Made by a program: the position numbers and the translations under genes
Part shown: piece by piece, positions 1 to 64,000 of the stretch
Layout of the letters: each line of letters opens with the position of its first letter
How positions within the stretch are numbered: the stretch's first letter is position 1
Notes under the pieces: model-generated
What the model saw: the letters and a program-made list of their open reading frames with translations, nothing else
What the model was told of the DNA's origin: nothing
Database searches by the model: none
Sequence record: MH051915
Length of the DNA: 64,000 bases
From: Enterobacteria phage vB_EcoM_IME339
Strand: one strand, 5' to 3'

Positions 1-140
1 CCGAAAGGTTGGGGCTTTTTGGTATCTAGGCCTTTCTGGACCTCTCTAGTCATCATTTGGTTTATACCCTTTATAATATATTATCCTATCTTTTAATTGC
101 CCCTCCCTGCCCTAGAATTCCCTAAAACTTTTTAAAAAAT

Positions 141-229
141 TTTTCACAAAACGGTTTACATCTCTGTTCTTCCATGGTACTATACAACTATCAACTACTG
201 ATACAGAAAACAACTTGGAGAATGAAATG
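141..229 (+). promoter_or_regulatory. repeated promoter-leader cassette, copy 1
   Basis: GTTTAC (154-159), 18-nt spacer, TACTAT (178-183); conserved leader 'caactatcaactactgatacag'; GGAG SD; ATG 227. Same module recurs at five other sites. Confidence 0.6.
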
Positions 230-490
230 GATAATTACGGCGAACTGTTCAACTTCTTTATGAAATGCGTTTCAGAAGATTTCGGTCGTACAGTGAATGA
301 TATTAAAGTTATCGGTCCTGATCATCCGATGTTTGAAACTTACGCAGTAATGGGTAATGAAGATGGTCAGTGGTATACTGTAAAGGTTGTGATTAACATG
401 TTTACAGCAGAAGGTTATGTTAAACTGTCTTCTAAAGTTTACCACGATAACGACGAAATCGCAGAAGAATATTTCAATAATATGAAATAA
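227..490 (+). CDS. hypothetical protein (87 aa), first cargo gene behind cassette copy 1
   Basis: ORF track 215..490 (TTG); internal ATG at 227 follows GGAG SD. Confidence 0.5.
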   Translation: MDNYGELFNFFMKCVSEDFGRTVNDIKVIGPDHPMFETYAVMGNEDGQWYTVKVVINMFTAEGYVKLSSKVYHDNDEIAEEYFNNMK

Positions 491-545
491 GTTTACACAG
501 GCTCATGATTGAGATATTATGAGCCTGTAACTTGAGGAGAACATA

Positions 546-944
546 ATGAATATTGAAGATAAAGAAATGCGAGAGTTATATAATTCATTAACACCCGAAC
601 AACAAAAAGCTGCCAAAGAATTAGAGAAAGCTCTTAGTTTAAGCTTGACAAAAACTGATTGGGCCGCCGTGTATGAAGAAAAAATGAGGTCTGAAAATGA
701 AGCTATCGAGAGAAATGAATGGATTGTAAACACCAAGATTAGTTCTGATGGCTGCTCTGTTGAGGTGTCAGCTGTAGTTAAAGGTACTCATGGCGAAGAA
801 TCATGGGGCTGGCATAATGAGGCAAACAAATATATTGTTCTCTCAACGTCAAAAACTTATGGTCAAAAGGTTCCTGTATCCAAAGCTATTATTAAGCAAG
901 CTCAATGGGAAGCCAATGAAATCTGTCTCGCAAAAATGAAATAA
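546..944 (+). CDS. hypothetical protein (132 aa)
   Basis: ORF with GAGGAG SD; hairpin-embedded promoter-like GTTTACA upstream (491-526). Confidence 0.5.
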   Translation: MNIEDKEMRELYNSLTPEQQKAAKELEKALSLSLTKTDWAAVYEEKMRSENEAIERNEWIVNTKISSDGCSVEVSAVVKGTHGEESWGWHNEANKYIVLSTSKTYGQKVPVSKAIIKQAQWEANEICLAKMK

Positions 945-1018
945 CATGTTTACATTTCTCAAATAACAGGATATAATTCTACACGGATTTTAAATCTTAA
1001 TCAACCTAAGGAAATATT

Positions 1019-1612
1019 ATGAACACACTGAAGAAAATTGTTGAGTTTATTCGCACTAAACTTGGTTCTGCTATGGCTAAAAATCTATCTGTCGAAGAAC
1101 AGTATACTGCTGCAGCAGCAAAACTACTTGATAAAATTAAAGATCTAAAAACTGCTTCTGTTAAATCTATTAATGAAGAAAAACGTATTCGTGAACTTAT
1201 TGTCGAAAAGAATCGACAGGCTGAATCAAAAGAGCGTGAAATTCGTAAACTTCTTTCCGAAGGTCAAGATGTAACAATGCACGCTAAACTCGGCTTGCTA
1301 TATCGTCGAACGGCTGAGCAGTTGACTACTAAGGCTGACGGTTATGCTGAAATGCGAATTGAAATCGCTAAGAAAGTAGTTGAGTTAGATGATGCTCGTC
1401 AAGAACTTGCAGTTAAATTGGAATATATCCGTGAAACTCGTGCAGCAAATGCCCTTGGAATTAGTACTGCAGATGATGTAGTTGAAATCGCAGCGCTGAC
1501 TAAGGTTGATATTGAAGATACCCTTGCTCGAGTTGAAACCTTTAACGGTAATATTTCCGGGGTTGAAACTACCTCTGCCGATGTCCAGGAATATATTAAT
1601 TCTCTGAAATAA
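1019..1612 (+). CDS. coiled-coil protein (197 aa), possibly PspA/IM30-like
   Basis: Heptad-rich Lys/Glu sequence; followed by UUCG-hairpin terminator. PspA resemblance is by eye only. Confidence 0.5.
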
Positions 1613-1617
1613 TGATA

Positions 1618-1640
1618 AGGGGCTTCGGCCCCTATTACTT
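1618..1640 (+). terminator. intrinsic terminator-like hairpin (aggggCTTCGgcccct)
   Basis: GC stem with UUCG loop after ORF 1019..1612; weak T-run. Confidence 0.5.
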
Positions 1641-1653
1641 GGAGTAAATAGGA

Positions 1654-2259
1654 ATGAAAATGCAAAGTGATTTCAATTCAATGTTTGAAGAGTTCCAAAG
1701 ACAGGTTGATGTTCCAGACCAATTACTAAATGCTCTTAAACGTATGGCAGAAGGACGTAATTATTATTGGGGGTCTTCATATGAAACTGATGAAAGTCTT
1801 TCTGGATTTTATAAAGGTAAAAAGTCTTTAATACGTCCTGGAATACTTATTAAAAGTATTGAATCAATTCATTCATTGACATGTGATTTTGATGTTGAAT
1901 TTACTGATTTCATTTCTCCTGAATGGACAGTTTGTTATTTAAATGACGATTATGATTATCTTGGCGTTTATAGTTTAAGTGACGCATGGTTTAAACGTAA
2001 TTTACAAAAGTCAAATTTGTTCTATATTGATACTACGGTAAAATTTCAGGGAAAGAAATATTTCTTTACTCTTATAGTTGATTCTGAAACAAAGCATGAA
2101 AATAAACGTATTCTTAGCAAAAAGAATATCTTAACTATTGTTGATGATCTTTTTGATAAATTCGTGGAAAATCCTAATTTTGAAAGCGATTTATTATTAG
2201 AAAAATTTGTTAAGGAATGTAGAGAATATGTCAAAGCCATCACTATACCTTCCAAGTAA
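1654..2259 (+). CDS. hypothetical protein (201 aa) sharing C-terminal junction motif with the next three genes
   Basis: C-terminus ...EKFVKECRE resembles the ...ECRK(I/L)K tails of the following ORFs. Confidence 0.5.
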   Translation: MKMQSDFNSMFEEFQRQVDVPDQLLNALKRMAEGRNYYWGSSYETDESLSGFYKGKKSLIRPGILIKSIESIHSLTCDFDVEFTDFISPEWTVCYLNDDYDYLGVYSLSDAWFKRNLQKSNLFYIDTTVKFQGKKYFFTLIVDSETKHENKRILSKKNILTIVDDLFDKFVENPNFESDLLLEKFVKECREYVKAITIPSK

Positions 2260-2620
2260 ACCTGTGAAGTATGAATTAAAGCGCCAGCTAATTTCTACTG
2301 ATGTATTAATAGGTCCTGTTATACTCATATCATTTGTAATTCTATTGATTATTGGAGGTGTTTTAGATGTTATGACTGATATTGATTCTGGCGAAATACT
2401 TGTGTTAATGCTAATTCTTCCATTAATAGTTCCACTTTTATTAGTACCTGTAAATTGGATAGGATATTGGTATCAAGGAAGACATTATCGTAAACGTGTA
2501 CGTGATTGGAAAGCACAGTGTAAAAAGATTAAAAAGGAACACCAGCTTAAACTTGTTGAGTATGAATTTAATGAAATTATGAAATTTGTTAAGGAATCAC
2601 GATGCAAAAGCCAAAACTAA
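2228..2620 (+). CDS. small membrane protein (about 130 aa, two predicted TM helices), paralog family
   Basis: ORF track 2207..2620; internal ATG at 2228; hydrophobic segments; C-terminal ...FVKESRC. Confidence 0.45.
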   Translation: MSKPSLYLPSKPVKYELKRQLISTDVLIGPVILISFVILLIIGGVLDVMTDIDSGEILVLMLILPLIVPLLLVPVNWIGYWYQGRHYRKRVRDWKAQCKKIKKEHQLKLVEYEFNEIMKFVKESRCKSQN

Positions 2621-2964
2621 ATAAAGTCAAATATTCGTTCCCCGAGGCACTATTAATTCTTGCCGTGTCAGTATTTGCAGCTCTTGCTGGTAGTCTTATT
2701 GGATTGTTAATTGACTGTATTATTTTAAACATCGATGGTTCAGCAATTATAACAGAGGTTTGGAGTGAACTTCGTTTTACTATAGCGATTACATTATTTT
2801 CATTCTTTGGTACCATGCTATATTTTCATTATGATAATTTTAAAATAAATTGGCAAAGAAAAAAGGATTACAAAATACAATTAAAAGAATATAATAGCTA
2901 CATGTCTTATATTGAAAATGAATCAATGAAAGAGTTTGTGAGTGATTGCAGGAAAATCAAATGA
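2602..2964 (+). CDS. small membrane protein (120 aa), paralog family
   Basis: Two hydrophobic helices; C-terminus ...EFVSDCRKIK; stop overlaps next ATG (AAATGA). Confidence 0.5.
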   Translation: MQKPKLNKVKYSFPEALLILAVSVFAALAGSLIGLLIDCIILNIDGSAIITEVWSELRFTIAITLFSFFGTMLYFHYDNFKINWQRKKDYKIQLKEYNSYMSYIENESMKEFVSDCRKIK

Positions 2965-3449
2965 TTTTAAAAACTCGCTGGTATGATTTAGATGACGGGG
3001 ATGATGGCATTTCAGTTGATAGAGTTGACTGGAATGGCTGTTCCGAAGATATGAAAAATTTGCTGATTAGGGAGTTTAGAATGGGATATCAACCAGTTAA
3101 GCCATCTACTGCAACAGATGATAAATTCGTGTGTATTCATAATGGTCGCGCTAAATTAACGAACGCTGATTGGTTCACAGATAAGATTATGATTCTGTGG
3201 TATATTATTAGTTTTCCTGTGACATCATTTGTATTTTGCTTCTTTGGAGAAAGTCCAGTAGGCAGAACGGAAGATTGGATTCTTTTAATTATACTTGTTA
3301 ATATTTTTACAGCAGCAGTACTATCAGGAATATGGTGCGTGTTCATTGAAATGCCATGGCGGTTACGTAGGCAGCAAAAGATTTTTGATGAAAAGAAATA
3401 TACTCAAAATTTAAATAATTTTATCACTGAATGCAGGAAATTAAAATGA
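2961..3449 (+). CDS. small membrane protein (162 aa), paralog family
   Basis: ORF track 2946 (TTG); ATG at 2961; hydrophobic helices; C-terminus ...FITECRKLK overlapping nudE start. Confidence 0.5.
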   Translation: MILKTRWYDLDDGDDGISVDRVDWNGCSEDMKNLLIREFRMGYQPVKPSTATDDKFVCIHNGRAKLTNADWFTDKIMILWYIISFPVTSFVFCFFGESPVGRTEDWILLIILVNIFTAAVLSGIWCVFIEMPWRLRRQQKIFDEKKYTQNLNNFITECRKLK

Positions 3450-3886
3450 AAACATTATCAGCTGGTATTATCTTTATGACAGAAGATAAAGATTTATTTA
3501 TGGGACGAGTTACTGGTTCTCGTAAGCCTGGAATGATGGCACATCGTTGGGATATTCCAAAGGGGCGTGTAGAAAGTTCTGATTTGAATGCACTGGAAGC
3601 TGCAAAAAGAGAATGTTTAGAAGAGACTGGCTTTAGTAATTATAATCCAGACCTTCTAGAAGACCTAGGTGTATTTAAATATTCTAGTAATAAAGACTTA
3701 CAGTTGTTTTATTATACGATTCCAGTAGAGCATGAGATGTTTAGAAATTGCCATTGTGAGTCTTATTTTGAAAATAAAGATGGCGTTATGATTCCAGAGA
3801 TGGATGCTTTTGCTCTTATTCCTCGTACTCAGTGGCAATATGTGATGGCTCCTTCACTTTACCGAATAATGAACAGCCTCTTTTAA
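3446..3886 (+). CDS. nudE: Nudix hydrolase (T4 NudE / e.1-like)
   Basis: Nudix box GRVESSDLNALEAAKRECLEETGF; sits immediately upstream of lysozyme e as in T4. Confidence 0.8.
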   Translation: MKTLSAGIIFMTEDKDLFMGRVTGSRKPGMMAHRWDIPKGRVESSDLNALEAAKRECLEETGFSNYNPDLLEDLGVFKYSSNKDLQLFYYTIPVEHEMFRNCHCESYFENKDGVMIPEMDAFALIPRTQWQYVMAPSLYRIMNSLF

Positions 3887-4417
<531 letters not shown>

Positions 4418-4421
4418 AGTT

Positions 4422-4451
4422 GTTTACTTTCTCCTAGAATTGTGATAGTAT
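4422..4451 (+). promoter_or_regulatory. early promoter upstream of denV
   Basis: GTTTAC, 18-nt spacer, TAGTAT. Confidence 0.5.
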
Positions 4452-4476
4452 ATTCACAGTTACTTGGAGGGATAAA

Positions 4477-4893
4477 ATGACTCGTATTAATTTGACTTTA
4501 GTATCTGAACTTGCTGATCAACATTTAATCGCAGAATACCGTGAACTGCCGCGTGTTTTTGGTATAGTTCGTAAACATGTTGCAAATGGTAAACGGGTTA
4601 AAGATTTTAAAATATCTTCCGAGTTTATTTTAGGTTCTGGTCATGTTACGTTCTTTTATGATAAGTTAGAATTTTTGCGAAAGCGTCAATCAGACATTAT
4701 AACGGAATGCTTAAAACGTGGGTTTAGTATAAAAGATACTGAAGTTCCTGACATCAGCGATATTCCAGCAGAATGGAAAAATGATTATAATCCATGCAAA
4801 TCAGCTATTAAGTTGAGTCAACAACGACTCGATGAAAAAATTTTAATGAAGCCACACTGGTATAAATACTACGGTAAAAATATTTACATTTAA
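4477..4893 (+). CDS. denV: endonuclease V (pyrimidine dimer glycosylase)
   Basis: 138 aa, [28 protein letters not shown]; strong similarity to recalled T4 DenV. Confidence 0.93.
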
Positions 4894-4902
4894 AGGAAAC
4901 AC

Positions 4903-5376
4903 ATGAAAACATATCAAGAATTTATCACTGAAGCAGCTATTAATTCTCAAATTATTGCTGAATCTTTTACTGATCTTTTGAAATTTAAAAAAGGTCAAAA
5001 AATCACTGCTGTATTGGATGATGGTACAGAAGTTGAGATGGATGTACAGGGATATAATTATGCAGTAGATGGAAAACTGTATAATAAATCTCACGCTAAA
5101 TTTGATTCATTTGACGACTTTGTTAATACAGTTGAAGATGAAAAAACTCGTAGATCAATTTCAACTGGCGATGCTAAGGTTCTTATGGCGCACGGCCATG
5201 AACGTATCCGCGCCAAACAGAATAAAATGGGTGAAGATAATTTTGCATTAGTTGGTTATCAATCTGGTAAGCAAACTTATGGCTATCAGCGTACTGCTAC
5301 CATGTATAACAAAAATGGTAAAATCGCTTTCGTGAATAGCAAAGGCTCTATTCAGTACGTCAAATCATTCAAATAA
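4903..5376 (+). CDS. internal protein with capsid-targeting N-terminus (IPII/IPIII-like)
   Basis: Starts MKTYQEFITEA, the CTS motif of T4 internal proteins; basic 157-aa body. Lies after denV rather than between e and denV. Confidence 0.7.
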   Translation: MKTYQEFITEAAINSQIIAESFTDLLKFKKGQKITAVLDDGTEVEMDVQGYNYAVDGKLYNKSHAKFDSFDDFVNTVEDEKTRRSISTGDAKVLMAHGHERIRAKQNKMGEDNFALVGYQSGKQTYGYQRTATMYNKNGKIAFVNSKGSIQYVKSFK

Positions 5377-5529
5377 GCAAATAAGAAATATGGGAACAAG
5401 CTGGACCTCATGATTCTATGAGGGATTCCCGCCAACCTGTAATAAGGTCGAGCCTGAGTGCGGTAATGGGTAAATACAGAAATGGACAATTCATGCGCCA
5501 TGGAATGGCCCAAATTTAGAGAGAATAAA

Positions 5530-6069
5530 ATGAGAACATTTTTAACTGGTCCTTATCTATCCCTGATGAATGCTTTTACACACCATTCTGATGCTAGAGT
5601 AGAAGAAATTTGTAAAAACGATTATATCCCACCATTTGAAGACTTACTCAAACAGTATTGCACACTTCGACTAGATGGTGGACGTCAATCTGGTAAATCA
5701 ACTGCTGTGACTAACTTTGCTGCTAATTGGCTGTATGACGGTGGAACAGTTATTGTTCTTTCTAATACTTCAGCTTACGCTAAAATTTCTGCGGGCCACA
5801 TTAAAAAAGAATTTTCGCGTTATTCTAATGATGATATTCGATTCCGCTTATTTACTGATTCTGTGCGCAGTTTTATTGGCAATAAAGGAAGCAAGTTCAG
5901 GGGTTTATTGCTTTCGCGAATTTTGTATATAATTGATGAGCCTGTTAAAGCTCCCGATATGGATAAAATTTATGATATTCATATTGACACTGTACATTAC
6001 TGTTGCAATAGCAAGTGTTGCATTGGTGGTATTACTCGCCCGCAGTTTTTCGTAATTGGAATGCAATGA
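5530..6069 (+). CDS. small P-loop NTPase (about 180 aa)
   Basis: Walker A GGRQSGKST, Walker B-like ILYIIDEP; ORF track 5482..6069, ATG 5530 chosen. Confidence 0.5.
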   Translation: MRTFLTGPYLSLMNAFTHHSDARVEEICKNDYIPPFEDLLKQYCTLRLDGGRQSGKSTAVTNFAANWLYDGGTVIVLSNTSAYAKISAGHIKKEFSRYSNDDIRFRLFTDSVRSFIGNKGSKFRGLLLSRILYIIDEPVKAPDMDKIYDIHIDTVHYCCNSKCCIGGITRPQFFVIGMQ

Positions 6070-6395
6070 TGACAGATACGCAACTTTTCGAATATCTTTA
6101 TTTTTCGCCAAAAACTATTAAAAATAAATTGGTGAATCATTTTGAAATTTTGGCAAATAACAACGTCTTGAGCGAATTTTATCCTAAGCAATACAAATTA
6201 CAAAAAGGTGTATTCAAAGGATGCAGAGTTTTGTGTACTGCTCCTAATGCAAGATTAATGAATAAAATTCCATATTTTACCATGGAATTTATTGATGGAC
6301 CTTTTAAAGGACTAATCACCCAAAGTTTAATGGCATATGATTCTGAGCCATTTTTAATTAAAGAACAATCTTGGATAAATTTATTTTCTAATTGA
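6066..6395 (+). CDS. hypothetical protein (109 aa)
   Basis: ATG at 6066 overlaps upstream stop (ATGA); ORF track 6015..6395. Confidence 0.45.
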
Positions 6396-6403
6396 GAGGT
6401 TAT

Positions 6404-6766
6404 ATGAAAGCATATCAAATTCTTGAAGGCACGCATAAAGGTACTATTTATTTTGAAGATGGTATTCAAGCGCGAATTATTGTTTCTAAAACCTTTAAAG
6501 AGGACTCTTTTGTAGACCCAGAAATTTTCTATGGTTTGCATGCCCGTGAAATTGAAATTGAAACACAACCTACAGTTAAAATTGAAGGTGGTCAACACCT
6601 GAACGTTAACGTTCTGCGTCGTGAAACTCTGGAAGATGCAGTTAAGCATCCGGAAAAATATCCGCAGCTGACCATCCGTGTATCCGGTTATGCAGTTCGC
6701 TTTAACTCTCTGACTCCGGAACAGCAACGCGACGTTATTGCTCGTACCTTTACTGAGAGTTTGTAA
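6404..6766 (+). CDS. autonomous glycyl-radical cofactor (GrcA/YfiD-like; T4 Y06I-like)
   Basis: C-terminal RVSGYAVRF glycyl-radical motif; last ~60 aa recalled as matching E. coli GrcA; local GC/codon shift. Confidence 0.85.
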
Positions 6767-6987
6767 TGGCAAAGATAATTATTGAAGGTTCTGAAGATGT
6801 GTTAAATGCTTTCGCCGAATGGTTTAGTAATTCAGGCGAACAGCAATTTAATGAAGCGTGGAACATGGGTGATATTAGTGGAATTTATCCTACGACAGAA
6901 ATTTCTGTTCAAGGATATGGAATTCATGAACCTATTCGTTTAGTTGAATATGATTTATGTACTGGTGAGGAAGTCAAATATGATTGA
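6766..6987 (+). CDS. hypothetical protein (73 aa)
   Basis: ORF; start overlaps upstream stop (TAATG). Confidence 0.45.
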   Translation: MAKIIIEGSEDVLNAFAEWFSNSGEQQFNEAWNMGDISGIYPTTEISVQGYGIHEPIRLVEYDLCTGEEVKYD

Positions 6988-7246
6988 AGATATTAAGGGT
7001 TATAAGCCACATACTGAAGAGAAAATCGGTAAAGTGAATGCTATCAAAGATGCTGAAGTTCGTTTAGGACTTATCTTTGATGCTTTATATGATGAATTCT
7101 GGGAAGCACTAGATAATTGTGAAGACTGTGAATTCGCGAAGAATTATGCTGAAAGCCTTGATCAGTTAACTATTGCTAAAACTAAACTCAAAGAAGCCAG
7201 TATGTGGGCTTGTCGTGCTGTGTTCCAACCAGAGGAAAAATATTAA
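6980..7246 (+). CDS. hypothetical protein (88 aa)
   Basis: ORF track 6944..7246; ATG 6980 overlaps upstream stop. Confidence 0.4.
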
Positions 7247-7524
7247 TGGCTCAATTAAGCGCAGGGTTTGGTTATGAGTATTATACTGCCCCTCGTCGTG
7301 TATCTGTCGCTCCTAAGAAAATTCAAAGTCTTGATGACTTCCAAGAAGTAGTCCGTAAAGCTTTCCAGGACTACGCACGTTATCTTAAAGAAGATTCACA
7401 GGACTGTCTCGAAGAAGATGAAATTGCTTACTATGAGCAGCGTCTTGAACAGCTTAAAAACCTACATGAGGTTCGTGCAGAAGTTACAAAGTCTATGAAT
7501 AAATTGATTAGATTTAAAGAATAA
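7246..7524 (+). CDS. hypothetical protein (92 aa)
   Basis: ORF track 7204..7524; ATG 7246 overlaps upstream stop. Confidence 0.45.
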
Positions 7525-7526
7525 CT

Positions 7527-7556
7527 GTTTACTTTTCCTCTTGACTGTGGTATAAT
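7527..7556 (+). promoter_or_regulatory. early promoter upstream of regB
   Basis: GTTTAC, 18-nt spacer, TGTGGTATAAT. Confidence 0.6.
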
Positions 7557-7583
7557 TTTTCTATCAGTTAAGAGGAGAATAAC

Positions 7584-8045
7584 ATGACTATCAACACAGA
7601 AGTTTTTATCCGTCGAAATAAGCTCCGTCGTCACTTTGAGTCGGAGTTTCGTCAAATTAACAATGAGATTCGTGAGGCATCAAAAGCAGCAGGGGTCTCA
7701 TCGTTTCATCTAAAATATTCTCAACATCTTCTTGATCGTGCAATTCAACGGGAGATTGATGAGACATATGTTTTTGAATTATTCCACAAAATAAAAGACC
7801 ATGTTTTAGAAGTTAATGAATTCCTGAGTATGCCTCCACGCCCTGATATTGACGAAGATTTTATTGATGGTGTTGAATATCGTCCTGGGCGTTTAGAAAT
7901 CACAGATGGAAATCTTTGGCTTGGATTTACAGTTTGTAAACCTAATGCGAAGTTCAAAGACCCGTCGCTTCAATGCAGGATGGCAATTATCAACAGTCGT
8001 CGTTTACCGGGAAAGGCTTCTAAGGCAGTAATTAAAACTCAATGA
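7584..8045 (+). CDS. regB: RegB site-specific endoribonuclease
   Basis: 153 aa, MTINTEVFIRRNKLRRHFESEF...; length and sequence as recalled for T4 RegB. Confidence 0.9.
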   Translation: MTINTEVFIRRNKLRRHFESEFRQINNEIREASKAAGVSSFHLKYSQHLLDRAIQREIDETYVFELFHKIKDHVLEVNEFLSMPPRPDIDEDFIDGVEYRPGRLEITDGNLWLGFTVCKPNAKFKDPSLQCRMAIINSRRLPGKASKAVIKTQ

Positions 8046-8052
8046 GGTAAGC

Positions 8053-8598
8053 ATGAGAAAAGCACTACTCGCTGGTCTATTGGCCATTTCTATGATGGCA
8101 CATAGCTCCGAGCATACTTTCAGTAATGTCCAACTCGATAACATGCGTTACGCGTATCAATTCGGGGAACAATTTTCTAAGGATGGAAAATATAAAACAC
8201 ACAAAAATATCCACAAGAGCGGATTAGGCCATATAATGGCTGCTATTTTATGGCAAGAAAGCTCTGCCGGAGTTAATTTAAAATCTAAACCAAAGCATCA
8301 CGCTTATGGAATGTTCCAAAATTATTTGCCTACTATGCGAGCGAGAGTTAAGGAACTTGGTTATAATATGACCGATGCTGAAATAAAAAGAATGTTGAAT
8401 AAACGGTCCAATTCAGCTTCCTGGGCGTACATTGAACTTTCTTATTGGTTAAATATACATAAGGGCGATATAAGAAAGGCAATATCCTCTTATAATTCGG
8501 GATGGAATGTTAAAGCAGGTTCTAAATATGCTTCTGAAGTCCTAGAAAAGGCTAATTACCTTAAAAATAATAAACTTTTGGAAATAGTAAATGACTAA
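8053..8598 (+). CDS. secreted lytic transglycosylase-like protein (vs.1 position)
   Basis: N-terminal signal peptide; Slt-like core (...ESSAG...YGMFQ...). Confidence 0.65.
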   Translation: MRKALLAGLLAISMMAHSSEHTFSNVQLDNMRYAYQFGEQFSKDGKYKTHKNIHKSGLGHIMAAILWQESSAGVNLKSKPKHHAYGMFQNYLPTMRARVKELGYNMTDAEIKRMLNKRSNSASWAYIELSYWLNIHKGDIRKAISSYNSGWNVKAGSKYASEVLEKANYLKNNKLLEIVND

Positions 8599-8938
8599 AA
8601 TTTTGGTTTTATGTATAGGATTAATTTCATTTTCTGCTTCTGCGTTAGCAAATACATCATATACTGAAATTAGAGAGTATGTAAATCGCACTGCGGCAGA
8701 TTATTGTGGGAAAAATAAAGCATGCCAAGCTGAATTTGCGCAGAAATTAATATATGCATATAAAGACGGAGAAAGAGATAAATCAAGCAGATACAAAAAC
8801 GATACATTATTAAAACGATATGCTAAAAAGTGGAATACCTTAGAATGTTCAGTTGCGGAGGAGAAAGATAAAGCCGCTTGTCATTCAATGGTTGACCGTT
8901 TGGTAGATTCTTATAATCGAGGATTGAGTACTAGATGA
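8591..8938 (+). CDS. secreted Cys-containing protein (115 aa; vs position)
   Basis: Signal peptide MTKILVLCIGLISFSASALA; four Cys in mature part. Confidence 0.5.
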   Translation: MTKILVLCIGLISFSASALANTSYTEIREYVNRTAADYCGKNKACQAEFAQKLIYAYKDGERDKSSRYKNDTLLKRYAKKWNTLECSVAEEKDKAACHSMVDRLVDSYNRGLSTR

Positions 8939-9402
8939 TTGTAAAATATATCAAGGGCGATATTGTCGCCCTTTTCGCTGAAGGTAAAAATATTGCGCAT
9001 GGATGCAATTGTTTTCATACTATGGGTTCAGGCGTAGCGGGTCAATTAACCAAAGCTTTCCCTAAAATTTTGGAAGCTGATAAATTACAGACTGAATGGG
9101 GTGATGTAACTAAACTTGGTTCTTACTCAGTCTATGAAAAATACTTTAGGACTCATAAAGCGTATTGCTTCAACCTTTATACTCAATTTCAACCAGGGCC
9201 AAATTTTGAGTATTCCGCTTTAATGAATTGTATGTTAGAATTAAATGAGTTTGGTGAAAATAAACTGATTAAACCTACAATCTATATGCCTAGGATTGGT
9301 GCAGGCATAGGTAAAGGGAACTGGGATATTATTGAGGGGATTTTAGATACATATTCCTCTAAATTAGAAATTGTGATTGTTGATTGGGAACCATTATTAT
9401 GA
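8935..9402 (+). CDS. macro-domain-like protein (155 aa)
   Basis: KGDIV...IAHGCNCFHTMGSGVAGQL and PRIGAGIGKGNW resemble macro-domain ADP-ribose-binding motifs. Confidence 0.55.
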   Translation: MIVKYIKGDIVALFAEGKNIAHGCNCFHTMGSGVAGQLTKAFPKILEADKLQTEWGDVTKLGSYSVYEKYFRTHKAYCFNLYTQFQPGPNFEYSALMNCMLELNEFGENKLIKPTIYMPRIGAGIGKGNWDIIEGILDTYSSKLEIVIVDWEPLL

Positions 9403-9611
9403 ATATACATTATCCACATCCATATGACCCAAAGAATAAGGCAGTAATTATTCGTCAATGGGAACGCATTTGCCGTACTAAATGCCCAATTAATAGTCCA
9501 CATGACGTAGATAAAGACTACATTGGAACATTCGTTGAATATACCTTTATTGATAAGAAAGGTCGTAAACAGCATGTAGAAGAATACTGCTTAAAGGTTA
9601 CATGGTTATGA
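9399..9611 (+). CDS. hypothetical protein (70 aa)
   Basis: ORF track 9384..9611; ATG 9399 overlaps upstream stop. Confidence 0.45.
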   Translation: MNIHYPHPYDPKNKAVIIRQWERICRTKCPINSPHDVDKDYIGTFVEYTFIDKKGRKQHVEEYCLKVTWL

Positions 9612-9814
9612 GCCAAACTAGTATTCTTAAAAATGCCCATTGTGAAAAGTGTAAATGGCCAGTTGTTTTTGCTTTATGCAACGATGAAATGGCTTGTGAT
9701 TTCGATTATTGGTGCTATTGTTCTAATAAAGGATGCATCAATCATAAAGGTGAAGGATTTTATTCGGGATTTTATCCTTATCCAGATTTCGTTAAAGAAG
9801 GTAAACCGAAATGA
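9608..9814 (+). CDS. Cys-rich small protein (68 aa), possible zinc binder
   Basis: CEKCKW...CNDEMACDFDYWCYCSNKGC. Confidence 0.45.
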   Translation: MSQTSILKNAHCEKCKWPVVFALCNDEMACDFDYWCYCSNKGCINHKGEGFYSGFYPYPDFVKEGKPK

Positions 9815-9984
9815 ATAGTTCTGAGTTACAGTATGAAGTGTTACGTGAGCTTGATAATTTAATTGAACTCGCTGTCAATAAAGGTTTTGCCATTGGAATC
9901 GGTCAAAAAGATACTGGTCATTTAACTATGGAAATATTTAAGCAAAAGCGAATTATTTTAAAACTCCTGGAAATTAATATATGA
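9811..9984 (+). CDS. hypothetical protein (57 aa)
   Basis: Hand-translated ORF below ORF-track cutoff; overlapping junctions both ends. Confidence 0.35.
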   Translation: MNSSELQYEVLRELDNLIELAVNKGFAIGIGQKDTGHLTMEIFKQKRIILKLLEINI

Positions 9985-10166
9985 GTCTGAGTAAAGAACA
10001 AAAAGATAAATTGTTTGAGCTTATCCATGAACTTCTAGATGAGCATACAGAAGCAAACACCTTTTATGATGAATACGGCCCGCTATCTCCCGAACAGCAA
10101 GAAGAATTTGCTGATCGGTTTGATAAGAAAGAAAACGAATTAATAGCTTATGTGAATACGCTTTAA
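9981..10166 (+). CDS. hypothetical acidic protein (61 aa)
   Basis: ORF track; start overlaps upstream stop. Confidence 0.45.
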   Translation: MSLSKEQKDKLFELIHELLDEHTEANTFYDEYGPLSPEQQEEFADRFDKKENELIAYVNTL

Positions 10167-10175
10167 GAAGGTGAT

Positions 10176-10757
10176 ATGGCGAGTTTAATTTTTACTTATG
10201 CAGCAATGAATGCTGGAAAATCTGCTTCTCTTTTGACTGCTGCGCATAATTATAAAGAGCGCGGAATGAGTGTATTAGTTCTTAAGCCTGCTATTGATAC
10301 TCGCGATTCTGTCTGTGAAGTCGTTTCTCGCATTGGAATTAAGCAGGAAGCAAATATTATTACAGATGATATGGATATTTTCGAGTTCTATAAATGGGCT
10401 GAAGCACAAAAAGATATTCATTGCGTATTTGTAGATGAAGCCCAGTTTTTAAAAACTGAACAGGTGCATCAATTGAGCCGAATTGTTGATACATATAATG
10501 TTCCTGTTATGGCCTATGGTCTAAGGACTGATTTCGCCGGAAAATTATTTGAAGGTTCTAAAGAACTTTTGGCGATTGCAGATAAACTTATTGAACTAAA
10601 GGCAGTTTGTCATTGTGGTAAAAAAGCTATTATGACAGCTCGATTAATGGAAGATGGAACACCCGTTAAAGAAGGTAATCAAATCTGTATTGGTGATGAA
10701 ATTTATGTTTCTTTGTGTAGAAAACATTGGAATGAATTAACTAAAAAGCTCGGTTAG
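10176..10757 (+). CDS. tk: thymidine kinase
   Basis: 193 aa; P-loop AMNAGKS; C-terminal Cys cluster; matches T4 Tk length. Confidence 0.95.
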   Translation: MASLIFTYAAMNAGKSASLLTAAHNYKERGMSVLVLKPAIDTRDSVCEVVSRIGIKQEANIITDDMDIFEFYKWAEAQKDIHCVFVDEAQFLKTEQVHQLSRIVDTYNVPVMAYGLRTDFAGKLFEGSKELLAIADKLIELKAVCHCGKKAIMTARLMEDGTPVKEGNQICIGDEIYVSLCRKHWNELTKKLG

Positions 10758-10766
10758 TGCAAAAGT

Positions 10767-10774
10767 TATAAATA
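10767..10774 (+). promoter_or_regulatory. late-promoter motif TATAAATA
   Basis: Exact TATAAATA about 26 nt upstream of ORF 10800. Confidence 0.5.
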
Positions 10775-10799
10775 GGTTTATCTAACTAAAGGGGTATAT

Positions 10800-11012
10800 A
10801 TGCTACAATTAACTGAAAAGCAACTTCGCAATCTTACTGTTCTTCAATTAGATGAAATTCGTAGGGAAGTTGGAAATATCATTTCAGCTTTGCGTCGAGA
10901 AGTATCACTCAACCAATCTCCGGCAGACTATACTAGATTGCGAAATTTTGAAAAATACCTTGATAAAGTTAAGGCCGTGCATCGGCATAAAGTAAATACA
11001 GGACAAAAATGA
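10800..11012 (+). CDS. hypothetical protein (70 aa; rI.1 position)
   Basis: ORF downstream of late-promoter motif. Confidence 0.5.
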
Positions 11013-11024
11013 TAGGAGGCCTTT

Positions 11025-11318
11025 ATGGCCTTAAAAGCAACGGCACTATTTGCCATGCTAGGATTAGCGTTTGCTTTATCTCCACCGATTGAAGCGAATG
11101 TCGATCCTCATTTTGATAAATTTATGGAATCTGGTATTAGACACGTTTATATGCTTTTTGAAAACAAAAGCGTAGAATCATCTGAACAGTTCTATAGTTT
11201 TATGCGAACGACTTATAAAAATGACCCGTGCTCTTCCGATTTTGAATGTATAGAGCGAGGCGCGGAGATGGCACAATCATACGCTAGAATTATGAACATT
11301 AAATTGGAGACTGAATGA
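11025..11318 (+). CDS. rI: lysis-inhibition regulator rI-like protein
   Basis: 97 aa with N-terminal signal-anchor (MALKATALFAMLGLAFALS); matches T4 rI size and map position. Confidence 0.7.
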   Translation: MALKATALFAMLGLAFALSPPIEANVDPHFDKFMESGIRHVYMLFENKSVESSEQFYSFMRTTYKNDPCSSDFECIERGAEMAQSYARIMNIKLETE

Positions 11319-11701
11319 AATTCAGCGACTTTTCACAAAGTGGAAAACCTTCAAAGGCAGATGAATACTTAGGTTTATTAATGGCTGCACAAGCTTATTT
11401 TCATTCTGCGCATTTTGAAACTAAAAATTATGCTAGACACAAAGCATACGATTTTATTTTCTCCGAGTTGCCAGATTTGATTGATAAATTTGGTGAGCAA
11501 TATTTGGGGTATTCTGGTAGAAAATACACGCCGTCAATTCCGGATGCCAGTAAACTTCCTACCGACACAATTAAAATGATTGATCGTATACTAGACCAAT
11601 CTGACAGCATTTACAAAGAAATGCCTCCAGCCATTCAAAGCACGATAGATGATATTACTGGAATGTTTTACCAGAGTAAGTATCTTCTTTCCCTCGAATA
11701 A
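11315..11701 (+). CDS. hypothetical protein (128 aa; rI.-1 position)
   Basis: ORF overlapping rI stop; followed by terminator. Confidence 0.55.
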
Positions 11702-11705
11702 CATT

Positions 11706-11727
11706 AGTCTCCTTCGGGAGACTTTTT
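11706..11727 (+). terminator. intrinsic terminator (gtctccTTCGggagac + T6)
   Basis: Perfect hairpin and T-run. Confidence 0.7.
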
Positions 11728-11734
11728 TCATTTT

Positions 11735-11799
11735 ACCGGTTTACTTTCCATTTGAGCTGTGATACTATACAACCATCGGATAAAGAGGAGAACATCATG
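11735..11799 (+). promoter_or_regulatory. diverged copy of the promoter-leader cassette
   Basis: GTTTAC ... 'gatactatacaaccatcgg' ... GAGGAG ... ATG 11797; related to copies 1-5. Confidence 0.45.
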
Positions 11800-11985
11800 A
11801 AAATTGAAGCACTTAATCAAGAAGGAAATATCTACGTCATCATTAATGGTGATTTTTTCGTCGACATGGATGAAGTTACTAGTGAAGAACTTGTAGAACT
11901 TCTTAAGAAACGCTATGATATGTGTGATGAAGCTGCAACTCATATGGCGTGTGCAATATTCTCTCTTTCATATGTGGTGGAATAA
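11797..11985 (+). CDS. hypothetical protein (62 aa)
   Basis: ORF track 11752..11985; ATG 11797 behind SD. Confidence 0.4.
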
Positions 11986-12167
11986 TGATTAGTATCGAAC
12001 AAGCAGATAAAATTAAAGAATTGGTAGCTTTAATTCGCAAAGCAGATGAGGAACGCGTTAACTTTGCCTTATCAGGTATTGAAGAATTTGAAGCTAAAGT
12101 TGATAATGCTTTAGAAGCTTTAGATATGTTTCTTGATGAAATTATCGATCATAATACGAGAGTTTAA
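11985..12167 (+). CDS. hypothetical protein (60 aa)
   Basis: ORF track 11949..12167; ATG overlaps stop (TAATG). Confidence 0.4.
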   Translation: MISIEQADKIKELVALIRKADEERVNFALSGIEEFEAKVDNALEALDMFLDEIIDHNTRV

Positions 12168-12169
12168 GT

Positions 12170-12364
12170 ATGCTAACACGTGAACAGTTTGAAAAAATCA
12201 TTAAATTAGCACGTGATATTGAAATAGATTCATACCAATTGGCAGTTGAGCATTGTGAAGGATATTCATACGATGGTATAGAAGCAGCTAAAAAGGATTT
12301 GGATAAATCCAAAGCTAAGTTAGTTCAATATCTTGAAATGATTAGGTGGAATAATGAAAACTGA
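12170..12364 (+). CDS. hypothetical protein (64 aa)
   Basis: ORF track. Confidence 0.45.
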   Translation: MLTREQFEKIIKLARDIEIDSYQLAVEHCEGYSYDGIEAAKKDLDKSKAKLVQYLEMIRWNNEN

Positions 12365-12527
12365 AAAGCAGATGTTTTTAATGAAGCTAATTGAAGAATA
12401 TGCTAACGCAGTTTCTGACTATGAGTATTCTGCTCGGGAAAGAGGTACAGCTTTCGCAAAGGAAGAAATGAAAATCATGGTTGATGCTCACACAAAGCTT
12501 CAGAATTTTATTGAAAACGTCATTTAA
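12354..12527 (+). CDS. hypothetical protein (57 aa)
   Basis: Hand-translated, below cutoff; overlaps upstream gene end. Confidence 0.35.
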   Translation: MKTEKQMFLMKLIEEYANAVSDYEYSARERGTAFAKEEMKIMVDAHTKLQNFIENVI

Positions 12528-12529
12528 TA

Positions 12530-12559
12530 GTTTACAGGTTGGCAAGGTTATGGTATAGT
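12530..12559 (+). promoter_or_regulatory. early promoter
   Basis: GTTTAC, 18-nt spacer, TATAGT; inverted repeat just downstream. Confidence 0.5.
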
Positions 12560-12694
12560 AATCTTGTCAACTGTCAAGGAGAAGAGAATGAAAGTTTTGT
12601 TTGTTGTGTATGTGATGATTCAATATAATTACCCAATGTTTACTTATAATCTGGTGAACAACATTATTGATATTATTCAAAGGAGTATGTAATT

Positions 12695-13252
12695 GTGAGT
12701 GAGTCGAAGAGAATCAATATGAAACGATTGGTATTAGAAGTTAGTCCGCTTTTTGGCGAATTGGCTATAGAAAAAGTAAATAATATGTATCGTTTGACGC
12801 AAGAAGACGATATGCTATATTTTACGCCCAGTGAAATCATTCATTTAACCCAAATTGAAAATCCTTATACTGATAAAATTGTAAGCATTAATGATGAGCA
12901 TAAAATTCATTTTTATTCTTCATGCCCAGGATTTAATATTGAAAGCGAGTCAATATGCTTATCAGTTATCCATTGGGACAGTTTTATAGATAAGATTAAA
13001 TATTTTTATTATTCTAATGAAAGAAAACATAGTTTAAAATGGTTTAAAAATTGCAATGCTATTATTACTAACGCTTGCAATCAGAATGATGAAACTGTTT
13101 TAAACGTATCAAAATGTTATGAAGATGGAGACGTCTTAACTATTCGTCAAATTGACGATTTTCGATCGCATATTGTCACATTTACCAAAGACGAAGCTAT
13201 TGCGCTAAAGACTTATCTTGATTCTGTCATTCCAACTATGATTTCAAAGTGA
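12695..13252 (+). CDS. hypothetical protein (185 aa), paralog of next ORF
   Basis: GTG start behind AGGAG; C-terminus ...TKDEAIALKTYLDSVIPTM matches next ORF. Confidence 0.55.
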   Translation: MSESKRINMKRLVLEVSPLFGELAIEKVNNMYRLTQEDDMLYFTPSEIIHLTQIENPYTDKIVSINDEHKIHFYSSCPGFNIESESICLSVIHWDSFIDKIKYFYYSNERKHSLKWFKNCNAIITNACNQNDETVLNVSKCYEDGDVLTIRQIDDFRSHIVTFTKDEAIALKTYLDSVIPTMISK

Positions 13253-13258
13253 GGAAAT

Positions 13259-13780
13259 ATGTTTATTTCAAGTGGAAGTGGTTTAATTCGTGTTGAATTT
13301 AAAAATGACATCTTCCTTATTCAAGGAGACGATATTATTAAAATGAGTTATGATGAAATTAAGAAAATTTGTAATGCTCTTGAAAATCATGGAAAGGTGA
13401 ATGCTGTCATTGATATTGGCGATTTATGGGTGACACTTTATGAAGTATCCGAAGGATTTAACATTGAAGATGAAAACAACATCTTAGCTATTGATAAAAG
13501 AAGCGATTTGTTTGATGTGTTAAAAGTTTATGAACAGTCAAACGGTGGAAGAAAAGCTGCATTGATTTATCAAAAACCACATTCATGTGGAACTGCTTCA
13601 ATTATTTCAGATATTGAAGATGAAACTGATACTTATATGTGTATTTTAAAAGCTGGTGGTGACCGTCATCCGGATTTTATTTCTATTCGTCAAAACAATG
13701 GAGAAATTTCATTATCAAAATCAGAAGCTGAAGCTATGATTAAGTATTTAACAACTGTTACACCTTCAATGAAAGGATGA
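13259..13780 (+). CDS. hypothetical protein (173 aa), paralog of previous ORF
   Basis: C-terminus ...SKSEAEAMIKYLTTVTPSM. Confidence 0.55.
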   Translation: MFISSGSGLIRVEFKNDIFLIQGDDIIKMSYDEIKKICNALENHGKVNAVIDIGDLWVTLYEVSEGFNIEDENNILAIDKRSDLFDVLKVYEQSNGGRKAALIYQKPHSCGTASIISDIEDETDTYMCILKAGGDRHPDFISIRQNNGEISLSKSEAEAMIKYLTTVTPSMKG

Positions 13781-14250
13781 TTATAATTATGGTTATTAAT
13801 GAAAACTCTTGGCATTATAAATTATTCAAAATGTTTAACGACGAATGGAAACGACCTAAGACACTGTGCGCGTATTTTTGGTCTATTGTTATCCCTACAT
13901 TTTTCGTTTCTTTATTCGGATGTACTATGCTCGCAGGTCTAACTATTATCTGCGCAGAAATCATACAGAAATGGCTTATTTTTGGTAGTTTATGGACTCT
14001 TATTCCATCAGCATTTATACTTGCCATTTTGCTTGTTTTACTTATTATTGGTTCATTTGTTATTCCTGCACAACTGCATGAAAAATATAAAGATTATAAA
14101 TGGAAAAAGGATTATGCTTTACATGTAGAAAATATTGATAGGGCGTATAAAGGTTTACCTCCTATTCAACCCAAGAAATCTATTATCGTCGAATTTTTAA
14201 AAGCGCGCAAAGCTAAAGTATGTCCTGTTATTGAATATAAGGCTGAATGA
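13777..14250 (+). CDS. integral membrane protein (157 aa)
   Basis: Several hydrophobic helices; ATGA-coupled to neighbours. Confidence 0.55.
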   Translation: MIIIMVINENSWHYKLFKMFNDEWKRPKTLCAYFWSIVIPTFFVSLFGCTMLAGLTIICAEIIQKWLIFGSLWTLIPSAFILAILLVLLIIGSFVIPAQLHEKYKDYKWKKDYALHVENIDRAYKGLPPIQPKKSIIVEFLKARKAKVCPVIEYKAE

Positions 14251-15260
14251 TGAAAACAGTAATGAAAAGCTATTTTGGTAGTCATCTTTATGGAACTTCT
14301 ACTCCAGAATCTGATGTAGATTTTAAAGAAATCTTTGTTCCTCCTGCTCGCGATATTCTTATCGGAAATGTTAAAGAGCATATGAGTAAAAACACTAACA
14401 ACACATCATCTAAAAACACTAAAGATGATATTGACCACGAACTATACAGTCTTAAGTATTTCTTTAAATTAGCAGCAGATGGTGAAACTGTAGCATTGGA
14501 TATGCTCCACACTCCACCTGAACTTGTAGTTAAATCTGATTTGCCTGATGTATGGAAGTTTATTCAAGATAATCGTTCTCGTTTTTATACGACTAACATG
14601 AAATCCTATTTAGGGTATGTTCGCAAGCAAGCTTCTAAATACGGTGTTAAGGGTTCTCGTTTGGCCGCATTACGTGATGTATTGAAAGTAGTTAATCAAA
14701 TCCCTGAGCAATGGGTTGATTACCAAGAAGACGGCTCCATTAAGCAGCGTCGCACTAAAGTTGAAGATATTAAGCATCGTCTTCCAGAGAACGAATTCTG
14801 TGAATGGGTATTCCATAATCATGAGAAAACAGGTCCACAAACGTTCTACACTGTGTTGGGTCGTAAATATCAAACAACGCTTTCTCTTATTGAGCTTAAG
14901 CAGTCACTGAATAAATTAGATGCTGAATACGGCGAACGTGCTCGTAAGGCTGAAGCGAATGAGGGCATCGACTGGAAAGCTCTGAGTCATGCTTGTCGTG
15001 GTGGACTCCAACTATTGGAAATTTACAAAACTGGTGACTTAGTCTATCCACTTCAAGACGCTCCATTTATTCTCGACGTGAAGTTGGGTAAACATCCATT
15101 TAAAACTGTTCAAGAGTTTTTGGAAGATGTGGTCGATCAAGTAGAAGCAGCATCCATTGAAGCTTCTAAGAACGGTATGCAGCAAAAAGTAGACATGGGT
15201 TTCTGGGATGACTTCCTTGAGAGGGTTTATCTTGAAAACCATCGAAGTTATTATAAATGA
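14247..15260 (+). CDS. nucleotidyltransferase-fold protein (Pol-beta superfamily motif)
   Basis: GSHLYGTSTPESDVDF (GS-x9-DxD) and downstream ALDML acidic residue. Confidence 0.6.
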   Translation: MMKTVMKSYFGSHLYGTSTPESDVDFKEIFVPPARDILIGNVKEHMSKNTNNTSSKNTKDDIDHELYSLKYFFKLAADGETVALDMLHTPPELVVKSDLPDVWKFIQDNRSRFYTTNMKSYLGYVRKQASKYGVKGSRLAALRDVLKVVNQIPEQWVDYQEDGSIKQRRTKVEDIKHRLPENEFCEWVFHNHEKTGPQTFYTVLGRKYQTTLSLIELKQSLNKLDAEYGERARKAEANEGIDWKALSHACRGGLQLLEIYKTGDLVYPLQDAPFILDVKLGKHPFKTVQEFLEDVVDQVEAASIEASKNGMQQKVDMGFWDDFLERVYLENHRSYYK

Positions 15261-15262
15261 TA

Positions 15263-15286
15263 GGGAGCCTTCGGGCTCCCTTTTTT
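15263..15286 (+). terminator. intrinsic terminator (gggagcCTTCGggctccc + T6)
   Basis: Perfect UUCG hairpin and T-run. Confidence 0.75.
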
Positions 15287-15296
15287 ATTTCAAAAT

Positions 15297-15377
15297 TTTT
15301 TCACAAAACGGTTTACAAGCATAAAGCTTTATGGTACTATACAACTATCAACTGATACGGATTTGGAGAATAAAATG
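15297..15377 (+). promoter_or_regulatory. repeated promoter-leader cassette, copy 2
   Basis: 'ttttcacaaaacggtttaca...ggtactatacaactatcaact...ttggagaataaaATG'. Confidence 0.6.
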
Positions 15378-16343
15378 AAAACTGTAACTATCAATAAGGG
15401 TATCTACTTCGGTAAAGAAATCTCTGGAACTTTTGAGCTCTTAGGCGAATGGTTCCCAGATAATGCTCCGGTAGATGCACAAGGAGATGGTAAAGTTTTT
15501 GTTGAAATTGACGGTAAACGTCGCGGTGTTTGGGTTTACAAATCAGATATTTCATATGATGGTGTAAAGGTTGAAGAAGTTAAAGAATCGTATGAAGATA
15601 TGAAAACCCGCATTAATAAAAGATTTAATGTTATGGGAATGATGACGAATGGTATTATTAATGGAAATATTCGTTCATTAATTATCTCTGGCGCAGCAGG
15701 TATTGGTAAAACGTATTCTTTAGATAAAGCTTTGAATAAAGCAAATGATATTGGATACATTGAATATAAAAGCATTAATGGTAAAATCTCTGGTATTGGT
15801 CTTTATGAGCAGCTTTGGAATAATCGTGAAGAGAATTCTGTCCTTTTGATTGATGATGTGGATGTTTTCTCTGATATGGACATTCTTAATCTTCTAAAAG
15901 CCGCTCTGGACACCGGAGAGACCCGTAAAGTCTGCTGGAGCACTGCGTCTTCTTACTTAGAAGAAAAAGGCATTGAGCGTGAGTTTGAATTTAAAGGAAC
16001 GATTGTTTTTATCACAAACGTTGACATTGACCGCGAATTAGACCGTGGTACTAAACTTGCTCCACACTTACAAGCATTAGTGTCCCGCTCGGTTTATTTA
16101 GATTTGGGTGTTCACACTAATGAAGAAATTATGGTCAGGGTTGAAGATGTTATTCTTTCAACTGACATGATGCAAAAGCGCGGTCTTTCTGATGAAGAAA
16201 CTTATAAAGCATTATCATGGATGAAAGTTAATGTTAATCGTTTACGCAATGTTTCACTGCGTACTGCTCTTTATCTTGCTGACTTTATTATGACCGATAA
16301 AAACGGTTGGGAAGAAATCGCTGAGGTTACTCTTCTGAAATAA
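15375..16343 (+). CDS. AAA/P-loop ATPase (322 aa)
   Basis: Walker A GAAGIGKT, Walker B VLLIDDVD; ATG 15375 after cassette SD. Confidence 0.6.
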   Translation: MKTVTINKGIYFGKEISGTFELLGEWFPDNAPVDAQGDGKVFVEIDGKRRGVWVYKSDISYDGVKVEEVKESYEDMKTRINKRFNVMGMMTNGIINGNIRSLIISGAAGIGKTYSLDKALNKANDIGYIEYKSINGKISGIGLYEQLWNNREENSVLLIDDVDVFSDMDILNLLKAALDTGETRKVCWSTASSYLEEKGIEREFEFKGTIVFITNVDIDRELDRGTKLAPHLQALVSRSVYLDLGVHTNEEIMVRVEDVILSTDMMQKRGLSDEETYKALSWMKVNVNRLRNVSLRTALYLADFIMTDKNGWEEIAEVTLLK

Positions 16344-16444
16344 TTCATAAGAGGACTTCTATGACAAAAAGGCAGTTCAGAAATAGATTATATGGACTGC
16401 CATTAAAAAGATGACTAGAATTAAACTGGTGAATGGAGGTAGTG

Positions 16445-16747
16445 ATGTTATACTCAAAGGCTCGTGAAATTTACGAAACTAAAATTAAAGAAGCAGTATT
16501 TCAGTTCGCAACGACAATGCGATGGACAAATGACTGGGAGTATTCAAAAAATCATAAGAAGCCCATGGTGACAAGAAAGGCTCATATGTTAGTGTTAATA
16601 GACCGTGAGCAGATTAAAGCCCGAGAAGCCCTCCAGAATCATAAAAAGGCTGCCTTTGAATGGTTTATGGATAACACTGCTCCTGAGACCAAGAAAGCGG
16701 TAAGTGCATGGTTCAGTGGAAAAAATTGTGAAAGAAGTTTCTTTTAG
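16445..16747 (+). CDS. hypothetical protein (100 aa)
   Basis: ORF track 16433; ATG 16445 behind GGAGG. Confidence 0.45.
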   Translation: MLYSKAREIYETKIKEAVFQFATTMRWTNDWEYSKNHKKPMVTRKAHMLVLIDREQIKAREALQNHKKAAFEWFMDNTAPETKKAVSAWFSGKNCERSFF

Positions 16748-16810
16748 TGGTTTACAAGACTGTTCCTCTGTGGTACTATACAACTATCAACTACGGAGGA
16801 ACACAAAATG
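16748..16810 (+). promoter_or_regulatory. repeated promoter-leader cassette, copy 3 (shortened leader)
   Basis: GTTTACA ... 'tggtactatacaactatcaactacggagga' ... ATG 16808. Confidence 0.55.
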
Positions 16811-17335
16811 AACGCTAAAGATATTTTCAACTTGGTAAATTACAACGATGGTAAATTTAAATCTGAAGCGCAAAGCAAGTTCTTTAACGACATCTCAATC
16901 GGAGGTGAAATCACTGTTGATGGAGGACAAATTTACAAATCCCGTTGGAATTGGATCGTTATTATTGATGAGATCGGTATTGTAGAAATTTACAAAAATA
17001 CGAATAAAAATCGTACATTGCACTGGTCTCGTGATACTAACGAACAGTACAAAAAGGATAAAGCATCTAAATTATCTCGTGTAACTCAAGAAGATATTGA
17101 GTTCATCAAGAAAGATATTTTAATGTATGATAATTTAATTGCTGAAGAGCAAGCTGTTATTGATAAATTTGACGAGATTAAAGCTTCTCGTGAAATTCCT
17201 GATTTTATGAAAGAATCGGTAAATGAACGATACACTCTCATTTCAGAGCGTATTGAAACTTACAAAAAGCAAAGAGCTGAACGCCAAAATACTCTTCGGA
17301 AGTTTGAAGAACGGTTAAAGACGGTACTCGCATAA
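16808..17335 (+). CDS. hypothetical protein (175 aa)
   Basis: ORF immediately behind cassette copy 3. Confidence 0.5.
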   Translation: MNAKDIFNLVNYNDGKFKSEAQSKFFNDISIGGEITVDGGQIYKSRWNWIVIIDEIGIVEIYKNTNKNRTLHWSRDTNEQYKKDKASKLSRVTQEDIEFIKKDILMYDNLIAEEQAVIDKFDEIKASREIPDFMKESVNERYTLISERIETYKKQRAERQNTLRKFEERLKTVLA

Positions 17336-17390
17336 CCGCTTTATACCAAGGATGGTATAATGGTTCTAAGCCCTTTTAATTGAGATTATT

Positions 17391-17798
17391 ATGAAACAGT
17401 TGATAATTAAAAGATTGAATTTATTGATATGTTGTTTATGTGTAGTAGTTGCATATGGTTATTACGCAATTAATGATTATATGCATTATAAAGATTATGA
17501 TGTTACTGTAGTTAATACCATTACAGGAACACAAGGAAAAGGGTCTAGTTTATCGTTTATTGCCGTATATGAACTCAAAGATGGTTATAGATTTGGTGAA
17601 TATATTTCCCCAGAGATGTATTCTTCAATAGAAAAAGGTGATAATATTACTGTAAGTTTACGTCCTTTCGACGTAAAACAGACATGGTTTGATAATATTG
17701 TTTGGTTCTTTGGAATGGTATTAGTTCAATCTGTGTGTGGTGCTTATATAGTCTGTTCCATCTTATTCTGTATATTTAGTAAAATTGAAATTGAGTGA
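17391..17798 (+). CDS. membrane protein (135 aa)
   Basis: N- and C-terminal hydrophobic helices; -10-like TATAAT upstream. Confidence 0.5.
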   Translation: MKQLIIKRLNLLICCLCVVVAYGYYAINDYMHYKDYDVTVVNTITGTQGKGSSLSFIAVYELKDGYRFGEYISPEMYSSIEKGDNITVSLRPFDVKQTWFDNIVWFFGMVLVQSVCGAYIVCSILFCIFSKIEIE

Positions 17799-17863
17799 GG
17801 AAAATATGTCAGTAGTAATTAATAATGTCAATGCAGTAATTAAATCTTTAGTTAATAAAAAAA

Positions 17864-18697
17864 ATGATGAATGAATGGACTGTATTTCGTCGTGGAGAGC
17901 CAGATAAATTTTTTCATAGATTTAACCCAACTTTGGATTTGAATGTTATCGACAGAGATGTTCATGCTGAAATTTTAGATAAGTTTAAAGTTGATATTGG
18001 ATTTGGATTAGAAAAACATTTACAGCGAACAAATGGATCTGGAATGAGTTTATCTAATCGCATTATGAAAGCCCTTAATAAAATTGGAGCGTTGTCTCGT
18101 ATTAACGCGAGTGAAATTCTTCGTAATTATAATAAAGGATATGACCTTTATGGTCGACTAATGCCGAAGTTATCATTTGACCAAATGATTGCAGATTTGT
18201 GGGAAAATCAAAGACGATTATTAGCATTAGGCGCTCGATTAGCTAAAGGTCTAGATAAACAAATGATTTTTAAGACCAATAATACAGAAGACCTTAAATG
18301 CTTTAAATTTAGTATTCGTGGAGATGATTATTACATCAGAGCTCACTCTACAGATTATGTTAATATGGGTCATCATCTCTGTTTAGCTTTTGAAGTTTTA
18401 AAAGAAGCTGGAACATTAGAATATTCATCTGGGGCAAAATGTCCTATTGGTTCAAGTTGTATTTTAATTTATCGCCCGGATGAATCCAGTTCAACTACAT
18501 TGCCTACGAAACCTGTACCAGTTCGTAGTAACGAAAAACATTCTGAACAAATTGATTATTTTAATAAACAGATTGAAGAGCTGAATATTTCTATTCAACA
18601 ATATGACGATGAAATTTTCAGACTATCTGGATTGAGTAGTAAAGCTAAATCTGAGCGTGAAAAGTTAATTAAAATCGTTGATTTACTTAAATCTTAA
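17864..18697 (+). CDS. coiled-coil-tailed protein A (277 aa), tandem family member
   Basis: C-terminal heptad segment; first of four adjacent 280-350-aa ORFs of similar architecture. Confidence 0.55.
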   Translation: MMNEWTVFRRGEPDKFFHRFNPTLDLNVIDRDVHAEILDKFKVDIGFGLEKHLQRTNGSGMSLSNRIMKALNKIGALSRINASEILRNYNKGYDLYGRLMPKLSFDQMIADLWENQRRLLALGARLAKGLDKQMIFKTNNTEDLKCFKFSIRGDDYYIRAHSTDYVNMGHHLCLAFEVLKEAGTLEYSSGAKCPIGSSCILIYRPDESSSTTLPTKPVPVRSNEKHSEQIDYFNKQIEELNISIQQYDDEIFRLSGLSSKAKSEREKLIKIVDLLKS

Positions 18698-18705
18698 GGA
18701 ATACC

Positions 18706-19734
18706 ATGAAAACTCGTTCTCAAATTGAAGATATGGTTCGTAATGCCAGCTATACTCGTGATGTTATGACATTTTTGTGTGAAAATAATTTAGACCCTGA
18801 TAAAGTTAATCATGTTATTCATCACTTTAAGTATACAAATAGCAGTGAATGGATACGTAATTTTAGTAAAGCAGGGTATATTACACAAATGACGGCTCGT
18901 GAGCAGCTCACAGATTTCTGTAAAACTATTGATTATAAAAATCCTCTATTTGTTCAAGGCGTTGGTCAAAGTAAGGTCGATTTATCATCTGGATTTTTCA
19001 ATCCAAATCATTATCGTATTGAATGGAGATTTATTGCTCTGTTCCGTAGACAATTAAAGCAAATTTTATCAACTGCGAGTCGATTGAAAGGTTCTGATAT
19101 TAACTTAAAGAACCTGAAATTTGATGGTTATACTCTTCAGATGGAAGTAAGACCATTAAAAGAAAATAACAGAACTGCACGAATTAGCTTTAAACCTAAT
19201 ACAAAAAATTCTCTTTCAATTTGCGAATGCCTTAAATCGCAGTTGACAGAAGCATTTAAGTATATGGATGTTGTTGCTGCAGTTCATTCTAAGATTTTAC
19301 CTCGTTTTGAGCGAAATTGGGAACATACAACAACGTATGAACTTGATATGATCGTTTCATTTAAATATGAATTTTTGAGAAAGGACGAAGTTACACAAGA
19401 GAAAAAGCAAGAAGTGCAAGATAACTTAAATTTAAATTTATCCAATTACTCATCAAACGATCCTAAATGTTGGATGTACAGTTCAAGTAGTACAGATGCA
19501 TGGAAACTTAATAAAGTGAGTTTTCTTCCTACTGAAAATTCAAATTTTAAACCTGTAGAAAAATGGCACGCCGATGCGATTGAGAAGTCTCTTAAAGCAG
19601 TAGATGATGAACTTGTTAAAGCAACTAATGAAATGTTAGAAGCTGAAAAGGTGTTAGAACAAGCACAATCAAGAGTTCAAAATCTGACAAAGCAACGTTC
19701 TAAACTGAACAATGCACTAAATGCACTGAACTAG
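18706..19734 (+). CDS. coiled-coil-tailed protein B (342 aa), tandem family member
   Basis: N-terminus MKTR..; internal ...KYMDVVAAVH; coiled-coil tail ...LNNALNALN. Confidence 0.6.
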   Translation: MKTRSQIEDMVRNASYTRDVMTFLCENNLDPDKVNHVIHHFKYTNSSEWIRNFSKAGYITQMTAREQLTDFCKTIDYKNPLFVQGVGQSKVDLSSGFFNPNHYRIEWRFIALFRRQLKQILSTASRLKGSDINLKNLKFDGYTLQMEVRPLKENNRTARISFKPNTKNSLSICECLKSQLTEAFKYMDVVAAVHSKILPRFERNWEHTTTYELDMIVSFKYEFLRKDEVTQEKKQEVQDNLNLNLSNYSSNDPKCWMYSSSSTDAWKLNKVSFLPTENSNFKPVEKWHADAIEKSLKAVDDELVKATNEMLEAEKVLEQAQSRVQNLTKQRSKLNNALNALN

Positions 19735-19763
19735 TTTACTTTGCCACAAGGATGTGGTATAAT
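19734..19763 (+). promoter_or_regulatory. early promoter with inverted repeat over the -10
   Basis: GTTTAC, 18 nt, 'ccacaaggatgtggTATAAT'; near-identical promoter at 63946-63975. Confidence 0.55.
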
Positions 19764-19791
19764 GTTCTTACTTTCTACTGAGGAGATTATT

Positions 19792-20793
19792 ATGACTCGT
19801 AACGAATATATCAAATCATTCAATAGCGTTATTGATGATAAAGTTAAACCCATGTCTAGTCAGAATGCTGTTCTTTCTATTATCAATCAATGGCTCAGCA
19901 GTATTGATGCAAGTATTGTTTCTTCCAGTAAATTTATTCATGAAGTTCGTGAAATTTCTAGCCGCGTAGATAAAGATGATATTAAGATAACCTTTAAAGG
20001 GTCTCGTCTTCTTTCATATTTGGTTAATCGGGATATTCTTGGTAATTTTGGGAAAGAAATTAAACGAACTAAAGGTGTAATAGGATACAATTGGTTCGGT
20101 GATGTTAATTCTTATCATCTTAATATTAAAGAAGACCCTAAGAATATTTTTACTCGTCGTTGGATTAGTAATTTCAGACTTTTCAAGAAGCAACTTTTAA
20201 AATCAGCTTCTAAATTATGTTATGGTGATTATCGTCAAATTCATCCTTTGGCTTCTGATATGATTATCGTAAAAGAATATGAGCTTGATAAAAATAAAGT
20301 AGCTATTTTTGTGAATTATGAATTTTTTACACCAGAAGCTAACCAAAAGAATATTAATAAATTTTTCTCAATTGCTAGCACTATAACTCATCAATTAGAA
20401 ACGGCTTTGGATTGTATGGAAACTGTAAAAAGTATTCATACATATCCTTTCAAAAATATGGGTGGTTGGGAAGGATATAAAATTGTAATTAGTCTTCGTG
20501 AAGTGAAATGTGCGTACTCACCGACTGATAAAGAAATTTACCAACAAAAATGTGAAGAAATTGTGAATACTCCTAAAGAAGAAACTACCCTTGAGGAACT
20601 AATGGAATGTCTTGACGATTCACCTGAACCGGTAGAAATTCGTCCAGAAGTTATTGCACTAGAAAAAGCTTATAAAGAAGTTCTAGAAATTTCTAATAAA
20701 GCGCAGAAAGAATATGAGCAGGCTAAAAGGATTTGGGAAGAATCTGTTAATCGCCTGGATCGTCTTGAACAAGCTTTACAGTTAATTAAGTAA
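19792..20793 (+). CDS. coiled-coil-tailed protein C (333 aa), tandem family member
   Basis: ORF track 19741 (TTG); ATG 19792 behind GAGGAG; coiled-coil tail. Confidence 0.55.
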   Translation: MTRNEYIKSFNSVIDDKVKPMSSQNAVLSIINQWLSSIDASIVSSSKFIHEVREISSRVDKDDIKITFKGSRLLSYLVNRDILGNFGKEIKRTKGVIGYNWFGDVNSYHLNIKEDPKNIFTRRWISNFRLFKKQLLKSASKLCYGDYRQIHPLASDMIIVKEYELDKNKVAIFVNYEFFTPEANQKNINKFFSIASTITHQLETALDCMETVKSIHTYPFKNMGGWEGYKIVISLREVKCAYSPTDKEIYQQKCEEIVNTPKEETTLEELMECLDDSPEPVEIRPEVIALEKAYKEVLEISNKAQKEYEQAKRIWEESVNRLDRLEQALQLIK

Positions 20794-20845
20794 TTTAAAG
20801 CCAAGGATGGCTCGGAGTATAAATCATTAACCAAGTGAGAAGAAC

Positions 20846-21775
20846 ATGAAAACTCGTAAACATTATATTGATTATTTTGACAGTCTTATTACTAAACACC
20901 GTAATTATCAGATCGGACACAGAGCAGTAATCAATAATATTCTTCGTGATTTCCTTCAATATGTTGGCCAGGAAAATCATATCTGTAAAGATACTCAAAA
21001 CGCTTATTCTCATTCGTTAGGCAATTTGCTTGAATGGTTTAAACGTTCTCGTATGTTATCTTCTACTGTAGCTCGCGATAACATTAAAAACTTTATGAAG
21101 CCAAGCTTCATTAAATCTGCGACATCTATAACCGATTTGGTTGAATTTACTATTGTTAACGATGTTAAAAAGACCCATTTAGCCGATTGGTTATCTACCA
21201 TTCCTGAAACTAAATTTGCTGATAAATTTGCTTGTCAGTTCAATGACCAAGTGAATATGCTTTTTAAGCATGCTCGCAAACTATTTACCGCAGGCGATGA
21301 CCGTACAAATACAGTTCATGTTAAGGATTGGGTTATTGCTGATGAAGTAACACACAAGCCAGGTGGTTCATCAGTGGTAATTAATATCCAAGTTCCTTAT
21401 TATTACTCACGTAATCTTGGCACCATGAACTCTAAAGAAATTAATAAGCACAACAAAACTATTCGTTCGTTGTCTTATAAACTCCGCATGATGTTAAAAA
21501 TCATGGACGTAGTAGAAATGTATGACGAAATCGAAGATAATGGTTCAATGTTATACAGTTCACGTATTCTAATTAAACTGAAGAACCCTAATACATATAA
21601 GACAGTTGTAAAAGAGCCTAAAGTAGAAAAAATTGATAACTTGAGCGAAGAACGTGAATATCTCAATGCTCGTTTGATTGAAGTTGAAGCCCAGATTGCC
21701 GAACACACCAAATTGTTAAAAGCTCTTAATGCAAAAGCAAATGGTTTACGTAATGCTATTGAGGTATTGAAATGA
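20846..21775 (+). CDS. coiled-coil-tailed protein D (309 aa), tandem family member
   Basis: N-terminus MKTR..; ...KIMDVVEMYDE; coiled-coil tail. Confidence 0.6.
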   Translation: MKTRKHYIDYFDSLITKHRNYQIGHRAVINNILRDFLQYVGQENHICKDTQNAYSHSLGNLLEWFKRSRMLSSTVARDNIKNFMKPSFIKSATSITDLVEFTIVNDVKKTHLADWLSTIPETKFADKFACQFNDQVNMLFKHARKLFTAGDDRTNTVHVKDWVIADEVTHKPGGSSVVINIQVPYYYSRNLGTMNSKEINKHNKTIRSLSYKLRMMLKIMDVVEMYDEIEDNGSMLYSSRILIKLKNPNTYKTVVKEPKVEKIDNLSEEREYLNARLIEVEAQIAEHTKLLKALNAKANGLRNAIEVLK

Positions 21776-22140
21776 AAAAGCGTCTATTAGAAGATATTGC
21801 CGAAGCTTCAGATTTTCCTGAATGGACTCCATGCGCTGGGTTTGATAAAGGACTGTTAGTTACTGACGATTTAGATTTTAAACCTCCAGCCTGGGATGCT
21901 ATTATGGCTATGGTTGAACGTCGCGAAAGGGCTTCTAAAAACGTTCCTAATTGTCCTGAATGCGGTACTGAACAGGTTCAATTGATTAACTGGCGTAAAC
22001 CGGAACTTGAATATAAATGCCGTCATTGTAAACACAAATTTAGCAAGCATGCTCCGGAAATGGTTAAATTACCTGACTCTACTGAGTTCTTTAAAGAACT
22101 TGCGAGTGTTCAACCAATGCCTAATAATATTTTGGATTAA
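21772..22140 (+). CDS. zinc-ribbon protein (122 aa)
   Basis: CPECG...CRHCKHKF; ATGA junction. Confidence 0.5.
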
Positions 22141-22141
22141 A

Positions 22142-22384
22142 ATGACCAAGCGTAAAGAATATATGGAGACTGCTGAAAAAGCAGTCCGTGAATTAGCAAT
22201 AGCGTATTATAATGAACATGGTAAATTTCCTGATAGATACAGCGTGCTTAAATCTGCTTTAACTCGTTCATATAAAAATATGCTATCAGAAGTAAGTGAT
22301 ATTATATACAAACATAAAGAACAAACGGGCCAAAGTCTTGATTACGACGAGACTTTTAAACAAGTACTAGGAATTAAGGAATAA
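22142..22384 (+). CDS. hypothetical protein (80 aa)
   Basis: ORF track 22007; ATG 22142 just after upstream stop. Confidence 0.45.
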
Positions 22385-22385
22385 T

Positions 22386-22649
22386 ATGTTTAAAGTATAT
22401 GGTTATGATAGCAACATCCATAAATGTGTGTATTGCGATAATGCAAAACGTCTTTTGACCGTGAAGAAACAGCCGTTTGAATTTATCAACATTATGCCGG
22501 AAAAAGGTGTTTTTGATGATGAGAAAATCGCTGAGCTTCTGACGAAACTGGGTCGTGATACTCAAATTGGACTGACGATGCCACAAGTATTTGCTCCTGA
22601 TGGAAGTCATATTGGTGGATTTGACCAATTGCGGGAATACTTTAAATGA
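22386..22649 (+). CDS. nrdC: glutaredoxin/thioredoxin NrdC
   Basis: 87 aa; CVYC redox motif; T4 NrdC size and position. Confidence 0.85.
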   Translation: MFKVYGYDSNIHKCVYCDNAKRLLTVKKQPFEFINIMPEKGVFDDEKIAELLTKLGRDTQIGLTMPQVFAPDGSHIGGFDQLREYFK

Positions 22650-22861
22650 TGCTCGAAGGAACTGATTATATCCATGACTACCGCGGAAGCGCGGTATATG
22701 TAGGTGATGAGGTTGCAGTTTACTATGGGTATGGAACTTTGATGACAGCCAAGGTTATTCAAATTAAAAATAATCGTGCTAAACTCGAAGTTTATTATTC
22801 TAACGGTGAAAAGTCTATTTCTAAATGGAAATATGGCGATTGTATGGTCAAACTGGGGTAA
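22646..22861 (+). CDS. hypothetical protein (71 aa)
   Basis: ORF track; ATGA junction. Confidence 0.45.
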   Translation: MMLEGTDYIHDYRGSAVYVGDEVAVYYGYGTLMTAKVIQIKNNRAKLEVYYSNGEKSISKWKYGDCMVKLG

Positions 22862-22863
22862 AT

Positions 22864-23034
22864 ATGATTTACGATATTAATGTATCAAGAACTCCGTCAA
22901 TGGTTACTATTCCTGCTGAAGAATTAGATCGTCTTCAGAAAATTGAAGAACTTCTTTGGGAAATTGAATCTGATTTGCCATCAGGATTAGAATCCTGGAT
23001 TGATTATGAAGAACTTAATAAATTGCGAAATTAA
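22864..23034 (+). CDS. hypothetical protein (56 aa)
   Basis: ORF track 22825; ATG 22864 after upstream stop. Confidence 0.35.
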   Translation: MIYDINVSRTPSMVTIPAEELDRLQKIEELLWEIESDLPSGLESWIDYEELNKLRN

Positions 23035-23044
23035 TTGGTGAAAA

Positions 23045-23365
23045 ATGAATATTGAAAATAAATTAGATGTTGATGCAGTTCTGAGTGAAATCATCGAAGA
23101 CCATGATGCATTTTCAGAAAATTATGATTTCGATTTTTCGGATTATCTTAAACCTATCGAAATAGAAGACTGGGTGCAAGATGGTAAATGCCAATATCGC
23201 CAGTGTGTTTATTTTAGTCCAAAACACAATGTACATGTTTCCGTAAATGAAACTCGCTCAGGTTCTTATCATTCTGACTGGTATTATGCAGTTCCGACTG
23301 TTGAACTAGTCGAGCCCCGTGAACGTGTAGTAACTCAGACAGTACGAGAATGGATTACGCTATAA
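23045..23365 (+). CDS. hypothetical protein (106 aa)
   Basis: ORF track. Confidence 0.5.
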   Translation: MNIENKLDVDAVLSEIIEDHDAFSENYDFDFSDYLKPIEIEDWVQDGKCQYRQCVYFSPKHNVHVSVNETRSGSYHSDWYYAVPTVELVEPRERVVTQTVREWITL

Positions 23366-23505
23366 AACCTTGGTGGGCGGCTAGATGGGAAACTGTAGAG
23401 CCAGAGCCGGAAGAACCGGTTTACACTGATGAAGAAACAGTATATAATGAACCGACGATAAATGACATAATTGATATGGAGATGGGACATGATTACAGTA
23501 GATAA
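23350..23505 (+). CDS. possible small acidic protein (51 aa) in alternate frame
   Basis: Hand-translated MDYAIKPWWAARWETVEPEPEEPVYTDEETVYNEPT...; overlaps both neighbours; locally GC-richer. Confidence 0.3.
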   Translation: MDYAIKPWWAARWETVEPEPEEPVYTDEETVYNEPTINDIIDMEMGHDYSR

Positions 23506-23935
23506 GTGGTTTAGAATTAATCGTGCTGATAAAGGGTTGTGTAATTACTGGCCTGAACTTAGTGCAGGTACTGTCTTTAAAGTTCGTGAACTTGCAAAAG
23601 AATGTGAAGATGACATAGAACCTGATACTGGAATTATTGAAATTGAACTTTCTGATGGAAAGATTATTAACATCTATGATAAGCCAATTACGTATTGGTG
23701 CTTGTGGAATACTGAATCCGCAGAAAATGGCGAAATTGAAGAAGTTGTAGAACGAATTGATCAAGTTATTCGGAAGCCTGAAGCCGCTTTTCAAGGTGAA
23801 CGTATTTCATACGCATTATCTAAATTAGCTGCACAAGAAAATAACGATGGCTATGAAGGAAATTTAATGCAAGCCGCGGCAGAATATATTGAATGGCTTG
23901 AAACCCAAATTTCTTTTTCTGACCGAGCGTTTTAA
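23489..23935 (+). CDS. hypothetical protein (148 aa) at the T4 pin map position
   Basis: ORF track 23471 (TTG); ATG 23489; identity with Pin not verifiable here. Confidence 0.45.
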   Translation: MITVDKWFRINRADKGLCNYWPELSAGTVFKVRELAKECEDDIEPDTGIIEIELSDGKIINIYDKPITYWCLWNTESAENGEIEEVVERIDQVIRKPEAAFQGERISYALSKLAAQENNDGYEGNLMQAAAEYIEWLETQISFSDRAF

Positions 23936-23952
23936 TACTTGAAATAATAAAT

Positions 23953-23977
23953 ACCCTTATCTATTTAAGGTAAGGGT
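23953..23977 (+). promoter_or_regulatory. stem-loop just upstream of gene 49 start
   Basis: 'acccttatctatttaaggtaagggt', 7-bp stem, ends 6 nt before ATG 23984. Confidence 0.5.
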
Positions 23978-23983
23978 TTTATT

Positions 23984-24457
23984 ATGTTATTGACTGGCAA
24001 ATTATACAAAGAAGAAAAACAGAAATTTTATAATGCACAAAACGGTAAATGCTTAATTTGCCAACGAGAACTAAATCCTGATGTTCAAGCTAATCACCTC
24101 GACCATGACCACGAATTAAATGGACCAAAAGCAGGAAAGGTGCGTGGATTGCTCTGTAATCTTTGCAATGCAGCGGAAGGTCAAATGAAGCATAAATTTA
24201 ATCGTTCTGGCTTAAAGGGACAAGGTGTTGATTATCTTGAATGGTTAGAAAATTTACTTACTTATTTAAAATCCGATTACACCCAAAATAATATTCACCC
24301 TAACTTCGTTGGAGATAAATCAAAGGAATTTTCTCGTTTAGGAAAAGAGGAAATGATGGCTGAGATGCTTCAAAGAGGATTTGAATATAATGAATCTGAC
24401 ACTAAAACACAATTAATAGCTTCATTTAAGAAGCAGCTTAGAAAGAGTTTAAAATGA
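23984..24457 (+). CDS. 49: endonuclease VII (Holliday-junction resolvase), gene 49
   Basis: 157 aa; Zn-binding CLIC...HLDHDH...CNLCN; matches T4 gp49. Confidence 0.9.
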   Translation: MLLTGKLYKEEKQKFYNAQNGKCLICQRELNPDVQANHLDHDHELNGPKAGKVRGLLCNLCNAAEGQMKHKFNRSGLKGQGVDYLEWLENLLTYLKSDYTQNNIHPNFVGDKSKEFSRLGKEEMMAEMLQRGFEYNESDTKTQLIASFKKQLRKSLK

Positions 24458-26271
24458 CAATTGAAAAAGAAATTGAAGGATTGATTCATAAAACTAATAA
24501 AGACCTTTTGAACGAGAATGCTAATAAAGATTCTCGTGTTTTTCCAACTCAACGGGACCTTATGGCTGGTATTGTGTCTAAACACATTGCCAAAAATATG
24601 GTCCCGTCTTTTATTATGAAAGCGCATGAAAGCGGAATTATCCATTTCCATGATATTGATTATTCCCCTGCTCTTCCATTTACTAATTGCTGTTTAGTAG
24701 ATTTAAAAGGAATGCTTGAAAACGGATTTAAGCTCGGTAATGCGCAGATTGAAACTCCTAAATCAATCGGCGTTGCTACTGCAATTATGGCACAAATTAC
24801 TGCACAGGTTGCTTCCCATCAATATGGCGGAACGACTTTTGCGAATGTAGATAAAGTACTTTCTCCTTATGTTAAACGCACCTATGCAAAACATATTGAG
24901 GATGCAGAAAAATGGCAAATCGCTGATGCGTTGAATTATGCCCAATCTAAAACAGAAAAAGACGTATACGATGCATTCCAAGCTTATGAATATGAAGTAA
25001 ATACTCTCTTTAGTTCAAATGGACAAACGCCTTTTGTAACAATTACATTTGGTACGGGAACTGACTGGACTGAACGAATGATTCAGAAAGCAATTCTGAA
25101 AAATCGTATTAAAGGCCTTGGCCGTGATGGAATAACTCCTATTTTCCCTAAGCTTGTTATGTTCGTTGAAGAGGGTGTCAATCTTTATAAAGATGATCCG
25201 AACTATGATATTAAGCAGCTTGCGTTAGAATGTGCAAGCAAAAGAATGTATCCTGATATTATTTCAGCTAAGAACAATAAAGCTATCACCGGTTCATCTA
25301 TTCCTGTTTCTCCAATGGGTTGCCGTAGTTTCTTAAGCGTATGGAAAGATTCGACTGGTAATGAAATTCTTGATGGACGTAATAATCTCGGTGTTGTAAC
25401 ACTGAATCTTCCTCGCATTGCGTTAGATTCTTATATTGGAACACAATTCAATGAACAGAAATTTGCCGAATTGTTCAATGAACGAATGGATTTGTGTTTT
25501 GAAGCTTTGATGTGTAGAATTAGTTCCTTAAAAGGAGTTAAAGCGACCGTTGCTCCTATTCTTTACCAAGAAGGTGCATTCGGGGTTCGTCTTAAACCTG
25601 ATGACGACATAATTGAGTTATTTAAAAACGGTAGAAGTTCAGTGTCCCTAGGATACATTGGTATTCACGAATTGAATATTCTTGTCGGTCGTGATATTGG
25701 ACAGGAAATTTTGACTAAAATGAATGCTCGTCTTAAACGGTGGACTGAAAGAACCGGTTTTGCTTTTAGCTTGTATTCTACTCCTGCTGAAAACCTGTGC
25801 TATCGCTTCTGTAAACTTGATACTGAAAAATATGGAAGTGTAAAAGATGTTACTGATAAAGGCTGGTACACTAATAGTTTCCATGTTTCAGTAGAAGAAA
25901 ATATTACTCCGTTTGAAAAGATTTCTCGCGAAGCCCCATATCATTTCATTGCGACAGGTGGTCACATTTCTTATGTTGAACTTCCTGATATGAAAAATAA
26001 CTTAAAAGGTCTTGAGGCTGTATGGGATTATGCTGCACAACATTTAGATTATTTTGGTGTTAACATGCCAGTAGATAAATGTTTTACATGTGGAAGTACC
26101 CATGAAATGACTCCTACTGAAAACGGATTTGTTTGTTCTATTTGTGGAGAAACTGATCCTAAAAAGATGAATACGATAAGAAGAACTTGTGGTTATTTGG
26201 GAAATCCGAACGAACGCGGATTTAATCTCGGCAAAAATAAAGAAATCATGCATAGGGTTAAACACCAATGA
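24454..26271 (+). CDS. nrdD: anaerobic ribonucleoside-triphosphate reductase NrdD (uninterrupted)
   Basis: 605 aa contiguous ORF; C-terminal glycyl-radical region (...RRTCGYLG) and Cys cluster. Confidence 0.95.
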   Translation: MTIEKEIEGLIHKTNKDLLNENANKDSRVFPTQRDLMAGIVSKHIAKNMVPSFIMKAHESGIIHFHDIDYSPALPFTNCCLVDLKGMLENGFKLGNAQIETPKSIGVATAIMAQITAQVASHQYGGTTFANVDKVLSPYVKRTYAKHIEDAEKWQIADALNYAQSKTEKDVYDAFQAYEYEVNTLFSSNGQTPFVTITFGTGTDWTERMIQKAILKNRIKGLGRDGITPIFPKLVMFVEEGVNLYKDDPNYDIKQLALECASKRMYPDIISAKNNKAITGSSIPVSPMGCRSFLSVWKDSTGNEILDGRNNLGVVTLNLPRIALDSYIGTQFNEQKFAELFNERMDLCFEALMCRISSLKGVKATVAPILYQEGAFGVRLKPDDDIIELFKNGRSSVSLGYIGIHELNILVGRDIGQEILTKMNARLKRWTERTGFAFSLYSTPAENLCYRFCKLDTEKYGSVKDVTDKGWYTNSFHVSVEENITPFEKISREAPYHFIATGGHISYVELPDMKNNLKGLEAVWDYAAQHLDYFGVNMPVDKCFTCGSTHEMTPTENGFVCSICGETDPKKMNTIRRTCGYLGNPNERGFNLGKNKEIMHRVKHQ

Positions 26272-26738
26272 ATTATGATAGATTTTATCCTTGCGATTTT
26301 GTGAATGGCCCTGGATGCAGGGTCGTTCTTTTCGTTACAGGTTGTTTGCATAAATGCGAAGGGTGTTATAATAAATCAACATGGAATGCTAGAAATGGCG
26401 TTCCATTCACTGGTGAAACACTGGAACAATTAATTGAATGTTTGAATAATGATTATATAGAAGGATTAACTATAACTGGAGGAGACCCTCTCTATCCTGA
26501 TAACCGAGATGTTATTCACTCTGTGGTTCAAACAGTAAAAAATCTTTATCCAAATAAAAGCATTTGGTTGTGGACAGGATATAAATTTGAAGATATTAAA
26601 CAACTAGAAATGCTTAAATATGTTGATGTTATTATTGATGGGAAGTATGAGAAAAATCTTCCTACCAAAAAGCTGTGGCGAGGATCAGATAATCAGCGAC
26701 TTTGGTCAAATACCGATGGGGTGTGGAAACATGATTAA
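26268..26738 (+). CDS. nrdG: anaerobic RNR activating enzyme NrdG (radical SAM)
   Basis: 156 aa; Cys-rich motif CLHKCEGCYN; ATGA-coupled to nrdD. Confidence 0.9.
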   Translation: MNYDRFYPCDFVNGPGCRVVLFVTGCLHKCEGCYNKSTWNARNGVPFTGETLEQLIECLNNDYIEGLTITGGDPLYPDNRDVIHSVVQTVKNLYPNKSIWLWTGYKFEDIKQLEMLKYVDVIIDGKYEKNLPTKKLWRGSDNQRLWSNTDGVWKHD

Positions 26739-26853
26739 ATTGAATTATATTATGGACACTATAAATGATATGATTTTTCATTTTGGTCCAGAATTTTATT
26801 CGCAATATAGTTTAGTGCTTATCAATGCTTGGTTAATCAATTAAGGGTAAAAT

Positions 26854-27066
26854 ATGTATAAATTTCGTAAAGGTTTAGCTGATTTTCTTACAACCGTAAC
26901 ATTCTTTTTGTTTATGGCAGTTGGAGCTATTTTCCTTATTCCTTTTATTGTTATATTTTTCGTGATTAGTTTGATTTCTCCAGAAAAAGGACTGTCTTCT
27001 AGCGAGTTCAATGAGCGTTTGGATAAAATTACTAATAAGCTGAATGCTGCTCTTAGTAAGGAATAG
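26854..27066 (+). CDS. small membrane protein (70 aa)
   Basis: Hydrophobic core FLFMAVGAIFLIPFIVIFFVISLI. Confidence 0.45.
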   Translation: MYKFRKGLADFLTTVTFFLFMAVGAIFLIPFIVIFFVISLISPEKGLSSSEFNERLDKITNKLNAALSKE

Positions 27067-27068
27067 TT

Positions 27069-27377
27069 GTGAAACAAAACAAGATTGAAGTCTATGGAAT
27101 TCCAGATGAAGTAGGTCGTTGTCCTGGATGTCAATCAGTTACAAAACTTCTAAAGGAGCTCAATGCTCCTTTTACTTTCTATAAAGTTCTTACAAATAAT
27201 GGTAAGATCGAGTATGATCGTCCACTGATTGTATCTCTTGCTAAACGCGCTGGATTCACATCTCTTAACATTCGTTATCCAGTCATTTTCATCAATGATT
27301 CTAGACAAAAGAACATTAAACACTTCAAAGAAACTCTCATTTCACTTGGATATGATAGAGATATCATAGAAGACTAA
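27069..27377 (+). CDS. nrdH: glutaredoxin-like protein NrdH
   Basis: 102 aa, GTG start; CPGC redox motif. Confidence 0.7.
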   Translation: MKQNKIEVYGIPDEVGRCPGCQSVTKLLKELNAPFTFYKVLTNNGKIEYDRPLIVSLAKRAGFTSLNIRYPVIFINDSRQKNIKHFKETLISLGYDRDIIED

Positions 27378-27381
27378 GACG

Positions 27382-27403
27382 GGCCCTCTGGGCCTTTCTT
27401 TCT
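27382..27403 (+). terminator. intrinsic terminator-like hairpin after nrdH
   Basis: 'gggccctctgggcc' then T-rich run. Confidence 0.5.
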
Positions 27404-27703
27404 AACATTCTGTATATTACCATTCTAAGCTATCGTTCCCTTCTTATCATTCCCTAAAATAATTTTCACAAAGTTGTTTACAACAAGTTCAAACTGTGGT
27501 ATTATTAACATATGAATTGCCTTTGAGGAATTGATATGGTTGATAAAGAGATTAAAAAGATCAGTATTATCGTGTTAACGGACATATTGTTATTGTTACA
27601 GCAGTAGATGATTTTGAGGTTCACTATACTTTACTTAAATGGAATAAACGCTTGATTTGTGATCGTGCTGTATTTAGTTCAGTTGCTAAGGAAATTAAAC
27701 TCC

Positions 27704-27997
27704 ATGGGTAAAACGTATCGTCGTAAAGACTTGAAAGTTTGTGATTATGACTATTTTGGAAAGCGTAAAGCTCCTGATGGTGTAAGTCATAAAGATATGG
27801 TCGAAAACATTTTTCGCTCTGATAAATGGCGTAGAATGAAAGGCATTGATTCAGAAGTTAAAGATGAGCTAAATCGCCAATTACGTGGTGAAGTAAGAAA
27901 GTTGAAAAAATCAGTTTACATTGACGATGATTTTGATTACAATACTTCTCAACGAGTTGCTAAGCGTAAATCAAACGAGTGTTATCGTTATAACTGA
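27704..27997 (+). CDS. basic protein (97 aa)
   Basis: ORF track 27659; ATG 27704 chosen; Lys/Arg-rich. Confidence 0.4.
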   Translation: MGKTYRRKDLKVCDYDYFGKRKAPDGVSHKDMVENIFRSDKWRRMKGIDSEVKDELNRQLRGEVRKLKKSVYIDDDFDYNTSQRVAKRKSNECYRYN

Positions 27998-28004
27998 GGA
28001 AAAT

Positions 28005-28136
28005 ATGAATATCAAACGCATGCTTTTTAAACAAGGATTATACACTTTAAATGTTGCTCCAAAAGGCGATACGACCAAGTGGTCAGTAAATGACTGGATT
28101 AAATTTATTGATGAAAATGGTAACTGGAAAATTTAA
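28005..28136 (+). CDS. hypothetical small protein (43 aa)
   Basis: ATG behind GAGGA SD; below ORF-track cutoff. Confidence 0.3.
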   Translation: MNIKRMLFKQGLYTLNVAPKGDTTKWSVNDWIKFIDENGNWKI

Positions 28137-28337
28137 ATGAATCCTGAATCTAAATTATCGCAACGAATTGCTGAAGCTCGTCGTCAGTTCTTTGAAAATA
28201 TGATAGCCCAAGGTATTGATGACGAAGTTTTTCTAAACTGGTTTTGGAATCACAAATATTCAAAATGCGCAGGAGCAATATTAATATCAGCTGCAATGAT
28301 GTACGAAGGCTGGAAGGGTGCCAAAAAAATTAGCTAA
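28137..28337 (+). CDS. hypothetical protein (66 aa)
   Basis: ORF track; followed by UUCG terminator hairpin (28337-28353). Confidence 0.4.
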   Translation: MNPESKLSQRIAEARRQFFENMIAQGIDDEVFLNWFWNHKYSKCAGAILISAAMMYEGWKGAKKIS

Positions 28338-28388
28338 GGGCTTCGGCCCTTTTGGATAATAAAATTTTAATGTAATTGAGGATAATGT

Positions 28389-28715
28389 ATGACTATTCAA
28401 ATTAAAAACGCCATCAATTCTTATGCATATGATAAAGTAGTTTCTTTGCTAGAAAAAGGTGATATTGTAACTCCTCAAATTTTGGATAAATGGGAAAAAG
28501 AGCTTCATCAGACGATGAAACAGAATGATCAGAAGATTGGGCGCAATACTGTCCGTGAATTGTTGGTTCAATATATCTTGTCAGAATTTGATGTTAAAGC
28601 TTTTGGCGTAGAATCTAAAGCTTATCAAAAGCATGAAATTTCCGATAAAACTATTCGTCGTATGAAAAATCAACGCAAGAAAAAATTTGCTGACCTGAAA
28701 ATTGCTAAGGTATGA
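28389..28715 (+). CDS. hypothetical protein (108 aa)
   Basis: ORF track. Confidence 0.5.
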   Translation: MTIQIKNAINSYAYDKVVSLLEKGDIVTPQILDKWEKELHQTMKQNDQKIGRNTVRELLVQYILSEFDVKAFGVESKAYQKHEISDKTIRRMKNQRKKKFADLKIAKV

Positions 28716-28933
28716 ATATGAACGAAGCTCTTATTAACGATTTGCGTCTTGCCGGATATGAAGTAAATACAAATGGCATTGGTTTAACTCAAATTGAAGG
28801 AAATGGATTCATCCTTGAGTATGAATTTAGCCAATGGTGGTTATACGCTAATTATGGCGAATTGATTGAATACGTTGACCAGTTTGATTCACTAGATGCA
28901 GCTCTTGAAGCGGCTAAGTTGATGAATGTATGA
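28712..28933 (+). CDS. hypothetical protein (73 aa)
   Basis: ORF track; ATGA junction. Confidence 0.45.
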   Translation: MNMNEALINDLRLAGYEVNTNGIGLTQIEGNGFILEYEFSQWWLYANYGELIEYVDQFDSLDAALEAAKLMNV

Positions 28934-29199
28934 AATTAATTAATATTTCTATTACTATTGAAAATTATGGAATTTTCTACGTTGATCAATACATGAAAAT
29001 TTCATTTTTCCCAAATAAGACTGGTGTTGGATATTGGGAAAGCCATGTTTCTGAATTAAATGAAAGTGAATATGCTAGCACACATGAAAAGTTTTTAGAC
29101 TTTTTATATCATGCTGATTTAACTAGTCATTACATAGATATTCATGAATTTAAAAAGATGATGGAAAAAGTGTTCCAAGCATACTGCTTACTTAGATAA
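28930..29199 (+). CDS. hypothetical protein (89 aa)
   Basis: ORF track; ATGA junction. Confidence 0.45.
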   Translation: MKLINISITIENYGIFYVDQYMKISFFPNKTGVGYWESHVSELNESEYASTHEKFLDFLYHADLTSHYIDIHEFKKMMEKVFQAYCLLR

Positions 29200-29212
29200 C
29201 TGATATCCTCTA

Positions 29213-29240
29213 TGCTTTAAGATAGATCTTCAAATATTAT
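29213..29240 (+). promoter_or_regulatory. middle-promoter-like element (MotA box TGCTTTA + -10) upstream of gene 55
   Basis: TGCTTTA at 29213-29219; TATTAT 15 nt downstream; inverted repeat 'agatct...agatct' around -10. Confidence 0.45.
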
Positions 29241-29277
29241 GATATAATAGATCTATGAATTGAGCTAAGAGGTGAAA

Positions 29278-29835
29278 ATGTCAGAAACTAAGCCTAAATA
29301 TAATTACGTAAACAATAAAGAGCTTTTACAAGCTATTATTGATTGGAAAACAGAATTAGCAAATAATAAAGACCCAAATAAAGTAGTTCGTCAGAATGAT
29401 ACTATCGGATTAGCCATTATGCTTATCGCAGAAGGCTTATCTAAACGTTTCAACTTTTCAGGATACACCCAATCCTGGAAACAAGAAATGATTGCAGATG
29501 GTATAGAAGCTTCTATTAAGGGGCTTCATAATTTTGATGAAACGAAATATAAAAACCCACATGCATATATAACTCAAGCTTGTTTTAATGCATTCGTCCA
29601 ACGTATTAAAAAAGAACGTAAGGAAGTTGCAAAGAAATACAGTTACTTCGTTCACAATGTCTATGACAGTCGTGACGACGATATGGTTGCGTTAGTAGAT
29701 GAAACTTTTATTCAAGACATCTACGATAAAATGACGCATTACGAAGAATCAACCTATAGAACACCGGGGGCTGAAAAGAAAAGTGTTGTAGACGATTCTC
29801 CTAGTTTGGATTTTTTATATGAGGCTAACGATTAA
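29278..29835 (+). CDS. 55: late sigma factor gp55
   Basis: 185 aa, [23 protein letters not shown]...; recalled T4 gp55 sequence and length. Confidence 0.95.
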
Positions 29836-30037
29836 CCTCTCCGGATTCTTGGAAGAAATACCTGAAGTTGAAGCTATTCCCTATTTACTTAAAATGTATC
29901 TCAGGGAAGTTTTAGCTCTTGACATTGATATTGATCCAGAAAATCCGTATGATACCGCTTTTAAATCTAATGGTGTAGAATTAAACTATCGGTATCATTT
30001 AACAGATGATGATTTTTATTTTATATTAGAGAAATAA
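29819..30037 (+). CDS. hypothetical protein (72 aa)
   Basis: ORF track; overlaps end of gene 55. Confidence 0.45.
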
Positions 30038-30038
30038 T

Positions 30039-30356
30039 ATGACTGATAAACCCGAAATTAATGATGAAGTGGAAAAGCTTATTTCTTCTATTGAAGAAAA
30101 GAACCGTCTTGAAGCAGAAAGAAAAGCAAATAAGTTATTGTCTAAAAACAAACGCGAACTGAACCGTCTTTATAAGCACGCTCAGATTGCAGCTGAAAAC
30201 AATAATTTTGCTCAATACGAATATGCTATCAAGAAAAGTCGGGATATTCTAAAACAGCCATATAACGATGAACTCATTAGTATTCTTTGGAAGACTACTA
30301 GATCGCAGATTGAGGATATGATTGATGCTTACACGCGTAAAATTCAAGCGTCTTAA
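30039..30356 (+). CDS. hypothetical protein (105 aa)
   Basis: ORF track. Confidence 0.5.
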   Translation: MTDKPEINDEVEKLISSIEEKNRLEAERKANKLLSKNKRELNRLYKHAQIAAENNNFAQYEYAIKKSRDILKQPYNDELISILWKTTRSQIEDMIDAYTRKIQAS

Positions 30357-30528
30357 AATTAATGCAGGATTTACTGAATCTTTGAACGGTCATCTTTGTG
30401 TGAAAATTTCTGAAAAAGAATACCATGATAGTTCAATTAAAGAAGTTAATCCTCCTATTGTAAGAGCAGACCCTAATATGAAAGTGTGGGTTGATTCCTA
30501 TCAAGTCAAAAAATGGTGGCAGCTGTGA
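30322..30528 (+). CDS. hypothetical protein (68 aa)
   Basis: ORF track; overlaps upstream ORF. Confidence 0.4.
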   Translation: MMLTRVKFKRLKINAGFTESLNGHLCVKISEKEYHDSSIKEVNPPIVRADPNMKVWVDSYQVKKWWQL

Positions 30529-30723
30529 AAGATGAACGCCCAGACTTGTGAAATAGATTATAATAAAATTCGTTCCTCTAAAGTAGAAATGATGAGGCGC
30601 TTTAAAGAGTCTCATGATAAAGCTAAAGCAGAAGGAACTATAACACATAAACGTATAAAATTTAGAAGCTCTAATGAGCCTCTGTATGGTGTATTATGCG
30701 GATAGGAGCTTTGGCTCCTATAT

Positions 30724-30747
30724 TGCTTTATAAATTTTTGGTAAAAT
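30724..30747 (+). promoter_or_regulatory. middle-promoter-like element upstream of a-gt
   Basis: TGCTTTA 30724-30730, TAAAAT 11 nt downstream; hairpin 'aggagctttggctcct' just upstream. Confidence 0.45.
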
Positions 30748-30771
30748 AAACCAAAACAATGAGGATATTAA

Positions 30772-31974
30772 ATGAAAGTATGTATTTTTATGGCTCGAGG
30801 TCTTGAAGGTTGCGGTGTAACTAAATTTTCTCTTGAGCAACGTGATTGGTTTATTAAAAATGGTCATGAAGTAACTTTGGTTTATGCTAAAGATAAATCA
30901 TTTACACGTAATTGCGCGCATGATTATAAATCATTTTCAATTCCGGTTTTATTGGCAAAAGAATACGATAAAACACTTAAGCTGGTAAATGATTGTGATA
31001 TTCTAATTATCAATTCAGTTCCTGCTACTTCAGTCGAAGAAGACACTATTAATAACTATAAAAAAATTATTGATAACATTAAACCTTCAGTTCGTGTTGT
31101 AGTTTATCAACATGACCATTCTTCTCTTTCTTTGCGCCGAAATTTGGGATTAGAAGAAACTGTTCGTCGAGCTGATGTTATTTTTAGTCATTCTGATAAT
31201 GGTGATTTTAATAAAGTTCTGATGAAAGAATGGTATCCAGAAACAGTTTCTCTGTTTGATGATATTGAAGAAGCACCGACTGTATACAACTTTCAGCCTC
31301 CTATGGATATTGCGAAGGTTCGATCAACCTACTGGAAAGATGTTTCTGAAATTAACATGAATGTCAACCGTTGGATTGGTCGTACGACTACATGGAAAGG
31401 TTTTTATCAGATGTTTGATTTTCACGAAAAACATCTTAAACCTGCTGGACTAAGTACTATTATGGAAGGTCTGGAACGTTCTCCAGCGTTCATTCCTATT
31501 AAAGAAAAAGGAATTCCATACGAGTATTATCGTCTTCATCAAGTAGACCAAATTAAAATTGCTCCTAATTTGCCAACGCAAATTCTCGACCGTTATGTAA
31601 ATAGCGAAATGCTTGAACGCATGAGTAAATCCGGATTTGGTTATCAGTTGAGTAAGTTGGACAAAAAATATCTACAACGTTCTTTAGAATATACTCATCT
31701 CGAGCTTGGCGCGTGCGGAACAATTCCAGTATTTTGGAAATCTACTGGCGAAAATTTAAAATTCCGTGTTGATAATACTCCGTTAATTTCTCATGATAGT
31801 GGTATCGTTTGGTTTGATGAAAATGACATGGAATCAACATTTGAGCGTATTAAAGAACTGTCATCTGACCGAGCTCTTTATGACTGTGAACGCGAAAAAG
31901 CTTATGAATTTTTGTATCAGCATCAAGATTCAAGCTTCTGCTTTAAAGAACAGTTTGACATTATTACAAAATAA
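30772..31974 (+). CDS. a-gt: DNA alpha-glucosyltransferase
   Basis: 400 aa, MKVCIFMARGLEGCGVTKFSLEQRDWFIKNGHEVTLVYAKDK...; recalled T4 alpha-gt. Confidence 0.9.
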   Translation: MKVCIFMARGLEGCGVTKFSLEQRDWFIKNGHEVTLVYAKDKSFTRNCAHDYKSFSIPVLLAKEYDKTLKLVNDCDILIINSVPATSVEEDTINNYKKIIDNIKPSVRVVVYQHDHSSLSLRRNLGLEETVRRADVIFSHSDNGDFNKVLMKEWYPETVSLFDDIEEAPTVYNFQPPMDIAKVRSTYWKDVSEINMNVNRWIGRTTTWKGFYQMFDFHEKHLKPAGLSTIMEGLERSPAFIPIKEKGIPYEYYRLHQVDQIKIAPNLPTQILDRYVNSEMLERMSKSGFGYQLSKLDKKYLQRSLEYTHLELGACGTIPVFWKSTGENLKFRVDNTPLISHDSGIVWFDENDMESTFERIKELSSDRALYDCEREKAYEFLYQHQDSSFCFKEQFDIITK

Positions 31975-31996
31975 AGGGCTTCGGCCCTTTAGCTTT
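31975..31996 (+). terminator. UUCG-hairpin terminator (agggCTTCGgccct)
   Basis: Directly after a-gt stop; followed by 'ggagtttgatataat' promoter-like segment. Confidence 0.6.
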
Positions 31997-32013
31997 ATAC
32001 GGAGTTTGATATA

Positions 32014-32154
32014 ATGATATTTCTTGGATATGTGATACTTTTTCTCGCATTTTATCTATTCACTAGAGCATGTTGGATTGGGTTCTTTAGCACTCCAGAT
32101 GGATTTATTTCAATAATTTTATTTTGCATTTCAATGACGGTTCTTGATATATGA
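32014..32154 (+). CDS. possible hydrophobic peptide (46 aa)
   Basis: Hand-translated MIFLGYVILFLAFYLF...; ATGA-coupled to gene 47. Confidence 0.3.
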   Translation: MIFLGYVILFLAFYLFTRACWIGFFSTPDGFISIILFCISMTVLDI

Positions 32155-33170
32155 AAATTTTAAATTTAGGTGATTGGCATTTAGGTGTTAAAGCCGATGA
32201 TGAGTGGGTTCAATCCATTCAGTTGGATGGAATTAAACAAGCAATAGAATATTCTAAGAAAAACGGAATTACTACATGGATTCAATACGGCGATATTTTT
32301 GATGTGCGAAAAGCCATCACGCATAAAACTATGGAGTTCGCTCGTGAAATAGTTCAAATGCTTGATGATGCTGGTATTACCCTACATACTGTCGTAGGAA
32401 ACCATGATATGCACTTTAAAAATACTTTAACTCCAAATGCTTCTACCGAGCTTTTGGCTAAATATCCTAATGTTAAAGTATATGATAAGCCTACTACAGT
32501 AGATTTTGACGGATGTTTGATTGATTTAATTCCTTGGATGTGCGAAGAAAATACTGGTGAAATTCTTGAACATATTAAAACTTCATCTGCTTCTTTTTGT
32601 GTTGGTCACTGGGAACTGAATGGATTTTATTTTTATAAAGGAATGAAATCTCACGGTCTTGAACCTGATTTCCTTAAGACTTATAAAGAGGTATGGTCTG
32701 GTCACTTCCATACTATCTCTGAGGCTGCTAACGTCAGATATATTGGGACACCATGGACACTAACTGCAGGTGACGAGAATGACCCTCGCGGGTTCTGGAT
32801 GTTTGATACAGAAACAGAACGAATGGAATTTATTCCAAACAACACTACCTGGCATCGTCGAATTCAATATCCATTTAAGGGAAAAATTGACTATAAAGAT
32901 TTTACAAATCTATCAGTGCGTGTTATAGTAACTGAAGTAGACAAAAATCTAACGAAGTTCGAATCTGAACTAGAAAAAGTTGTGCATTCATTACGAGTTG
33001 TGTCAAAGATTGATAACTCAGTCGAGTCAGATGATAGTGAAGAAGTTGAAGTTCAATCTCTTCAGACGTTGATGGAAGAATACATTAATGCAATTCCAGA
33101 CATCACTGATTCTGACCGCGAAGCACTTATTCAATATGCAAATCAGTTATATGTAGAGGCAACACAATGA
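32151..33170 (+). CDS. 47: recombination endonuclease subunit gp47 (Mre11-like)
   Basis: 339 aa; phosphoesterase motifs (GDWHLG, GNHD); T4 gp47 length. Confidence 0.95.
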   Translation: MKILNLGDWHLGVKADDEWVQSIQLDGIKQAIEYSKKNGITTWIQYGDIFDVRKAITHKTMEFAREIVQMLDDAGITLHTVVGNHDMHFKNTLTPNASTELLAKYPNVKVYDKPTTVDFDGCLIDLIPWMCEENTGEILEHIKTSSASFCVGHWELNGFYFYKGMKSHGLEPDFLKTYKEVWSGHFHTISEAANVRYIGTPWTLTAGDENDPRGFWMFDTETERMEFIPNNTTWHRRIQYPFKGKIDYKDFTNLSVRVIVTEVDKNLTKFESELEKVVHSLRVVSKIDNSVESDDSEEVEVQSLQTLMEEYINAIPDITDSDREALIQYANQLYVEATQ

Positions 33171-33430
33171 CTTTTGATGAATTTAAAAATGTTATGATGA
33201 GTCAGCATTTTGAATGCGAAGTAAAAGATGATATTGGGCATAAAGAAATTATTGAATACTGGTTTGAACCGCTAGAGGTTGAAGATGATTGTATTAAAAA
33301 GGTTACGGTCTGCACTGACTGGGCTGTATCTTTTAACTTCAACATTTTAGATAATGACACACCTAAATCATTACAAGATATGGCTGTATCTTGTATTAAG
33401 GATGCATACTGTGAAGTTTTCGACATTTGA
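33167..33430 (+). CDS. hypothetical protein (87 aa)
   Basis: ORF track; ATGA junction. Confidence 0.5.
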   Translation: MTFDEFKNVMMSQHFECEVKDDIGHKEIIEYWFEPLEVEDDCIKKVTVCTDWAVSFNFNILDNDTPKSLQDMAVSCIKDAYCEVFDI

Positions 33431-33617
33431 CATTAACGATGAATTCGTAGCAAATATTGATTACACCGAAGAAGATTCTAGATATGTTGGAATAATTTAT
33501 ATCACATCAAAAGCAGCGCAAGGTGTTGTTTGCATGGCTGAATTTGATGAATACTTTTTAGATTATGATGATATGATAGAATGGTCTAAAAGATACATTA
33601 AAAGGAATCTTTTGTGA
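33402..33617 (+). CDS. hypothetical protein (about 71 aa)
   Basis: ORF track 33354; start uncertain. Confidence 0.35.
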   Translation: MHTVKFSTFDINDEFVANIDYTEEDSRYVGIIYITSKAAQGVVCMAEFDEYFLDYDDMIEWSKRYIKRNLL

Positions 33618-35296
33618 AGAATTTTAAACTAAACCGAGTTAGGTATCAAAATATAATGTCAGTAGGTGGAAATCCTATTGACATTCAACTAGATAAGGTT
33701 CAAAAAACTCTTATTACCGGGCGAAATGGCGGTGGTAAGTCTACTATGTTAGAAGCCATCACATTTGGGCTTTTTGGCAAGCCATTCCGTGATGTAAAGA
33801 AAGGTCAATTAATAAACAGCACGAATAAGAAAGAACTTTTAGTTGAACTGTGGATGGAATATGATGAGAAAAAGTACTATATCAAAAGAGGACAAAAACC
33901 AAACGTTTTCGAAATCACCGTTAACGGTACACGTCTTAATGAATCTGCCAGCAGTAAAGATTTCCAAGCAGAATTTGAACAGCTTATCGGAATGTCATAT
34001 GCCAGTTTCAAGCAGATTGTTGTACTTGGTACAGCAGGGTATACCCCTTTCATGGGTTTGTCGACCCCTGCACGAAGAAAGCTTGTGGAAGACCTGCTCG
34101 AGGTAGGAACATTAGCTGAAATGGATAAGCTTAATAAAGCACTAATACGTGAATTAAATTCACAAAACCAAGTGCTTGATGTTAAAAAAGATAGTATTAT
34201 CCAGCAAATTAAAATATATAATGATAACGTTGAACGCCAGAAAAAATTAACTGGTGATAACCTTACTCGTCTACAGAATATGTATGATGATTTGGCAAAA
34301 GAAGCTAGAACGTTAAAATCGGAAATAGAAGAAGCTAATGAAAGATTAGTTAATATTGTTTTGGATGAAGACCCGACTGATGCATTTAATAAAATCGGTC
34401 AAGAAGCATTTTTAATTAAATCAAAAATTGACTCGTATAATAAAGTCATTAATATGTATCACGAAGGTGGATTATGTCCAACCTGTTTGTCACAATTAAG
34501 TTCCGGTGATAAAGTTGTTTCTAAAATTAAAGATAAAGTTTCTGAATGCACGCATTCGTTTGAACAGCTTTCAACACATCGTGATAATTTAAAAGTTCTC
34601 GTTGATGAATACCGAGATAATATTAAAACCCAGCAGACGTTGGCGAATGATATTCGCAATAAAAAGCAATCTCTAATCACGACTGTAGATAAAGCTAAAA
34701 AAGTTAAAGCGGCTATAGAAAAAGCATCATCCGAGTTTATTGACCATGCTGATGAAATAGCACTGCTTCAAGAAGAACTTGATAAAATTGTTAAGACAAA
34801 AACTAATTTAGTAATGGAAAAATACCACAGAGGAATTTTGACTGATATGCTCAAAGATTCTGGTATTAAAGGTGCTATTATTAAAAAGTACATTCCATTA
34901 TTTAATAAGCAGATTAACCATTATCTTAAAATAATGGAAGCGGATTATGTGTTTACATTAGATGAAGAATTTAATGAGACAATTAAATCCCGTGGTCGTG
35001 AAGATTTTAGTTATGCTTCATTTAGTGAAGGTGAAAAAGCACGAATTGATATTGCTCTTTTATTTACTTGGCGTGATATTGCTTCTATTGTATCTGGTGT
35101 TAGTATTAGTACATTAATACTCGATGAAGTGTTTGATGGGTCATTTGATGCCGAAGGTATTAAAGGTGTAGCTAATATTATAAATTCAATGAAAAATACT
35201 AATGTTTTTATAATTTCACATAAAGACCATGACCCACAAGAATATGGTCAGCATCTTCAAATGAAGAAAGTTGGTCGATTTACTGTAATGGTTTAA
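33614..35296 (+). CDS. 46: recombination endonuclease subunit gp46 (Rad50/SbcC-like ATPase)
   Basis: 560 aa, GTG start; Walker A GRNGGGKST; central coiled coil with CPTC hook; Walker B LILDEVFD. Confidence 0.95.
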   Translation: MKNFKLNRVRYQNIMSVGGNPIDIQLDKVQKTLITGRNGGGKSTMLEAITFGLFGKPFRDVKKGQLINSTNKKELLVELWMEYDEKKYYIKRGQKPNVFEITVNGTRLNESASSKDFQAEFEQLIGMSYASFKQIVVLGTAGYTPFMGLSTPARRKLVEDLLEVGTLAEMDKLNKALIRELNSQNQVLDVKKDSIIQQIKIYNDNVERQKKLTGDNLTRLQNMYDDLAKEARTLKSEIEEANERLVNIVLDEDPTDAFNKIGQEAFLIKSKIDSYNKVINMYHEGGLCPTCLSQLSSGDKVVSKIKDKVSECTHSFEQLSTHRDNLKVLVDEYRDNIKTQQTLANDIRNKKQSLITTVDKAKKVKAAIEKASSEFIDHADEIALLQEELDKIVKTKTNLVMEKYHRGILTDMLKDSGIKGAIIKKYIPLFNKQINHYLKIMEADYVFTLDEEFNETIKSRGREDFSYASFSEGEKARIDIALLFTWRDIASIVSGVSISTLILDEVFDGSFDAEGIKGVANIINSMKNTNVFIISHKDHDPQEYGQHLQMKKVGRFTVMV

Positions 35297-35310
35297 TTTA
35301 TAAGAGATTA

Positions 35311-35334
35311 TGCTTTAATTTATTAGAGTATAAT
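35311..35334 (+). promoter_or_regulatory. middle-promoter-like element upstream of 45.2/rpbA/45
   Basis: TGCTTTA 35311-35317; TATAAT 35329-35334. Confidence 0.5.
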
Positions 35335-35351
35335 CTCTATGGAGGAAAAAT

Positions 35352-35540
35352 ATGGAATATTCAACTGGACAGCATCTATTAACTATTCCTGAAATAAAAC
35401 GATATATTCTGAGAAATAATTTTTCTAATGAAGAGCATATAGTTACTGAATCTATGCTTAAGAATGCATTTAAAGCAGAATATACGAAAATAATGTCCAA
35501 CAGAAATGAAGCTTGGACTGTTACTGATTATTATGACTAA
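35352..35540 (+). CDS. hypothetical protein (62 aa; 45.2 position)
   Basis: ORF track. Confidence 0.55.
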   Translation: MEYSTGQHLLTIPEIKRYILRNNFSNEEHIVTESMLKNAFKAEYTKIMSNRNEAWTVTDYYD

Positions 35541-35549
35541 AGGTGTATT

Positions 35550-35939
35550 ATGACTAAAATTACTGTGAATTATACTGTTGATGTAAAAGATATTCAGCCA
35601 AAACACGTGCGTTCTGATTCAAATCCACAAAACCAAAATAAAATTCGTCGAGCATGGGTTTTGTCTCTTTCTGATAACGCGATGGAAGTTATTCAGAGCA
35701 AAATTAAATCTGCACCTGCTCGTCATGCGTATTATGAAGCTATCGATCGTGAAGTAAGTAATAAATGGATTGAACTAATGCGCAAACATACGACAGAATC
35801 TCTAAATGCCGGTGCTAAATTTATTATGACTTCATGTGGTGAACGTCTTGAAGATGATTATTGTGGTAATGCAGATGAACGTCTAATTGTTGCTGCTCAA
35901 ATTGTTGCAGAAACAATTGCTGCTGATTTTAATCGTTAA
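35550..35939 (+). CDS. rpbA: RNA polymerase-binding protein RpbA
   Basis: 129 aa ORF between 46 and 45, as T4 rpbA. Confidence 0.75.
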
Positions 35940-35994
35940 TTGCTTTATTAAATTAGTTATAAAATTAAATCTCATTTGAATTGAAGGAAATTAC

Positions 35995-36681
35995 ATGAAA
36001 CTGTCTAAAGATACTACTGCTCTGCTTAAAAATTTCGCTACTATTAACTCTGGTATTATGCTTAAATCCGGTCAATTTATTATGACTCGCGCGGTTAATG
36101 GTACAACTTATGCAGAAGCAAATATTTCTGACACTATTGATTTTGATGTAGCAATTTACGATTTGAACGGTTTTCTCGGTATTCTGTCTCTAGTTAATGA
36201 CGATGCAGAAATTTCCCAATCAGAAGATGGAAATATTAAAATTGCTGATGCCCGTTCAACAATTTTTTGGCCAGCAGCTGATCCGAGTACAGTAGTTGCT
36301 CCTAATAAACCAATTCCATTCCCGGTAGCATCTGTTGTTACTGAAATTAAAGCTGAAGACCTTCAACAACTGTTGCGTGTATCTCGTGGTCTGCAGATTG
36401 ATACAATTGCTATCACAGTAAAAGAAGGTAAAATCGTAATTAACGGTTTTAATAAAGTAGAAGATTCTGCTTTGACTCGTGTTAAATATTCTTTGACTCT
36501 TGGTGATTATGATGGTGAAAATACATTTAATTTCATTATCAATATGGCAAATATGAAAATGCAACCAGGAAATTATAAACTTCTACTCTGGGCAAAAGGT
36601 AAACAAGGCGCTGCTAAATTTGAAGGTGAACACGCGAATTATGTAGTAGCTCTTGAAGCTGATTCTACCCACGATTTTTAA
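35995..36681 (+). CDS. 45: sliding clamp gp45
   Basis: 228 aa, MKLSKDTTALLKNFATINSGIMLKSG...; T4 gp45. Confidence 0.95.
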   Translation: MKLSKDTTALLKNFATINSGIMLKSGQFIMTRAVNGTTYAEANISDTIDFDVAIYDLNGFLGILSLVNDDAEISQSEDGNIKIADARSTIFWPAADPSTVVAPNKPIPFPVASVVTEIKAEDLQQLLRVSRGLQIDTIAITVKEGKIVINGFNKVEDSALTRVKYSLTLGDYDGENTFNFIINMANMKMQPGNYKLLLWAKGKQGAAKFEGEHANYVVALEADSTHDF

Positions 36682-36684
36682 TAA

Positions 36685-36701
36685 AGGGCTTCGGCCCTTT
36701 A
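36685..36701 (+). terminator. UUCG-hairpin terminator after gene 45
   Basis: 'agggCTTCGgccct' + TTT. Confidence 0.6.
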
Positions 36702-36732
36702 TAATTTACACTAAAACTTGAATGAGGAAATT

Positions 36733-37692
36733 ATGATTACTGTAAATGAAAAAGAACACATTCTTGAACAGAAATATCGTCCATCTACTATCGATGAATG
36801 TATTCTTCCCGCCTTTGATAAAGAAACCTTTAAATCTATTACAAGTAAAGGTAAGATTCCACATATTATTCTTCATTCTCCTTCTCCAGGAACAGGTAAA
36901 ACAACTGTAGCAAAAGCATTGTGTCATGATGTAAATGCTGATATGATGTTTGTGAATGGATCAGATTGTAAAATTGATTTCGTTCGTGGTCCTTTGACTA
37001 ATTTTGCCAGTGCAGCTTCATTTGATGGTCGTCAAAAAGTAATCGTTATTGATGAATTTGACCGTTCAGGGTTAGCAGAGTCTCAGCGACATCTTCGTTC
37101 CTTTATGGAAGCTTATAGTTCAAACTGCAGCATTATTATTACTGCTAACAATATTGATGGTATTATTAAACCGCTTCAGTCACGCTGCCGAGTTATTACG
37201 TTCGGTCAACCGACTGATGAAGATAAAATTGAAATGATGAAGCAGATGATTCGTCGATTGACTGAAATCTGTAAGCATGAAGGAATTGCTATAGCTGATA
37301 TGAAAGTTGTAGCAGCTTTGGTTAAAAAGAATTTTCCTGATTTTCGTAAAACTATTGGTGAGCTCGATAGTTATTCATCTAAAGGTGTTTTGGATGCTGG
37401 TATTTTATCACTGGTTACTAATGATCGTGGTGCTATTGATGATGTTCTTGAATCTCTCAAAAATAAAGATGTTAAACAGCTCAGAGCTTTAGCGCCAAAA
37501 TACGCAGCTGATTATTCGTGGTTCGTAGGTAAACTTGCCGAAGAAATTTATACACGCGTAACTCCGCAAAGTATTATTCGTATGTATGAAATTGTTGGTG
37601 AAAATAACCAGTATCATGGAATTGCGGCTAATACGGAATTACATTTAGCATATCTTTTCATTCAATTAGCATGCGAAATGCAGTGGAAGTGA
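36733..37692 (+). CDS. 44: clamp loader large subunit gp44
   Basis: 319 aa; Walker A SPGTGKTT; ORF track 36718, ATG 36733. Confidence 0.95.
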
Positions 37693-37693
37693 T

Positions 37694-38257
37694 ATGAGCT
37701 TATTTGAAGATGATATTCAATTAAACGAGCATCAAGTTGCTTGGTATTCAAAAGATTGGACAGCTGTCCAATCTGCTGCTGATTCTTTTAAGGAAAAAGC
37801 TGAAAATGAATTTTTTGAAATAATTGGAGCTATTAATAATAAAACTAAATGCTCTATTGCTCAAAAAGATTATTCAAAATACATGGTTGAGAATGCATTA
37901 TCACAATTTCCTGAATGCATGCCAGCTGTATATGCGATGAATTTAATTGGATCAGGTTTAAGCGATGAAGCCCATTTTAATTATCTGATGGCTGCTGTTC
38001 CTCGGGGTAAAAGATATGGTAAATGGGCAAAACTGGTCGAAGATTCTACTGAAGTATTGATTATTAAGTTACTTGCTAAGCGGTATCAAGTTAATACAAA
38101 TGATGCAATTAACTATAAATCAATTCTTACTAAAAATGGAAAACTTCCTTTAGTATTAAAAGAACTAAAAGGTTTAGTCACGGATGATTTTTTGAAAGAA
38201 GTGACTAAGAATGTAAAAGAACAGAAACAACTCAAAAAACTAGCATTGGAATGGTAA
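37694..38257 (+). CDS. 62: clamp loader small subunit gp62
   Basis: 187 aa directly after gene 44. Confidence 0.9.
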
Positions 38258-38258
38258 A

Positions 38259-38627
38259 ATGATTGAAATTACTCTTAAAAAACCTGAAGATTTTCTGAAA
38301 GTAAAAGAAACTTTGACTCGTATGGGAATTGCTAATAATAAAGATAAAGTTCTATATCAGTCCTGCCACATTCTTCAGAAAAAAGGACTATACTATATCG
38401 TTCATTTTAAAGAAATGCTTCGTATGGATGGCCGTCAGGTTGAAATGACAGAAGAAGATGAAGTTCGTCGTGATTCGATTGCGTGGCTGTTAGAAGATTG
38501 GGGATTGATTGAAATCGTTCCTGGTCAAAGAACTTTTATGAAAGATTTGACCAATAACTTCCGAGTTATTTCTTTTAAACAAAAACACGAATGGAAACTC
38601 GTTCCTAAATATACGATTGGTAATTAA
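38259..38627 (+). CDS. regA: translational repressor RegA
   Basis: 122 aa, MIEITLKKPEDFLKVKETLTRMGIANNK...; T4 RegA. Confidence 0.95.
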   Translation: MIEITLKKPEDFLKVKETLTRMGIANNKDKVLYQSCHILQKKGLYYIVHFKEMLRMDGRQVEMTEEDEVRRDSIAWLLEDWGLIEIVPGQRTFMKDLTNNFRVISFKQKHEWKLVPKYTIGN

Positions 38628-38629
38628 GC

Positions 38630-38647
38630 AAGGGGCTTCGGCCCCTT
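38630..38647 (+). terminator. UUCG-hairpin (aaggggCTTCGgcccctt) after regA
   Basis: Perfect stem; followed by 'ggagtataat'. Confidence 0.55.
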
Positions 38648-38705
38648 ATTTGGAGTATAATATATCAAGAGCCTAATAACTCGGGCTATAAACTAAGGAA
38701 TATCT

Positions 38706-41402
38706 ATGAAAGAATTTTATATCTCTATCGAAACAGTCGGAAATAACATTGTTGAGCGTTATATTGATGAAAATGGAAAGGAACGTACTCGTGAAGTAGA
38801 ATATCTTCCAACTATGTTTAGGCATTGTAAGGAAGAGTCAAAATACAAAGACATTTATGGTAAAAATTGTGCTCCTCAAAAATTTCCATCAATGAAAGAT
38901 GCACGAGATTGGATGAAACGAATGGAAGACATCGGTCTCGAAGCTCTCGGTATGAACGATTTTAAACTCGCTTATATCAGTGATACATATGGTTCAGAAA
39001 TTGTTTATGACCGAAAATTTGTTCGTGTAGCTAACTGTGACATTGAGGTTACTGGTGATAAATTTCCTGACCCAATGAAAGCAGAATATGAAATTGATGC
39101 TATCACTCATTATGATTCAATTGACGACCGTTTTTACGTCTTTGACTTGTTGAATTCAATGTACGGTTCAGTATCAAAATGGGATGCAAAGTTAGCTGCT
39201 AAGCTTGACTGTGAAGGTGGTGATGAAGTTCCTCAAGAAATTCTTGACCGAGTAATTTATATGCCATTCGATAATGAGCGTGATATGCTTATGGAATATA
39301 TTAATCTCTGGGAACAGAAACGACCGGCTATTTTTACCGGTTGGAATATTGAGGGATTTGACGTTCCGTATATCATGAATCGCGTTAAAATGGTTCTGGG
39401 TGAACGTAGTATGAAACGCTTCTCTCCAATCGGTCGAGTAAAATCTAAACTAATTCAAAATATGTACGGTAGCAAAGAAATTTATTCTATTGATGGCGTA
39501 TCTATTCTTGATTATTTAGATTTGTACAAGAAATTCGCATTTACTAATTTGCCATCGTTCTCTTTGGAATCAGTTGCTCAACATGAAACCAAAAAAGGTA
39601 AATTGCCGTACGATGGTCCTATTAATAAACTTCGTGAGACTAATCATCAACGATACATTAGTTATAACATTATTGACGTAGAATCAGTTCAAGCAATTGA
39701 TAAAATTCGTGGGTTTATCGATCTAGTTTTAAGTATGTCTTATTACGCTAAAATGCCTTTTTCTGGTGTAATGAGCCCTATTAAAACTTGGGATGCTATT
39801 ATTTTTAACTCACTGAAAGGTGAACATAAGGTTATTCCTCAACAAGGTTCGCACGTTAAACAGAGTTTTCCAGGTGCATTTGTGTTTGAACCTAAACCGA
39901 TTGCTCGTCGATACATTATGAGTTTTGACTTGACGTCTCTGTATCCTAGCATTATTCGTCAGGTTAACATTAGTCCTGAAACTATTCGTGGACAGTTTAA
40001 AGTTCATCCAATTCATGAATATATCGCAGGAACAGCTCCTAAGCCAAGTGATGAATATTCTTGCTCTCCGAATGGATGGATGTATGATAAGCACCAAGAA
40101 GGTATCATTCCAAAGGAAATCGCTAAAGTATTTTTCCAGCGTAAAGATTGGAAAAAGAAAATGTTCGCGGAAGAAATGAATGCCGAAGCTATTAAAAAGA
40201 TTATTATGAAAGGTGCAGGGTCTTGCTCAACTAAACCAGAAGTTGAACGATATGTTAAGTTCAATGATGATTTCTTAAACGAATTATCGAATTACACCGA
40301 ATCTGTTCTTAATAGTCTGATTGAAGAATGTGAAAAAGCTGCTACACTTGCTAACACAAATCAGCTGAACCGTAAAATTCTTATTAACAGTCTTTATGGT
40401 GCTCTTGGTAATATTCATTTCCGCTACTATGATTTGCGAAATGCTACTGCTATCACAATTTTCGGTCAAGTTGGTATTCAGTGGATTGCTCGCAAAATTA
40501 ATGAATATCTAAATAAAGTGTGTGGAACTAATGGTGAAGATTTCATCGCAGCAGGTGATACTGATTCGGTATATGTTTGTGTAGATAAAGTTATTGAAAA
40601 AGTAGGTCTTGATCGCTTTAAAGAACAAAATGATTTAGTTGAATTTATGAATCAGTTTGGTAAGAAAAAGATGGAACCTATGATTGATGTTGCATATCGT
40701 GAGTTATGTGATTATATGAATAACCGCGAGCATCTGATGCATATGGACCGTGAAGCTATTTCTTGCCCTCCGCTTGGTTCAAAGGGTGTCGGTGGATTTT
40801 GGAAAGCGAAAAAACGTTATGCTCTGAACGTTTATGACATGGAAGATAAGCGATTTGCCGAACCGCATCTAAAAATTATGGGTATGGAAACTCAACAGAG
40901 TTCAACACCAAAAGCAGTACAAGAAGCTCTCGAAGAAAGTATTCGTCGTATTCTTCAGGAAGGTGAAGAGTCTGTCCAAGAATATTACAAGAACTTTGAG
41001 AAAGAATATCGTCAACTTGATTATAAAGTTATTGCTGAAGTAAAAACTGCGAACGATATAGCGAAATATGATGATAAAGGTTGGCCAGGATTTAAATGCC
41101 CGTTCCACATTCGTGGGGTGCTAACTTATCGTCGAGCTGTTAGTGGTTTAGGTGTAGCTCCAATTTTGGATGGAAATAAGGTAATGGTTCTTCCATTACG
41201 TGAGGGAAATCCATTTGGTGACAAGTGTATTGCTTGGCCGTCGGGTACGGAACTTCCAAAAGAAATTCGTTCTGATGTACTGTCTTGGATTGACTACTCA
41301 ACTTTGTTCCAAAAATCGTTTGTTAAACCGCTTGCGGGTATGTGTGAATCGGCAGGTATGGACTATGAGGAAAAAGCTTCGTTAGACTTCCTGTTTGGCT
41401 GA
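38706..41402 (+). CDS. 43: DNA polymerase gp43 (family B)
   Basis: 898 aa; exonuclease and polymerase motifs (YGDTDS); T4 gp43 length. Confidence 0.97.
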   Translation: MKEFYISIETVGNNIVERYIDENGKERTREVEYLPTMFRHCKEESKYKDIYGKNCAPQKFPSMKDARDWMKRMEDIGLEALGMNDFKLAYISDTYGSEIVYDRKFVRVANCDIEVTGDKFPDPMKAEYEIDAITHYDSIDDRFYVFDLLNSMYGSVSKWDAKLAAKLDCEGGDEVPQEILDRVIYMPFDNERDMLMEYINLWEQKRPAIFTGWNIEGFDVPYIMNRVKMVLGERSMKRFSPIGRVKSKLIQNMYGSKEIYSIDGVSILDYLDLYKKFAFTNLPSFSLESVAQHETKKGKLPYDGPINKLRETNHQRYISYNIIDVESVQAIDKIRGFIDLVLSMSYYAKMPFSGVMSPIKTWDAIIFNSLKGEHKVIPQQGSHVKQSFPGAFVFEPKPIARRYIMSFDLTSLYPSIIRQVNISPETIRGQFKVHPIHEYIAGTAPKPSDEYSCSPNGWMYDKHQEGIIPKEIAKVFFQRKDWKKKMFAEEMNAEAIKKIIMKGAGSCSTKPEVERYVKFNDDFLNELSNYTESVLNSLIEECEKAATLANTNQLNRKILINSLYGALGNIHFRYYDLRNATAITIFGQVGIQWIARKINEYLNKVCGTNGEDFIAAGDTDSVYVCVDKVIEKVGLDRFKEQNDLVEFMNQFGKKKMEPMIDVAYRELCDYMNNREHLMHMDREAISCPPLGSKGVGGFWKAKKRYALNVYDMEDKRFAEPHLKIMGMETQQSSTPKAVQEALEESIRRILQEGEESVQEYYKNFEKEYRQLDYKVIAEVKTANDIAKYDDKGWPGFKCPFHIRGVLTYRRAVSGLGVAPILDGNKVMVLPLREGNPFGDKCIAWPSGTELPKEIRSDVLSWIDYSTLFQKSFVKPLAGMCESAGMDYEEKASLDFLFG

Positions 41403-41415
41403 TAGAATAAATCTA

Positions 41416-41436
41416 GGGACCTCCGGGTCCCTTTTT
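41416..41436 (+). terminator. intrinsic terminator (gggaccTCCGggtccc + T5)
   Basis: Perfect hairpin and T-run after gene 43. Confidence 0.7.
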
Positions 41437-41478
41437 CATACAAGTAATATAAATCTATACTTAGGAAAAATAGATGAT

Positions 41479-41590
41479 TCTGGACCTCTGGAATTCATTA
41501 AAAATTTTTTTCACAAAATGGTTTACATCCCGGTTCCTTTGTGGTACTATACAACTATCAACTACTGATACAGATTTGGAGAATGAAATG
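41479..41590 (+). promoter_or_regulatory. repeated promoter-leader cassette, copy 4
   Basis: Shares 'tctggacctct..gaattc..ttttcacaaaa(c/t)ggtttaca...ggtactatacaactatcaactactgatacag..ttggagaatgaaATG' with copy 1. Confidence 0.6.
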
Positions 41591-41968
41591 AAAATCGCTA
41601 TTTTGGTTATTGCATTGGGTCTTACTGGTTGTGTAGCTCAAGGACCAGTAGTAAATCAGTCTGATGCAGGAAAAATTGTAAACTGTTCAAGCAAATTTTA
41701 TAATCCTAACGTCAAGTGTTATAAAGAAGCTCCAAAACAGACAGTAGAACAAATGCAGGCGAATTTTGACGAAGCTATTCGTTCAGATGAATCTGCCCAA
41801 GCATATCGTAATTCAGATGTAATTACACGCGAAGAAAAAATTGAAAATTACTGCGCCGTTCTTTGGGCAAATTGGGCTAATAATTACCAATGGCGTACAG
41901 GTAAAAACGCTCCGATGGAGTATGTAGTGAATTCTTATAATTCATGTGTAAAAAATTTGACTAAGTGA
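41588..41968 (+). CDS. lipoprotein (126 aa) next to imm
   Basis: Signal peptide plus lipobox LTGC; ATG 41588 behind cassette SD. Confidence 0.6.
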   Translation: MKIAILVIALGLTGCVAQGPVVNQSDAGKIVNCSSKFYNPNVKCYKEAPKQTVEQMQANFDEAIRSDESAQAYRNSDVITREEKIENYCAVLWANWANNYQWRTGKNAPMEYVVNSYNSCVKNLTK

Positions 41969-41975
41969 GGAAAAC

Positions 41976-42227
41976 ATGGAAACTTTAGTAGCAGGTTCAA
42001 TTTTTATGGTTTTAGTTTCAGGCGTGTTGGCTATTATTATATACATGCTTCCGTGGTTCATCGCCTTGATGCGTGGGTCAAAATCGACAGTAGGAATCTT
42101 TTTCACATCTTTACTGTTTAACTGGTCAATCATTGGTTGGTTTATTACATTTATTTGGTCAATTGCGGGTGAAACTAAAAAATCTGTACAGCAAAATCAA
42201 GTAATTATCATCAGAGAGAAGGAATGA
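41976..42227 (+). CDS. imm: superinfection immunity membrane protein Imm
   Basis: 83 aa, two hydrophobic helices; T4 Imm size and position between 43 and 42. Confidence 0.8.
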   Translation: METLVAGSIFMVLVSGVLAIIIYMLPWFIALMRGSKSTVGIFFTSLLFNWSIIGWFITFIWSIAGETKKSVQQNQVIIIREKE

Positions 42228-42373
42228 AAAGCAAAATTTTAGCAGTATTGCTTTTAATCTTGATGATTATAATAAGTATATACTATAGCGTAACGGTTCC
42301 TTGCATGATTCCGACACTTATTATAGGTTGGGGTTTATTACTGTTACAAGTTAAATATGAATGTATCAATTGA
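42224..42373 (+). CDS. possible small membrane peptide (49 aa)
   Basis: Hand-translated MKSKILAVLLLILMIIISIYY...; ATGA-coupled to imm. Confidence 0.3.
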   Translation: MKSKILAVLLLILMIIISIYYSVTVPCMIPTLIIGWGLLLLQVKYECIN

Positions 42374-42380
42374 GGTTTAA

Positions 42381-43121
42381 ATGATTAATGACTCTATGAC
42401 AGTTGAAGAAATCCGTCTTCATTTGGGAATTGCATTAAAGGAAAAAGATTTCGTAGTTGATAAAACTGGTGTTAAAACTATTGAAATTATTGGTGCATCA
42501 TTTGTAGCAGATGAACCTTTTATTTTTGGCGCTCTTAATGATGAATACATTCAGCGTGAACTTGAATGGTATAAGTCTCAAAGTTTGTTTGTTAAAGATA
42601 TTCCAGGTGAAACACCAAAGATTTGGCAGCAGGTAGCATCTTCTAAAGGCGAAATTAACTCGAATTATGGTTGGGCTATCTGGTCAGAAGATAACTATGC
42701 TCAGTATGATATGTGTTTAGCTGAACTTGGTCAAAATCCTGATTCTCGGCGTGGTATCATGATTTATACTCGTCCATCCATGCAGTTTGACTACAACAAA
42801 GATGGTATGTCAGATTTCATGTGTACGAATACAGTACAGTACCTGATTCGTGATAAGAAAGTCAATGCAGTAGTAAGCATGCGTTCAAATGACGTGGTCT
42901 TCGGATTCCGTAATGATTATGCATGGCAAAAATACGTACTAGATAAATTAGTATCTGATTTGAATGCAGGTGATTCAACTCGCCAGTATAAAGCAGGTTC
43001 CATTATATGGAATGTCGGGAGCCTTCATGTGTATTCTCGTCATTTTTATTTGGTTGACCATTGGTGGAAAACCGGCGAAACTCATATTGCGAAAAAAGAT
43101 TATAATGGTGAGTGGAAATGA
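42381..43121 (+). CDS. 42: dCMP hydroxymethylase gp42
   Basis: 246 aa; thymidylate-synthase-like fold; T4 gp42 length. Confidence 0.95.
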   Translation: MINDSMTVEEIRLHLGIALKEKDFVVDKTGVKTIEIIGASFVADEPFIFGALNDEYIQRELEWYKSQSLFVKDIPGETPKIWQQVASSKGEINSNYGWAIWSEDNYAQYDMCLAELGQNPDSRRGIMIYTRPSMQFDYNKDGMSDFMCTNTVQYLIRDKKVNAVVSMRSNDVVFGFRNDYAWQKYVLDKLVSDLNAGDSTRQYKAGSIIWNVGSLHVYSRHFYLVDHWWKTGETHIAKKDYNGEWK

Positions 43122-43960
43122 TTCAATTTGTAATTCCAAGCTATCAACGCGTAGGGGCAGTTTCTGCCCTTGATATGTTTCCGACTGATTATGAACCTCA
43201 TATTGTAGTACGTGAACATGAAGAAAAAGCTTATTATGACGCTTACGGGTCTAGAGCTAAAATTATAACTATTCCTGATGATGTTAATGGAATTGCTGGA
43301 ACTCGTAAAGCAATTACTGATATGTATGCAGGTCAACGAATTTGGATGATTGATGATGATACTACTATTCGTATGAGTTCAATGCGAAAGAAAGATGATC
43401 GTCGCTGCGTAGATAAAATTAATCAATTAACTCGTGAACAGTTCTATGAATTGATTCAATACGTGGAAGATGCCATGGATTGCGGGTATTATCACGGTCA
43501 TGCTCGTCTACCTATTTTTAAAATTACTTCATCTTGGGGTAATTATCGTGAAAATTCATATGGATTCACGAATACATGGTATGACCTCGGAAAACTTACT
43601 ACAGAACAAATTGGGTATGGAAAAATTGATTTATGCGAAGATATGTATGCATTTCTCAATTTAATTAACCAAGGTTATCCGCATTTGGCTTTGTTCAAAT
43701 ATCTGGTTGTGTCTGGAAAAGCGCAGGCTCCTGGCGGATGTAGTTCAATTCGTAGTAATTCAAAACATAATAGAGCTCTTGAGCAAATCAATAGAGAGTT
43801 TCCAGAGCAAGCTCGTTGGAAAACTTCTAATATTGAAAAACGAAAATCATTAGGTGAAGAAGACGAGCCATTAAAGGTTCTTCGTATGTGTGTTTCGCGC
43901 AAAGAAAAATCAGAAGCGTTTCATAAGTTTAATGCTATTCATCCAATAGCAGTCGATTAA
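43118..43960 (+). CDS. putative glycosyltransferase (DxD motif) at the beta-gt position
   Basis: 280 aa, ...RIWMIDDDTT...; unlike recalled T4 beta-gt; may correspond to T2/T6-type beta-alpha-gt. Confidence 0.55.
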   Translation: MIQFVIPSYQRVGAVSALDMFPTDYEPHIVVREHEEKAYYDAYGSRAKIITIPDDVNGIAGTRKAITDMYAGQRIWMIDDDTTIRMSSMRKKDDRRCVDKINQLTREQFYELIQYVEDAMDCGYYHGHARLPIFKITSSWGNYRENSYGFTNTWYDLGKLTTEQIGYGKIDLCEDMYAFLNLINQGYPHLALFKYLVVSGKAQAPGGCSSIRSNSKHNRALEQINREFPEQARWKTSNIEKRKSLGEEDEPLKVLRMCVSRKEKSEAFHKFNAIHPIAVD

Positions 43961-43984
43961 TGCCTAAATTTATTGTGTTATAAT
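43961..43984 (+). promoter_or_regulatory. middle-promoter-like element upstream of uvsX
   Basis: TGCCTAA (near MotA box) 43961-43967; TATAAT 43979-43984. Confidence 0.4.
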
Positions 43985-44037
43985 TACCCTATCTTTAACC
44001 AGTGAGGAAAATATAATGATGCCTATGGAAAAAATGA

Positions 44038-45219
44038 ATGTCTATTGCAGATTTAAAATCCCGTTTGATTAAAGCTTCCACTTCTAAAATGACTGCTGAA
44101 CTGACTACATCTAAATTCTTTAATGAAAAGGATGTAATCCGTACAAAAATTCCAATGCTTAATATCGCTATTTCCGGCGCGATTGATGGTGGTATGCAGT
44201 CTGGTTTAACTATTTTTGCAGGTCCTTCTAAACACTTTAAATCAAATATGTCTTTGACTATGGTTGCGGCGTATTTGAACAAATATCCTGATGCGGTTTG
44301 TCTATTTTATGATAGCGAATTTGGTATTACTCCAGCTTATTTGCGATCCATGGGAGTTGACCCGGAACGAGTAATTCATACACCAATCCAGTCAGTTGAA
44401 CAACTGAAAATTGATATGGTGAATCAGCTTGAAGCTATTGAGCGCGGTGAAAAAGTTATTGTATTCATCGACTCAATCGGTAATATGGCTTCTAAGAAAG
44501 AAACGGAAGATGCCTTGAATGAAAAATCTGTGGCAGATATGACTCGTGCTAAATCACTGAAGTCATTATTCCGTATTGTTACTCCTTATTTTAGTATTAA
44601 AAACATTCCGTGCGTTGCGGTTAACCATACAATTGAAACAATTGAAATGTTTAGTAAAACCGTGATGACAGGTGGTACAGGCGTAATGTATTCGGCTGAT
44701 ACTGTATTCATTATCGGTAAGCGTCAGATTAAAGATGGTTCTGATCTTCAGGGGTATCAATTTGTTCTAAATGTAGAAAAATCTCGTACCGTTAAAGAAA
44801 AAAGTAAATTCTTTATTGATGTTAAATTTGACGGTGGTATCGATCCTTATTCTGGATTGTTAGATATGGCTCTTGAATTAGGATTTGTAGTAAAACCTAA
44901 AAATGGCTGGTATGCTCGTGAATTTCTTGATGAAGAAACCGGCGAGATGATTCGCGAAGAAAAATCTTGGCGTGCAAAAGATACCAACTGTACTACATTC
45001 TGGGGTCCTTTATTTAAGCATCAACCATTCCGAGATGCTATTAAACGCGCTTATCAGTTGGGTGCTATTGATAGTAATGAAATTGTTGAAGCTGAAGTTG
45101 ATGAATTGATTAACTCAAAGGTTGAAAAATTTAAATCTCCAGAAAGTAAAAGTAAATCAGCAGCTGATTTAGAAACTGACCTAGATCAGTTAAGTGATAT
45201 GGAAGAATTTAATGAATAA
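44038..45219 (+). CDS. uvsX: RecA-like recombinase UvsX
   Basis: 393 aa; Walker A GPSKHFKS; strong similarity to recalled T4 UvsX. Confidence 0.97.
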   Translation: MSIADLKSRLIKASTSKMTAELTTSKFFNEKDVIRTKIPMLNIAISGAIDGGMQSGLTIFAGPSKHFKSNMSLTMVAAYLNKYPDAVCLFYDSEFGITPAYLRSMGVDPERVIHTPIQSVEQLKIDMVNQLEAIERGEKVIVFIDSIGNMASKKETEDALNEKSVADMTRAKSLKSLFRIVTPYFSIKNIPCVAVNHTIETIEMFSKTVMTGGTGVMYSADTVFIIGKRQIKDGSDLQGYQFVLNVEKSRTVKEKSKFFIDVKFDGGIDPYSGLLDMALELGFVVKPKNGWYAREFLDEETGEMIREEKSWRAKDTNCTTFWGPLFKHQPFRDAIKRAYQLGAIDSNEIVEAEVDELINSKVEKFKSPESKSKSAADLETDLDQLSDMEEFNE

Positions 45220-45550
45220 AGATGATTTAGATCTAGAAATTATCGATGAATCCCCCTCTTCGGAGGGGGAAGAAGAAAGAAAAGAACGTCTTTTTAATGA
45301 ATCTCTTAAGATAATTAAATCTGCCATGGAAAATGTTATCCAGGAGATTGTCATTAAACTAGAAGATGGTTCTACACACATTGTGTATGTGACAAAATTA
45401 GATTGGGTTGATGGAAAAGTCGTAATGGACTTTGCTGTTCTTGACCAAGAAAGAAAAGCTGAGTTAGCTCCTCATGTAGAAAAATGTATTACAATGCAAC
45501 TACAAGATGCATTTAATAAAAGGTCAAAGAAAAAATTTAAATTCTTTTAA
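45212..45550 (+). CDS. 40: head vertex assembly chaperone gp40
   Basis: ORF overlapping uvsX end; acidic N-terminus; contains intragenic GC hairpin. Confidence 0.8.
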   Translation: MNKDDLDLEIIDESPSSEGEEERKERLFNESLKIIKSAMENVIQEIVIKLEDGSTHIVYVTKLDWVDGKVVMDFAVLDQERKAELAPHVEKCITMQLQDAFNKRSKKKFKFF

Positions 45551-45559
45551 GGAGTAAGT

Positions 45560-46987
45560 GTGGTAGAAATTATTCTTTCTCATCTCATATTTGATCAAGC
45601 TTATTTTTCAAAAGTTTGGCCATATATGGATTCAGAATATTTTGAAAGTGGTCCAGCTAAAAATACATTCAAATTAATTAAATCTCATGTCAATGAGTAC
45701 CATAGCGTTCCATCTATTAATGCGTTAAATGTTGCATTAGAAAATAGTTCATTTACTGAAACAGAATATTCTGGTGTAAAAACACTTATTTCAAAACTGG
45801 CTGATTCTCCGGAAGACCATAGCTGGTTAGTAAAAGAAACAGAAAAATATGTTCAGCAAAGGGCGATGTTTAATGCTACGTCTAAAATAATTGAAATTCA
45901 AACTAATGCTGAGCTTCCTCCGGAAAAACGAAATAAGAAAATGCCAGATGTAGGTGCTATTCCTGACATCATGCGTCAAGCATTATCAATTTCATTTGAT
46001 AGTTACGTTGGTCATGATTGGATGGATGACTACGAAGCGCGTTGGCTATCTTATATGAATAAAGCTCGTAAGGTTCCATTTAAACTCAAAATTCTAAATA
46101 AAATTACTAAAGGCGGAGCTGAAACTGGAACACTGAACGTTTTAATGGCTGGTGTTAACGTTGGTAAGTCATTAGGTCTGTGTTCATTGGCAGCAGATTA
46201 TTTACAGCTCGGTCATAATGTTCTTTACATTTCAATGGAAATGGCAGAAGAAGTCTGTGCTAAGCGTATTGACGCTAATATGCTCGATGTTTCTCTTGAT
46301 GACATTGATGATGGGCATATTTCTTACGCTGAATATAAAGGAAAAATGGAAAAATGGCGTGAGAAATCTACTCTTGGACGTTTAATCGTTAAACAGTATC
46401 CTACTGGTGGAGCAGACGCTAATACATTTCGATCGCTTTTAAATGAATTAAAGCTCAAGAAGAATTTTGTTCCAACAATCATTATTGTTGACTATCTGGG
46501 TATTTGTAAATCTTGCCGCATTAGAGTTTATTCAGAAAATAGTTACACAACTGTTAAAGCCATCGCAGAAGAATTGCGTGCTCTGGCTGTTGAAACCGAA
46601 ACTGTTCTTTGGACTGCAGCACAGGTTGGTAAGCAAGCTTGGGATTCTTCTGATGTTAACATGAGCGATATTGCAGAATCTGCCGGTCTTCCAGCAACAG
46701 CCGATTTTATGCTTGCGGTCATTGAAACCGAGGAGTTAGCAGCTGCTGAACAACAACTAATTAAGCAAATCAAATCACGATATGGTGATAAGAATAAATG
46801 GAATAAGTTTTTGATGGGTGTTCAAAAAGGAAATCAGAAATGGGTAGAAATTGAACAAGATTCTACTCCAACTGAAGTGAACGAAGTGGCAGGTTCACAG
46901 CAGATTCAAGCTGAGCAGAATCGCTATCAAAGAAATGAATCGGCTCGAGCTCAGTTAGATGCTTTGGCAAATGAATTAAAATTTTAG
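45560..46987 (+). CDS. 41: replicative DNA helicase gp41 (DnaB-like)
   Basis: 475 aa, GTG start; Walker A GVNVGKS. Confidence 0.97.
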   Translation: MVEIILSHLIFDQAYFSKVWPYMDSEYFESGPAKNTFKLIKSHVNEYHSVPSINALNVALENSSFTETEYSGVKTLISKLADSPEDHSWLVKETEKYVQQRAMFNATSKIIEIQTNAELPPEKRNKKMPDVGAIPDIMRQALSISFDSYVGHDWMDDYEARWLSYMNKARKVPFKLKILNKITKGGAETGTLNVLMAGVNVGKSLGLCSLAADYLQLGHNVLYISMEMAEEVCAKRIDANMLDVSLDDIDDGHISYAEYKGKMEKWREKSTLGRLIVKQYPTGGADANTFRSLLNELKLKKNFVPTIIIVDYLGICKSCRIRVYSENSYTTVKAIAEELRALAVETETVLWTAAQVGKQAWDSSDVNMSDIAESAGLPATADFMLAVIETEELAAAEQQLIKQIKSRYGDKNKWNKFLMGVQKGNQKWVEIEQDSTPTEVNEVAGSQQIQAEQNRYQRNESARAQLDALANELKF

Positions 46988-47016
46988 TTTACAAGCTGAC
47001 AAGACTATGGTATAGT
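46987..47016 (+). promoter_or_regulatory. early promoter with inverted repeat over -10
   Basis: GTTTAC, 18 nt, TATAGT inside 'gacaagactatggtatagtagtcttgt'. Confidence 0.55.
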
Positions 47017-47045
47017 AGTCTTGTTGGTTAAATGGGGAGATTGTT

Positions 47046-47228
47046 ATGGAATTGGTAAAGGTAGTTTTTATGGGGTGGTTTAAGAATGAAAGCATGTTTA
47101 CTAAAGAAATCACAATGATGAAAGATGACGTTCAATGGGCTACTACTCAATATGCTGAAGTTAATAAAGCATTAGTTAAAGCTTTCATTGATGACAAGAA
47201 AGTATGTGAAGTTGATTGTCGAGGATAA
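47046..47228 (+). CDS. dmd: Dmd antitoxin (discriminator of mRNA degradation)
   Basis: 60 aa, first ORF after gene 41 as in T4 (61.5); sequence recalled as Dmd-like. Confidence 0.7.
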   Translation: MELVKVVFMGWFKNESMFTKEITMMKDDVQWATTQYAEVNKALVKAFIDDKKVCEVDCRG

Positions 47229-47229
47229 T

Positions 47230-47472
47230 ATGCATATTGTTTTATTTAAACCTACTCCGTATAATGTCAGGAAAAATACTCAATTCAAAGCACTTGTTGC
47301 AGATACGTGGGAATTGGTGTTAGATATTCCAGCAGAAGAAAGTCCTCCATTTGGTCGAGTGGAATTTATTAAGTTTGCTGTGCGCCCTACGAAGCGACAG
47401 ATTCGCCAATGCAAAAGATACTTTCGTAAAATCGTCAAGTTAGAGAAACAGTTATTGATGCTAGTAAAATAG
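47230..47472 (+). CDS. hypothetical protein (80 aa; 61.4 position)
   Basis: ORF track 47188; ATG 47230 behind SD. Confidence 0.5.
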   Translation: MHIVLFKPTPYNVRKNTQFKALVADTWELVLDIPAEESPPFGRVEFIKFAVRPTKRQIRQCKRYFRKIVKLEKQLLMLVK

Positions 47473-47474
47473 TA

Positions 47475-47504
47475 GTTTACAAGCTGATAGAGTTGTGTTA
47501 TAGT
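47475..47504 (+). promoter_or_regulatory. early promoter with inverted repeat over -10
   Basis: GTTTAC, 18 nt, TATAGT; 'gctgatagag...ctatcagc'. Confidence 0.5.
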
Positions 47505-47535
47505 AATTCTATCAGCTAATCGCGGAGAAAAGAAA

Positions 47536-47790
47536 ATGATGCTAGTTAATAGAGAATATCAGTTTAAATCAGAAGAAGATTTGGAAAAATTCGCGAGTGG
47601 TTGTGAACTGAATAGACGCACAGCTAAAGTCATAGGATTAAAACCCTTTACAGTTCTAGATTGTGAAGTTTCTAAATTCCGCAGAGGGTGTTCTATTAGC
47701 GGTCATGCTCTGGTTGATGGGAACACATTTTTCTTTGTTTTTAGCGTCAGAGAACTTTTATTGATTAACGAACTTGAGGAAATAAAATAG
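47536..47790 (+). CDS. hypothetical protein (84 aa)
   Basis: ORF track. Confidence 0.5.
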   Translation: MMLVNREYQFKSEEDLEKFASGCELNRRTAKVIGLKPFTVLDCEVSKFRRGCSISGHALVDGNTFFFVFSVRELLLINELEEIK

Positions 47791-47854
47791 TTTACTTTTA
47801 TTTTAAACATGTTATTATAGACCTATCAAAACAAACGAGTAAATGGAGAACAAA

Positions 47855-48037
47855 ATGTCTAAAGTATCAGGTTATCAATTATTAACACAAGAACAACGTT
47901 CAGAGATGGATTCTTTACAAGAACGGTGTCAGCATAGAAATAACGCACTTGATTCATTTTTATTAGTTGAATATGAAAACTTGTGCTCTAGACTTGAAAA
48001 AGAATATGTTCATCAACATGAAGGAGGAGAAGAATGA
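47855..48037 (+). CDS. hypothetical protein (60 aa)
   Basis: ORF track 47843; ATG 47855 behind GGAG. Confidence 0.45.
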   Translation: MSKVSGYQLLTQEQRSEMDSLQERCQHRNNALDSFLLVEYENLCSRLEKEYVHQHEGGEE

Positions 48038-48140
48038 AACTGAAATCACCAATTATTGCAATTTGTCTGTTTGCTTCTACTAGTGTTTACTTTTGTTGAA
48101 AATTGAGATACTATAAACATAAACTACTGAGGAGATTATC

Positions 48141-48434
48141 ATGAAAAAATTTATCTTTGCTGCAATTTTTGCTTTATCTTCTTGCGCTGCTCAGCCTGCT
48201 ATGGCGGGTTATGACAAAGATTTGTGTGAATGGTCTATGACTGCAGATCAGACTGAAGTTGAAACTCAAATTGAAGCAGATATTATGAATATCGTTGAGC
48301 GTGATCGTCCTGAAATGAAAGCTGAAGTGCAAAAACAGCTTAAGTCTGGTGGTGTAATGCAGTATAATTATGTTCTATATTGCGATAAAAACTTTAATAA
48401 TAAAAATATCATCGCTGAAGTGGTAGGTGAGTAA
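48141..48434 (+). CDS. sp: periplasmic Spackle-like protein
   Basis: 97 aa; signal peptide MKKFIFAAIFALSSCAAQPAMA; T4 Sp (61.3) size and position. Confidence 0.65.
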   Translation: MKKFIFAAIFALSSCAAQPAMAGYDKDLCEWSMTADQTEVETQIEADIMNIVERDRPEMKAEVQKQLKSGGVMQYNYVLYCDKNFNNKNIIAEVVGE

Positions 48435-48446
48435 TTAGAGGTTAGT

Positions 48447-48803
48447 ATGTATAGTTCTGAATTTTCATATTTAAAAATGGAAAAAATTTCATACGATTTT
48501 ATAGATGAAAAGGTTTATTACAGTTTCCATGAACCATGTTTTAATAGTGAGGTCGGGTTTATTGTAGTAAAAGACAATTTCATTTTAAAAATATATTCGG
48601 CATTAAAGGATTTTCACTACGAAAATATTAACCTAAAATTTGACAAAGAAAACGTTCGTAATTGCGCAGTAACAATTACAGGAAATAAAGGTACATGCGT
48701 TATGCTATCTGATGAAATTAATGATTTGTTAAATGATGCCGAAAAGGTTGCTATTCCATCGATTGATGACCAAATTTTTAATGCTTTTATGAATAGAGGT
48801 TAA
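48447..48803 (+). CDS. hypothetical protein (118 aa; 61.2 position)
   Basis: ORF track. Confidence 0.5.
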   Translation: MYSSEFSYLKMEKISYDFIDEKVYYSFHEPCFNSEVGFIVVKDNFILKIYSALKDFHYENINLKFDKENVRNCAVTITGNKGTCVMLSDEINDLLNDAEKVAIPSIDDQIFNAFMNRG

Positions 48804-48804
48804 T

Positions 48805-48970
48805 GTGAAAACATATAAAGAATTTATCAAAGAAGATATGGTAGCTGGAGATTCGGGTGGTAATCCTGAAAATATCTCCACTGGAACAACATCAGGCGCT
48901 GTAGTAAATAAAGGTCCTGAACAGATTCCTAAAAAGAAAAAAGAGGAATCTAAAGAAAAAGAAGAGTAAA
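48805..48970 (+). CDS. small protein (54 aa) with capsid-targeting-like N-terminus
   Basis: Hand-translated, GTG start: (M)KTYKEFIKEDMVAGDSGGNPEN...KKKKEESKEKEE; N-terminus resembles MKTYQEFI CTS. Confidence 0.4.
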
Positions 48971-48971
48971 A

Positions 48972-50000
48972 ATGTCATCAATACCTTGGATTGATAATGA
49001 GTTTGCATATCGTGCATTAGCTCATTTACCTAAATTCACACAAGTAAATAATAGTTCAACTTTTAAATTACGGTTTAGATGCCCCGTTTGCGGAGATTCA
49101 AAAACCGACCAAAATAAAGCCCGTGGATGGTATTACGGCGATAATAATGAAGGAAATATTCATTGTTATAACTGTAACTATCATGCACCAATCGGAATAT
49201 ATTTAAAGGAGTTTGAACCCGATTTATATCGTGAGTATATCTTTGAAATAAGAAAAGAAAAAGGTAAAAGTCGTCCAGTAGAAAAACTTAAAGAACTTCC
49301 TAAACAACCTGAGAAGAAAATAATTAAATCTCTTCCGTCATGCGTTAGATTAGATAAACTGGCGGAAGACCATCCAATTATAAAATATGTAAAAGCTCGC
49401 TGTATTCCAAAGGATAAATGGAAATATCTTTGGTTTACAACCGAATGGCCTAAATTAGTTAATAGCATAGCACCAGGAACATACAAAAAGGAAATACCTG
49501 AGCCTCGTCTTGTTATTCCAATTTATAATGCTAATGGAAAAGCTGAGTCTTTTCAAGGACGTGCATTAAAGAAAGATGCTCCTCAAAAATATATCACCAT
49601 CAAAGCTTATCCTGAGGCAACAAAAATTTATGGAGTTGAACGAGTCAAAGATGGTGATGTATATGTTCTAGAAGGACCCATAGATTCACTTTTTATTGAA
49701 AATGGTATAGCTATTACGGGTGGTCAATTAGACCTAGAAATTGTTCCATTTAAAGATAGACGTGTGTGGGTTTTAGATAATGAACCTCGTCATCCTGACA
49801 CTATTAAACGAATGACTAAATTAGTTGATGCAGGAGAAAGGGTTATGTTTTGGGACAAATCTCCCTGGAAATCAAAAGATGTTAATGATATGATTAGAAA
49901 GGAAGGTGCAACCCCTGAACAAATTATGGAATATATGAAAAATAATATTGCTCAAGGGTTGATGGCTAAAATGCGGCTATCTAAATATGCTAAGATTTAA
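48972..50000 (+). CDS. 61: DNA primase gp61
   Basis: 342 aa; zinc-ribbon CPVCGDSK...CYNC; Toprim core. Confidence 0.95.
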   Translation: MSSIPWIDNEFAYRALAHLPKFTQVNNSSTFKLRFRCPVCGDSKTDQNKARGWYYGDNNEGNIHCYNCNYHAPIGIYLKEFEPDLYREYIFEIRKEKGKSRPVEKLKELPKQPEKKIIKSLPSCVRLDKLAEDHPIIKYVKARCIPKDKWKYLWFTTEWPKLVNSIAPGTYKKEIPEPRLVIPIYNANGKAESFQGRALKKDAPQKYITIKAYPEATKIYGVERVKDGDVYVLEGPIDSLFIENGIAITGGQLDLEIVPFKDRRVWVLDNEPRHPDTIKRMTKLVDAGERVMFWDKSPWKSKDVNDMIRKEGATPEQIMEYMKNNIAQGLMAKMRLSKYAKI

Positions 50001-50197
50001 ATTAACCCAACCAAAGCAAATGCTAAATCTACGAATGTATCAAGAGTAATTACTGGAATACTAACGCCATGAGCAATAGCAACTGGCGATAAAACAAAAT
50101 TCCAAAGTAAAATTCCTATCATAGCAGAAATAGTAAAAGCTATACGTTTTTTATTACCTTTTATGGCATTAACAAGTGCCATTAATTTTTGTACCAT
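49997..50197 (-). CDS. small hydrophobic membrane protein (66 aa), antisense-oriented
   Basis: Only ORF in the 61-56 intergenic gap; GGAGGA SD 5-10 nt upstream on minus strand. Confidence 0.45.
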   Translation of the reverse strand: MVQKLMALVNAIKGNKKRIAFTISAMIGILLWNFVLSPVAIAHGVSIPVITLDTFVDLAFALVGLI

Positions 50198-50268
50198 ATA
50201 TCCTCCTTATTGCTTTATATATTTATTGTATAATTAATCTACTAATCCATGAATTGAAAGGAAAAATA

Positions 50269-50787
50269 ATGGCATACTTTAATGAATGCGCTCATTTGAT
50301 CGAAGGTGTTGATAAAGCAAATCGTGCATATGCTGAGAATATTATGCACAATATTGACCCGCTGCAGGTTATGCTTGATATGCAGCGGCATTTACAAATT
50401 CGTTTGGCTAACGATAAACCAGAAACAAATCGTCATCCCGATTCACTTGAAACTGCGGGAGAAGTTCTTGCTTGGCTGCGAAACCAAGACGATTATATCG
50501 CAGACGAAACTCGCGAGCTATATACTTCTCTTGGTGGTATGAGCAATGGCGAAAAAGAAGCTTCTGCTGTATGGAAACCTTGGAAGAAACGTTATTCTGA
50601 AATGCAATCCAAGAAAATTCAAGATTTATCTCCTGAAGATCAACTTGAAATTAAATTTGAATTGATTGATCAATTTCACTTTTTCATGAATAAATTCATT
50701 GCTCTTGGAATGTCAGCTGAAGAAATCTTTAAACTTTATTATTTGAAAAATGCTGAAAACTTCGCTCGTCAAGATCGAGGTTATTAA
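50269..50787 (+). CDS. 56: dCTP pyrophosphatase gp56 (MazG-like)
   Basis: ORF track 50176 (extension rejected); ATG 50269. Confidence 0.85.
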   Translation: MAYFNECAHLIEGVDKANRAYAENIMHNIDPLQVMLDMQRHLQIRLANDKPETNRHPDSLETAGEVLAWLRNQDDYIADETRELYTSLGGMSNGEKEASAVWKPWKKRYSEMQSKKIQDLSPEDQLEIKFELIDQFHFFMNKFIALGMSAEEIFKLYYLKNAENFARQDRGY

Positions 50788-50987
50788 TGGCTCGTTTAAA
50801 TAAACGCCAGCTTAAGAAAGCCCACAAGAAACGTATTGACCAGCTATTTAAAAATTATGACAAAGAGCTCGTGTGTGAGCTCTTATCTAATCAGCTTCGT
50901 GCGGTTGATTGGGTTGTAGAAGAAGGTCCTGATGAAATTTTTGTCAGCGAAGAAGCCTTAAAATTAATTATAGAGCATTCAAAATGA
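50787..50987 (+). CDS. hypothetical basic protein (66 aa)
   Basis: ORF track; TAATG junction. Confidence 0.45.
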   Translation: MARLNKRQLKKAHKKRIDQLFKNYDKELVCELLSNQLRAVDWVVEEGPDEIFVSEEALKLIIEHSK

Positions 50988-51157
50988 AAATATCCAAAGA
51001 AGAATTTATTAGACGACAAAAAGCTTTAATTAATTTACACGAGTGGTATGCTTACCAGCTTAAAGTAGATAGCTCTAATATAAATGCTGTAATGGCTTTA
51101 TATAAACAAATTCAAGATGAACACGAATTCCTGGCACAAGTTTTCATTGAAGACTGA
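50984..51157 (+). CDS. hypothetical protein (57 aa)
   Basis: Hand-translated; ATGA junction. Confidence 0.35.
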   Translation: MKISKEEFIRRQKALINLHEWYAYQLKVDSSNINAVMALYKQIQDEHEFLAQVFIED

Positions 51158-51165
51158 TATAAATA
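51158..51165 (+). promoter_or_regulatory. late promoter motif TATAAATA upstream of soc
   Basis: Exact TATAAATA 32 nt before soc ATG. Confidence 0.6.
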
Positions 51166-51196
51166 CACCTGTAATTAAACAATAAAGGAGTTTATT

Positions 51197-51433
51197 ATGG
51201 GTGGTTTCGTTAACATCAAGACCTTTACTCATCCAGCGGGTGAAGGCAAAGAAGTTAAAGGTATGGAAGTTTCTGTTCCGTTTGAAATTTATTCTAACGA
51301 GCATCGTATCGCAGATTCTCATTATCAGATCTTTCCGTCAGAAAAGGCAGCATATTCTACTGTAGTTTCTGATGCAGCTGATTGGAAAACTAAGAATGCT
51401 GCAATGTTTACGCCTACACAAATAGGTGGTTAA
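51197..51433 (+). CDS. soc: small outer capsid protein Soc
   Basis: 78 aa; ...VNIKTF...HYQIFPSEKAAYSTV... recalled as Soc-like. Confidence 0.8.
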   Translation: MGGFVNIKTFTHPAGEGKEVKGMEVSVPFEIYSNEHRIADSHYQIFPSEKAAYSTVVSDAADWKTKNAAMFTPTQIGG

Positions 51434-51439
51434 TAATTC

Positions 51440-51465
51440 AAGGACTCCTCCGGGAGTCCTTTTTT
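51440..51465 (+). terminator. intrinsic terminator (aggactccTCCGggagtcct + T6)
   Basis: Perfect hairpin and T-run after soc; early promoter (GTTTAC...TATAAT) follows. Confidence 0.75.
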
Positions 51466-51531
51466 CATTTTACTGGTTTACTTTCCAAAATGAGTATGGT
51501 ATAATAAAATTATCTTATAGAGGAGAGCACT

Positions 51532-51738
51532 ATGTTAAATCGTTGGATTAAACCAAATGAAGATTTAGATATTATCATTTCACGGCATGTAATGAAGAAA
51601 TATGAACTGCAGCCATGGTCTACAGAAGTTGTTGTGCATTCATTTATGATGTACGCAGATGGTTCTGTCGAATTTAATGCAGAAATTCGATATGATTATG
51701 GCGAGAAGCAAGTCGAATTCAAGAGAGGCTTTTTGTAA
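51532..51738 (+). CDS. hypothetical protein (68 aa)
   Basis: ORF track. Confidence 0.45.
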   Translation: MLNRWIKPNEDLDIIISRHVMKKYELQPWSTEVVVHSFMMYADGSVEFNAEIRYDYGEKQVEFKRGFL

Positions 51739-52079
51739 TGTTTATCTTTAATTGGTTTAAAAGCTTCTTTACAGATTTTTTCTCTACAACTCCTGGAGAA
51801 GGTGTAGTTCCTATTTCAAATGACTACCTTCCTTTAACTGTAGTTGAATATGTTTATATGGGAGATGGAACAGTAGAAGCAGTTACTATGACTTATGAAG
51901 AAGCCCAAGAATATTATAAAAATCCTTGGCGCTGGTCAACACCTATTACATCATCTAATACACAGAATACACAGTCTAGTTCTGATTCATATGACACTAA
52001 TGTTCCTGTTCATGTATGGACGGGCGATTCGTGTGGAAGTTCTTGTGATTCTAGTTGTTCATCTACATCTTGTGATTGA
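51738..52079 (+). CDS. hypothetical protein (113 aa) with Ser/Cys-rich C-terminus
   Basis: C-terminal ...[18 protein letters not shown]. Confidence 0.5.
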
Positions 52080-52087
52080 GGAAAATT

Positions 52088-52573
52088 ATGGAAGCGATTT
52101 TGTTTGAAATGTATATTAGCAGTAAAAGTATGTCGTTTGCTAAAGACGTTCCAATTACCGTAGCAGTAATGATTGATAAGGGTTATTGTGACCCAATGTA
52201 TCTCGTAGAAAATTTCGTTTCAATGCCAGTTCCAGAAGATGCTGAAATAAAACTTAAAAAGATTGGTATTATTGAAACTGTACCAAATATTCCGTTTAGA
52301 GCAATTGAAGCATTTACTAAATCCGAATACATTAATGTTAGCGCAGAACAATATAATGATAATCCTCTATCTTTCTATTCGTATGATTCAGTATATAGCT
52401 GGAAAATAGATAAAGGAAATAAATTTATAATTGTGAGTGAAGATGCTTTATCATACTTTATTTCTTCTGTATGGAATAGTTTACATCCAAATTTGCTAAA
52501 AATTCATGAATTTGATGATGCTCCTACTGTTGTTTTAGGTAAAACAAATGAAAGTTCTGAAGAAAATGCTTGA
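52088..52573 (+). CDS. hypothetical protein (161 aa; mrh map position)
   Basis: ORF track 52076; ATG 52088 behind GAGG. Confidence 0.5.
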
Positions 52574-52751
52574 ATGGTTCAGTAGACCAAACCCAATGTA
52601 CATTGACGATGGTTGGGTTGAACAAGCAAATAAAGAAATGCAGAACGAATCAGAAGAATGGATGAAATCAATGATTAGCATTGAGAAAGAAAAGAAATTA
52701 GAACGCTCAGCGCTTAAATTGATGAGAGACATCTATGGGGATAAATCATGA
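52566..52751 (+). CDS. hypothetical protein (61 aa)
   Basis: ORF track 52548; ATG 52566 overlaps upstream stop. Confidence 0.4.
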
Positions 52752-52912
52752 ACAAAGATATGACGTTAGAAGAGGCCAAGGCTAAAGCAAATGAAGCTTT
52801 AGATTTGCTTCTTAAAATTGGCAGTAAAATGATGGAAGAAAATGAGAAATATATCCAGGAAAACAAAATTCCTGATGGTCCATTAGTAGGCAAAAGGAAA
52901 TCGCATGATTGA
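52748..52912 (+). CDS. hypothetical protein (54 aa)
   Basis: Hand-translated; ATGA junctions both sides. Confidence 0.35.
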
Positions 52913-53387
52913 AGTAGCAAAACATTATTCAATAGAATTTATGTCTAAAGAAGGTAAATCAGTAAATACACTTGATAAAAAGTGCTCATTAATTATTCCT
53001 TTAGCAGAAAATCCGGATATTTTAATTAAAGATATAAAAGAAAGAAAATATCCAGAAAATGTTATTCTAATTATAAAGCATACTGAAGATATTTTGCAGA
53101 ATACTGATTCACCGTTTTCTTCTTCTGAAGCTTTAACTATTAAAGGCTATAAAAGAGCTCATGAATATGGTCTTTTTGACCTGTTTGAAGACGATAAAGT
53201 TAAATTAGCACTTAATTTAGCAGGTCAATCTTCTAAAAGTAAAACATTCATTATTGAAGATATTAAAGATATAAATGCATTTGTTAAGATGGTCTGGGCT
53301 CATTTTGACGTTGGACTACGCTGGAGAATGTCCGAAGAAGAAAGAAAAATTATTGAAGCTAATCGTTATTTTGGTTTTTATCGCTAG
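52905..53387 (+). CDS. hypothetical protein (160 aa)
   Basis: ORF track. Confidence 0.5.
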
Positions 53388-53395
53388 GAATTAAT

Positions 53396-53578
53396 ATGGA
53401 TTTATTTGAGATGTTAGAAGATAATCATTCTACGAATATCCAGAATGATTCTAGTGATTATAAGAAAGAGTACCGTATAGTATTACAGAATTATGGAATT
53501 GAAGCCCCAGATGCTCTTCTAGAAGAACTAGCTTCATACCATCTTGACCCTCCGCCCTGGGCTCCCTGGGCAAAATAA
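53396..53578 (+). CDS. hypothetical acidic protein (60 aa)
   Basis: ORF track. Confidence 0.45.
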   Translation: MDLFEMLEDNHSTNIQNDSSDYKKEYRIVLQNYGIEAPDALLEELASYHLDPPPWAPWAK

Positions 53579-53589
53579 TTCAAAAAGTT

Positions 53590-53619
53590 GTTTACTTTCC
53601 TTCCTAACAATGATATGAT
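53590..53619 (+). promoter_or_regulatory. early promoter upstream of modB-like gene
   Basis: GTTTAC, 18 nt, TATGAT. Confidence 0.5.
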
Positions 53620-53645
53620 AGCTTCTGAAGTATATGGAGGCTATC

Positions 53646-54269
53646 ATGATTATTAATCTTGCAGATGTTGAACAGTTATCTATAAAAGCTGAAAGCGTTG
53701 ATTTTCAATATGATATGTATAAAAAGGTCTGTGAAAAATTTACTGACTTTGAACAGTCAGTTCTTTGGCAATGTATGGAAGCCAAAAAGAATGAAGCTCT
53801 TCATCGGCAGTTGAATAAAATCATTAAAAAGCATTTAACTAAATCACCTTATCAGCTATATCGTGGTATATCAAAATCGACAAAAGAACTCATTAAAGAT
53901 TTACAAGTTGGAGAAGTGTTTTCAACGAATAGAGTAGATTCATTTACTACTAGTTTGCACACAGCGTGCGGTTTTTCTTATGTTGAGTATTTCACTGAAA
54001 TAATATTTCGCTTAAAAACTGATAAAGCTTTTAATTATTCTGACCATATCAGCGATATTATACTTTCTTCTCCTAATACTGAGTTTAAGTATACATATGA
54101 AGATACTGACGGATTAGATTCAGAACGTACTGATAACTTAATGATGATTGTGCGTGAACAAGAATGGATGATTCCAATTGGAAAGTATAAAATAACTTCT
54201 ATTTCAAAAGAAAAATTACACGATTCATTTGGAACATTTAAAGTGTATGATATTGAGGTAGTTGAATGA
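53646..54269 (+). CDS. modB: ADP-ribosyltransferase (ModB-like)
   Basis: R-S-E triad: YRG, STN, EQEW. Confidence 0.7.
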   Translation: MIINLADVEQLSIKAESVDFQYDMYKKVCEKFTDFEQSVLWQCMEAKKNEALHRQLNKIIKKHLTKSPYQLYRGISKSTKELIKDLQVGEVFSTNRVDSFTTSLHTACGFSYVEYFTEIIFRLKTDKAFNYSDHISDIILSSPNTEFKYTYEDTDGLDSERTDNLMMIVREQEWMIPIGKYKITSISKEKLHDSFGTFKVYDIEVVE

Positions 54270-54868
54270 AATATTCAGCAATGCAATTAAAAGATTTTAA
54301 AATCAAATCAATGGATGCATCGGTGCGTGCTTCTATTCGTGAAGAATTACTTTCTGAAGGATTTAATTTATCTGAAATTGAACTTTTAATTCATTGTATT
54401 ACTAATAAGCCAGACGATCATTCTTGGTTAAATGAAATAATCAAATCTCGTTTGGTTCCAAACGATAAACCTCTTTGGAGAGGTGTTCCAGTTGAGACTA
54501 AGCAGGTGTTAAATCAAGGAATTGATATTATTACATTTGATAAAGTAGTATCAGCTTCATATGATAAAAATATAGCTCTACATTTTGCTTCTGGATTAGA
54601 ATACAACACGCAAGTTATTTTTGAATTCAAAGCTCCTATGGTATTTAATTTCCAGGAGTATGCTATAAAAGCTCTACGTTGTAAAGAATATAGTCCGAGT
54701 TTTAAGTTTCCAGATAGCCATCGTTATCGTAATATGGAATTAGTTTCAGATGAACAAGAAGTAATGATACCAGCTGGAAGTGTATTTAGAATTGCGGATA
54801 GATACGAGTATAAAAAGCATTCAACATACACTATCTATACTCTTGACTTTGAAGGATTTAATCTATAA
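54266..54868 (+). CDS. modA: ADP-ribosyltransferase (ModA-like)
   Basis: R-S-E triad: WRG, SAS, EQEV; paralog of previous gene. Confidence 0.7.
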   Translation: MKYSAMQLKDFKIKSMDASVRASIREELLSEGFNLSEIELLIHCITNKPDDHSWLNEIIKSRLVPNDKPLWRGVPVETKQVLNQGIDIITFDKVVSASYDKNIALHFASGLEYNTQVIFEFKAPMVFNFQEYAIKALRCKEYSPSFKFPDSHRYRNMELVSDEQEVMIPAGSVFRIADRYEYKKHSTYTIYTLDFEGFNL

Positions 54869-54984
54869 TGGAAGGACTTAGATTCATTATACCATGAAAG
54901 TTTTAAAGCATTTTTCATAAAGTTGTTTACAAGCTGAAGTAAAAATGTTATAGTATAAGTAGTTAACCCGTCCGTGAGAAAAAT

Positions 54985-55731
54985 ATGAAACTGTCTAATA
55001 ATCAAATTCGTAAAATTACACGTCGCTTAGAGCATACTCAGGCATCTGCCAAAAGACGTTCTAAAGATTTTAACTTAGACTTCAATTACATTAAGAACAT
55101 TTTAGATCAGAAAGTTTGCGCTTACTCGGGAGAACCTTTTGATAATCGTATTGAAGGAGAGAAATTATCATTAGAACGTTTTGATAATAACGTTGGATAC
55201 ATTAAAGGGAATGTTATTGCAGTAAAGAAAAAGTATAATACATTTCGTTCTGATTATACTTTAGAAGAGTTGATTGAAAAGCGTGATTTATTTGCTTTGC
55301 GAATTGGTCGTTCATCTGCGAAAAAAGTTCATAAACTAAATTTAGATGAAAAGAAATGGGCTAAAATCAAAAAGACTTATAATCAAATTAAAGCTATACA
55401 GAAAAAACGTGAAAACCGAATTGAGCACATTTCTCAGCTTTCTAAATCAAAACAAACTTCTGACGTTAAGCTAACGATTATAGCACTTAAAGCTCGTATT
55501 GATGGTTCTCGTATAGCAGAAGGCGCTGAAGTTGTTAAATTGAACGTTCTTCTTAAAGGCTCGGATTGGAAAACTGTGAAAAAGCTGTCAGAAGCAGAAA
55601 TGCAATATGATATGTGTGATAAAATTATTCAAGGTGTAGAGCGGTATCAAAACTTGTCTTTTATTGATAAACTTAAACTGAAAAGAGGATACCCGCTAAA
55701 TTGTTCAATTTTTAAACTTATCCGAGGATAA
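54985..55731 (+). CDS. 248-aa protein at the srd map position with degenerate HNH-like motif
   Basis: CAYSGEPF...SLERFDNNVGYIKGNVIAV resembles phage HNH motif but lacks C-terminal Zn cysteines. Confidence 0.5.
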   Translation: MKLSNNQIRKITRRLEHTQASAKRRSKDFNLDFNYIKNILDQKVCAYSGEPFDNRIEGEKLSLERFDNNVGYIKGNVIAVKKKYNTFRSDYTLEELIEKRDLFALRIGRSSAKKVHKLNLDEKKWAKIKKTYNQIKAIQKKRENRIEHISQLSKSKQTSDVKLTIIALKARIDGSRIAEGAEVVKLNVLLKGSDWKTVKKLSEAEMQYDMCDKIIQGVERYQNLSFIDKLKLKRGYPLNCSIFKLIRG

Positions 55732-55732
55732 T

Positions 55733-56044
55733 ATGTTTTATGTATATGCGATAGTGTATAGAGATAAAGATGGATTTGCGGTGCCTGTTCCTCTTGATGA
55801 ACATCGCCCTGCTGTATTTTTTGAAAGGGAGATTGCTGATAAAGTATTTACAACTCTTAAAGAGCAGTATCAACTAGCTTTAGGTATGGGAATTCCGAGA
55901 TTAGTTGAGACTCCACGCAAGTTTTGGTTTAATAAAATAGAAGTTAAACATGTTAAGCCTGATGTAGACACGCAAAGATTATATCGGCGAATTTTAGATA
56001 CTGGGCGTATTGTTAGTATACCAATTGCAGGGAATTTACGATGA
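55733..56044 (+). CDS. hypothetical protein (103 aa; dda.1 position)
   Basis: ORF track; ATGA-coupled to dda. Confidence 0.5.
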   Translation: MFYVYAIVYRDKDGFAVPVPLDEHRPAVFFEREIADKVFTTLKEQYQLALGMGIPRLVETPRKFWFNKIEVKHVKPDVDTQRLYRRILDTGRIVSIPIAGNLR

Positions 56045-57360
56045 CATTTGATGATTTGACAGAAGGCCAGAAAAATGCCTTTAACATCGTTATGAGGGCT
56101 ATCAAAGAAAAGAAACATCATGTAACTATTAATGGACCTGCCGGTACTGGTAAAACTACTCTTACTAAGTTCATCATTGAAGCTTTAATATCTACGGGCG
56201 AAACTGGCATTATTTTAGCAGCTCCTACACATGCAGCTAAAAAGATTCTTTCAAAACTGTCAGGGAAAGAAGCGAGTACTATTCATAGTATTCTTAAAAT
56301 TAACCCCGTAACATACGAAGAAAACGTTCTTTTTGAACAAAAAGAAGTACCGGATTTAGCCAAATGTAGAGTATTAATCTGCGACGAAGTGTCAATGTAT
56401 GATAGAAAGCTATTTAAAATTCTGCTTTCAACTATCCCGCCATGGTGTACTATAATTGGAATAGGCGATAATAAGCAAATTAGACCTGTTGACCCAGGGG
56501 AAAACACTGCTTATATCAGTCCATTCTTTACACATAAAGATTTTTATCAGTGTGAACTCACTGAAGTTAAACGCAGTAATGCTCCTATTATTGATGTAGC
56601 TACTGATGTTCGCAACGGTAAGTGGATTTATGATAAAGTTGTTGACGGACATGGAGTACGTGGATTTACTGGTGATACCGCTTTACGCGATTTTATGGTA
56701 AATTATTTTTCAATCGTTAAATCACTAGATGATTTGTTTGAAAATCGCGTAATGGCATTTACGAATAAATCTGTTGATAAGTTAAATAGCATTATTCGTA
56801 AAAAGATTTTTGAAACTGATAAAGATTTTATTGTCGGTGAAATTATTGTAATGCAGGAACCGTTAATTAAAACATATAAAATTGATGGAAAGCCTGTGTC
56901 AGAAATTATTTTTAATAACGGACAATTAGTTCGTATTATAGAAGCAGAATATACATCAACATTTGTTAAAGCTCGTGGCGTTCCTGGAGAATATCTAATT
57001 CGTCATTGGGATTTAACAGTAGAAACTTACGGTGATGATGAATATTATCGTGAAAAGATTAAAATAATTTCATCTGATGAAGAGCTGTATAAGTTTAACT
57101 TATTTTTAGGTAAAACTGCAGAAACTTACAAAAATTGGAATAAAGGTGGAAAAGCTCCATGGAGCGATTTTTGGGATGCTAAATCACAGTTTAGTAAAGT
57201 GAAAGCACTTCCTGCATCAACATTCCATAAAGCTCAGGGCATGTCTGTAGACCGTGCTTTTATCTATACGCCTTGTATCCATTATGCAGATGCTGAACTA
57301 GCTCAGCAGCTTCTTTATGTTGGTGTAACACGTGGTCGTTATGATGTATTTTATGTATGA
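56041..57360 (+). CDS. dda: DNA helicase Dda (SF1)
   Basis: 439 aa; Walker A GPAGTGKTT; T4 Dda length. Confidence 0.95.
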   Translation: MTFDDLTEGQKNAFNIVMRAIKEKKHHVTINGPAGTGKTTLTKFIIEALISTGETGIILAAPTHAAKKILSKLSGKEASTIHSILKINPVTYEENVLFEQKEVPDLAKCRVLICDEVSMYDRKLFKILLSTIPPWCTIIGIGDNKQIRPVDPGENTAYISPFFTHKDFYQCELTEVKRSNAPIIDVATDVRNGKWIYDKVVDGHGVRGFTGDTALRDFMVNYFSIVKSLDDLFENRVMAFTNKSVDKLNSIIRKKIFETDKDFIVGEIIVMQEPLIKTYKIDGKPVSEIIFNNGQLVRIIEAEYTSTFVKARGVPGEYLIRHWDLTVETYGDDEYYREKIKIISSDEELYKFNLFLGKTAETYKNWNKGGKAPWSDFWDAKSQFSKVKALPASTFHKAQGMSVDRAFIYTPCIHYADAELAQQLLYVGVTRGRYDVFYV

Positions 57361-57381
57361 TTAAATTTGAGGAAGCTATTC

Positions 57382-57627
57382 GTGGAAATAACTAAAGACC
57401 AGTTTTATCTACTTCAAGATAAAGTGAGCGAAATTTATGAAATAGCTTATAGTAAAAATCGCAGAAATGTAAAAATTGAATCAGGCAAGTTAATGCTTCA
57501 ATTGGAAGAAATTGAACGAGATTTGATTGCGTTAGAATTCTTTTGTGGTGAAGTGAAAACTGTTACAATTAGTGATTATGTTTTAGGTGAAATTAGCCAT
57601 CTTTATAAGGCGGTTATTAATGATTGA
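57382..57627 (+). CDS. hypothetical protein (about 81 aa), tandem paralog 1
   Basis: GTG start behind GAGGAAG; ...LQLEEIERDLIALEFF...ISDYVLGEI similar to next ORF. Confidence 0.45.
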   Translation: MEITKDQFYLLQDKVSEIYEIAYSKNRRNVKIESGKLMLQLEEIERDLIALEFFCGEVKTVTISDYVLGEISHLYKAVIND

Positions 57628-57862
57628 ATTAAGTTTGCATCAGTTTAAATCTCTTATGACAAATGTTAAAGCTGTCATTGAGGAAAATCAAGGACCTGAT
57701 AATGTTACTATTCGCGAAAAAGCTTCAAAGATAGTATACAGTCTTGAAGAGATACAAAAAGATATTGAATCTATGGCAAAATTTATTGATGAGCCTATTA
57801 ATAAAGTTTATATCCAAGATTATACTGTAGGTCAAATTCGCGATTTAGCGAGGAAAATTTAA
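57620..57862 (+). CDS. hypothetical protein (80 aa), tandem paralog 2
   Basis: ...YSLEEIQKDIESMAKF...IQDYTVGQI. Confidence 0.45.
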   Translation: MIELSLHQFKSLMTNVKAVIEENQGPDNVTIREKASKIVYSLEEIQKDIESMAKFIDEPINKVYIQDYTVGQIRDLARKI

Positions 57863-58545
57863 TGTTTGATTTTATTATAGATTTTGAAACAATGGGAAGC
57901 GGTGAAAAGGCAGCTGTTATTGATTTGGCTGTTATTGCCTTTGACCCTAATCCAGAAGTAGTTGAAACGTTTGATGAATTAGTTTCACGTGGCATCAAAA
58001 TCAAATTTGATTTAAAAAGCCAAAAAGGACATCGTCTTTTTACTAAAAGCACTATCGAATGGTGGAAAAATCAGTCTCCTGAAGCTCGAAAAAATATTGC
58101 ACCATCAGATGAAGATGTAAGCACTATCGATGGTATTGTAAAATTTAATGATTACATCAATGCGCATAACATCGATCCTTGGAAATCTCAAGGCTGGTGC
58201 CGTGGAATGTCGTTTGATTTTCCAATTTTAGTCGATCTCATTCGCGATATTCAACGTCTTAATGGCGTTTCTGAGAATGAACTTGACACATTTAAGTTAG
58301 AACCATGTAAATTCTGGAATCAGCGTGATATTCGTACCAGAATTGAAGCACTTCTCCTTGTTCGTGATATGACCACGTGTCCTCTTCCAAAAGGAACTTT
58401 GGATGGATTCGTTGCACATGATTCTATTCATGACTGTGCGAAAGACATCCTGATGATGAAGTATGCTTTGCGATATGCTATGGGTCTTGAAGATGCCCCG
58501 TCAGAGGAAGAGTGCGATCCTCTGTCTCTTCCAACAAAACGATAA
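57862..58545 (+). CDS. dexA: exonuclease A (DexA, DEDD family)
   Basis: 227 aa; N-terminal DFETMG motif; T4 DexA length. Confidence 0.9.
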   Translation: MFDFIIDFETMGSGEKAAVIDLAVIAFDPNPEVVETFDELVSRGIKIKFDLKSQKGHRLFTKSTIEWWKNQSPEARKNIAPSDEDVSTIDGIVKFNDYINAHNIDPWKSQGWCRGMSFDFPILVDLIRDIQRLNGVSENELDTFKLEPCKFWNQRDIRTRIEALLLVRDMTTCPLPKGTLDGFVAHDSIHDCAKDILMMKYALRYAMGLEDAPSEEECDPLSLPTKR

Positions 58546-58551
58546 AAAGTT

Positions 58552-58581
58552 GTTTACTTCCTCGGTTAGTTGTGGTATTAT
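58552..58581 (+). promoter_or_regulatory. early promoter
   Basis: GTTTAC, 18 nt, TATTAT. Confidence 0.5.
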
Positions 58582-58608
58582 AACACCATAGCTGCTGAGG
58601 ATAATAAA

Positions 58609-59112
58609 ATGAAAATTTATCGTGTTGAATCATCATTTAGTATTCTTAATTGTGAAGATGCTATAACAATACGTCGAAATCTTTGTGTTCAAATAACGCC
58701 GTACAGGAGTATAATAGATTCATGGAGCGAAGAGTGGTTATTACACGTAGGTTATGATAGACCTAATTTTACGCATCATAGTAATGATAACAAAAGAATT
58801 CCTCTTCCGCGCGAAGACAAATTATTAGTTAAAAATGCTAATATAGCAATTAATACTAACTTTGAGAAAGAAGAATATGTAGGCGTAGATCATTATATTC
58901 CCGGATGGTTTATAGCTCTTTATCATTTTGCTTTCGCTAGTGAATATGATATGATGAGATGGTTCACACGAGAAGAGCGTGAAGAATTATCTTCTAAAGG
59001 ATTTTATCTTGCTGTATACGAAGTGCCAGATGACCAAGTTATCATTGGCGGGCACCAAGTAATGTTCCGCAAATCCCATGCTGAACTTGTAGATTTTATT
59101 GAAATGAGATAA
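58609..59112 (+). CDS. hypothetical protein (167 aa)
   Basis: ORF track 58570; ATG 58609 behind GAGGA. Confidence 0.5.
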   Translation: MKIYRVESSFSILNCEDAITIRRNLCVQITPYRSIIDSWSEEWLLHVGYDRPNFTHHSNDNKRIPLPREDKLLVKNANIAINTNFEKEEYVGVDHYIPGWFIALYHFAFASEYDMMRWFTREEREELSSKGFYLAVYEVPDDQVIIGGHQVMFRKSHAELVDFIEMR

Positions 59113-59114
59113 TT

Positions 59115-59657
59115 ATGAAATTTAATTATAATCCTGAATACACCCCAAATCCTATAGATAAAATATTTGATATGGATATAGCAAGCATGTACGGCACTCT
59201 TGTTAAACCATTAGAAATTAAGGAAACTTTTATGACTGCTCGGACCATCGAAATTGGCAAAATCTACAAACTGGTTGAAACTGAAATTAAAACTACTGAA
59301 CTAAGTTTGGGTTATAAAGCATTGACTAGTGTTTTTGGTGAAGGCGAGTTTGTGGTTAAAAGTTTTTCAAAAAGTAACTGGCACGATAAGAATAAAGCTT
59401 ACGTGATTCGAGCACAACGCTTAGATAATGATGAAGTAATTAAAACTATAGTCTTTGAAGCAGAGCTTATCCTCTTTCAAGAATGCGATCCTACTGACCT
59501 TCTAACTCGTGCAGTAGCTATTAAGACCCCATTTATTTCGGTCTGTGGTTGGGTAACAGACCAGTGGATTGAAGATGGTGTTGAACTTCTGAATGTTGTT
59601 CATGCAGGTGATTTTAGTGTAGTACCTCGTAGTGCGGTGGTAGCTATTTTGAATTAA
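59115..59657 (+). CDS. hypothetical protein (180 aa), paralog of next ORF
   Basis: C-terminus ...VTDQWIEDGVELLNVVHAGDFSVVP matches next ORF. Confidence 0.5.
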   Translation: MKFNYNPEYTPNPIDKIFDMDIASMYGTLVKPLEIKETFMTARTIEIGKIYKLVETEIKTTELSLGYKALTSVFGEGEFVVKSFSKSNWHDKNKAYVIRAQRLDNDEVIKTIVFEAELILFQECDPTDLLTRAVAIKTPFISVCGWVTDQWIEDGVELLNVVHAGDFSVVPRSAVVAILN

Positions 59658-59659
59658 TA

Positions 59660-59689
59660 GTTTACAAACTCTTGGGACCAGAGTATAAT
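59660..59689 (+). promoter_or_regulatory. early promoter with inverted repeat over -10
   Basis: GTTTAC, 18 nt, 'gggaccagagTATAATggtccc'. Confidence 0.55.
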
Positions 59690-59733
59690 GGTCCCGCGGA
59701 GTATAAAATCTTTTTAACAAGTGAGAGATAACT

Positions 59734-60225
59734 ATGATTATTAATATTGGTGAAATTGCTCGTGTATCTGATAAATCCCGTTCTAAAGCAGCAGGAAAAT
59801 TGGTCGAAATTGTAAGCATTCAGCTTAAACATGGTGTTAAAGATGAAGATTCTGAAGTAAAAGTGCGTATCATTCCTAAAGATGGAAAGTCTAAACCTCA
59901 GTTTGGCTATGTTCGTGCGAAATTTCTTGAATCTGCGTTTTTGAAAGCTGTTCCTGCTAAAGGAATTGAAACAATTGATACTTCGCATGTAGGTGTAGAC
60001 TTTAAGTGGAAACTCGGTCAGGCTATTAAGTTCGTTGCTCCTTGTGAATTCGAATTTACCGAAGGTGAGGAAGGGGTTGTTCACCGTACCCGCGCTATGT
60101 GTGCATACATTACCGATCAATGGGTAGAAGATGGCGTTAAGTTGTACAACGCAGTATTTTTAGGAACATACAAAGTCATTCCCGAAAGTTGGATTAAACA
60201 CTATAGCAAAGCCCGCTATGCATAA
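59734..60225 (+). CDS. MotB-like protein (163 aa)
   Basis: Size and map position of T4 motB; identity not verifiable here. Confidence 0.5.
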   Translation: MIINIGEIARVSDKSRSKAAGKLVEIVSIQLKHGVKDEDSEVKVRIIPKDGKSKPQFGYVRAKFLESAFLKAVPAKGIETIDTSHVGVDFKWKLGQAIKFVAPCEFEFTEGEEGVVHRTRAMCAYITDQWVEDGVKLYNAVFLGTYKVIPESWIKHYSKARYA

Positions 60226-60236
60226 AATTTAAAATT

Positions 60237-60326
60237 TTTTCATAAAACTATATACATCAGTAGTTGATTATGGTACTATATCAATATCAACTACTGATAC
60301 AGAAAAACAACTTGGAGAATAAAATG
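60237..60326 (+). promoter_or_regulatory. repeated promoter-leader cassette, copy 5
   Basis: '...atcagtagttgattatggtactatatcaatatcaactactgatacag...cttggagaataaaATG'; -35 region replaced by inverted repeat of the leader. Confidence 0.55.
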
Positions 60327-60593
60327 GAAAACTTAATTATCATCGAACAATCTTTCAACGATTATGGTATGGCTTATGGTTATCGTGCGATAATGGAAGA
60401 TTCTCGTGGATGTGTTATCGATATTGCAGAATGTAAAGATTTACTGCAGCTTTTGAAGATTGTTCGTAAAAATTGGGATTGTGAAAACATTAAAGTTCGT
60501 GTTGTAACGGAAGAAGAAACTGTTTTTCATGATGTAAAATTTGCCAAAGGTGCTGCTACTCTTCTGAAACGCATCGCTCCACTGTTCAATTAA
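60324..60593 (+). CDS. hypothetical protein (89 aa) behind cassette copy 5
   Basis: ORF track 60264 (extension rejected); ATG 60324. Confidence 0.5.
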   Translation: MENLIIIEQSFNDYGMAYGYRAIMEDSRGCVIDIAECKDLLQLLKIVRKNWDCENIKVRVVTEEETVFHDVKFAKGAATLLKRIAPLFN

Positions 60594-60606
60594 TGAGGAA
60601 ATTGTA

Positions 60607-60822
60607 ATGAAACGTAAAATTGTTCAGAACTGCACTAATGACGAATTTGAAGATGTATTATTTGATCCAGATTTGGTAGTGGTTCAAAAAGAACATACCG
60701 TTAAGTTTACTCACTTGACTTCGGTTTATGTGTATGAAAAGGTTGGTGATAAACAGCCAATTTACGGTGTATTTCGTGAAATTACTGAAGATGGCACAAC
60801 TTACTGGAAGGAAATTTATTAA
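60607..60822 (+). CDS. hypothetical protein (71 aa; cef map position)
   Basis: ORF track; same length as T4 Cef. Confidence 0.45.
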
Positions 60823-61241
60823 TGGCTATTAGATTTGAAGTTAATAAATGGTATCAATTTAAAAATAAACAAGCTCAAGAAAATTTTATTAAAGACCATA
60901 CTGATAACGGAATCTATGCACGACGTTTAGGTATGAAACCTTTTAAAATTTTAGATGCTGATTATCTTGGGCGTCCTACTAAAATTATGTTATCTACTGG
61001 CACAATTGGATATGCAAAACATGGCGATATCCTTGACGAAAACTTTATCTGGCTTTCTACTAACGAAGCTGGGTTCTTTGATGAAGTGGAAAATCCATAT
61101 CAGGCTGCTGAAGAACAAGAGCAGGAAGAGCAAGAACAAATAGAAGATTTCACAGAATTCCCTGTCATGAAAGTTACTATTGAAAATAATGAACAGGCAT
61201 GGTCTTTGTATCAGATGTTGAAAGCACACTTTAAGGAATAA
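60822..61241 (+). CDS. hypothetical protein (139 aa) with acidic [10 protein letters not shown] tract
   Basis: ORF track; goF map position. Confidence 0.5.
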
Positions 61242-61243
61242 TT

Positions 61244-61420
61244 ATGCCAATGTATGATTATAAATGCCAATCCGAAGATTGTGGGCATGAATATGAAAAA
61301 ATTAAAAAGATTTCTGAACGAGAAAATGATGTTTGCCCTAAATGTCATCGTTTGTCTACTCGTCGGCCTTCTGCTCCTAAGCATGTGAATGGTGGATTTT
61401 ACGACTTACTTAAAGGGTAA
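61244..61420 (+). CDS. zinc-ribbon small protein (58 aa)
   Basis: Hand-translated MPMYDYKCQSEDCGHEY...CPKCH (FmdB-like CxxC pairs). Confidence 0.4.
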   Translation: MPMYDYKCQSEDCGHEYEKIKKISERENDVCPKCHRLSTRRPSAPKHVNGGFYDLLKG

Positions 61421-61422
61421 TT

Positions 61423-61794
61423 ATGTTTAAAATTGGTAAGAAATATCGTGTTCGCGAAGGTGAAGAAAAGAAATATCTACTTTCTTCTATTTATAGGAAT
61501 GGTTCTATTAATGCCGTAATATCTACAAGTGAATTTATCGTTGAAGATATGAAAGGTAATAATGTTACAATGATTAGTACAGCATCTGGAAATGATGGAA
61601 AAATTCTTCACAGTTTTCAGAGTAATGTTCTAATTTATGATGAAGAATTTGACTTCTTCGAAGAAGTTACAGAAGATTTTGATTTTGAATGCACTATCAC
61701 TATGAAATCTGGCGACCCTATTTCTTTTACAGTTAAAGATGAAAGAAGTCGCTTGAGAATTATTAGTCTCCTTCAAGCCATTAAATTTGAGTGA
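61423..61794 (+). CDS. hypothetical protein (123 aa)
   Basis: ORF track. Confidence 0.5.
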   Translation: MFKIGKKYRVREGEEKKYLLSSIYRNGSINAVISTSEFIVEDMKGNNVTMISTASGNDGKILHSFQSNVLIYDEEFDFFEEVTEDFDFECTITMKSGDPISFTVKDERSRLRIISLLQAIKFE

Positions 61795-61798
61795 AATT

Positions 61799-62059
61799 AT
61801 GAAATATGTTAATCGTTCTATCGCGGCATTAGTATTAGCAGTATCTTTAGTAGGATGTACTGATGCTGACAATGCAACCAAAGTTTTGTCTTCAAGTGGT
61901 TTTACTAATATTGAAATCACTGGATATAATTGGTTTGGTTGCTCTGAAAATGATTTCCAACATACTGGATTTCGTGCTATTGGACCTACCGGGCAGAAAG
62001 TAGAAGGAACAGTATGTTCTGGTCTTTTCTTCAAGGATTCGACTATCCGTTTTAAATAA
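61799..62059 (+). CDS. lipoprotein (86 aa)
   Basis: Signal peptide plus lipobox LVGC; followed by terminator. Confidence 0.55.
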   Translation: MKYVNRSIAALVLAVSLVGCTDADNATKVLSSSGFTNIEITGYNWFGCSENDFQHTGFRAIGPTGQKVEGTVCSGLFFKDSTIRFK

Positions 62060-62078
62060 AAGGCCTTCGGGCCTTTAG
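62060..62078 (+). terminator. UUCG-hairpin terminator (aaggcCTTCGggcctt)
   Basis: Followed by 'ggagtataat' promoter-like segment before gene 39. Confidence 0.6.
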
Positions 62079-62128
62079 CTTTATGATTACCGGAGTATAA
62101 TATTCCCGAAACCAAACGAGGATAAGTG

Positions 62129-63946
62129 ATGATTAAGAATGAAATTAAAATTCTGAGCGATATTGAACATATCAAAAAGCGTAGCGGCATGTATATTGGC
62201 TCTTCTGCTAATGAAATGCATGAGCGCTTTCTGTTTGGTAAATGGGAAAGTGTTCAGTATGTACCTGGTCTTGTTAAGCTTATTGATGAAATTATCGATA
62301 ACTCAGTAGATGAAGGTATTCGTACTAAGTTTAAATTCGCAAATAAAATTAATGTTACTATCAAAAACAATCAAGTAACAGTTGAAGATAACGGTCGTGG
62401 TATTCCACAAGCGATGGTTAAAACACCTACCGGTGAAGAAATTCCTGGTCCAGTTGCTGCATGGACTATTCCAAAAGCAGGTGGTAACTTTGGTGATGAT
62501 AAAGAACGCGTCACCGGCGGTATGAACGGCGTTGGTTCTAGTTTAACTAACATTTTTTCTGTGATGTTTGTCGGTGAAACTGGCGACGGTCAAAATAATA
62601 TTGTAGTTCGTTGTTCAAACGGCATGGAAAATAAATCATGGGAAGATATTCCTGGAAAATGGAAAGGAACTCGCGTTACTTTCATTCCCGATTTTATGTC
62701 ATTTGAAACTAATGAGCTATCTCAGGTTTATCTTGACATTACACTGGATCGTCTCCAGACACTTGCAGTAGTTTATCCTGATATTCAATTTACCTTTAAT
62801 GGTAAAAAGGTTCAGGGTAATTTTAAGAAATATGCACGTCAATATGATGAACATGCTATCGTTCAAGAACAAGAAAACTGTTCTATTGCGGTTGGTCGTT
62901 CACCGGATGGTTTTCGTCAATTAACATACGTCAATAACATTCATACTAAGAATGGCGGCCATCACATTGACTGCGTTATGGATGATATTTGTGAAGACCT
63001 TATTCCGCAAATCAAACGTAAATTCAAAATTGATGTAACTAAAGCACGTGTTAAAGAATGTTTGACTATCGTTATGTTTGTTCGTGATATGAAAAACATG
63101 CGATTTGATTCTCAAACTAAAGAGCGTTTGACTTCTCCTTTTGGTGAAATTCGTAGTCATATTCAGCTTGATGCTAAAAAGATTTCACGCGCTATTTTAA
63201 ATAATGAAGCAATTTTAATGCCAATCATTGAAGCTGCCTTGGCTCGTAAATTGGCGGCAGAAAAAGCAGCAGAAACTAAAGCAGCTAAAAAGGCTTCTAA
63301 AGCTAAGGTTCATAAACATATTAAAGCGAATCTTTGTGGTAAAGATGCTGACACTACTCTTTTCTTGACTGAGGGTGATTCTGCTATCGGATATCTTATT
63401 GATGTTCGTGATAAAGAACTTCATGGTGGTTATCCATTACGTGGTAAAGTTCTCAACAGTTGGGGTATGTCATATGCTGATATGCTTAAAAATAAAGAAC
63501 TGTTTGATATTTGCGCAATCACTGGATTAGTTCTTGGTGAAAAGGCTGAAAACTTAAATTATCATAATATTGCCATTATGACTGACGCTGACCATGATGG
63601 TCTAGGAAGCATTTATCCTTCTCTGCTCGGATTTTTTAGTAATTGGCCAGAACTGTTTGAACAAGGAAGAATTCGCTTTGTCAAAACTCCTGTAATCATC
63701 GCTCAGGTCGGTAAAAAACAAGAATGGTTTTATACAGTCGCTGAATATGAGAGTGCCAAAGATGCTCTACCTAAACATAGCATCCGTTATATTAAAGGAC
63801 TTGGCTCTTTGGAAAAATCTGAATATCGTGAGATGATTCAAAATCCAGTATATGATGTTGTTAAACTTCCTGAGAACTGGAAAGAGCTTTTTGAAATGCT
63901 CATGGGAGATAATGCTGACCTTCGTAAAGAATGGATGAGCCAATAG
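62129..63946 (+). CDS. 39: DNA topoisomerase II large subunit, uninterrupted
   Basis: 605 aa; GyrB-like ATPase motifs; extends through the region T4 splits into gene 60. Confidence 0.95.
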   Translation: MIKNEIKILSDIEHIKKRSGMYIGSSANEMHERFLFGKWESVQYVPGLVKLIDEIIDNSVDEGIRTKFKFANKINVTIKNNQVTVEDNGRGIPQAMVKTPTGEEIPGPVAAWTIPKAGGNFGDDKERVTGGMNGVGSSLTNIFSVMFVGETGDGQNNIVVRCSNGMENKSWEDIPGKWKGTRVTFIPDFMSFETNELSQVYLDITLDRLQTLAVVYPDIQFTFNGKKVQGNFKKYARQYDEHAIVQEQENCSIAVGRSPDGFRQLTYVNNIHTKNGGHHIDCVMDDICEDLIPQIKRKFKIDVTKARVKECLTIVMFVRDMKNMRFDSQTKERLTSPFGEIRSHIQLDAKKISRAILNNEAILMPIIEAALARKLAAEKAAETKAAKKASKAKVHKHIKANLCGKDADTTLFLTEGDSAIGYLIDVRDKELHGGYPLRGKVLNSWGMSYADMLKNKELFDICAITGLVLGEKAENLNYHNIAIMTDADHDGLGSIYPSLLGFFSNWPELFEQGRIRFVKTPVIIAQVGKKQEWFYTVAEYESAKDALPKHSIRYIKGLGSLEKSEYREMIQNPVYDVVKLPENWKELFEMLMGDNADLRKEWMSQ

Positions 63947-63975
63947 TTTACTTTACCACAAGGATGTGGTATAAT
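63946..63975 (+). promoter_or_regulatory. early promoter, near-duplicate of the one at 19734-19763
   Basis: GTTTAC, 18 nt, 'ccacaaggatgtggTATAAT'. Confidence 0.55.
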
Positions 63976-64000
63976 TAATTGGGTAAATGAGGATATTGAA

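Follow-up and report, generated by a model that had tools for sequence, protein, structure and literature searches.

The open reading frame at positions 54985-55731 of the window, by which we mean the whole 64,000-nucleotide stretch of Enterobacteria phage vB_EcoM_IME339 (MH051915) that was analysed, is a full-length srd ortholog of a T2/T6-like Tequatrovirus, and the N-terminal domain of its product is very probably a true homolog of the PacI-type His-Me finger. We consider it likely that Srd is made up of this domain of ~100 residues, which would engage nucleic acid, and a basic, all-helical C-terminal half, which would make protein contacts. The gene is an immediate-early host-takeover gene, and is neither a homing endonuclease nor a decaying one. 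The original prediction, which had described a degenerate HNH-like motif in a possibly domesticated or decaying endonuclease, is partly supported.

Identity and genomic context of srd

The srd coding sequence (54985..55731, plus strand) begins with ATG and encodes 248 residues followed by a stop codon. Its product (28.9 kDa, pI 9.9) contains the stretch ...CAYSGEPF...SLERFDNNVGYIKGNVIAVKKKYN... exactly as first quoted. Alignment with T4 Srd (NP_049634), which had been suggested as a check, gave 98.4% identity over residues 1-248 with four residue differences, and the Srd of phage ECO07P1 is 100% identical. A PHROG search returned phrog_1400 (Srd) at 7.7e-108, covering residues 4-248. Srd matches were found in 1180 phage records, with at least 80% of the query covered in 1079.

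The gene order modB-modA-srd-dda.1-dda is that of T4, in which srd has the same neighbours in the same orientation. The ADP-ribosyltransferase block upstream (53634..54868, plus strand) comprises modB (T4 match at 53646-54266, 96.6% identity to T4 ModB) and modA (54266-54868, 97.5% identity to T4 ModA), while the downstream block (55733..57360, plus strand) comprises dda.1 (55733-56044) and the dda helicase gene (56041-57360); these neighbours establish the synteny. In ECO07P1, too, srd is flanked by modA and dda.1/dda; in Yersinia phage MHG19, which is distant, the gene at the srd position adjoins dda, and the N-terminal domain alone is recognisable (56% identity). Found in nearly all T4-like phages and in a conserved gene order, as seen in the 1079 records above, srd does not act like a mobile gene. 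The 116-bp gap between modA and srd holds a promoter-like TTTACA-17-TATAGT with an extended TG (54926..54954, plus strand), ~30 nt 5' of the srd ATG. This is the top-scoring site of a region in which the number of such sites is not above shuffle expectation (score 10/12); its position and score are suggestive, and it is probably the early promoter of srd.

It had also been said that the window has no seg- or mob-type homing endonuclease, that nrdD lacks an intron and that gene 39 is not split, and all three statements hold. No match was obtained in the window by tblastn with T4 SegA, SegB, SegC, SegF, I-TevII and MobA-D; for segD, segE, segG, mobE, I-TevI and I-TevIII, the window was covered by a synteny map and by gap scans (Pfam and PHROG on all non-T4 gaps longer than 300 bp). 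On the synteny map, the nrdD intron and its I-TevII are cleanly missing, as are mobC, mobB, segA, segF and mobA/60.1, and by the Pfam and PHROG scans none of the ORFs in the gaps that do not match T4 is an endonuclease. The nrdD gene (24442-26268) is one frame of 609 codons, and gene 39+60 (62126-63943) is one frame of 606 codons. The window does encode gp49 endonuclease VII (23984-24454), which had gone unmentioned; it is a canonical His-Me nuclease, but a resolvase and not a homing enzyme. That homing endonucleases are missing, that nrdD has no intron and that gene 39 is in one piece is ordinary variation among T-even phages.

Predicted fold of the N-terminal domain and its link to PacI

The N-terminal domain (residues 1-110; 54985..55314, plus strand) was assigned as a PacI-type (Group 20) His-Me finger without zinc sites from AF2 modelling, Foldseek, profile searches, hhalign and jackhmmer. 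The AF2 pLDDT was 87.8 for full-length Srd and 91.9 for the domain alone; in the full-length model it exceeded 93 for residues 11-100 and was low at residues 111-117 and 195-199. Residues ~10-98 are modelled with confidence as a beta-beta-alpha domain, with helices 5-24 and 33-40 preceding a predicted core composed of a beta-strand (61-65), an omega-loop (66-76), a second beta-strand (77-81) and an alpha-helix (82-90).

A Foldseek search of the PDB with the full-length model gave PacI (3ldy) as the top match, with a probability of 1.00. With the domain model, the top four matches were all HNH nucleases; the best E-value was obtained for the Gme HNH endonuclease (4h9d, E 0.014, probability 0.99), and PacI was matched with a probability of 0.98 and a TMq of 0.60 over 115 columns. 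The Foldseek E-values are modest (0.014-0.17, none at or below 1e-3). Among the matches in the viral structure library are an 'HNH endonuclease' and proteins of giant viruses (Pandoravirus, Pithovirus, Klosneuvirus), and the giant viruses matched by the domain are the taxa that make up Group 20.

A profile built from 58 diverse copies of the domain (A3) was compared with 177,635 PDB sequences, among which PacI was the only credible match (E=0.019). Comparison by hhalign gave a probability of 82% for PacI (E 1e-5), and the same profile gave 0.3% for gp49, 0.6% for MobD and 0.8% for MobB; no relation to the T4 Mob proteins is detectable. In the reciprocal direction, phmmer with the PacI fragment as query scored the relatives gathered here (2.2e-6) above 3,500 shuffled decoys, and jackhmmer started from PacI recovered 173 of 175 proteins, including Srd, and no decoys. 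PHROG families that share the domain are labelled endonuclease, HNH endonuclease or endonuclease VII (1.8e-18 to 1.2e-7). A profile made from Srd orthologs only (A1) gave weak coiled-coil matches alone in the PDB and did not reach PacI, so the link needs the broader family profile; phmmer with the single Srd sequence against PDB sequences returned nothing, and a homolog search with a 110-residue fragment returned four fragments.

The HMM search that had been proposed as a check had a divided outcome: Pfam at E<=10 gave no HNH, HNH_3, Endonuclease_7, AP2 or GIY-YIG match for Srd, and noise only, but the family profile reaches PacI. Among 134 relatives, Pfam identified no nuclease family, returning coiled-coil noise and four weak Stc1 matches, and NCBIfam returned nothing for Srd and seven relatives. 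The original prediction had regarded clear Srd orthology combined with no HNH-profile match as grounds for dismissing the motif. Both were found, yet the motif is genuine; neither Pfam nor NCBIfam has a model for the domain, which made this condition too narrow.

The alignment of the motif residues with PacI is ungapped and has a constant offset of 28 residues, such that PacI D92, R93, G99, Y100, N104, N113 and K116 correspond to Srd E64, R65, G71, Y72, N76, N85 and R88. At the end of beta-strand 1, E64-R65 (55174..55179; this and the following segments are on the plus strand) aligns the putative metal ligand E64 with the PacI metal ligand D92, and places R65 at the position of the catalytic His of other HNH enzymes, which is absent from Srd. 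In the omega-loop, G71-Y72 (55195..55200) contains the counterpart of PacI Y100, the sole Tyr in that PacI loop and the residue proposed to replace the catalytic histidine; in the Srd model, Y72 sits between both strands. In the profile alignment, N76 (55210..55212) takes the place of N104 of PacI, a structural residue that is the central N of H-N-H. Within K81-K-K-Y84-N85-T-F-R88 (55225..55248), N85 lies in the first turn of helix 82-90 at the position of the PacI metal ligand N113. The same segment has K81 and Y84 in place of the PacI zinc ligands C109 and C112, and C45-A-Y-S48 (55117..55128) aligns as a remnant of the PacI CxxC zinc knuckle (C63-G-Y-C66) with the first Cys alone kept. Of the two Cys4 zinc sites of PacI, the one that aligns retains only C45 in Srd, and the second lies outside the alignment; the report of replaced zinc-binding cysteines was correct.

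In the His-Me fold, the metal is bound by an Asn or His in the first turn of the helix and by an Asp, Glu or His that precedes the catalytic position in strand 1 (PMC5714182), and in PacI by one Asp and one Asn (PMC4081073). By alignment to PacI, N85 and E64 occupy these places in Srd; the beta-beta-alpha core is predicted with pLDDT >90, with HNH nucleases as the top Foldseek matches. PacI and Group 20 have no catalytic His and an omega-loop Tyr in its stead (PMC5714182; PMC4081073), and in Srd the His is likewise absent and the Tyr (Y72) present. Loss of the His is thus characteristic of the whole clade and not a sign of decay. All of the PacI active-site positions are kept in Srd (E64, R65, G71-Y72, N76, N85, R88). 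The motif that had been noticed is thus real, but to call it degenerate was misleading, as the PacI-type Tyr and both metal-ligand positions are retained.

Conservation and possible functions of Srd

Across 19 Srd orthologs, the most divergent of them 31% identical, the motif does not vary. A search for relatives of the domain yielded 2191 cluster representatives at E<=1e-3, and residues were counted by column in 233 domain copies taken from the 150 closest of these. Position 64 is E or D in 232 of 233 copies, R65 is found in 229/233, G71 in 228/233, Y72 in 230/233, N76 in all 233 and N85 in 232/232, and position 88 is K or R in 186/200. C45 is kept in 228 of 230 copies, with S or T at position 48 in 179 of 230; three of the four zinc-site Cys are lost in Srd and in most of this very large unannotated family, which leaves C45 as a lone invariant Cys. 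Within Srd, identity ranges from 52 to 97% for the N-terminal domain, 7 to 63% for the central region and 22 to 82% for the tail; no other part of the protein is as well conserved as the N-terminal domain, which points to purifying selection being strongest there. No second copy of the domain was found in the window or in T4 1-100 kb. Among the clusters of ten distant relatives, the only name obtained was a Polarella glacialis 'unnamed protein product', and the neighbourhood of another relative (P0068) is a phage-like block of small unannotated genes.

The C-terminal half (residues 116-248; 55330..55728, plus strand) is predicted by AF2 to form a long helical hairpin (122-153 and 159-191) followed by shorter helices; its tail (residues ~216-248, ...FIDKLKLKRGYPL...) is conserved. 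For this half, the fold and profile searches gave no recognisable family, and coiled-coil-type matches alone. Both halves of Srd are basic (pI 9.75 and 9.98). According to Qi et al. 2015 (as cited in PMC13232886, PMC4980113 and PMC9409239), T4 Srd binds RNase E at its catalytic half and accelerates the decay of host mRNA. It is one of few proteins cited as binding this half and raising the activity of the enzyme. At 98% identity, the same role presumably holds for the Srd described here, and the C-terminal half is a candidate RNase E-binding or oligomerisation part. A nuclease fold for the N-terminal domain was not found in the record annotations or the literature searched. The passages that cite the RNase E role give no mechanism or domain assignment for Srd and report no nuclease activity, describing its effect on mRNA as stimulation of RNase E.

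We hypothesize that the N-terminal domain is the working, nucleic-acid-engaging module of Srd, which would hold or cut the phosphodiester backbone with one metal ion. E64 and N85 would bind the metal, Y72 would act as general base or nucleophile, and N76 would have a structural role. The helical half and the conserved C-terminal tail would make protein contacts, for example with the catalytic N-terminal half of RNase E, and the two parts together would speed the decay of host mRNA early in infection.

Several other readings of the gene were weighed. The HNH-core-like motif, the replaced zinc cysteines and the 'HNH endonuclease' label of PHROG relatives could all be expected of a domesticated or decaying seg/mob (HNH) homing endonuclease at the srd position, but we regard this as extremely improbable given the full-length 98% Srd orthology, the fixed syntenic position in >1000 phage records, the hhalign probabilities below 1% for MobB and MobD, and the failure of MobA-D to match at srd by tblastn. 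The real homing-endonuclease sites of T4 show sporadic presence and absence, and all of them are empty in this window. A seg/mob-type enzyme was rejected on the orthology, synteny and hhalign results together with the lack of GIY-YIG, HNH and HNH_3 matches in Pfam. Decay was rejected as well, since the motif is near-invariant, the domain is under the strongest purifying selection in the protein and loss of the His is a trait of the PacI clade; 'domesticated' may apply only loosely, to an ancient nuclease domain that was recruited. It is highly unlikely, if less so, that Srd has an unrelated fold whose match to the HNH/PacI motif is coincidental. The absence of any matching curated HNH model, Foldseek E-values above 0.01 and the failure of the Srd-only profile to reach PacI would be consistent with coincidence, but four independent lines (fold, PDB profile, hhalign with controls, reciprocal search with decoys) arrive at PacI in the same register, and seven motif residues share one constant offset with no gap. 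The suggestion that the true Srd happens to have this fold, which had been offered as an alternative, is supported by the same lines. It is also very improbable that Srd acts as an anti-sigma factor or sigma-70/sigma-S decoy, as annotated in T4 and many phage records ('similarity with rpoD'); no sigma-70 region family was matched in Pfam at E<=10, neither Foldseek search returned a sigma or anti-sigma factor, and later experiments, as cited, assign Srd to the stimulation of RNase E (PMC13232886, PMC4980113, PMC9409239).

Whether the domain still catalyses a reaction is a closer question, and we would put the chance that it does at even or slightly below. The conserved 'catalytic' residues could instead reflect a structural or binding role, and RNase E stimulation would be expected of an adaptor or activator no less than of a nuclease. 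It is a serious possibility, somewhat short of even, that Srd is an exapted, catalytically dead PacI-type fold that serves as a protein- or RNA-binding scaffold, such as an adaptor or allosteric activator of RNase E in the manner of RapZ, with the 'active-site' residues kept for folding or binding. Consistent with this, the published phenotype is RNase E stimulation with binding to its catalytic half, three of the four aligned zinc ligands are gone, and inactive His-Me fingers have been recruited for binding in the SMAD MH1 and Enpp nuclease-like domains (PMC5714182). However, in the known inactive fingers neither the His nor the Tyr that substitutes for it is retained (PMC5714182), whereas Srd and 230 of 233 domain copies keep the Tyr, as well as both metal-ligand positions, and conservation of the domain exceeds that of the remainder of Srd even across hosts with differing RNase E.

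A bolder form of the nuclease hypothesis, which we think unlikely, is that Srd is an active, tyrosine-dependent one-metal nuclease that begins the cutting of host transcripts, or nicks nucleic acid of the host, and so licenses these substrates for RNase E. Its cuts would leave 5'-phosphate ends, like those of other His-Me finger enzymes. 5'-monophosphorylated fragments are the preferred substrates of the 5' sensor of RNase E, and the 'stimulation' of RNase E would then be at least in part substrate licensing by a phage nuclease docked on it, rather than allosteric activation. Were this so, the family of 2191 representatives would form a large class of PacI-type nucleases that lack zinc and have gone unrecognised, spread over phages, giant viruses and some eukaryotes.

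Comparison with known nucleases and RNase E partners

Group 20, for which PacI is the defining member, comprised 88 sequences as published in 2017, predominantly viral and mainly from giant viruses, and the main text of that paper mentions no member from a T4-like phage (Jablonska et al. 2017, PMC5714182). The present results suggest a PacI-like His-Me branch that is far larger, and that includes a near-universal early gene of T4-like phages, with no model in Pfam or NCBIfam and a product that databases still label an anti-sigma factor. The putatively intact PacI-type site in the most conserved domain of Srd offers a testable mechanism for its part in the destruction of host mRNA.

The restriction endonuclease PacI (3ldy/3m7k) resembles Srd in its beta-beta-alpha core preceded by N-terminal helices, the Arg in place of the catalytic His, the omega-loop G-Y, the Asp/Glu and Asn metal ligands, the structural Asn, and the Lys/Arg after the metal Asn, all with identical spacing. 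The two differ in that, at the zinc site that aligns, Srd has other residues in place of three of the four Cys (C66 by S48, C109 by K81 and C112 by Y84), that identity is about 15-18%, and that Srd has an extra helical half of 140 residues. As only one of the four aligned-site Cys is kept, the PacI structure is not a close template for Srd. DNA cleavage is unreported for Srd, whose known partner is an RNase.

The Gme HNH nicking endonuclease (4h9d) and small phage-type HNH nucleases share the compact beta-beta-alpha core, but no sequence-level match was found, and these enzymes use the canonical catalytic His that Srd does not have. T4 gp49 endonuclease VII and MobA-E belong to the same superfamily and occur in the same kind of genome. 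However, gp49 has the H-x-D-H-D-H and CxxC...CxxC motifs, both absent from Srd, and mob genes are sporadic and absent from the window, whereas srd is syntenic and widespread. The likeness to RapZ is one of function only: in the literature citing them, both proteins bind RNase E at its N-terminal half and favour cleavage, with no sequence or fold relation found between the two. RapZ presents RNA as an adaptor that serves one sRNA, whereas Srd reportedly acts broadly on host mRNAs.

The srd gene and its product

The open reading frame (ORF) at 54985-55731 (+ strand) has an ATG start and 248 codons, and encodes the strings CAYSGEPF and SLERFDNNVGYIKGNVIAVKKKYN as originally predicted. Its locus matches the srd position in the T4 annotation, with modB (53646-54266) and modA (54266-54868) upstream, and dda.1 (55733-56044) and the Dda helicase gene (56041-57360) downstream. 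The 116-bp gap before the ATG contains a promoter-like site at 54926-54954 (TTTACA-17-TATAGT, extended TG), the best-scoring in the region, and no terminator-like site was found. Using tblastn against 50,697 phage records, 1180 records were matched, 1079 over at least 80% of the protein, with 100% identity to Escherichia phage ECO07P1 and 98% to T4 Srd. Residues 4-248 match phrog_1400 'Srd anti-sigma factor' in PHROGs (7.7e-108). By sequence, this identity and coverage and the phrog_1400 match identify the ORF as a plain full-length Srd ortholog.

Searches of Pfam with Srd gave no match to HNH, HNH_3, Endonuclease_7 or AP2 even at E ≤ 10, and there was no match in NCBIfam or, by phmmer, among PDB sequences. 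Full-length T4 Srd orthology without an HNH-profile match is, formally, what the original prediction of a degenerate HNH-like motif had named as counting against it; the idea nevertheless survives, as PHROGs ties the N-terminal domain (N-domain, residues ~10-98) to endonuclease-labelled families, and predicted fold and profile comparison tie it to PacI.

The N-terminal domain and PacI

PHROGs connects the N-domain with further phage families, whose annotations read 'endonuclease' (1.8e-18), 'HNH endonuclease' (5.4e-17) and 'endonuclease VII' (1.2e-7). With these labels on sister families, automated pipelines are already near the same assignment. With residues 1-115 as query, an exhaustive HMMER search across 1.84 billion cluster representatives yielded 2191 relatives at E ≤ 1e-3 (representatives at 50% clustering) and 81 at E ≤ 1e-10. 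Their architectures are many, with the domain N-terminal, C-terminal or in tandem (two to four copies in many), and an 852-aa protein of the dinoflagellate Polarella glacialis has four matched stretches. No Pfam nuclease family was matched by 134 relatives; the domain therefore lacks a Pfam model, and an NCBIfam search likewise revealed none.

Examination of 233 domain copies gave the signature C-[AP]-Y-[ST]-G ... [ST]-[LIF]-[ED]-R-[ILFV]-[DN]-N-x-x-G-Y-x-x-G-N-[VI]-x-x-[VI]-x4-N-x-x-[KR]. Conserved in these copies are E/D64 (232/233), R65 (229/233), G71 (228/233), Y72 (230/233), N76 (233/233) and N85 (232/232). The prevalence of R65 thus shows that Arg at the expected HNH His position characterises this very large family as a whole and is no lesion of Srd.

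To compare the domain with known structures, a profile of 58 diverse copies was searched against 177,635 PDB sequences, and PacI was the sole credible match (E = 0.019), with all motif residues in register at a constant offset of 28: PacI D92, R93, G99, Y100, N104, N113 and K116 (numbered from this alignment) correspond to Srd E64, R65, G71, Y72, N76, N85 and R88. Comparison of this profile with the PacI fragment by hhalign gave 82% probability (E 1e-5), compared to 0.6% for T4 MobD and 0.8% for T4 MobB. For the phage's own gp49 endonuclease VII (23984-24454, + strand; 99% to T4), a canonical zinc-containing His-Me finger nuclease, the value was 0.3%, and any profile resemblance to the Srd domain is below detection. 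Reciprocally, the PacI fragment was searched against 175 collected proteins and 3,500 shuffled decoys; the best 40 matches listed were all real proteins (top 2.2e-6), and jackhmmer from PacI recovered 173 of the 175, including Srd (7e-26), and no decoys. A profile of Srd orthologs alone did not reach PacI.

The full-length AlphaFold2 model (19-sequence Srd alignment) has a pLDDT of 87.8, with block means >93 for residues 11-100, and the domain-alone model (58 diverse copies as alignment) has a pLDDT of 91.9 and a pTM of 0.75. Both contain helices 5-24 and 33-40, followed by a beta-beta-alpha unit: strand 61-65, a loop, strand 77-81 and helix 82-90. In Foldseek searches against PDB, the full-length model matched the HNH restriction endonuclease PacI (3ldy_A) first (prob 1.00, 98 columns, E 0.17), its other matches all being coiled-coil and to the C-terminal half. 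For the domain model the best four were HNH nucleases, namely three chains of Gme HNH 4h9d (E 0.014-0.016, prob 0.98-0.99) and PacI (E 0.087, prob 0.98, TMq 0.60 over 115 columns), with lower matches all of low probability; the E-values for the PacI/HNH link are modest. Viral-library matches below the Srd orthologs include a Ralstonia phage 'HNH endonuclease' and Pandoravirus, Pithovirus and Klosneuvirus proteins. Fold prediction, Foldseek, profile, hhalign and reciprocal searches together support the suggestion that the true Srd happens to have this fold.

The systematic His-Me finger classification recognises three active-site positions: a near-invariant His ends strand 1, an Asn or His at the helix's first turn binds metal, and the residue preceding the catalytic His is often Asp, Glu or His (PMC5714182). 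Group 20, a set of 88 sequences with no Pfam family that contains PacI and otherwise mainly members from giant viruses, lacks the catalytic His, its role being assumed by an omega-loop Tyr (PMC5714182). PacI holds one metal ion by one Asp and one Asn, with the Tyr placed as general base (PMC4081073). As in PacI, Srd has E64 and R65 ending strand 1, Y72 in the inter-strand loop and N85 at the helix start, which in this alignment amounts to the full PacI constellation. Unlike PacI, three of the four aligned zinc-site Cys are gone (PacI C63/C66/C109/C112 = Srd C45/S48/K81/Y84), as they are from most relatives, in line with the replacement originally noticed at IAVKKKYN. C45 (55117-55119) is Cys in 228/230 copies, though its three PacI partners are non-Cys in Srd and most relatives. 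The srd gene is already known and the N-domain belongs to the known PacI-type His-Me clade, of which its family looks like an unannotated, zinc-less expansion.

Homing endonucleases and other differences from T4

Among 18 orthologs, identity to this Srd is 52-97% over residues 10-98, 7-63% over residues 99-215 and 22-82% in the C-tail, and residues 21-96 account for 26 of the 31 invariant columns. In Yersinia phage MHG19, which is distant, the N-domain is the one part still recognisable (56% identity) in the gene adjoining dda.1 and dda. The window contains one N-domain copy, as does T4 1-100 kb. Unlike true homing endonucleases, srd keeps its synteny and occurs in nearly all T4-like phages; this, together with the strongest conservation lying in the N-domain, argues strongly against a homing endonuclease at srd. 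Judged from these comparisons, the N-domain is neither mobile nor decaying, and the proposed decaying endonuclease is set aside, with the N-domain the most conserved region of Srd and Arg for His fixed across the family.

No T4 SegA, SegB, SegC, SegF, I-TevII or MobA-D was found in the window by tblastn (best E 0.02, away from any such ORF). Synteny by blastn revealed clean junctions at the sites of the nrdD intron with I-TevII (24989/24992), mobC (26288/26268), mobB (30756/30781), mobA/60.1 (63546/63611), segF and segA. As predicted, nrdD is intron-less (one 609-codon frame) and gene 39 unsplit (gene 39+60, one 606-codon frame). Every non-T4 gap >300 bp was scanned with Pfam and PHROGs, and no endonuclease was found. 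The original census of a window without homing endonucleases is therefore correct; it is unremarkable, because T-even phages differ widely in homing-endonuclease content.

The gaps contain an internal virion protein, small conserved ORFs and the following genes. The T4 mobD position (13259-14250, +) is taken by a pair of unrelated ORFs: one encodes a putative transcription factor resembling y05I (Pfam T4_y05I_N, T4_y05I_C), the other a predicted membrane protein of 157 aa (phrog_944). A 282-aa beta-glucosyl-HMC-alpha-glucosyltransferase (43112-43960, +; phrog_842 1.9e-89, Pfam TAGT 1.2e-9) replaces T4 beta-gt and segA, and alpha-gt is present (30772-31971, 90.5% identity); the predicted DNA glucosylation is T2/T6-type, not T4-type. 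A ~630-bp insertion relative to T4 (47453-48084; T4 20146/20110) carries an 84-aa ORF (PHROG 'goF mRNA metabolism modulator', 3.2e-20) and a 64-aa ORF. The 118-aa ORF at the 61.2 position (48447-48803, +) aligns with Pfam AdfA 'Anti-DarT factor A' (4.4e-8) solely at the C-terminal end of the profile (positions 129-211 of 211), and could represent a truncated form of an anti-defence gene. The 180-aa ORF at the motB.1 position (59115-59657, +) may be a mosaic gene, its N-terminal part matching phrog_2333 (unknown family) and its C-terminal 35-60 residues MotB-like transcription regulators (Pfam motB, 2.9e-8). T4 dam (T4 16846-17625) is cleanly missing at the syntenic gene 61/gene 56 junction (50208-50229), and T4 Dam had no tblastn match anywhere in the 64-kb window. 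The adjacent gene 56 is unusually diverged (72.6% nucleotide identity, versus 88-98% elsewhere).

Possible function of Srd

A cloned srd gene harms E. coli, and its name reportedly comes from a similarity to rpoD proposed by Mosig et al. in 1998. No sigma-related match for Srd was found among Pfam profiles at E ≤ 10 or by Foldseek against PDB. T4 Srd is a binding partner of RNase E, contacting its catalytic N-terminal half, and it raises host mRNA degradation (Qi et al. 2015, Genetics 201:977, as cited in PMC13232886, PMC4980113 and PMC9409239). An incomplete literature search found no report linking Srd to PacI, HNH or His-Me nucleases, and an earlier notice elsewhere is possible; Srd is absent from the text of the 2017 His-Me classification (PMC5714182). 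The assignment should be useful to, and directly testable by, T4 or RNase E specialists, the nuclease activity being a prediction.

We hypothesize that the conserved N-domain would engage nucleic acid as a His-Me module whose putative one-metal Tyr-type active site is intact, while the helical, basic C-half (residues 116-248; pI about 10) and the conserved tail would supply protein contacts. The known inactive His-Me domains, SMAD MH1 and Enpp, lack the catalytic residues (PMC5714182), whereas Srd and its relatives retain them, and on that basis the odds that the Srd N-domain would be catalytically competent are roughly even. Almost equal weight is given to a dead His-Me fold serving as adaptor or activator. 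Cleavage by His-Me nucleases yields ends with a 5'-phosphate, and RNA that is 5'-monophosphorylated is the preferred substrate of RNase E, so one may speculate that a first cut by Srd would look like 'stimulation of RNase E'.
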